Shown here: positions 1-20,000 of the stretch, piece by piece
How the letters are laid out: every line of letters begins with the position of its first letter
Position numbering within the stretch: the stretch's first letter is position 1
From: an uncultured virus (IMG/VR IMGVR_UViG_3300044622_000297)
Lineage: Duplodnaviria; Heunggongvirae; Uroviricota; Caudoviricetes
DNA length: 20,000 nt
Reading direction: 5' to 3' (one strand)
IMG/VR virus record: IMGVR_UViG_3300044622_000297
Made by a program: the position numbers and the translations under genes
The notes under the pieces: model-generated
Seen by the model: only the letters and a program-made list of their open reading frames with translations
The model's database searches: none
Told to the model about the DNA's origin: nothing

Positions 1-1866
1 GACGTACACGATCTCATACTTAACGTTAAAATTAGCATCTGTTGCAATTGCAGTTTTTATGTTCCCTAAGTTGACTTGCTTGTTGTAATGGTTATTTTCC
101 ATCTCGGCAATGTACGACGCTGCTAAGTTAGGTTCTAGCCCGGCAGCAAACAAGAATTTGATACTAGTTGCTTTTCCAAACCAAGGATCACCAGCTCGGT
201 ATATTAACTGATCTGGAAAAATATCAGTATCAGCTACAGTCGATAAGAATGTCTCTCTCTGATCTCTGCTTGGTAGTGCTTTTAAGTAAATATTTTCGTA
301 AGGATGAATGTTATAGTTCTTAACTCTGATAGTAAACGTCTTATCGTCTGACACAGTTTCATTCGACACTACCGTTGGGTCTGTATCGTCAGACGCAGTA
401 ACAGTGAATGTGTAAACATTGTCAAAGAACAGAGTATTCTTATCAAAGGTTGTTGTTCTACTATCCATTGAAAAATGGTCAAATGAAACTCTACCTACTA
501 ACAAACCGTTTGGTAATAGCGTTAGTCCTTGTGGCAACTTGCTCTTTACAACTGGAGTGTAATCAATGACTGTCTGGTCAGCTTCGATCCCTACAGGATT
601 TGGTGTGCCTTCTGCTATCCTGTAATTAAGTGTCTTTCCTTTTCTTGACACAGCAACAATGGATACTTCGCTTATGTCGCCGTTTGTTATTAATCCTAAG
701 TCAGACGGAGTTGACCAATCAATCGTATTGTTTCTATCGCCTAGTACAGTTAGCGTGAATGTTACATACTGGCTTCTCGCATCTTCTACGTCATTGACTT
801 CAGTCCAACAGTATACCTGAAACGTATAAGTTTTAACTTCCTCAGTTTGAGCGCCTAGCGATCCGGTTATCCAGCCTGTTGTTTCGTCGATTGTTACTCC
901 AGGAGGTAATGTAAAGTCAATTTGGTCGAAAGCATCCTGGTCGAAAGCCGACGTTGGTATTCCTGGATGCTCTACAGTAGGCTCTTGGTCAAACCAAGCC
1001 GCATTTTCTGTCAGAATTCCCCAGTGTAACGTATCTCCGTCGAGGTCTCGTCCTTCAACCTTAAAGGCAAAGTTACTTAACTGACGTTGCTCTGGTAGTT
1101 CTTGCGGACGAGTAATAACATAAGGAGCGTGTTGTTCGTCGGTATCAACAGTAATAGTGTTATTGTCGATTGTTAGTTCAGTATTGTCAATTGACAAAGT
1201 GTCTTTAGCCTGTACAGTTAGTGTGTACCTAGACAGATCAAACCTAGCTCCGTCAAAGACCTGGATCTCAAATCTGTACGTTCTAGTCTGCGGTCTTGCT
1301 GTAGGTTGATCCCACAGTGGTCCATCCCATAGCCCATTGCCCCAACGTAAGATTGCTACTTCTTCGTCGAGGTAAACTGGTTCTAAGTACCCGAATAGTC
1401 TTCCTTCTTCAGTTAGTTCTACCCCAGGAGGTAGTTCTCCGTCGACTAGCTTCCATTCTAATCCGGCGACTGAGTTCTGGTCAGTTGCTTCTAGTTGTAG
1501 GTCGAAGAAGTATCCGTCGTACCAAGTGCCTAACGACACATTCTTAGGAATAATTTGCGGAATAGAGATAGAATTTGTAACAATACTAAATGTTCTATCG
1601 TTAATCTGACCGCGCCCGTTTGTAATTCGAACTGTGAACGTCTGTAAGTATTCCTGTTGATCTACAGATGCTTCTTCAACTGACGCCACGCCTTGTATCA
1701 ATCCAGTTCTAGTCAGTCCGAGGCCATCAGTTAAATTACCGGCTATTACGGTGTAAGTGAGAGGCAACCCTTGTGTGTCATACGCGTCAAGTTGAAACTC
1801 GAAGTATTCTTCTTCAGCGATACTAGCAATTTGCCCCTTAGGAGTGATCCACTTAATTTCTGACAT
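1..1866 (-). CDS. Large virion structural protein with putative Ig-like (He_PIG/cadherin-like) repeats; 3' end runs off the window
   Basis: Not in the ORF track. ATG at 1866 overlaps the TAA of the tail fibre gene (TAATG). Reads MSEIKWITPKGQIASIAEEEYFEFQLDAYDTQGLPLTYTVIAGNLTDGLGLTRTGLIQG..., and the same frame reads ...NLGNIKTAIATDANFNVKYEIVYV at the window edge. Recurring W-x-T-P / LP-x-G-L-x-L / G-x-I-x-G motifs. Confidence 0.75.
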   Translation of the reverse strand, partial: MSEIKWITPKGQIASIAEEEYFEFQLDAYDTQGLPLTYTVIAGNLTDGLGLTRTGLIQGVASVEEASVDQQEYLQTFTVRITNGRGQINDRTFSIVTNSISIPQIIPKNVSLGTWYDGYFFDLQLEATDQNSVAGLEWKLVDGELPPGVELTEEGRLFGYLEPVYLDEEVAILRWGNGLWDGPLWDQPTARPQTRTYRFEIQVFDGARFDLSRYTLTVQAKDTLSIDNTELTIDNNTITVDTDEQHAPYVITRPQELPEQRQLSNFAFKVEGRDLDGDTLHWGILTENAAWFDQEPTVEHPGIPTSAFDQDAFDQIDFTLPPGVTIDETTGWITGSLGAQTEEVKTYTFQVYCWTEVNDVEDARSQYVTFTLTVLGDRNNTIDWSTPSDLGLITNGDISEVSIVAVSRKGKTLNYRIAEGTPNPVGIEADQTVIDYTPVVKSKLPQGLTLLPNGLLVGRVSFDHFSMDSRTTTFDKNTLFFDNVYTFTVTASDDTDPTVVSNETVSDDKTFTIRVKNYNIHPYENIYLKALPSRDQRETFLSTVADTDIFPDQLIYRAGDPWFGKATSIKFLFAAGLEPNLAASYIAEMENNHYNKQVNLGNIKTAIATDANFNVKYEIVYV

Positions 1867-4478
1867 TAGAGTATAACTGCGTTAATAACCTTCGTGCCTA
1901 CAGCCAGGTTTTCTTCTAACGACTTAGCAAAAATGGCCACCCCGTAAGATGCTTCCCTACCTACGCTTTCGGCGTGCCCCGACATCGAGCTAGTCACTAA
2001 TAAGTCTCCTTTCTTAACAGGGCCATATACTTTAACAGGCACCTTTCCGCGCAAAGCTACAGCCACTGAATTGGGTGCGTCTTTGTTCATCAAGTAAGCA
2101 GGATCAGTTGAAACAGCCCCGGCGACTGAGATATCGGCTTTGTAACTAGTAACTGTTACCTCTTTAGAACCGCCAAATATTAGAACTGTGCCTGGTTCAT
2201 ACTGTTGGTCCGATTCGTATTTTTCTGCTAAGTCAGCGTACTGCGCACTAGTAGCGATAACTGTTAGCACCCCGGTGCTAGGCACAAACGACATCTTAGA
2301 ACTTGACACCTTCTGCCCCTGGTTACCGGACGCAGTTGATACCCAGGTTGGGTACACCGGTGTCGCTGTTGCTACATCATCAGTGATTGCTGTGTTTGTT
2401 GCGTTCGTTGCAGTAGTTGCGCTTGTTGCACTACCGGCAGTAGTTGCAGTATTAGCATTTCCGTACAGTGCGCCAGTGAAGATAAGAGAAGTTAAGTTTC
2501 CGGTGCTCGGGTTATAAGTAAACCCAGAATCTGTCCTAGGCTCTGTGTTTCCGGTTGTAACGTTGCCGAAGAATGGATAGTTAGTTGCATTTGTAGAGTT
2601 GTCGGCAATTGCTGTAACTTTAATCGCTACGTTAGCTAAGTCAACGAATCCACCCGCTGATGTAGTTTGGAATGTTCCGTCTGGGAATTTAAGTCCTTTA
2701 CCAGTGGTTGATATTTGAACGTTACCAGTTGACACTGTAAGGGCAGCAGAAGTAAATGTTCCTGAGTTGTTTATTGTTGTTGAATAAACTGTACCGAATC
2801 GACCCGAGCTGGTACCAATATCGCCAGCAGCACTAGAAAGGAGTGTTCCACCGACCGTAACGTTGCCCGACACTAACGCCGAGGTTAATGTGCCAAGTGA
2901 AGTAATTGCTGGTTGCGCCGCAGTTAACACGTTACCAGTTATGTTTCCTGTTACATGCCCAACGAATCTGGTAGCTGTAATATTCCCCGACAACGGATTG
3001 TAAGTAAATCCTGTGTCGGTCCTTGGAGAAGCGTTTCCTGTTGCTATGTTTGAGAACAAAGGATAGTTTGTAGCATCTGTGCTGTCGTCAGCAGTTAACG
3101 CAACTGTTCCCGAAGCCCCTGTAATGTTTCCAGTGATAGGTGCTGTAACTGTTAGTCCCGATAAGGTTCCGACTGATGTAATACTCGTCTGTGCGGCTCC
3201 TGTTACCGTTGCTGCTGATCCCGATATATTACCTGTGATAGTTGCGGTAACAGTTAATCCAGATAATGTTCCGACCGATGTAATATTTGGTTGCGCATTA
3301 GTTGTTAATGTTCCACCTAAGCTAGCTGCCGAGAAGCTTCCTGCTGTTAAGGTTCCAGTAACATCGCAGTTTCCAGTGGTAGCAATGTTTGCTGCATGTA
3401 TGTTGCCACCTACACCTAGTCCACTGACACCAGAAAGTATTACTGTTCCTGTTGATGTGCTGGTACTAGCTGTATTAGCGTTAAATGTCGTGGCGTTTGG
3501 AACTGCGCCGCCAGTAAAGTTAGCATCAACAGTTGAAACTTGAACACCATTTATCCGCAGCGTTGTTCCTGCTGGACCAGTAATATTAATGTTACCAGTA
3601 GAAACATCCACGTTGCCACCAGTAACTTGTAGGTTAGCAAGAGTGCCAAGGCTTGTGATGTTAGCTTGTCGAGCAGTAACTAAGTTACCTGTCATGCTTA
3701 CTATGTTAGATGTTGTTCCTGTAATCGCATTAAACGCACTAGTCCCAGTAGACGACACGTTAGCTTCTACTGTGTCAAATAATGCAGTACCTAAGGTACC
3801 TGAGAACTGCTCAACGTTGCCTCCGTCTTCTGGCACCTGAGTTGCTCTTGGAATGAAGACTAGCTTCTGACTTGAATTGTCAAATCCGAAGAATCCTTTT
3901 CGCTCTTGCGAGTCGTACCAGTAAAACTCAATACCTCTATCGTTTCCGTCGTTACTTGAGAGCGATGCCCCCGGTGTGCTGCTTAGTTCAATCGTAGGAT
4001 GCTGGATTATTAATTCAGATCGTGTAACAGAGGTGACGTTTCCGTTGACTAGTAGGTTACCGGAGATCTCTACGTCTTTACTTACTGTTAGGTTACCTGT
4101 TATTCCTGTTGAATTACCACCAAAGATAGCGTCGCCATAAGTTAGTGTCGTACCAGTTACAGTCAGGTTGCCTATTAATGCAGTAGTACTAGTAACGTTT
4201 CCAGTTAGTTTGCCAAGGATGTTTCCGTTGACTTGTAAGTTTCCTGTTACCGTTGTTGTAGTGGCAGTAAGCGAAGTAATGTTTGCTACGTTAGCATCAA
4301 GAGTCTCGGTGTTAAGAAGTTCAACGTTAGCTTCTGTAAACTCGGGAGTCTGTGATAAAAACTCGTGGATTGCGGTTACGTTGTTGTTCGTTATTACAAA
4401 TGCCGCTCGTAAGCTGTCGCCTGTTCCGTCGTTTGGTGATAGACCTGTATTAACTAGTGAAGTAGAGAGTATTGTCAT
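1866..4478 (-). CDS. Tail fibre/spike protein, 870 aa, with C-terminal intramolecular chaperone (peptidase G2/S74-like) domain
   Basis: N-terminal NTGLSPNDGTGDSLRAAF virion-attachment motif; T/G/N/S-rich beta repeats; C-terminal AQYADLAEKY...GTVL...STDPAYLMN...VALRGKVPVKV...KGDLLVTS; TATAAATA directly upstream. Confidence 0.8.
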   Translation of the reverse strand: MTILSTSLVNTGLSPNDGTGDSLRAAFVITNNNVTAIHEFLSQTPEFTEANVELLNTETLDANVANITSLTATTTTVTGNLQVNGNILGKLTGNVTSTTALIGNLTVTGTTLTYGDAIFGGNSTGITGNLTVSKDVEISGNLLVNGNVTSVTRSELIIQHPTIELSSTPGASLSSNDGNDRGIEFYWYDSQERKGFFGFDNSSQKLVFIPRATQVPEDGGNVEQFSGTLGTALFDTVEANVSSTGTSAFNAITGTTSNIVSMTGNLVTARQANITSLGTLANLQVTGGNVDVSTGNINITGPAGTTLRINGVQVSTVDANFTGGAVPNATTFNANTASTSTSTGTVILSGVSGLGVGGNIHAANIATTGNCDVTGTLTAGSFSAASLGGTLTTNAQPNITSVGTLSGLTVTATITGNISGSAATVTGAAQTSITSVGTLSGLTVTAPITGNITGASGTVALTADDSTDATNYPLFSNIATGNASPRTDTGFTYNPLSGNITATRFVGHVTGNITGNVLTAAQPAITSLGTLTSALVSGNVTVGGTLLSSAAGDIGTSSGRFGTVYSTTINNSGTFTSAALTVSTGNVQISTTGKGLKFPDGTFQTTSAGGFVDLANVAIKVTAIADNSTNATNYPFFGNVTTGNTEPRTDSGFTYNPSTGNLTSLIFTGALYGNANTATTAGSATSATTATNATNTAITDDVATATPVYPTWVSTASGNQGQKVSSSKMSFVPSTGVLTVIATSAQYADLAEKYESDQQYEPGTVLIFGGSKEVTVTSYKADISVAGAVSTDPAYLMNKDAPNSVAVALRGKVPVKVYGPVKKGDLLVTSSMSGHAESVGREASYGVAIFAKSLEENLAVGTKVINAVIL

Positions 4479-4486
4479 AGTACTAC

Positions 4487-4494
4487 TATTTATA
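4487..4494 (-). promoter_or_regulatory. T4-type late promoter TATAAATA
   Basis: Exact T4 gp55 consensus ending 8 nt upstream of the ATG at 4478. Confidence 0.75.
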
Positions 4495-4509
4495 CAAGAT
4501 TGAATTATA

Positions 4510-4537
4510 AAAATAGCTGCGGTTAAGCAGCTATTTT
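4510..4537. terminator. Intrinsic terminator (likely bidirectional)
   Basis: aaaatagctgc-ggttaa-gcagctatttt perfect inverted repeat just downstream of the 396-aa gene. Confidence 0.8.
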
Positions 4538-4550
4538 ACGTTAAAGCTAT

Positions 4551-5741
4551 TTACGGCCAGGTCGAAACTACGCTCAATGCAGTACGAGACCAAATGTCTG
4601 ATATTCCGTCGGTCCAGGTTGCAGTACAGTAATAAAGATAGGATGCATCTATTGCAACATCTCCGATTGTGTTGCCAGTTTGTCCTTTTGACGTAGTAGG
4701 TGCAGTTGCTACAAATCCGTCCCCTATCAGCCCAGAGTAACCAGAGACACCAGAGTAACCTGAGGTGCTCGAATAACCTGAATAGCCGCTTGTTCCTTCT
4801 ATACCACTAATTCCTGAGTACCCACTTGTTCCATCAATTCCTGAATAGCCGCTTGTTCCGTCTATACCACTAATTCCTGAATAGCCGCTTGTTCCTGAAT
4901 AACCAGAGATACCTGACGTACCGCTAGAGCCCGAGTACCCAGAAGTTCCGCTGACCCCCGAATACCCACTCTTTCCGCTTGTTCCTGACGCGCCACCTAA
5001 CCCTGAGTATCCAGAGATTCCGCTTGTTCCAGAGATACCCGAGTAACCGCTTCTGCCTGAGGTACCGCTCTCACCTGAGTAACCAGACGTACCACTTACT
5101 CCTGATTTCCCACTTGCGCCGCTAGACCCCGAATATCCAGAAGTTCCGCTTGTTCCAGAGATGCCTGAGTAACCGCTTCTGCCTGAGGTACCGCTCTCAC
5201 CGCTATAACCCGACCATCCGCTCTTTCCTGAGGTACCACTAATTCCTGAGTAACCTGAGGTACTTTGTCCCGAGATTCCCGAGTAACCAGAAGAACCACT
5301 TAGTCCAGATATGCCGCTGTACCCTGAGGTACCAGAATACCCGCTCTTACCAGACCATCCGCTAGTACCAGAAAGTCCTATCCCGCTATGTCCTGAATAA
5401 CCCGATACTCCTGAGTAGCCGCTTGCGCCGTCTATGCCCGAGTATCCGCTTGTACCGTCTATACCTGAATAACCACTAAGCCCGCCTGGTTGCCCGCTAA
5501 CTCCTGAGTATCCACTCGGGCCTGCTACGTTGCTTGAGAACCCAGAATAGCCACTTAGACCACCAGCTTGTCCGCTAACTCCCGAAAATCCGCTAGGGCC
5601 GACTGCGCCACTATATCCGCTAGTCCCGCCGGCGGTGTATAGTTCAGTGAAGTTTTGGTTGATTTTGTCGAACGACGCCCGTAATGGATCGCCGCTGCCA
5701 TCTGAAGGCACTGTGCCGATATTGATTGTTTGCTTTGCCAT
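4551..5741 (-). CDS. Virion fibre protein with collagen-like (Gly-X-Ser)n repeat
   Basis: N-terminal MAKQTINIGTVPSDGSGDPLRASFDKINQNFTELY (T4 gp9/gp10-type N-terminal motif), about 300 aa of SGYSG/SGTSG/SGISG repeats, C-terminal DASYLYYC...W-x-R module; SD TAAGGA. Confidence 0.8.
   Translation of the reverse strand: MAKQTINIGTVPSDGSGDPLRASFDKINQNFTELYTAGGTSGYSGAVGPSGFSGVSGQAGGLSGYSGFSSNVAGPSGYSGVSGQPGGLSGYSGIDGTSGYSGIDGASGYSGVSGYSGHSGIGLSGTSGWSGKSGYSGTSGYSGISGLSGSSGYSGISGQSTSGYSGISGTSGKSGWSGYSGESGTSGRSGYSGISGTSGTSGYSGSSGASGKSGVSGTSGYSGESGTSGRSGYSGISGTSGISGYSGLGGASGTSGKSGYSGVSGTSGYSGSSGTSGISGYSGTSGYSGISGIDGTSGYSGIDGTSGYSGISGIEGTSGYSGYSSTSGYSGVSGYSGLIGDGFVATAPTTSKGQTGNTIGDVAIDASYLYYCTATWTDGISDIWSRTALSVVSTWP
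4730..5630 (-). repeat. Degenerate 9-bp coding repeat (Gly-X-Ser), including an exact 35-bp duplication at 5041-5075 and 5167-5201
   Basis: gagtaaccgcttctgcctgaggtaccgctctcacc occurs twice; many shorter duplications. Confidence 0.85.
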
Positions 5742-5783
5742 TCCTTAGATCCTGTTATCATGTATTTATCGGATCTAAGGAAT
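5740..5783 (-). promoter_or_regulatory. RBS-occluding hairpin with late promoter GATAAATA (5763-5770) in its loop
   Basis: Perfect 13-bp inverted repeat attccttagatcc (5740-5752) / ggatctaaggaat (5771-5783) covering the SD and part of the start codon. Confidence 0.8.
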
Positions 5784-5796
5784 TTATAACTTGCTA

Positions 5797-6015
5797 CTAA
5801 TTACGGTATACGATTCTACCTTTAGTCAAGTCATAAGCTGACATCTCTACAGTGACGCGATCACCAAGCAAGATGTTGATAGTGTTAGTGCGCAGCTTAC
5901 CGCCTAAGTAAGCGATAATCTTGGTGTTCAAATCGTCTAGCTGAACACGGAATGTTGCGTTTGGCAACAATTCAGTGACTTCGCCCTCGAAACGGAGGGC
6001 CTCTTCCTTTGCTAT
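5797..6015 (-). CDS. infA: Translation initiation factor IF-1, 72 aa, ATA start codon
   Basis: Manual translation (M)[71 protein letters not shown] is full-length and colinear with bacterial IF-1. SD AGGAG at 6023-6027, 7 nt before ATA. Confidence 0.95.
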
Positions 6016-6048
6016 GATGTTTCTCCTTTTATTATAGTAGCAGTTTAT

Positions 6049-6359
6049 TTAGTGCTGGTTTGCGAGTATTGAAAAGACATGGTACTTTTCGTGTAGCTCG
6101 TCGTATTTCGTCTTCAGTTTAGATAATTCTTTAACTACGCTTGCATGAAATTCTGCGTCGGTCTTTCGAGGTCGTGGATTATTACGTCATTTGCATCAAA
6201 CCACTCGTCTGGGTCGTTGCGGTATTCAGACGGTATAAAGTGAACAAGCATTTCTGCGTAGTACGCTAGTCTTCTAACCCAAGGATCTTTGTGCTCTTCG
6301 CCCCAAGCAGAAAGCTCTTGAATTGATACGTGGTCAGGATGAGTAGGAAATGATTTCAT
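6049..6359 (-). pseudogene. Hypothetical protein, probably frameshifted near 6185 (otherwise a 74-aa ORF 6135-6359)
   Basis: The -1 frame is open from about 6186 to TAA at 6049 (RNNPRPRKTDAEFHASVVKELSKLKTKYDELHEKYHVFSILANQH) and fills the gap up to the infA leader. Confidence 0.45.
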
Positions 6360-6361
6360 TA

Positions 6362-6733
6362 TTACCGCCTCATTTTAGAAATAGCAACTGCTTCCTCGGA
6401 TGAGAACACCGGAACCGCATTGCTCTTGTGCATCTGTCCTATCCCCAGAATTTTATCGCCTGTATAGACAGGACTGTCCTTAGCAGCAGCAACACCGACC
6501 CCGTCGCCCTTGCTTGGGATCTTTGGCGCGTCTGCTCCGCGGTAAGTAGGTTTGAACGAAAGTGGCTTCAATTTGTTTTCCTTCTTAGCTTTGGGTTTAA
6601 CGTCGTACTTTGATAACAGATTTTCCCACCCTTCTTTCAGCTGGGCAGAAGTCCGCGCAGCATCAGCATTACGGAACTTCTTCTTACCTTTCTTTTTGCC
6701 GGTTGTGGTTAACCACGGGCCTTCCATGTGCAC
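6362..6733 (-). CDS. Basic conserved phage hypothetical protein
   Basis: Lys-rich 123-aa ORF with C-terminal YTGDKILGIGQMHKSNAVPVF...ISKMRR, a motif I recall from T4-like phage hypotheticals; tightly packed with its neighbours. Confidence 0.75.
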   Translation of the reverse strand: MHMEGPWLTTTGKKKGKKKFRNADAARTSAQLKEGWENLLSKYDVKPKAKKENKLKPLSFKPTYRGADAPKIPSKGDGVGVAAAKDSPVYTGDKILGIGQMHKSNAVPVFSSEEAVAISKMRR

Positions 6734-6735
6734 GG

Positions 6736-7149
6736 TTACTTTGCTTTCTTAGCCAGTTCAGCTTCCATCTCGGCAACACCGTTCTGTAATACTGCTGCCA
6801 TGTTTAAAGTTTGCTGTTTAGTAAGCAAAGTGTAAGATTCAACCTCGACGTACCCTTTAGTGATAGCAATCCAACAAATTTTAGCAGTAGTGACCCAACG
6901 GTTAGCAGTTTCTTTCAACCACATAACAAACCAGGACTCGTCGTAAGTAATCGGAAAAGTTTCGCGCCACCAGGCAGTTTTTACCTTAGCCGAGATGTGA
7001 CAGGTAATTATAGAATCGTCAGGCTCGTCAATCTCGATCATAATATCAACTTCAGCATCGCACCCACACTCACACGGGACGCGCCACCAACGCCAGTTCT
7101 TGTATTCCTTAAGTGCCATAATGCCTTCTGCCGGTTTTTGTGCTTCCAT
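6736..7149 (-). CDS. Hypothetical protein with C-x-C-x-C motif
   Basis: 137-aa ORF; TAATG coupling with the upstream gene; PCECGC. Confidence 0.7.
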   Translation of the reverse strand: MEAQKPAEGIMALKEYKNWRWWRVPCECGCDAEVDIMIEIDEPDDSIITCHISAKVKTAWWRETFPITYDESWFVMWLKETANRWVTTAKICWIAITKGYVEVESYTLLTKQQTLNMAAVLQNGVAEMEAELAKKAK

Positions 7150-7493
7150 TAAACGGTTTCCTCTTTATCAAAAAGTGTAATTGTGCCGCCGCCTACTTGT
7201 ACGACGTGGACAGTCTTTCCTTTAAATCTTTCTATTAGATCAGCCACTAACTCACGTTGACTAGTGTGCTGCGTTACAAACTTACCGGTGCGATGATTAA
7301 ACACTAACTGGACCTCTTGTTCTTTATGCTTTACAGTTTCGATTCGTATAATTACATTTTCGTCGAGGACACGCTGAATGATCTCGAGCTGACGATACTT
7401 GGCATACAGCATCAAAAACTTGTACAAGCCAAGTATCGGAAGATAACAGAGCGCGCCAATAAGTAGCGCAGTAAGAATAAAGTTTAAGTCCAT
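7149..7493 (-). CDS. Hypothetical protein with N-terminal transmembrane helix (start revised to 7493)
   Basis: SD GAGG at 7502-7505 before MDLNFILTALLIGALCYLPILGLYKFLMLY; the longer track ORF overlaps the upstream gene. Confidence 0.7.
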   Translation of the reverse strand: MDLNFILTALLIGALCYLPILGLYKFLMLYAKYRQLEIIQRVLDENVIIRIETVKHKEQEVQLVFNHRTGKFVTQHTSQRELVADLIERFKGKTVHVVQVGGGTITLFDKEETV

Positions 7494-8341
7494 AGTGAAT
7501 TCCTCATTTTGACAAGACGGATTAGCATTTCGGTGTCTTCCTTCTCCCATTGTTCTTCCAGAGAGTCTCGTAATTCCGACAGTCGATTGTATTCTCGCTG
7601 TTCTGCCGGAGTCATTTTGCTCTTGCCAGATATTCCGAGCCACCCGGCAAAATCATGGTCTTCATCTTTATACTTAGCACTCATCTTCTCCCAGAACTGA
7701 TCAAACCCGCTTGCTGACCACGGATCGCCACGCCGAGGACGAATAGTTTTCCACCATACATACAGCTCCATCTTTTCCTTAGCGGACTGCGCCTGATGTG
7801 GAGAAGCGTGCCAGTTGGGATCGTTTGGGTCTGGAATGTCAAGCGTCATTTCCCACCGTAAGTGATCAACTCCTGCCTGAGGGCAGCGCCAAGTTAATCC
7901 CCAGCGAAACCATCTGGACCTAGCATACCAAGGCACCAGATACTTAGACATATCTGCATTATCTCTCCACATAATGTGGCTGTGTGCTTCTTCGATCTCG
8001 ATGAAATCAACGAAGGAATCGAAGCAGCTAAACAGCATACGCTCAGAATACTCGTGCCACTTACCTACGCTGAGAGTGGAATTCAGACGGTGAGTACCAC
8101 CACGCCAGTTGCTAACAAAGTAACGGACTTCGTCGAGGTGATCGATTGTGTTCTCAGGAATCTTCTCGAGCCAGTCCGGGATAGTTTCAGTGAAGAGCCA
8201 ACCGATAGGGTGAGCAGCCTTGGTTTCCTTCTTCCACTTGCTCCAGCCGTTTAACGGCAAGGCAATAGGTCGTTCAAACTTGAACACCTTTTCGCGAATC
8301 CAGTCAACTATCCTTGACCCCGAGTAATGCCTGTTAGCCAC
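7484..8341 (-). CDS. Trp-rich conserved phage hypothetical protein, 285 aa
   Basis: Long ORF, GTG start with AAGGA SD, promoter upstream; ends EDTEMLIRLVKMRNSLWT. Confidence 0.8.
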   Translation of the reverse strand: MANRHYSGSRIVDWIREKVFKFERPIALPLNGWSKWKKETKAAHPIGWLFTETIPDWLEKIPENTIDHLDEVRYFVSNWRGGTHRLNSTLSVGKWHEYSERMLFSCFDSFVDFIEIEEAHSHIMWRDNADMSKYLVPWYARSRWFRWGLTWRCPQAGVDHLRWEMTLDIPDPNDPNWHASPHQAQSAKEKMELYVWWKTIRPRRGDPWSASGFDQFWEKMSAKYKDEDHDFAGWLGISGKSKMTPAEQREYNRLSELRDSLEEQWEKEDTEMLIRLVKMRNSLWT

Positions 8342-8369
8342 TATGTTCCTTTAAAGGTATTTATTGTTT

Positions 8370-8399
8370 ATAATACGCTCAAACTTGGTTTTTTGTCAA
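8370..8399 (-). promoter_or_regulatory. sigma70-type early promoter TTGACA-N18-TATTAT; late-type TAAATA at 8358-8363
   Basis: GGTTGACA at 8394-8401, TATTAT at 8370-8375, intergenic. Confidence 0.65.
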
Positions 8400-8410
8400 C
8401 CGTTTTGGAT

Positions 8411-8791
8411 TCAGTTTAATAGCGTTGATCGGTGCTTGCGGATACGCTCGAAAACATCAACTAAGAGGTCATTTGGCGATACGTCGATTCCGTAGTTTTC
8501 GTTTATTGTGCGCACCATTACAACTTTGCCAAGGGCGTAATGCTGTTCTAGCGTTAGCTTTTCGATCTCTTCGGAATCCGGCATGCCGCATCCTGAAAAG
8601 TCGGCTAGGCTTGACTCGTCACTGATGAAGCACTCGTCGTAGTTAATCTTAAAAATCTTCTGTAGGAACTCACGAGCGATCTCCTCGTAGTCTTCTACGT
8701 CGTCTGACGATGCGTACACGATCTTGCCTTCCGCAGCAGCCTTGCGGATCTTTGCTTCTGCGTCTTCTGGGGTGAGCTTTTTCTTTGCCAT
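8411..8791 (-). CDS. Hypothetical acidic protein (start revised to 8791)
   Basis: Strong GGAGGAGAGG upstream of MAKKKLTPED. Confidence 0.7.
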   Translation of the reverse strand: MAKKKLTPEDAEAKIRKAAAEGKIVYASSDDVEDYEEIAREFLQKIFKINYDECFISDESSLADFSGCGMPDSEEIEKLTLEQHYALGKVVMVRTINENYGIDVSPNDLLVDVFERIRKHRSTLLN

Positions 8792-8792
8792 A

Positions 8793-9062
8793 TTAGTATC
8801 CTCTCCTCCGTTTAACAAATTCTTCCACGTTTTTCTGGTTTATTTGAAGCAGAGCAAAGTCATAGCCACCGCCAAATAACGTTGCTGTTTCCTTTAGGTC
8901 TCGCATCGCCCATTCCATTGCAGTGCTAGGAAACAGTCCCATGCCAACATTGGGATTAGAATCGTCGGCGTATAGATAGCCTAACGCTTTATCAGCAACC
9001 CATTGTTCCATGTCATTCAATGTTGGCATTTGTGTATCGTTCCAGTATGTCTGCCATATCAA
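8793..9062 (-). CDS. Hypothetical protein (true start may be the ATG at 9029)
   Basis: Fills the gap between co-oriented genes. Confidence 0.55.
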   Translation of the reverse strand: MIWQTYWNDTQMPTLNDMEQWVADKALGYLYADDSNPNVGMGLFPSTAMEWAMRDLKETATLFGGGYDFALLQINQKNVEEFVKRRRGY

Positions 9063-9369
9063 CTTGCTTCATCGTAACATCGTCGCTGTTTTGCTCTACG
9101 AACCCGGCGTAAACGCTTTGCGTGTAACCGCTAAAACGTTCAACCACTTTGCCGCAGTTGTAAACGCTGCCGCTGTCACCGTGAATCTCGTAGTAGTCAC
9201 CCTTATCGACGATTTGCTTTATGCCGCTGTTCATCTGCCAGGAGTCGCTACCAGCGAACCCGCCATACCAGCCAGCTAAGACACGGTGGTAATGGCCATT
9301 GTTAGCAGCCTCTACTTTCTTGCCAGAAAACTCAACGATTACCCAAACGTCTGGATTGTATTCGCTCAT
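9013..9369 (-). CDS. Conserved phage hypothetical protein
   Basis: PDVWVIV...RVLAGWYGGFAGSDSWQMNSGI...SGSVYNC motif, which I recall from myovirus hypotheticals. Confidence 0.75.
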   Translation of the reverse strand: MSEYNPDVWVIVEFSGKKVEAANNGHYHRVLAGWYGGFAGSDSWQMNSGIKQIVDKGDYYEIHGDSGSVYNCGKVVERFSGYTQSVYAGFVEQNSDDVTMKQVDMADILERYTNANIE

Positions 9370-9370
9370 G

Positions 9371-9709
9371 TTAGTGCTTCTTCTTTAACAGGTAAAATTC
9401 TTTCGCTTTAAGCAGCAAGTCTTTCATCCCTTCGTCGGTCGCTGCCATCCGGTTCATTTCTACAAACTGCGTGGGAGTGATCAAGTCTCCGTCATATGGA
9501 ATGCCCATATTAGAACCTCGTATCATCAATGCCATTTTAGCTTTAGTTAGATCGTCGGTCAAGCATTCTTTAAACCACGTGAAATCTCGCTCTCTCCAGG
9601 AAATAGGACTGGAGCCAAATTCCAGAAAGTCATATTTCTTAAATAGCCAGAAGCCACGAGTTCTGCGAACTGCGTATACGCTGTCGATTACTACCAGCTC
9701 AACTTTCAT
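9371..9709 (-). CDS. Hypothetical protein
   Basis: 112-aa ORF; ATGA overlap with the upstream gene. Confidence 0.7.
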   Translation of the reverse strand: MKVELVVIDSVYAVRRTRGFWLFKKYDFLEFGSSPISWRERDFTWFKECLTDDLTKAKMALMIRGSNMGIPYDGDLITPTQFVEMNRMAATDEGMKDLLLKAKEFYLLKKKH

Positions 9710-9954
9710 TCTTTCACTCCGAAATGCTTACGCAATGCTTCAAGGTAGTTATCGGTGCCCATAACTTTATTACCGTTGTCAATGGCCGAATAAACGTTAG
9801 CGCATTCAATCACAATAAGCTCAGCGAACTGTTCGACCGCTGCGTCAAACTCGATAACGTCGTCGTCGTTAAGTTGATGACAGAACGCCCTGTACCGGTC
9901 ATACAGCTCGGCTAAGTCAGTTTTTACTGCTAGGTCAATCACTCGTTGGTTCAT
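9706..9954 (-). CDS. Small phage protein of the MNxRIxxLA...FAELIVxEC...HFGV family
   Basis: ATGA overlaps at both ends; paralogue at 11937-12164. Confidence 0.75.
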   Translation of the reverse strand: MNQRVIDLAVKTDLAELYDRYRAFCHQLNDDDVIEFDAAVEQFAELIVIECANVYSAIDNGNKVMGTDNYLEALRKHFGVKE

Positions 9955-10544
9955 TCTTCTACTCCTTGTTCAATCCAGTGACAGTTAAACAGCCAGCGCA
10001 CTTCATCAACCTTAGTCTGAGTCGAGCACGACTTTGCGATTGCACCCTTTACTAACTCGTAGGTGTTTTCCTTCTGATCAAACATCTTGTACAGGAAACG
10101 CTGATACTTTTCTTCCTGCTTCTGTACAAACTCAACCGCGTAGATCTTACGGTCAACATCGAGCTTTGCTTTTGCAGCAGCAATACGCAGATCAATTAAG
10201 GTCAGCGAAGTATCACGAACACCGTTCCAGAACTTGTTTTCAAATTCCTCAAAACGTGCCAAGTCCTTAGCGTCCAGGAAAGTACGCACGTCGTCGGCCT
10301 GCTCGTTAGCGATGATCTCGATCACGTTCTTTTCGCGGCCGATCATGTCCTTGGCCTTGTGCTTGATCATATAGTCTTCGCTTTTACACTTTACGCGATG
10401 GCCAGAATCCCATGCAACAACAAATCCCTCTTCGCCTATTAGGCCACGCACAAAGGAAATGAACTCCTGTGGATCTGCCACAGAGTTATGCGATTTAACT
10501 GTAGGAATGTTAAACTCGCGAATCTTATCTTGAAGTATTGTCAT
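9951..10544 (-). CDS. RNA ligase (T4 Rnl1/RnlA-like), C-terminal half
   Basis: Nucleotidyltransferase motif IV (EGFVV) and motif V (RVKCKS..Y...H) followed by a helical C-terminal domain; has its own promoter. Confidence 0.85.
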   Translation of the reverse strand: MTILQDKIREFNIPTVKSHNSVADPQEFISFVRGLIGEEGFVVAWDSGHRVKCKSEDYMIKHKAKDMIGREKNVIEIIANEQADDVRTFLDAKDLARFEEFENKFWNGVRDTSLTLIDLRIAAAKAKLDVDRKIYAVEFVQKQEEKYQRFLYKMFDQKENTYELVKGAIAKSCSTQTKVDEVRWLFNCHWIEQGVEE

Positions 10545-10553
10545 AGTGTTACT

Positions 10554-10582
10554 ATTATACTACCAAAAAGAATAAATGTCAA
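10554..10582 (-). promoter_or_regulatory. Perfect sigma70 promoter TTGACA-N17-TATAAT driving the ligase C-half
   Basis: TTGACA 10577-10582, TATAAT 10554-10559, ATG 9 nt downstream, no SD. Confidence 0.9.
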
Positions 10583-10596
10583 GAAATATTTTATAG

Positions 10597-10658
10597 GATA
10601 AATAATAGTGCGGGCCGCGATACTTGTAATATCCGCCCGCTCTAGACGAACCAGGAGG
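10597..10658 (+). promoter_or_regulatory. Late promoter GATAAATA, structured 5' leader and SD of the homing endonuclease
   Basis: GATAAATA 10597-10604; stem gcgggc (10610-10615)/gcccgc (10635-10640) with inner gata/tatc; AGGAGG 10653-10658. Confidence 0.65.
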
Positions 10659-10663
10659 CTCAT

Positions 10664-11401
10664 ATGTCCAGCAACGATATTTATCAGCTGTATTACACAT
10701 ACCAACTAATTGATCCACGATCAAACTTACCATTTTACATTGGCTTCGCAAAAGATCCGCTGCGACCATATGATCATTTAGCGCAGTGTAAGAATTGGTT
10801 AGCAGGTAAGAAAGTTCCTCATCCAAACTATATCAAAATGGCCAAAATAAGAGACATTCTTAGTGAGGGTTACGAGTTCAAATTTGAAATTATTTACAAA
10901 AGTTACGATCCAAATCAAGCATACGACAAAGAAACTGAGTTAATAACAAAGTATGGAAGACAAGACTTAAAGACAGGATTCTTATCTAATATGAATGCTG
11001 GAGGCCGCGGCTGTCTAAATCCAAGTGACGAAGTAAGAAAGAAAATAAGTGACGGAAACTGCGGCACATTAGTTGAACGATGGGGCAAGGAACGAGCAGA
11101 GAAACAACTGGCGTTTCTTCGCAAACAACCCAAAGAAGTGATGGCAGAGCGCGGAATGAGAGGCGCTAAACACATCATTGACAACGGTTGGTCCAAAGAA
11201 ACATTATCTAAAAGAAGTAAGTCAAGATTGCTAAACACGGTTAAACGCATCCAAAACCATTATCACCAGCCATACACCGAAGAGTTACGCATACAAGCAA
11301 GAAAAGACAAGGTTGCCTTTGTTGATAAGACAGCCTTGTCTAATTATGTCACAGAGGAAGATATTCGCCAGTTATCATATGACGGCAAGCCAACAGAGTA
11401 A
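10664..11401 (+). mobile_element. Free-standing GIY-YIG (LEM-3-like) homing endonuclease gene, antisense to its neighbours
   Basis: YYTYQLIDPRSNLPFYIG...R...H, catalytic-type E in AYDKETELI, LSNMNAGGRG, then NUMOD3-like SDEVRKKIS; SD AGGAGG; the only plus-strand gene in this long minus-strand block. Confidence 0.85.
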
Positions 11402-11936
11402 GCATGGGCTTATCGTAGTGAATCACAATCCGGTTATCAGGCGCTGTGTATTCAAATACCGGAGTGATTCCGTTTTCAATACACCAAGTCGAAAACGCCA
11501 GATACTCTGGATGAGCAGCAATAAACGGTTCCGCTTGAAGCGCAACATCAGTTAGTCCCATCTTCGTCCCAAAGCGAACCTTACCTTCAACCATAAATGG
11601 TGACAGAAAAGAACCGTCAAGCTTGGTATAAACAGTATGCGGCTCAGAGAAATCAACATTCGCTAACTGCGTTTCTTCTTTCTCCATCAAGTTGAAAAAT
11701 TTATGAAGAGGGCGACGAAGAATCTCACCAGTAGAAGAGCGGAAGATCATGCCGCGCAGTTCGCGCAGGATAGCGTGAGCTTCGTTTTCAACAGGAGGAA
11801 AGGTATCCGCCATCTGTACCACGTAGTTGATGACTGTGTAATCACCGTCCTTTACCGCGACAATGAACTCAGGCTTATCCGCAATCAGCGGCAATACCTG
11901 CGAAATGTTTGTGATCAACGGAAATTCATACTTCAT
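11349..11936 (-). CDS. RNA ligase (T4 Rnl1/RnlA-like), N-terminal half with the catalytic lysine
   Basis: ELRGMIF, RPLHKFFN, motif I TKLDGS, TPVFEYTAPDNRIV, LTLLACRHMITGEY; stops (TGA) before motif IV. Confidence 0.9.
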   Translation of the reverse strand: MKYEFPLITNISQVLPLIADKPEFIVAVKDGDYTVINYVVQMADTFPPVENEAHAILRELRGMIFRSSTGEILRRPLHKFFNLMEKEETQLANVDFSEPHTVYTKLDGSFLSPFMVEGKVRFGTKMGLTDVALQAEPFIAAHPEYLAFSTWCIENGITPVFEYTAPDNRIVIHYDKPMLTLLACRHMITGEYLPL

Positions 11937-12164
11937 TTACTTTACTCCAAAGTGGTCTTTTATGTTTTTATCTACCCAGGCCAGCGTTCGTCCGACCTCG
12001 GTTCCTTCGTGCGGTGAAGGATTAGTGTACATCAAACATTCTTTCACAATCAGCTCTGCGAACTTTTCTGCGAACACACCCAATGATCCTTTACCGGACT
12101 CGTCGGCATGCTCGCTTGCGTATTGAAATGCTTCTGCTGCTAATGTGTCGATTCGATCGTTCAT
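11937..12164 (-). CDS. Small phage protein of the MNxRIxxLA...FAELIVxEC...HFGV family
   Basis: Paralogue of 9706-9954; its TAA directly abuts the ligase ATG. Confidence 0.75.
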   Translation of the reverse strand: MNDRIDTLAAEAFQYASEHADESGKGSLGVFAEKFAELIVKECLMYTNPSPHEGTEVGRTLAWVDKNIKDHFGVK

Positions 12165-12367
12165 TTTAATCCTTTCTTTCTTCGTTCGGCCTGTAATCTC
12201 AGTGTTTCTGCTGTTTGTGCTTGATTAAATTTTTGTTGTGCGTCTGCCCAGGCGTCTATCGCTTTCTCATAATCAGGACCGTCGGACGGACTGATTTTCT
12301 TTACTGCTTTATAAGCCAAGACAACTTCTTTGTAGGCTGCTGCTACCGCAGGATCTTCGAATTTCAT
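12161..12367 (-). CDS. Hypothetical helical protein
   Basis: 68 aa; SD TAAGG; ATGA overlap with the downstream gene. Confidence 0.65.
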   Translation of the reverse strand: MKFEDPAVAAAYKEVVLAYKAVKKISPSDGPDYEKAIDAWADAQQKFNQAQTAETLRLQAERRKKGLK

Positions 12368-12371
12368 AACC

Positions 12372-12537
12372 TTAACTCCATTTTAGCGCGAAAGCCGCAG
12401 CGTCTTTGTCATCGTCAAATGCTATCCAGTCTTCAAACCCTTGTCCAAATACAACCTTGCCTTTACAGTTGTCATTTTATCCAGTCGCACATCGCATCAA
12501 AGTCGACCTTGCTGTAATCGTAATCGATGACGTACAC
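12372..12537 (-). pseudogene. LKW-family small protein with a +1 frameshift in an A4 run (12475-12478)
   Basis: GTG start; MYVIDYDYSKVDFDAMCDWI / NDNCKGKVVFGQGFEDWIAFDDDKDAAAFALKWS. The span is 166 nt (3n+1), and removing one A restores a 54-aa ORF. Confidence 0.7.
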
Positions 12538-12538
12538 G

Positions 12539-12955
12539 TTAGCTCGCCTTACAGCCAAGTGCCTTCAATGCGTTGACGAATTCTCTGCGGTTAGCCTTGT
12601 TCATCACAGGAAGTTTCTCAACGTGTAACGAGGTCGCTCCGGTGACCCACCGGCAACGATCGCAGGCGTCTTTTGCGTCCTTCAGACCGTAGCCCGTGTA
12701 TTGACGCACAGTTTTAATCACTTCAACATACATTGGCACATTTGCGTCAATCAGTCGCACATCGCCGAGATGCGTCCCGGTCATCATAGTAAAGAAAACC
12801 GCGCCCTTGAAATCCTGACCGACAGTGGTGGCAATCGTGCCCCACATTTCCATGCCGGCTTCGGGCCCCCAGAGCTCAGTAATTGTCCGCATGAAGTCTG
12901 TTCCGGACACAATCAGATCTTCTTGCTGCTCAGATGTTAGTGTATTGTAGTCCAA
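12539..12955 (-). CDS. Protein containing a ribosomal protein bL12 (L7/L12) C-terminal-like domain, TTG start
   Basis: VEVIKTVRQYTGYGLKDAKDACD matches the bL12 CTD motif VIKAVRxxTGLGLKEAKDLVE; the N-terminal ~60 aa are unrelated; SD GGAG 7 nt upstream. Confidence 0.8.
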   Translation of the reverse strand: MDYNTLTSEQQEDLIVSGTDFMRTITELWGPEAGMEMWGTIATTVGQDFKGAVFFTMMTGTHLGDVRLIDANVPMYVEVIKTVRQYTGYGLKDAKDACDRCRWVTGATSLHVEKLPVMNKANRREFVNALKALGCKAS

Positions 12956-12987
12956 TGTATCACTCCAGAATGCTATTTAATGCGACT

Positions 12988-13016
12988 ATTATAGCATCAT
13001 TTGTAACCAAAGTCAA
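12988..13016 (-). promoter_or_regulatory. sigma70-type early promoter TTGACT-N17-TATAAT; late-type TAAATA at 12974-12979
   Basis: GGTTGACT 13011-13018, TATAAT 12988-12993. Confidence 0.8.
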
Positions 13017-13257
13017 CCGAATATATTTGCCGGTACGGAAACACCCTAACAGTGGTGCCGAGCTTTAACGCTAAAAATGTACCTAATGCTTCATCTTCGC
13101 AGTATAGGTCAATATTGGTTCCGGTGGAGCGAACCTCCCATCCTGCTCCTCCAATGGCAATATTTCTATTAGATGGCAACCAGTATCGTTGCTCGGAGAT
13201 GTTGTCGTTACACCAGCTAACTACATTCTGAACCTTGTTACCTATTATTACGCCCAT
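12997..13257 (-). CDS. LKW-family-like small protein (start revised to 13257)
   Basis: VVSWCNDNI...GGAGW...DEALGTFLALKLG. Confidence 0.65.
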   Translation of the reverse strand: MGVIIGNKVQNVVSWCNDNISEQRYWLPSNRNIAIGGAGWEVRSTGTNIDLYCEDEALGTFLALKLGTTVRVFPYRQIYSVDFGYK

Positions 13258-13556
13258 TTTAGTTTCAATAGCGTCATTACCTCTTCGGAAACGTCGTACC
13301 ACACACCTTTCACTTGCCGAACAATGAAGTAATCTTTATCTTCTACAAATGTTGCTCGTATCCATGTTAGCACTTTAGCATCGGCGGTAATTGAATACAT
13401 AGTCACACCGTCGACTACTGCCGATTCTAATACTGAATACATTTTTAATACCCCATACATCGGTTGAACTCCGACAATCTCGGCCGCAATTAGATTAGGT
13501 ACTATTCTTCGTATAAACGGAATCAGTACTTTTTGAAATTCTGTATGGTCTATCAT
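13248..13556 (-). CDS. LKW-family protein with an N-terminal gp23 Gol-like peptide
   Basis: VLIPFIRRIVPNLIAAEIVGVQPM at the N-terminus; VLTWIR in the middle; MTLLKLKWA at the C-terminus; ATGA coupling. Confidence 0.75.
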   Translation of the reverse strand: MIDHTEFQKVLIPFIRRIVPNLIAAEIVGVQPMYGVLKMYSVLESAVVDGVTMYSITADAKVLTWIRATFVEDKDYFIVRQVKGVWYDVSEEVMTLLKLKWA

Positions 13557-13867
13557 AACCATTTTAATCTGAACATGAGCAGGTCTGCCTCATTGCGAAG
13601 AAAGATTCGGCAGTTTTTCTCACTGTGAGATATTCTCCAACGGTGCCTGCTGTGGTTACCGTCTGTCCCAAAGGCTTCTTTACACCAGGCTATTGCGTCG
13701 TGCCATTGCCTTAAAGGTATGTCAATTGCCCACTCGCCGTGGTAAGCTTTTCTTATCCAAATAGCATCAACAAGATACATCGAATCCATCCCGTGGAGTA
13801 CTTCGACGGTCCAGGTCCCTATAAGTTTTCGTGGACTGGCCTTAATCTGTGTCGTTGTTATTTCCAT
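13553..13867 (-). CDS. LKW-family protein with an N-terminal gp23-like segment (start revised to 13867)
   Basis: MEITTTQIKASPRKLIGTWTVEVLHGMD...AIAWCKEAFG...RWR...FLRNEADLLMFRLKWL. Confidence 0.7.
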   Translation of the reverse strand: MEITTTQIKASPRKLIGTWTVEVLHGMDSMYLVDAIWIRKAYHGEWAIDIPLRQWHDAIAWCKEAFGTDGNHSRHRWRISHSEKNCRIFLRNEADLLMFRLKWL

Positions 13868-13868
13868 T

Positions 13869-14111
13869 TTACTTCCATCGTAGTGTAAAGTATGACGCGT
13901 CGGTTTCGTTTTCAAAAGCAAAGATCGAGTGCAGATAGAAGCCACGCAGGTTTTTTATCCTTGACTTAACTTTTCCGGTCTTGTGTTTTTCTACCCAGCG
14001 GACTAAGCTGCGATGTCGTAATGATCCTTCTGAGACCGGATCTAAGTTTGTGCGGTGTTCGATGGTAGCCAGGTGCCATCCGTTTCGAAGCGACTTGCGC
14101 AGCGATGCCAT
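13869..14111 (-). CDS. LKW-family small protein
   Basis: LVRWVEKH...FAFENETDASYFTLRWK. Confidence 0.75.
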   Translation of the reverse strand: MASLRKSLRNGWHLATIEHRTNLDPVSEGSLRHRSLVRWVEKHKTGKVKSRIKNLRGFYLHSIFAFENETDASYFTLRWK

Positions 14112-14112
14112 T

Positions 14113-14412
14113 TTATTCTGCCTTTCTTTCCCTGATCAAGAATTCAAACAGAGTTCCAATGAAAGCTTCTACTGTAGCCGGACCTGTTACTTTTACGTGT
14201 GAATAGTCGAGGTTGTGACGCCTGAGAACGTGAATGATATAACTTTCAAACGAGATCCAGTGTCGTACCCAATCTTCCATGTCTTTAAATGTATCTGTTC
14301 CGTCAAAGTCAATGTAGTATCGATCTTCAATACATCGTCCCGTCACCTTTATCTTTAACGGTGAGCAGTATTCAACTAGCGGTTGAATAATAGAACTTAC
14401 AGTATCATCCAT
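14113..14412 (-). CDS. Hypothetical protein
   Basis: 99-aa ORF tightly coupled within the array; lacks the LKW terminus. Confidence 0.65.
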   Translation of the reverse strand: MDDTVSSIIQPLVEYCSPLKIKVTGRCIEDRYYIDFDGTDTFKDMEDWVRHWISFESYIIHVLRRHNLDYSHVKVTGPATVEAFIGTLFEFLIRERKAE

Positions 14413-14611
14413 TATGTTTCCATTTCAATGTAAAGAGCAATGCGTCTTGCTCGTTGCCAAATATGTATTCGTAAATGATGTCGTTAGTTACGCTAACGTC
14501 GCTTACGTCAACTCCGTCTATAGTAATCAGATCAAGTTTAGAATCGTCAATGAATCTGCTCATTAAGTTAAGTTGTTCGTATGTTGGGTCTGCTATTAAA
14601 ACCGTTTTCAT
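14405..14611 (-). CDS. LKW-family small protein
   Basis: YIFGNEQDALLFTLKWKHNG; ATGA coupling at 14608-14611. Confidence 0.75.
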   Translation of the reverse strand: MKTVLIADPTYEQLNLMSRFIDDSKLDLITIDGVDVSDVSVTNDIIYEYIFGNEQDALLFTLKWKHNG

Positions 14612-14817
14612 TTCCATTTAAGCGAGATCCACGTGTAGGTCTCTTCCTCCATTTCGACCCAATATAGAATAGCCCCTGGACTAATAAATACCGGAATGCC
14701 GTATTCATTGATTAGCAGGTCTGTAAAGTCTCGAGAATTCAACGTGCCAAATTTGTGAGAAACCTTCGGAACAATCTCATTCATCAGTTTAGGAAATTGT
14801 CGTAGATCAACTTTCAT
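14608..14817 (-). CDS. LKW-family small protein
   Basis: EEETYTWISLKWK; ATGA coupling at 14814-14817. Confidence 0.7.
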   Translation of the reverse strand: MKVDLRQFPKLMNEIVPKVSHKFGTLNSRDFTDLLINEYGIPVFISPGAILYWVEMEEETYTWISLKWK

Positions 14818-15029
14818 AACCACTTCAGAGCAAATAGTGTTGCGTCTTTATCGTTTTCAAAAGTAAACTGTAGGTTCCCAAACATGCTGTACAGTTCCCA
14901 CTTGAATGGGTTGTCTTCGTCTCGGGCATCTCTATGAAGCCAGCCGCCTTGACCAACGTTTTCTAGACACCATTGGATCATTTCTTCCTGTTTATGGTAA
15001 TACTCTTTGTCAAGGTTAACGCTTTTCAT
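14814..15029 (-). CDS. LKW-family small protein
   Basis: EEMIQWCLENVG...FTFENDKDATLFALKWL. Confidence 0.8.
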   Translation of the reverse strand: MKSVNLDKEYYHKQEEMIQWCLENVGQGGWLHRDARDEDNPFKWELYSMFGNLQFTFENDKDATLFALKWL

Positions 15030-15030
15030 C

Positions 15031-15240
15031 TTAACTCCACTTCAACGAAAAGAAAGAGGCATCGTCGGCGTATTCAAACAGCACAGATAACCCAAATACT
15101 ACACTTGGTTGGAACTCTACTTCGCCCCTTGAATTTTTCTTACACCACTTAACCATCTCGGTTGTCTCGTCGAGGTACGGATTAGTAAGGTGTGGCAGTC
15201 GAACCACGGAAGAATTTGCGTACAATCGCCCCATGCCCAT
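15031..15240 (-). CDS. LKW-family small protein
   Basis: EMVKWCKKNSRG...LFEYADDASFFSLKWS. Confidence 0.75.
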   Translation of the reverse strand: MGMGRLYANSSVVRLPHLTNPYLDETTEMVKWCKKNSRGEVEFQPSVVFGLSVLFEYADDASFFSLKWS

Positions 15241-15479
15241 TATACGCCCACCCTATTAACGATTCCGTAGATGTTAGCTAACATGAAGTAAGAGTTAACT
15301 ATTAGCACCGAACGAAGCGATTCAGACGCTTCGGACTTTACGATGAGCCATATAGATGCGCCGCAGCCGACGCAGAAGAAGCAGTAACCTATCAACTGTA
15401 TCTCAACCTGCGCAGTAGCCACTAACGCGGCGCCGACAATGTTACCGATCAGCGCCAACGCATCCATTAGCTTTTTCAC
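15240..15479 (-). CDS. Small membrane protein (about 3 TM helices)
   Basis: Three hydrophobic segments; coupled at both ends. Confidence 0.7.
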   Translation of the reverse strand: MKKLMDALALIGNIVGAALVATAQVEIQLIGYCFFCVGCGASIWLIVKSEASESLRSVLIVNSYFMLANIYGIVNRVGV

Positions 15480-15718
15480 TCTTTGCCTTCCCTTGCTACA
15501 AACAGAACACAGCCAAAGTTCCAGCGTGTTAGTATCTTGTGTTCTTTGTCGGAGCCATCGACGATGACCTTCGAAATGTACCTGTCGTCTGACGACGCGG
15601 AGCTAGGTCGCTGCTTGCCCGAGATCAGCGTGTGTTTGCAGTAATTGACATTGCCGGCATCATATGGAAAGCCACTGCCGTCGCCGTCACCCCAGAACTT
15701 ACAACGAGAGCATTTCAT
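15476..15718 (-). CDS. Small Cys-rich protein (possible metal binding)
   Basis: CSRCKFW...YC...FGC; ATGA overlaps. Confidence 0.7.
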   Translation of the reverse strand: MKCSRCKFWGDGDGSGFPYDAGNVNYCKHTLISGKQRPSSASSDDRYISKVIVDGSDKEHKILTRWNFGCVLFVAREGKE

Positions 15719-16002
15719 GTTTCTTGCCTTCCTTTAAATTTTAAGAAAAGTGCTGTTAAAAGAGGATCGTCTGACGGAAGATGAATCGTTATATACCGAG
15801 ACCCAGTTGACTCTTGTACAAAGTCTCTTACGTCTTTATGAAACAATTTTACCAGCGTCTTTTCGTTACAGACCGCGAATACAAAATCTGCGCCCTGGGA
15901 CGGATCGTCTAGTGCTGCCATTCTAATCCTTATGTGAGAAAGGTACTCGCTCAATGAGCAGTTTTCCCATGTACGTAGATTTATCTTACGCTTCCGCGAC
16001 AT
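15715..16002 (-). CDS. Hypothetical protein, distant LKW-like terminus
   Basis: DPLLTALFLKFK near the C-terminus. Confidence 0.6.
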   Translation of the reverse strand: MSRKRKINLRTWENCSLSEYLSHIRIRMAALDDPSQGADFVFAVCNEKTLVKLFHKDVRDFVQESTGSRYITIHLPSDDPLLTALFLKFKGRQET

Positions 16003-16444
16003 ATTCTTCGGTAGGTGTTACGATGATAATCTTGCTAAAGCCCTCAAGTCGCGTAGGGCGAACGTATTCCTTGCCGAGGTCCTTAGTAACAGCAGCAGGG
16101 ATCTCGAATGCCACAGCCACTACATCGTAGCCAGCAGCGATTAGCAGATCAATCTTTGGCCTACGAGTCGTTAGCGTTAAGTTAGCCCGATCCCATATCA
16201 AATGCCGATACATGTCGATCATGCTCTTAACTCGATCGTTGAACCAATGGCTGGCTGCGTCGATGTTTGCCCTGATTACGTCGCCAAAGGTTTTCTCTTC
16301 TGCCTTTATTTCGCTCTCAACAAGAGCGTCGGGCGCAAGGTGTACAAACTTCTTCTGTAAAAGATAAGGAGCAGACCAGCTTAGCTGGGCTGTACACGGA
16401 ATGCCTACTAACAGGTAGGCAACTGGTTTAATGGTAGTATCCAT
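15986..16444 (-). CDS. AAA_33/polynucleotide-kinase-like protein with degenerate P-loop (start revised to 16444)
   Basis: AYLLVGIP(CTAQL)SW, HLAPD, LIWDRANLT...R, PTRLEGFSKI. Confidence 0.7.
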   Translation of the reverse strand: MDTTIKPVAYLLVGIPCTAQLSWSAPYLLQKKFVHLAPDALVESEIKAEEKTFGDVIRANIDAASHWFNDRVKSMIDMYRHLIWDRANLTLTTRRPKIDLLIAAGYDVVAVAFEIPAAVTKDLGKEYVRPTRLEGFSKIIIVTPTEEYVAEA

Positions 16445-16450
16445 ACTAAC

Positions 16451-16479
16451 ACTATACACTCTTTCGAGGAGTGTGTCAA
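16451..16479 (-). promoter_or_regulatory. sigma70-type promoter TTGACA-N17-TATAGT giving a leaderless mRNA
   Basis: GGTTGACA 16474-16481; -10 at 16451-16456; ATG 6 nt downstream. Confidence 0.8.
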
Positions 16480-16488
16480 CCAGTATTT

Positions 16489-16890
16489 TTACGGGTTTTT
16501 ATCGTTTTCGGGATCGGTACAAAGTGCTTCGAGTAGCTTGTAATGGTTGTAAGACTCTTTGAGCGCAGCAAACTTTTCGAGCTTCTTTGGGTCTGGTATT
16601 AGGATGGCCAACCGCTCTTGCATAACCTTCATAGTCAGCATCATCTCTTTTACGCTCACACCATCTACTTCAACATCATCAGCTTGCATTGTTCCGTGCA
16701 CTACCAGCCCTGGGTTAGTTGCTCCGGTGACGTTTACTGTCGATCCAGCCCAAGTCGGCATAGAACCGGTGGTAGTCAGAGTTGTGTAGGTATTGTTGTT
16801 GGCGCCATACGTTGGAGAAATGGTATAAACGGTTCCGGATGCAGCAGTTATTGAGCCCGTATTAGGCCATTGGATATTGTTAGATGACAT
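16489..16890 (-). CDS. Conserved phage hypothetical protein
   Basis: Low-complexity T/S-rich N-terminus and C-terminal ERLAILIPDPKKLEKFAALKESYNHYKLLE; ATAAGTA late-promoter-like site at 16899-16905. Confidence 0.75.
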   Translation of the reverse strand: MSSNNIQWPNTGSITAASGTVYTISPTYGANNNTYTTLTTTGSMPTWAGSTVNVTGATNPGLVVHGTMQADDVEVDGVSVKEMMLTMKVMQERLAILIPDPKKLEKFAALKESYNHYKLLEALCTDPENDKNP

Positions 16891-16911
16891 AGTAAAATTA
16901 CTTATGCCAGC

Positions 16912-17529
16912 TTAATGCCGCACCTCGTAAACTACTTCAAAATCTTCGCATTCCAAAAACATCTGGGGTGTTGGTTTTGGATTTTCGGATACCATTTTTT
17001 CGAAAGATCTAAATCTGGTCTGATAATCATCAAGACCCCGTAAGGCACCGCGAATTAGCTCAACGCAACTGAGTGCCGAATCACTTGTTAAATCAAACAA
17101 TGTATCGTATGGACGACCCAGATACCCTTTAGCCTGGTCCATAATCTGCGCCCAATGGTCGAGTGTGAGAGACTTTGGTTTTAGCAGGGCAACTGATCCA
17201 CATTGGCCATTAAATACTTGGGCAAAGGTTGAGTAATGAACTCCTGAACGGGTAGCTTCGATCATTCGAAAGTCTGCGTCAGACCGAACTTCGTCTTCTG
17301 TGTTCATTAGGACGTGACTGTAGTAGCCGCGCCTTCTAGTCTGTATCCAATGCGCTATAGCGATCGCGTAGGTCGAAAGGTGCCCGTTTTGTCTTGTGAG
17401 GACAATGTAGTAGCTATCAACTAACATTCCTCTAACTGTTTCAATTTCTGTTTCAGTAAGAACCTTATCGGTTTTCCACGAAATAGATCCTACCCAAGTT
17501 ACGATTTTACTTATTAAAGATGAAAACAT
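16912..17529 (-). CDS. Permuted papain-like amidase (YiiX/YebB, NlpC/P60 superfamily)
   Basis: His before Cys: YYSHV...IEAT..GV...AKGYLGRPYDTLFD...SCVELI. Confidence 0.8.
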   Translation of the reverse strand: MFSSLISKIVTWVGSISWKTDKVLTETEIETVRGMLVDSYYIVLTRQNGHLSTYAIAIAHWIQTRRRGYYSHVLMNTEDEVRSDADFRMIEATRSGVHYSTFAQVFNGQCGSVALLKPKSLTLDHWAQIMDQAKGYLGRPYDTLFDLTSDSALSCVELIRGALRGLDDYQTRFRSFEKMVSENPKPTPQMFLECEDFEVVYEVRH

Positions 17530-17558
17530 AGTTACTTCTCCGTCTGTAACTATTTACC
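17528..17558 (-). promoter_or_regulatory. Late promoter (GGTAAATA) overlapping a start-codon-occluding hairpin
   Basis: atagttac 17528-17535 / gtaactat 17546-17553; TAAATA 17551-17556; SD GGAG in the loop. Confidence 0.6.
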
Positions 17559-17570
17559 GAAAAGCTAGTC

Positions 17571-17606
17571 AAAAAAATAGAGCCACTTAATTCGCGGCTC
17601 TATTTT
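17571..17606 (-). terminator. Intrinsic terminator
   Basis: aaaatagagcc...ggctctatttt stem with a U7 tail on the minus strand, just after the phosphoesterase stop. Confidence 0.8.
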
Positions 17607-17607
17607 G

Positions 17608-18444
17608 TTACAGGATGAAATGCGCGTCTGGATTCCAGCCAGTCATTTCGGTACCGTAGCTGCTTTGGTAGCCACGTGGGTTACACAGAACGCGGGTGTA
17701 ATCGCCAACCATGTAATCCATAACCGAATGTACGTGCCCGTGGATCCAATACTTGATGCGCGGGTTGTCTAGAATGAAATCATCCAACCGGCTGTGGTAG
17801 CCACCGTTCATCAGGAACTGGTCTCTATACCTGTTATCAACGCTCTGTCCAGTTGGCGCGTGGTGCGTAATCATAACCACCGTCTTGTCGATGTTGTGCG
17901 GGTTGTCCAGAATAATCTTGAAGTACTGGAGCGAGCGAACATGCTCGTTAATCGCATCGTGCGGCGTAAAACGAACATACTCGGTTGGCGTCCGAATCTT
18001 CTTAATCACCTCGAAGTCGTTCATACCGTGCTTAACGGCATGCACGGTAAGCGGATCACCACGGTTCATATCGGTCCAAAGTGTAGCACCGACGAACAGC
18101 ACGTTGTCCAGTTCGAAGCAATCATTTTCCATGATGCGGAAATTGTCCGGCAGCTCCTTGCGCATACGAGCATGGGTCTTTTCAAACGCCATGCGGTAAT
18201 GCTCGTGGTTGCCAGCAATCATAAGGACATGCTGATACTTCTTCTCGCACTCCTCAATGAAGAATTGGTTGATCCGGCCCTTGTTGCTGATCTTAATTCC
18301 GGTGCCGTGCTGATCGGGCTCGTACTTCTTCATCTCCTTTGCTTCGCAAGTATCGCCTGCAAGGATAAGAATGTCGCCGCCAGGCAGCGTTGGGTTAGTC
18401 TTCCCAACGTCCAAATGTAGATCTGAGCAATAATTGATTTTCAT
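17608..18444 (-). CDS. Calcineurin-like metallophosphoesterase (start revised to 18444)
   Basis: SDLHL, LAGD, AGNHEHY, GATLWTD, THHAP, WIHGHVH, NPRGY. Confidence 0.92.
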   Translation of the reverse strand: MKINYCSDLHLDVGKTNPTLPGGDILILAGDTCEAKEMKKYEPDQHGTGIKISNKGRINQFFIEECEKKYQHVLMIAGNHEHYRMAFEKTHARMRKELPDNFRIMENDCFELDNVLFVGATLWTDMNRGDPLTVHAVKHGMNDFEVIKKIRTPTEYVRFTPHDAINEHVRSLQYFKIILDNPHNIDKTVVMITHHAPTGQSVDNRYRDQFLMNGGYHSRLDDFILDNPRIKYWIHGHVHSVMDYMVGDYTRVLCNPRGYQSSYGTEMTGWNPDAHFIL

Positions 18445-18451
18445 AGCCTTA

Positions 18452-18480
18452 ATTATACTATCTTTTTTGGTTTTTGTCAA
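18452..18480 (-). promoter_or_regulatory. Perfect sigma70 promoter TTGACA-N17-TATAAT giving a leaderless mRNA
   Basis: TTGACA 18475-18480, TATAAT 18452-18457, ATG 7 nt downstream. Confidence 0.9.
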
Positions 18481-18483
18481 CCA

Positions 18484-18511
18484 AAAATAAGGGCGTTGCC
18501 GCCCTTATTTT
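18484..18511. terminator. Intrinsic terminator
   Basis: aaaataagggcg-ttgc-cgcccttatttt. Confidence 0.85.
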
Positions 18512-18537
18512 AAGCTTCGATTGTTTAATCCTAAAGA

Positions 18538-18780
18538 TTATAGATCGTAGTGAGCGCGTGAACCGAGCTGATCGCGAGCAGTCATACGGAATGCGCCTGC
18601 TCCACGATAGTTCTTGCGGCTTAGAACATTGAGACCAACCTGACGTAGCTCATGAATGCGAGCACGTAGGTTCTTAATGCCAAACTGTGAACGTGCCTGA
18701 GCAACGGTTAATTCACGGCCTGTACCACGCAGATACTCTTGTAAAAACTCGTTTTGGGTCATGTTGTTATTTCTTACCAT
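18538..18780 (-). CDS. Small winged-HTH DNA-binding protein
   Basis: LTVAQARSQFGIKNLRARIHELRQVGLNV; SD AGGAG upstream. Confidence 0.75.
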   Translation of the reverse strand: MVRNNNMTQNEFLQEYLRGTGRELTVAQARSQFGIKNLRARIHELRQVGLNVLSRKNYRGAGAFRMTARDQLGSRAHYDL

Positions 18781-18973
18781 CTTTTAGTTCTCCTATATAG
18801 TTGCTGCTTATTCAGCAGCATTTATACATTATGCGCTATTGCCGTTGCATAGTGCAAAACATTTGGTTAAATCAGTTTGGTTAGATCGCCCAAATCATTT
18901 GTTAACTTTTTTCATTATAAGGCGTTATTTGTATGTAGGCCTACAAACTTACACTAACCTTAAGGAAACCAAA

Positions 18974-19246
18974 ATGAACAAGATTATGATTGTTTTACTT
19001 GCTGCTGTTTCTATGTCCGCTTTTGCTGCTGATGCTGCTAAGGCACCTGCTGCTCCTGCTGTTGCTGCTGCTCCTGCTGTTGCTGCTGCTCCTGCTGTTG
19101 CTGCTGCTCCTGCTGCTAAGGCAGAAGCACCAAAGGCTAAGGCAAAGCCTGCTAAAAGCAAAAAGGCAGCAAAGAAGCCAGCAGCAAAAACTCCTGCTCC
19201 TGCTCCTGCTCCTGCCGCAGCGCCCGCCGCTGTTCCTGCTAAGTAA
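18974..19246 (+). CDS. Secreted Ala/Pro/Lys-rich low-complexity protein (Asr-like composition)
   Basis: SD TAAGGA; signal peptide MNKIMIVLLAAVSMSAFA; 18-bp tandem repeats encoding AAAPAV. Confidence 0.8.
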   Translation: MNKIMIVLLAAVSMSAFAADAAKAPAAPAVAAAPAVAAAPAVAAAPAAKAEAPKAKAKPAKSKKAAKKPAAKTPAPAPAPAAAPAAVPAK

Positions 19247-19247
19247 T

Positions 19248-19400
19248 ATTGAAGAAGAATTCTACGAAGACGATGACTTACTGCATGTCAATAACACACA
19301 TCAAGCCAGAGTCAAGGATGACCTCAGCAACAAGGTTAAACTTAGATTGTTGATGGCACGTAGATTAGCATTACAGGCGTATGACAAAACATGGACCTAA
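19248..19400 (+). CDS. Possible small ORF without a canonical start (ATT) or +1 frameshift extension
   Basis: IEEEFYEDDDLL...LSNKVKLRLLMARRLALQAYDKTWT exactly fills the space between the stop at 19246 and the terminator. Confidence 0.4.
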   Translation: MEEEFYEDDDLLHVNNTHQARVKDDLSNKVKLRLLMARRLALQAYDKTWT

Positions 19401-19415
19401 GGGTCCATGTTTTTT
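19386..19415. terminator. Bidirectional terminator between convergent genes
   Basis: aaaacatggacc-taag-ggtccatgtttttt. Confidence 0.85.
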
Positions 19416-19659
19416 ATCTGACGAATTTGCTTTGTAAGACAAGGAAAATAATTTCGGCTTCGGTTGGCTCGGCGTTAAGAAGTTTAATAAACCTTACCTT
19501 TTGCTTACAATTAGAATCTTCTTCAAAAATTAAATTAGAAGAATATTGAAGCATCAGAGGAATTCGATCACGATCTGTAAAACTATAAATTCCGGCAGGA
19601 TAAAAGTTATTGCCAAGAGGACCAGTATAAGTAGCCTGTACGGTTCTAACGTAGATCAT
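19414..19659 (-). CDS. Hypothetical protein
   Basis: 81-aa ORF; ATGA coupling. Confidence 0.65.
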   Translation of the reverse strand: MIYVRTVQATYTGPLGNNFYPAGIYSFTDRDRIPLMLQYSSNLIFEEDSNCKQKVRFIKLLNAEPTEAEIIFLVLQSKFVR

Positions 19660-19868
19660 ACCTTCGTTAGCGTAAATGTTCCGTCGCCGTTATCTGACCA
19701 GTTAATGTCGTCGCCTTCTTGCCAACCAACTCGTTCCATCATGTCGAGCGGAAAGATCAGATAGCATTCACCGTCGGCATCTTCTTGAACTGTTGCTGTC
19801 CAAGTTTTTGGTCCGTCTTCGAGAATGTCCCACACCTTTTGTTGGTCGTTAAGCATTTGGTCGGCCAT
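19656..19868 (-). CDS. AbrB/MazE-like swapped-hairpin DNA-binding protein
   Basis: WTATVQED...YLIFPLDMMERVGWQEGDDINW. Confidence 0.7.
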   Translation of the reverse strand: MADQMLNDQQKVWDILEDGPKTWTATVQEDADGECYLIFPLDMMERVGWQEGDDINWSDNGDGTFTLTKV

Positions 19869-20000
19869 TTTGCTCTTTCTTTAAAGCATCCCAGGTTGCG
19901 CACTTAGAAATAACTTCTCCTAGTTCTGGTGCCATGTTGAGATTGAATACTTGTTGTTCAAATGGCTGCTTATATACCAGGGCATCTGACCCAGGCATAA
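19849..20000 (-). CDS. 3' end of a hypothetical protein (probably partial)
   Basis: Open frame ...MPGSDALVYKQPFEQQVFNLNMAPELGEVISKCATWDALKKEQNGRPNA* overlapping the next start. Confidence 0.5.
   Translation of the reverse strand, partial: MPGSDALVYKQPFEQQVFNLNMAPELGEVISKCATWDALKKEQNGRPNA

Follow-up and report, generated by a model that had tools for sequence, protein, structure and literature searches.

The window, i.e., the whole stretch of 20,000 nt that was analysed, spans bases 54912-74911 of an IMG/VR virus record that is 155,045 bp long and estimated to be 44% complete. Its minus strand carries a gene for translation initiation factor IF-1 (infA-like), followed downstream by a collagen-like fibre gene, and the features discussed here are collected in Table 1. 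The runs that hold the stretch are labelled freshwater metagenome or lake water and belong to 21 studies, with five runs flagged as possible source. In a run search, 23 of the 24 listed runs carried part of window 5400-6600, and half or more of the words sampled from this interval were recovered in 20 of the 24. The phage is placed among lake phages of the jumbo type, and its IF-1 gene lies within a conserved late or structural gene block. The upstream 123-aa gene of this block (phrog_27048, of unknown function; window 6362-7149, minus strand) is confirmed in at least 597 IMG/VR stretches. Similar DNA for positions 5500-6400 was not found in the GenBank phage collection, and an exact-pattern scan of IMG/VR in which the start codon was left open returned 0 matches and hence no near-identical sister record. 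No Rfam family reached its gathering score anywhere in the window, and no tRNA genes were found in the 155 kb of the record, itself estimated to be 44% complete.

Table 1. Features at and around the IF-1 gene, by position in the window.
Feature	Position	Strand	Basis or remark
Collagen-repeat (G-Y-S-G type) tail-fibre protein, 396 aa	4551-5741	minus	PF01391 120 bits, several tail-fibre PHROGs
13-bp perfect hairpin, IF-1 stop to collagen-like fibre gene	5740..5783	minus	-19.7 kcal/mol, z -5.2
IF-1 (infA-like) coding sequence	5797..6015	minus	72 codons + TAG stop (5799-5797); profile matches, AlphaFold model
TTG codon 16, where ORF callers start	5968..5970	minus	ORF listing
6-bp GC-rich hairpin GCCCUC(N6)GAGGGC, from +16 of ATA	5983..6000	minus	inside IF-1 gene
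ATA at Met1 position, presumed start codon	6013..6015	minus	aligns to ATG/GTG/TTG of relatives
In-frame ATC, alternative weak start, directly upstream of ATA	6016..6018	minus	4 nt from Shine-Dalgarno
Shine-Dalgarno AAGGAG	6023..6028	minus	7 nt (AAACATC) before ATA
In-frame TAA closing the frame upstream	6049..6051	minus	direct reading, translation
11-codon upstream frame	ATG 6080-6078, stop TAA 6047-6045	minus	frame other than that of IF-1
RNA ligase, C-terminal part	9951-10544	minus	PF20819 31 bits; phrog_562 positions 208-363
245-aa ORF within the ~800-bp ligase gap	10664-11401	plus	weak GIY-YIG, 24.8 + 18.4 bits, below curated cut-offs
RNA ligase, N-terminal part	11349-11936	minus	PF09511 74 bits; phrog_562 positions 30-194 of 377
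138-aa protein, L7/L12 C-terminal-like	12539-12955	minus	PF00542 28.1 bits vs 25.9, residues 76-100 only

Read from the ATA (6015-6013), the gene product comprises 72 residues and ends in GRIVYRN. It matches the NCBIfam equivalog infA (TIGR00008) with 96.1 bits (cut-off 61.15), covering positions 1-68 of the 69 in the model, and Pfam PF01176 with 78.3 bits against a cut-off of 30.2. Twelve distinct sequences of solved IF1 chains were matched, eleven of them with E-values from 1.6e-20 to 3.4e-17 and the chain of 2nch with 7.7e-14. The AlphaFold model (pLDDT 90.1), for which an alignment of 40 sequences was used, exhibits strands at residues 6-17, 21-26 and 32-37, a helix at 39-43 and strands at 53-59 and 65-71; this beta1-beta2-beta3-alpha-beta4-beta5 arrangement is that of a single S1-like OB barrel in the order of IF1. 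The model superimposes on E. coli IF1 from a 30S complex (9fco_I) with a TM score of 0.92 and an rmsd of 0.9 Å, and on 1hr0_W with a TM score of 0.91. The gene of the window is a genuine, full-length, phage-encoded IF-1. Phage IF-1 is already covered by the PHROGs family phrog_30201, which is labelled “unknown function.”

Following the in-frame TAA, the minus-strand frame reads ATA AAC TGC TAC TAT AAT AAA AGG AGA AAC ATC and then ATA GCA AAG GAA GAG. Between this TAA (6051-6049) and codon 16 of IF-1 no ATG, GTG or TTG occurs, and codon 58 is the sole ATG of the frame. ORF calling limited to ATG, GTG and TTG cuts the gene to a 57-aa ORF (5797..5970) beginning at codon 16, a start which, judged by the model, would delete most of strand beta1 (residues 6-17). 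A preliminary description made from the sequence had reported a full-length IF-1 with ATA at the Met1 position, 7 nt after a strong AGGAG, had noted codon 58 as the only in-frame ATG and had warned that standard callers would miss such a gene. Direct reading confirms the first two of these points, the first also with the profile matches, and the truncated ORF call bears out the third.

The start lies in an open initiation region. In this genome, AGGAG-type sites usually lie 5-9 nt before the start, and a spacing of 7 nt is typical of the strong ones; in the minimum-energy fold of the region from -60 to +40, the Shine-Dalgarno sequence is unpaired and lies together with the ATA within an open loop, while the 101-nt start region folds no better than its shuffled versions (z -0.5). 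A short GC-rich hairpin begins at +16 within the gene. Hairpins of 4-5 bp, identified by eye, are possible at about the same codons in the related loci L002 and L003, in a shifted register, and the +16 hairpin may simply reflect the Leu-x-Phe-Glu-Gly codons. A promoter scan found no sigma-70-like promoter directly upstream of IF-1 on the minus strand, where TATAAT occurs at 6036-6031 without an acceptable -35 element.

In order to be comparable with the IF-1 site, a near-cognate start had to be an ATA, ATT, ATC or CTG located in frame 4-10 nt after an AGGAG and opening at least 60 codons, without a canonical start either upstream or in the next 15 codons. A genome scan with this definition found no comparable start elsewhere in the 155-kb record; the IF-1 site is unique, and ATA starts are no habit of this phage. 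It is most unlikely that translation of IF-1 begins elsewhere, be it at the in-frame ATC or by a re-start after the 11-codon upstream frame. The ATC is near-cognate and follows the Shine-Dalgarno sequence after 4 nt, and the 11-codon frame ends 29 nt before the ATA. However, strong sites with a 4-nt spacing are uncommon in this genome (6 sites, as opposed to 15 at 7 nt), the 11-codon frame has no Shine-Dalgarno sequence of its own, and the N-termini of relatives (M-A-K-E-E) align with the ATA as codon 1.

The ATA differs from ATG by a single base in a metagenome-assembled record, so a sequencing or assembly error has to be considered, and the preliminary description had accordingly advised a check at position 6013. 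Two DNA contigs cover the start: record 16 of X6 (5988-6800) matches the window with 0 differing letters and 0 gaps over 813 bases, and record 4 of X11 (5939-6800) does so over 862 bases. Their depths are low (3.4 and 4, respectively), but they derive from different samples and different studies, with run records of 2024 and 2020, and neither is flagged as possible source. With two independent assemblies matching the record, an error was rejected; its probability is practically negligible, and the base is real. No metatranscriptome contig lies over the ATA: those of X22 cover 5716-5866, 6099-6412 and 6501-6651, and those of X23 cover 6332-6709 and 6740-6800. X22 and X23 are two metatranscriptome runs of one study, and RNA libraries can hold DNA.

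At the DNA level, 176 complete IF-1 genes including that of the window were examined, two more genes running off their loci. A non-canonical start was found in 0 of the 175 others, all of which begin with ATG, GTG or TTG. Start reading allowed a slack of 4 codons on each side, and none of these loci lacked a canonical start. Among 80 IMG/VR loci, 67 have ATG, GTG or TTG at the aligned position, 10 are offset by 1-2 codons with an ATG or GTG visible, and 3 have the position at the locus edge. The 80 metagenome loci among the matches listed, all with at most 65% identity to the IF-1 of the window, start with ATG (63), TTG (14) or GTG (2), and the one remaining is displaced by one codon and shows a GTG immediately before the aligned position. 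A further 17 IF-1 genes were found beside homologues of the upstream 123-aa gene. The preliminary description had proposed such a table of start codons, with conserved ATA, ATT, ATC or CTG expected if the start were regulatory; the table contains no such start besides that of the window itself.

Closer relatives than at any DNA locus were obtained with a large protein search. The protein P0001 is identical to the IF-1 of the window at 70 of 72 residues, differing by M at residue 1 and by D28N, and P0002, P0121 and P0122 are 90-93% identical. All four were called at full length (71-72 aa) and therefore start at ATG, GTG or TTG. Logan and ENA proteins print M for any start, whereas JGI proteins print the literal residue; the JGI members of the clade have L (P0004, P0005, and P0010) or V (P0013, P0018, P0021, and P0029) as first residue. 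In a collection of 15 billion proteins, neither the full nor the truncated product of the window has an exact match when the first residue is taken literally. It follows from the comparison of these relatives that the ATA originated on the branch that ends in this lineage and is private and recent.

As far as can be judged from sequence comparison, the gene behind this start is undamaged and carries no second lesion. The IF-1 of the window keeps the majority residue at all columns that are at least 90% conserved among 124 unique relatives. Its dN to L003 is 0.226, compared with 0.264 for L002, and its dN to L004 is 0.284, compared with 0.289 for L002. Synonymous sites are saturated with respect to every DNA relative (pS 0.76-0.97), which precludes a dN/dS ratio for the branch of the window. 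With a normal start in an allele that is almost identical, the mutation has not existed long enough for decay to show. On account of this recency, a gene that still works and one that was only just silenced cannot be told apart by conservation.

Two readings of a recent start-codon mutation were weighed. In the first, which is probably correct although the balance is only somewhat in its favour, the mutation created a low-expression allele that is still translated from the AUA by virtue of its strong Shine-Dalgarno sequence. In the second, the main rival, the mutation silenced an accessory gene and would be the first step of gene loss. Such a start-loss null allele is possible but rather unlikely. 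It would agree with an ATA that is private to one lineage while the relative with 70 of 72 identical residues has a canonical start, and the intact frame would then only reflect the recency of the change. It would also agree with the distribution of the gene: among the matches listed, 55 loci anchored on the upstream 123-aa gene have at least 3 kb of downstream sequence each, and IF-1 is present in 16 and absent from 39 of them. Where present, it stays between the block of the 123-aa gene and the fibre-like gene. From this distribution, IF-1 appears to be a patchy accessory gene of the 123-aa-gene module that is dispensable in the wider phage group. Against a null allele, the strong, unpaired AAGGAG is still there at ideal spacing, no second lesion has followed, and the ATA lineage occurs in many lake samples with run records from 2020 to 2025, so that the allele is at least not costly.

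Published AUA starts bear on both readings. In E. coli reporters, AUA reached 1-2% of AUG in vivo (Hecht et al., bioRxiv 10.1101/063800), and an AUG-to-AUA mutant of T4 rIIB lost about 85% of its translation (cited in PMC5499595), two results that favour a null allele. Conversely, the published AUA starts with a good Shine-Dalgarno sequence all give measurable product. For the lysin of phage HB-3, a value of 7.5% of AUG is given (cited in PMC5499595). In a 2026 study of Staphylococcus aureus, the starts of infC and ccpN were mapped to AUA codons that follow extended Shine-Dalgarno sites, and AUA reporters gave about 10% of AUG, with up to 30% for ccpN in rich medium (PMC13009471). A case that agrees in both codon and family is an infA mRNA of E. 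coli whose initiation region had been optimised and whose start was changed to AUA. In vitro, this mRNA was translated at 0.95 of the AUG level in rich-medium extracts and at 0.56 in poor-medium extracts, and it was strongly inhibited by ppGpp (He et al., 2017; PMC5499595). It shares the gene family, the start codon and a good initiation region with the gene described here; however, it is a laboratory construct assayed in extracts, whereas the ATA of the window is a natural phage allele. The figures from E. coli and S. aureus may not transfer to the host of this phage.

Among natural systems, citZ of S. aureus offers a close parallel. Its AUA occurs in the NCTC 8325 lineage only, replaces the canonical start of relatives, follows a strong Shine-Dalgarno sequence and yields about 10% of AUG (PMC13009471). 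The IF-1 of the window likewise combines a private AUA with a Shine-Dalgarno sequence at working distance. In contrast, the AUA starts of ccpN and infC are conserved across species, which the ATA of the window is not. The extended Shine-Dalgarno sites of the S. aureus AUA genes (PMC13009471) likewise differ from the site in the window, a 6-nt AAGGAG in which none of the extended type was seen.

The preliminary description had gone further and suggested that the ATA acts as a feedback sensor of initiation fidelity. According to this proposal, the ATA evolved in the manner of the AUU of infC, and IF-1 would rise whenever the fidelity that depends on IF1 and IF3 drops. The idea is prompted by a non-canonical start on an initiation-factor gene, a trait shared with the autoregulated AUU or AUC start of E. 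coli infC (PMC5499595; bioRxiv 10.1101/063800). Furthermore, IF3, supported by IF1, discriminates against some non-AUG starts (PMC5499595), and infC of S. aureus itself starts at AUA (PMC13009471). Still, a sensor is very unlikely. It would require selection to keep the codon in place. In E. coli, the infC start is conserved and its own product discriminates against it (PMC5499595; bioRxiv 10.1101/063800), whereas conservation of this type is absent among the 175 relatives and the nearest alleles are canonical. A private mutation was the very case that the preliminary description had named as speaking against its proposal. Nor do the published assays of the AUA-infA mRNA support strong control by initiation factors: a 10-fold excess of IF3 had no effect in rich-medium extracts and lowered translation by only 20-25% in poor-medium extracts, and addition of all three initiation factors brought little change (PMC5499595). 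Since this mRNA barely responds to IF3 but strongly to ppGpp, AUA would be a poor sensor of IF1- and IF3-dependent fidelity. In addition, a search of the 155 kb of the record, an incomplete one with an estimated completeness of 44%, yielded no IF3_C domain. The ATA allele is probably not a purpose-built regulatory switch.

The preferred reading, that of a weakly but still translated allele, can be laid out in a few steps. The change to ATA is recent and belongs to the terminal branch alone; most simply, it would have taken one G-to-A step from ATG. The unpaired AAGGAG located 7 nt upstream would place the ribosome at the AUA, where the fMet-tRNA would pair with the codon and initiation would presumably occur. 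The output of IF-1 would then be reduced to a level likely to depend on host physiology. Should the start of P0001 be TTG or GTG, two changes in one codon would have been needed, and a neutral slip would explain the ATA less well.

The start codons of viral IF-1 genes provide a context for such weak initiation. The 71 unique viral genes comprise 40 with ATG, 17 with GTG and 14 with TTG. In the viral loci L002-L081 and L162-L241, GTG or TTG is used by 25 of the 34 unique IF-1 genes that have a Shine-Dalgarno-like site. By comparison, GTG or TTG opens 10 of 57 same-strand neighbour ORFs from the same loci, a difference with a Fisher p of 1.4e-7 when relatedness is ignored; these neighbours are ORFs of at least 100 aa with a Shine-Dalgarno-like site, obtained by crude ORF calling. 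After clustering at 80% identity, the Shine-Dalgarno-using clusters divide into 14 without any ATG and 6 with ATG throughout, the other clusters into 5 and 15, respectively. Weak initiation of IF-1 is evidently tolerated, since GTG and TTG are common among the viral IF-1 genes with a Shine-Dalgarno sequence, and these counts suggest that it is common in phage IF-1 and perhaps even favoured.

The residues which would contact the 30S subunit were considered as well, the preliminary description having pointed out that basic residues of host IF-1 are replaced in a segment reading LRTNTINI. The segment of the window that contains LRTNTINI aligns with GKMRKNYIRILTGD in E. coli IF1 (9fco_I). The replacement of the host motif is correct, but the motif is identical in L002, which has a canonical start. 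Close variants occur in L003 and L004. More generally, phage-like sequences share the motif (T/H/S)IN(I/V/L)LLGD, as opposed to RIRVLAGD in named alphaproteobacterial sequences. In Clostridioides difficile IF1, the basic residues in contact with the 30S subunit are K39, R41, R46, R64, and R66; K39 together with M42 contacts the 530 loop, and R41 and R46 contact the flipped-out A1492 and A1493 (PMC10913371). The IF-1 of the window retains the equivalents of four of these residues as K40 (K39), R42 (R41), K65 (R64), and R67 (R66), and has T43 at the position of M42 and N47 at that of R46 (codon 5875-5877, minus strand). N47 is common to phage relatives with canonical starts. Across 70 unique viral proteins, the R46 position is occupied by K (41), R (12), N (11), Q (5), and T (1), whereas 64 of 68 unique metagenome proteins, which are mostly cellular-looking, carry R there. 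LRTNTINI is thus a phage-clade signature that is under selection rather than in decay and has no connection with the start codon; as the preliminary description suggested, it may alter 30S binding.

The start-codon preference and the altered contact residue could be united in a reading in which weak initiation of IF-1 is itself selected. The ATA would then be the extreme of the trend and a throttle coupled to nutrition, and N47 would mark an altered grip on the A site. This reading is doubtful and of low probability, although it fits the strong sensitivity of the AUA-infA mRNA to ppGpp and to poor medium in vitro. If it were true, a factor that inhibits translation when in excess would be kept low, and more of it would be made in well-fed hosts. 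The preference for GTG and TTG and the mostly missing equivalent of Arg46 may in any case tell something about the dosage, in large phages, of a factor that sits in the ribosomal A site. The single ATA allele, being private and recent, says little biologically.

Phage IF-1 genes and AUA starts were each known before, and the window represents a verified natural case that combines both. IF1 has been described in huge phages along with IF3 and L7/L12 (Al-Shayeb et al., 2020; PMC7162821), and the gene of the window resembles those cases in that it belongs to a large phage and lies near a translation-related (L7/L12-like) gene. That study lists IF1 with the phage genes proposed to redirect host translation; here, the start codon is ATA. 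A narrow search of open-access text yielded no account of a non-canonical start in a phage IF-1 gene. For annotation, the case implies that a near-cognate start should be called where a complete profile match extends upstream of the first ATG, GTG or TTG and lies behind a Shine-Dalgarno sequence.

Downstream of IF-1, the 13-bp perfect hairpin folds better than any of 200 shuffled sequences (0 of 200 fold as well), and its 3' arm holds the AAGGA of the fibre gene together with the AU of its AUG. A 21-bp hairpin (z -6.2) is located at the same place in L003 (1738-1783), and a weaker fold (z -2.0) in L002; the position of the hairpin is thus conserved while its sequence is not. The structure may serve in processing, terminate transcription in the absence of a U-tract or lock translation. 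That the ribosome terminating on IF-1 opens the hairpin and so couples the fibre gene to IF-1 by translation was considered and rejected, the stem beginning 14 nt past the stop codon and hence beyond the expected reach. Residues 1-39 of the fibre protein match the baseplate-wedge family phrog_958, and in many related loci a conserved form of this segment follows immediately after IF-1.

Two further observations concern genes located upstream on the minus strand. A T4 Rnl1-like RNA ligase is apparently split in two (window 9951-11936), and the ORF that occupies the gap on the opposite strand makes the arrangement look like the insertion of a homing endonuclease; an intron at this site was not found by Rfam. 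Beyond the ligase, the short match of the 138-aa protein to the C-terminal domain of L7/L12 recalls huge phages, whose reported ribosomal proteins include L7/L12 (PMC7162821).

Follow-up and report, generated by a model that had tools for sequence, protein, structure and literature searches.

Organisation of the split RNA ligase locus

In this lake-water phage the RNA-repair ligase is encoded as two separate genes with an oppositely facing endonuclease gene in between (Table 1; positions are those of the window, the whole stretch of 20,000 nucleotides that was analysed). RNA ligase 1 (Rnl1) is not a single polypeptide here but two open reading frames, separated by a cassette carrying the antisense gene, whereas one-chain homologues of 370-420 amino acids are the norm among relatives (59 of 60 loci, and most of the 150 listed).

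Table 1. Features of the interrupted rnlA locus and their positions in the window
Feature	Position	Strand	Description
rnlA N-half	11349..11936	-	195 aa and stop TGA at 11349-11351; motifs I to IIIa
Overlap of endonuclease 3' end and N-half	11349..11401		53 bp; native N-half codons ...CRHMITGEYLPL*
Inserted cassette	10545..11348		804 bp between N-half stop and C-half ATG
Putative GIY-YIG-type free-standing homing endonuclease gene	10664..11401	+	245 aa; antisense to rnlA
GC-rich hairpin	10606..10644	-	GCGGGC...GCCCGC, then a U-rich stretch
Sigma-70-type consensus promoter	10582-10554	-	TTGACA-N17-TATAAT; score 12/12
rnlA C-half	9951..10544	-	197 aa; motifs IV and V and helical T4_Rnl1_C domain

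The N-half frame contains YTKLDGSF and FEYTAPDNRIVIHY, and represents the N-terminal part of the nucleotidyltransferase domain with R61, K79, motif I (K105-L-D107-G108) and motif III/IIIa (E162 in FEYTAP), while the C-half frame contains EEGFVV and VKCKS, in which motif IV is E39-G40 (EGFVV) and motif V supplies K52 and K54. Each of these residues is invariant, R61, K79, K105, D107, G108 and E162 in an alignment of 65 rows (A3) and E39, G40, K52 and K54 in one of 66 rows (A4). The N-half matched Pfam family PF09511 (RNA_lig_T4_1; E 1.8e-20, profile positions 2-151 of 227, above the cut-off) and the C-half PF20819 (T4_Rnl1_C; E 2.7e-7, 31.4 bits against a cut-off of 27, residues 65-165). The halves are colinear, because successive stretches of the PHROG family phrog_562 match first the N-half (30-194 of 377) and then the C-half (208-363 of 377). 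Against the solved T4 Rnl1 (2c5u) the N-half aligned to residues 53-191 and the C-half, in a weak match (E 0.02), to residues 215-325, with its motifs falling on the EGYVA and FKIKS region.

At the junction the sequence reads ...TGEYLPL* and then MTILQDKIREFNIPTV. The N-half ends 3 residues past TGEY and the C-half starts 11 residues ahead of NIPTV, giving a linker of 14 residues in total compared to about 13 in intact relatives (1-3 residues longer). The original prediction, made from the letters of the window, that the Rnl1 motifs are divided between two frames, that the halves join colinearly and that an opposite-strand gene overlaps the N-half by 53 bp was therefore borne out on each point, the frames, motifs and coordinates being found as described and the alignments to PHROG and to intact homologues covering both halves. 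The best relatives among cultured-phage proteins were from Caulobacter phage Cr30 for the N-half (49% identity) and Synechococcus phage B23 for the C-half (36% identity), and no near-identical DNA was found among cultured phages. A second RNA ligase, of the Rnl2 type (PF09414), was not found in the 155-kb record, which is estimated to be 44% complete.

The inserted cassette and its endonuclease

The cassette was missing from 59 of the 60 loci having both halves in view; a homologous cassette, with the same stop, promoter and start, was present in L003. Its antisense gene has an AGGAGG (10653-10658) 5 nt ahead of the ATG, and its product matched phrog_314, “homing endonuclease” (E 2.4e-12), scored below the cut-offs of PF22945 (24.8 bits, cut-off 27) and PF01541 (18.4, cut-off 22.6), and weakly matched the solved GIY-YIG protein 9u75 over residues 10-108 (E 0.04). 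Segments resembling YTY...FYIG...R...E...N occur in the endonucleases of both the window and L003, and we take their catalytic roles to be those assigned after I-TevI; together these matches point weakly to a GIY-YIG-like enzyme. The L003 homologue is an intact frame of 274 aa with a dN/dS of 0.35 against the window copy. The 53-bp overlap adjoins the conserved TGEY codons, which are likely to be the homing site of the endonuclease.

Expression signals of the two halves

A perfect TTGACA-N17-TATAAT promoter had been predicted for the C-half, and it was confirmed. The C-half ATG begins 9 nt past the -10 hexamer and the mRNA would therefore be leaderless or nearly so. Two perfect promoter matches were present in the window compared to 0.00 expected (200 shuffles), the gene strand of the genome holds every perfect promoter (five) and every match scoring 11/12 or better (11), and in four of the five perfect ones an ORF-opening ATG follows the -10 hexamer by 6-9 nt. 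The C-half is without a Shine-Dalgarno sequence, and this promoter-ATG pattern in the genome suggests that its translation relies on a leaderless start; the N-half is probably transcribed together with small upstream genes.

A hairpin of -25.7 kcal/mol (z -2.7 for the minus strand and -0.7 for the plus strand), which may be a terminator or insulator, precedes the C-half promoter on the rnlA-sense strand and on the other strand falls inside the 5' UTR of the endonuclease. One of its pairs is altered on both sides in L003, and the hairpin was not kept in the MFE fold of that locus.

Selection on the halves since the split

Comparison of the window with L003 gave a dN/dS of 0.066 for the N-half (dS 1.08) and of 0.117 for the C-half, the latter being only approximate because its dS (about 2.2) is saturated. 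Each half is thus under purifying selection at a level also seen in intact Rnl1 pairs (0.03-0.27 over the N part, 0.04-0.31 over the C part), and the catalytic residues are all kept, in agreement with the earlier claim that neither half had decayed. The silent-site divergence of the endonuclease (dS 1.20) is similar to that of the halves and therefore the split is older than the separation of the two phages. The promoter is identical in L003; conservation along the locus peaks in the surrounding block (10515-10604, 97% identity), and the final 60 nt of the N-half reach 92%.

T4 can do without Rnl1 on most hosts, and one might argue that the endonuclease insertion simply destroyed rnlA, leaving a dead ligase whose two frames are remnants still undecayed; the lack of a Shine-Dalgarno sequence at the C-half and the faster divergence of the C-half than of the N-half between the window and L003 would fit with this. 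We regard it as distinctly improbable, given low dN/dS values accumulated over a dS of at least 1 while the gene was split, the retention of every invariant catalytic residue, the conservation of the promoter and start block, and a locus that is nearly unchanged among lake-water runs dated 2020-2025, to which can be added the persistence of split forms in diverged lineages (below). Relaxed selection on the C-half was considered separately and not upheld: its dN is 3.6 times that of the N-half, a high ratio that the range of intact pairs (0.3-6.0) nevertheless encompasses and that is therefore uninformative either way. The width of this range suggests that the two parts of rnlA may recombine frequently.

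Recurrence of the break point

The same break point was found in 6 of the 120 related loci having an N-half match (L003, L074, L075, L076, L077 and L079, with L074 and L076 forming a near-identical pair). An endonuclease is missing from L075 and L079, whose junctions consist of GGAG (Shine-Dalgarno), stop and ATG, L074 has TTGACA-N17-TAGTAT ahead of the C-half, and some split variants carry another small insert between the halves. Dedicated expression signals are kept in split forms even after endonuclease loss, and C-half identity across the split lineages is only 33-69%, which argues against a dead gene. Both halves are present in every split locus with downstream DNA available. Stand-alone N-halves ending 3-8 residues past TG.Y were also found, on contigs of up to 325 kb, as were stand-alone C-halves beginning MTI/MSL-(L/F)QDKI; the stand-alone halves from ENA and Logan include P0003, P0004, P0008, P0014, P0017, P0141, P0164 and P0165. 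Three short C-half-like proteins were left out of the count of split forms (P0011, P0005 and P0013), P0011 because its 90% cluster is common to a 390-aa protein and P0005 because it equals the C-terminal part, from an internal Met, of a longer fragment (P0007); P0056, P0083, P0163, P0061, P0095 and P0145 were taken as ambiguous and are probably contig-end cuts.

The split state needs 6 changes on both a 242-row FastTree and a 50-row IQ-TREE quick tree, with at least 2 and at least 4 changes, respectively, forced by well-supported branches, and so a single origin of all split forms is unsupported. These changes, and a break point shared by scattered lineages, give indirect support to homing of the putative endonuclease by site-specific cleavage of endonuclease-free alleles. 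Neighbouring groups may share one origin, as for the window and L003 with P0014/P0017. One intact gene with a longer linker, L078, is nested among the split forms. We found no report of an endonuclease-split Rnl1 in the literature, in agreement with the original prediction that no such case had been described, but this phage is not alone in having the arrangement, which recurs in several uncultured lineages.

Tests for splicing and inteins

GIY-YIG endonucleases in phages are often intron-encoded, and this would favour a reading in which the antisense endonuclease belongs to a group I or II intron and splicing brings the halves together again. Split-intein pieces are another route to the same end, as split inteins with a free-standing endonuclease have been described in “fractured genes” (Dassa et al. 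2009, PMC2677866). An Rfam scan of positions 9700-12200, permissive to an E of 10, matched no intron family and no ribozyme core, ruling out the intron; its sole matches, Thr_leader (21 bits, gathering 55) and DUF805b (15 bits, gathering 36), were sub-threshold and unrelated. The split intein was ruled out on length, as a linker only 1-3 residues longer than in intact relatives leaves no space for intein parts of about 100 aa and about 35 aa. Moreover, the N-half is closed by a stop, and the C-half opens with an ATG behind a promoter of its own.

In contigs from three RNA libraries, records which are without strand, level or ends and which may include DNA carry-over, at least 99% of both halves and of the endonuclease is represented; two of them cross the boundary between N-half and cassette without a break, and no joined form was seen in any. 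A spliced mRNA joining the halves, the outcome that the original prediction had set against itself, thus did not appear in these contigs. In two of the three RNA runs the promoter and C-half start (about 10456-10623) were uncovered, a hole in contigs that proves nothing. Taken with the Rfam and linker results, this makes rejoining of the halves extremely unlikely.

Predicted association of the two chains

Co-folding of the N-half with the C-half, a check put forward with the original prediction, gave a confident complex with an ipSAE of 0.91 in three runs, compared to 0.01 for the best control, although this pass may reflect memory of the solved structures of intact T4 Rnl1 (2c5u, 5tt6, 9do4). 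In calibration, 116 of 157 solved complexes attained the pass mark compared to 2 of 215 mismatched pairs, counts which hold only roughly because our own alignments were used. The runs share at least 94% of contacts with a partner pLDDT of at least 87, and the tightest contacts are between N-half residues 100-105 and C-half residues 41-45, and between N-half residues 180-181 and C-half residues 13-16.

T4 gp63 has a second, non-catalytic activity in tail-fibre attachment, which is reflected in the name of phrog_562. Conceivably only one half matters, in a separate role of this kind and with no joint ligase, and separate promoters could allow the halves to differ in their time of expression. Such a role for one half is improbable, as purifying selection acts on both, the invariant residues are exactly the catalytic ones and are divided between the chains, the predicted interface is an interior beta-sheet that would be exposed and unstable in a lone half, and no split locus with downstream DNA has one half without the other.

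A probable two-chain Rnl1 and its possible origin

The best explanation, to which we give a probability of about 0.78, is that a free-standing GIY-YIG cassette has divided a T4-type Rnl1 gene into two cistrons and that the halves reassemble unspliced. The anatomy and colinearity of the halves, the catalytic residues, purifying selection, the recurrent break point and the absence of an intron or intein all argue for it, and with both halves apparently maintained in full, a working enzyme of two chains is very probable. The cassette would have landed in a variable surface linker just past the conserved TGEY, between motifs IIIa and IV, and would bring what each half needs: a stop that follows native codon L195 directly, a consensus sigma-70 promoter and a start codon. 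Both halves would then be expressed, the C-half from a leaderless or near-leaderless mRNA. The polypeptides of 195 and 197 aa are predicted to associate non-covalently by beta-strand complementation, the strands of motif I (N-half) and motif IV (C-half) pairing to rebuild a single active site, to which the N-half would contribute K105 and E162 and the C-half E39, G40, K52 and K54. Ligase activity would thus need neither RNA nor protein splicing. The putative endonuclease would cut uninterrupted rnlA of co-infecting relatives near the TGEY codons, and repair of the cut would copy the cassette, adaptor signals included, into the relative's allele.

More tentatively, and with somewhat less than even confidence, we suggest that the insert is a self-neutralising homing cassette with a gene-saving adaptor, and that the two-chain state outlives the endonuclease and may re-fuse. 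The adaptor may consist of the stop, the hairpin as insulator, the promoter giving a leaderless mRNA, and the start codon; L075 and L079 may be cases where the endonuclease has gone and only the Shine-Dalgarno-stop-start junction is left, and L078 may be a re-fused gene. If this is true, lasting fission of genes inside a catalytic fold has a natural and recurrent cause in homing endonucleases, and one enzyme family shows several of its stages. The natural series, from endonuclease present through other small insert to bare coupling junction, opens the questions of how a mobile element limits the cost of landing inside a gene and of whether fission outlasts the element. The split Rnl1 also provides, in two pieces, a natural member of an enzyme family in wide laboratory use as a reagent.

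Comparison with known split enzymes

The endonuclease-split enzymes documented in the review PMC2988022 are few (nrdA, topoisomerase 39/60 and DNA polymerase 43). Rnl1 is a new host gene for this known “genes-in-pieces” kind, and it adds a case where a covalent nucleotidyltransferase is cut across its core beta-sheet, at a point between motifs IIIa and IV.

The closest parallel is nrdA-a / mobE / nrdA-b of Aeromonas phage Aeh1 (Friedrich et al. 2007, as summarised in PMC2988022; Crona et al. 2011, PMC3045599), a split ribonucleotide reductase. In both cases the gene of a conserved enzyme is interrupted by that of a free-standing homing endonuclease, and two polypeptides rebuild a composite active site with no RNA or protein splicing, an assembly that is predicted in our case. 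They differ in the host gene (Rnl1 compared to NrdA), in the endonuclease, which here is GIY-YIG-like and antisense whereas mobE is HNH and co-oriented with its split gene, and in the downstream half, which here has its own consensus promoter and apparent leaderless start. Assembly in Aeh1, as described, depends on element-derived tails, whereas the junction here adds a few residues at most; the Aeh1 enzyme has demonstrated activity, which for the split Rnl1 is predicted.

Other T4-like phage enzymes split at one site are described in the same review, namely T4 gene 39/60 with mobA and gene 43A/43B, which is split by a seg-like gene in Aeromonas phage 25 and by intercistronic untranslated sequence instead in 44RR (PMC2988022). 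As described there, either an endonuclease or just a short spacer is found, depending on the relative, which matches the L075 and L079 junctions; these are different enzymes, however, and the Rnl1 case has no ribosomal bypass element. Phage T5 makes its NAD-dependent DNA ligase as subunits A and B from ligA and ligB (PMC3632103), likewise a ligase of the covalent nucleotidyltransferase type from two adjacent phage genes, according to that source, though the enzyme here is an ATP-dependent RNA ligase. The fractured genes of Dassa et al. (PMC2677866) resemble this locus in having, as reported, a homing endonuclease gene between two halves in uncultured phage or metagenome DNA, but the halves there carry split inteins and are joined by protein trans-splicing, and no intein-sized extra sequence is present here. 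Intact T4 Rnl1 (gp63) has the same domains and catalytic motifs in a single chain of 374 aa, which in this phage is two chains, cut at a point equivalent to about T4 residues 193-205.

An RNA ligase 1 gene in two colinear halves

The window corresponds to bases 54912-74911 of a 155,045-base IMG/VR virus record (completeness estimate 44%), and its minus strand carries almost all genes. Eleven DNA runs from lakes or freshwater, dated 2020-2025, contain at least 0.85 of the sampled words of the split-ligase locus, and 7 of them are a possible source of the window DNA. The original prediction, of an RNA ligase 1 (Rnl1) gene divided by an antisense GIY-YIG endonuclease gene into colinear, undecayed halves, the C-half having a perfect promoter, was borne out, with all three ORFs and the promoter in place and a 53 bp overlap between the 3' end of the endonuclease gene and the N-half.

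Features of the split-ligase locus and its surroundings (window positions unless marked)
Feature	Position	Strand	Remarks
Rnl1 N-half	11349..11936	-	ORF, 195 aa
Endonuclease	10664..11401	+	ORF, 245 aa
Rnl1 C-half	9951..10544	-	ORF, 197 aa
Promoter TTGACA-N17-TATAAT	10582-10554	-	12/12 match, ahead of C-half
Promoter-like site	10530-10558	+	9/12; back-to-back overlap with C-half promoter
GC hairpin with U-rich tail	10644-10606	-	z -2.7 on minus strand
Second perfect promoter in window	18452-18480	-	
Perfect promoters elsewhere	144337, 105316, 79310 (record)	-	
Metallophosphoesterase	17608-18444	-	PF00149; phrog_1649, E 5e-53; at most 7 kb upstream of split ligase
P-loop kinase-like small ORF	15986-16459	-	AAA_33, 28.6 bits; at most 7 kb upstream of split ligase
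Small ORF directly downstream of C-half	9706-9954	-	
Small ORF directly upstream of N-half	11937-12164	-	
L7/L12-like ORF	12539-12955	-	138 aa
Capsid-like ORF	13248-13562	-	104 aa

The N-half matches the Pfam family RNA_lig_T4_1 (PF09511; E 1.8e-20, profile positions 2-151 of 227) and the C-half matches T4_Rnl1_C (PF20819; 31.4 bits against a cut-off of 27), while on the PHROG family phrog_562 (RNA ligase and tail fibre attachment catalyst, 377 positions) they span the consecutive ranges 30-194 and 208-363. Both also match the same frame of a single gene in Synechococcus phage B23, 34 bases apart, and these last two results identify the halves as colinear pieces of one Rnl1. Aligned with T4 Rnl1 (PDB 2c5u), the N-half covers residues 53-191 and the C-half residues 215-325, and the cut lies at about residues 193-205, past motif IIIa and the conserved TGEY segment and ahead of motif IV (motifs named as in the T4 Rnl1 literature). 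Among intact relatives the stretch from TGEY to the IPVV strand is variable in length and sequence, and the window's ends at this point (LPL and MTILQDKIREF) are together only 1-3 residues longer. Alignments with 64 and 65 relatives have invariant columns that include R61, K79, K105, D107, G108 and E162 in the N-half and E39, G40, K52 and K54 in the C-half, and therefore the catalytic set, judged from these alignments, is divided between two chains yet complete.

Judged by its profile matches, the plus-strand ORF encodes a diverged GIY-YIG protein. It falls slightly short of the cut-off in both Pfam GIY-YIG models, matches phrog_314 ("homing endonuclease") with an E of 2.4e-12, and has cultured-phage relatives of at most 38% identity, confined to the N-terminal domain. 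A strong AGGAGG stands 5 nt ahead of its ATG. Weak extra matches to it occur in the full record at 6551-6778 (E 3e-4), 94727-95017 (6e-4) and 146461-146907 (0.04), so this phage may have further homing endonuclease genes.

Selection on the split gene

Both halves could be located in 60 related loci. The junction has no stop in 59 of these, and the remaining one, the uncultured-phage locus L003, is laid out as the window is: its N-half also stops after TGEYLPL, its promoter is identical and its C-half also begins MTILQDKIREF. No part of the locus is more similar than block 10515-10604, at 97% identity. Amino acid identity between the two is 170/195 for the N-half (dN/dS 0.066, dS 1.08), 133/193 for the C-half (dN/dS 0.117, with dS of about 2.2 saturated) and 113/220 for the endonuclease (dN/dS 0.35, dS 1.20). 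Since the silent-site divergence of the endonuclease matches that of its flanks, the 804-bp cassette between the halves is older than the divergence of the two phages, and purifying selection has continued on both halves while they were split. These values are ordinary beside those of intact Rnl1 pairs (N-part identity 70-97%), in which omega is 0.03-0.27 for the N part and 0.04-0.31 for the C part and the C/N dN ratio is 0.3-6.0, compared to 3.6 for the window and L003. The endonuclease itself is alignable in its C-terminal part (70-83% DNA identity) and barely so in its catalytic N-terminal part, and the L003 copy has a 51-residue insertion. In intact pairs the N and C parts are often unequal in identity (93% vs 71% and 85% vs 57%, e.g. 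L089/L091 and L018/L019), and this difference in divergence suggests that recombination often has its break points close to the insertion site.

Recurrence of the break point

The best 150 of 4039 N-half relatives include 8 N-only proteins of 201-218 aa, 5 of which terminate 3-8 residues past the TG.Y motif; their ends are not contig cuts, as cluster members occur on contigs as long as 325 kb. Four of 13 C-half relatives begin MTI/MSL-(L/F)QDKI, like the window C-half. Among 120 retrieved loci that match the N-half, six stop at most two residues past the match, namely L003, L074, L075, L076, L077 and L079. In the near-identical L074 and L076 a 77-aa ORF is followed by TTGACA-N17-TAGTAT, a GGA-containing leader and the C-half; in L075 the C-half ATG overlaps the N-half stop, and the TGE codons supply a GGAG 9 nt upstream; L079 reads GGAG, a TGA stop, one base and then ATG; and L077 has a 121-aa ORF of unknown family before the contig ends. 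The 77-aa and 121-aa ORFs (L074:1529-1762 and L077:4673-5038) have no Pfam match and may be remnants, or mobile genes of another kind. The two-gene state therefore occurs around a GIY-YIG gene, around other inserts, and at a translational-coupling junction alone.

On N-part trees the split state needs 6 changes, of which well-supported branches force at least 2 (FastTree, 242 rows, leaving out loci and proteins with an incomplete N-part and L102 with its internal stop) or at least 4 (IQ-TREE quick, 50 rows: 15 split rows, the six nearest intact rows for each and 14 random intact rows). Either recurrent invasion of a single site or loss with re-fusion would fit this pattern. An intact rnlA (L078:4001-5160) is nested, with support of 98, among the split L074, L076, L077, L075 and L079, and its unusually long linker (…GKYLNIHEETQDYYILEMISRYNIPVV) resembles an N-half tail, spacer and C-half start translated through, so L078 may be a re-fusion.

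Expression, splicing and assembly of the halves

Two perfect promoter matches occur in the window (0.00 expected from 200 shuffles), and the whole record has 5 perfect matches to TTGACA-N16-18-TATAAT and 11 sites scoring 11/12 or better at a spacer of 17 nt, every one on the gene strand. As the ATG of a 178-346 aa ORF begins 6-9 nt past the -10 hexamer in 4 of the 5, this phage seems to use consensus promoters yielding leaderless mRNAs systematically; one such ORF is the metallophosphoesterase, whose family alignment starts at residue 1. The C-half has no Shine-Dalgarno sequence, which its conformity to this pattern may cover by analogy.

Absence of splicing, as originally proposed, agrees with what was found. 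Intein halves were ruled out because a junction 1-3 residues longer than the intact linker leaves no room for them. An intron was rejected, as a permissive Rfam search over 9700-12200 matched no intron family and gave only two unrelated sub-threshold hits. In metatranscriptome contigs (three libraries from a single study, no more than three samples), coverage of the two halves and the endonuclease gene reaches at least 99% and no joint between the halves is seen. Two of the contigs are continuous over the N-half/cassette boundary; as the records are contigs and DNA carry-over is possible, this is weak evidence on splicing.

Two-chain prediction with the alignments of each half gave an ipSAE of 0.91 in three runs against 0.01 for the best control, at a mark attained by 116 of 157 solved complexes vs 2 of 215 mismatched pairs, with contact agreement of at least 94% and partner pLDDT of at least 87. 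The closest predicted contacts join N-half 100-105 (the strand into motif I) to C-half 41-45 (the motif IV strand), and N-half 180-181 to C-half 13-16, and would restore the single beta-sheet of one nucleotidyltransferase fold. Because intact T4 Rnl1 is solved and custom alignments of the halves were supplied, this result indicates resemblance to that fold and is no proof of chain binding.

Beyond anatomy, selection and recurrence, we infer a mechanism in which the N-half would be made from upstream transcripts ending at the cassette edge, which the GC hairpin may terminate or insulate, and the C-half from its own promoter, the two chains associating into an active ligase. The endonuclease, transcribed from the opposite strand, would cleave alleles that are not interrupted, close to their TGEY codons, with the cassette then spreading through repair.

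Genomic neighbourhood

No Rnl2-type ligase was found in the 155-kb record (44% complete). The kinase-like ORF, the metallophosphoesterase and the ligase might, as only a suggestion, form an RNA end-healing and sealing set. The ligase locus is bracketed by related small genes, as the ORFs directly flanking it are paralogues (40% identity over 45 residues, E 4e-6), both ending in HFGVK. The 138-aa ORF matches the ribosomal protein L7/L12 C-terminal domain over a short stretch, residues 76-100 (PF00542, 28.1 bits, cut-off 25.9), which is unusual in phage. The 104-aa ORF matches the T4 major capsid family only at the start of the profile, over ~30 positions (PF07068 positions 3-32, 31 bits; phrog_138), and no full capsid gene of the PF07068 family was found in the fragment.

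Comparison with known split genes

The split ligase is real, and its interpretation as a two-chain enzyme is well supported computationally. No description of a split Rnl1 was found in the full-text literature, subscription-only papers lying outside its coverage, in keeping with the original claim. Passages of a review on mobile DNA among T4-like phages list endonuclease-associated splits of nrdA (Aeh1, mobE), topoisomerase 39/60 (T4, mobA) and gene 43 (phage 25), with no mention there of RNA ligase (PMC2988022), and in Aeh1 activity is reported to require element-derived tails (PMC3045599). Rnl1 is a new host gene for this known arrangement. Distinctive here are that the endonuclease gene runs antisense, that the cassette brings a consensus promoter and a leaderless start, that the cut passes through the catalytic fold, and that the junction is found in a natural series of states.
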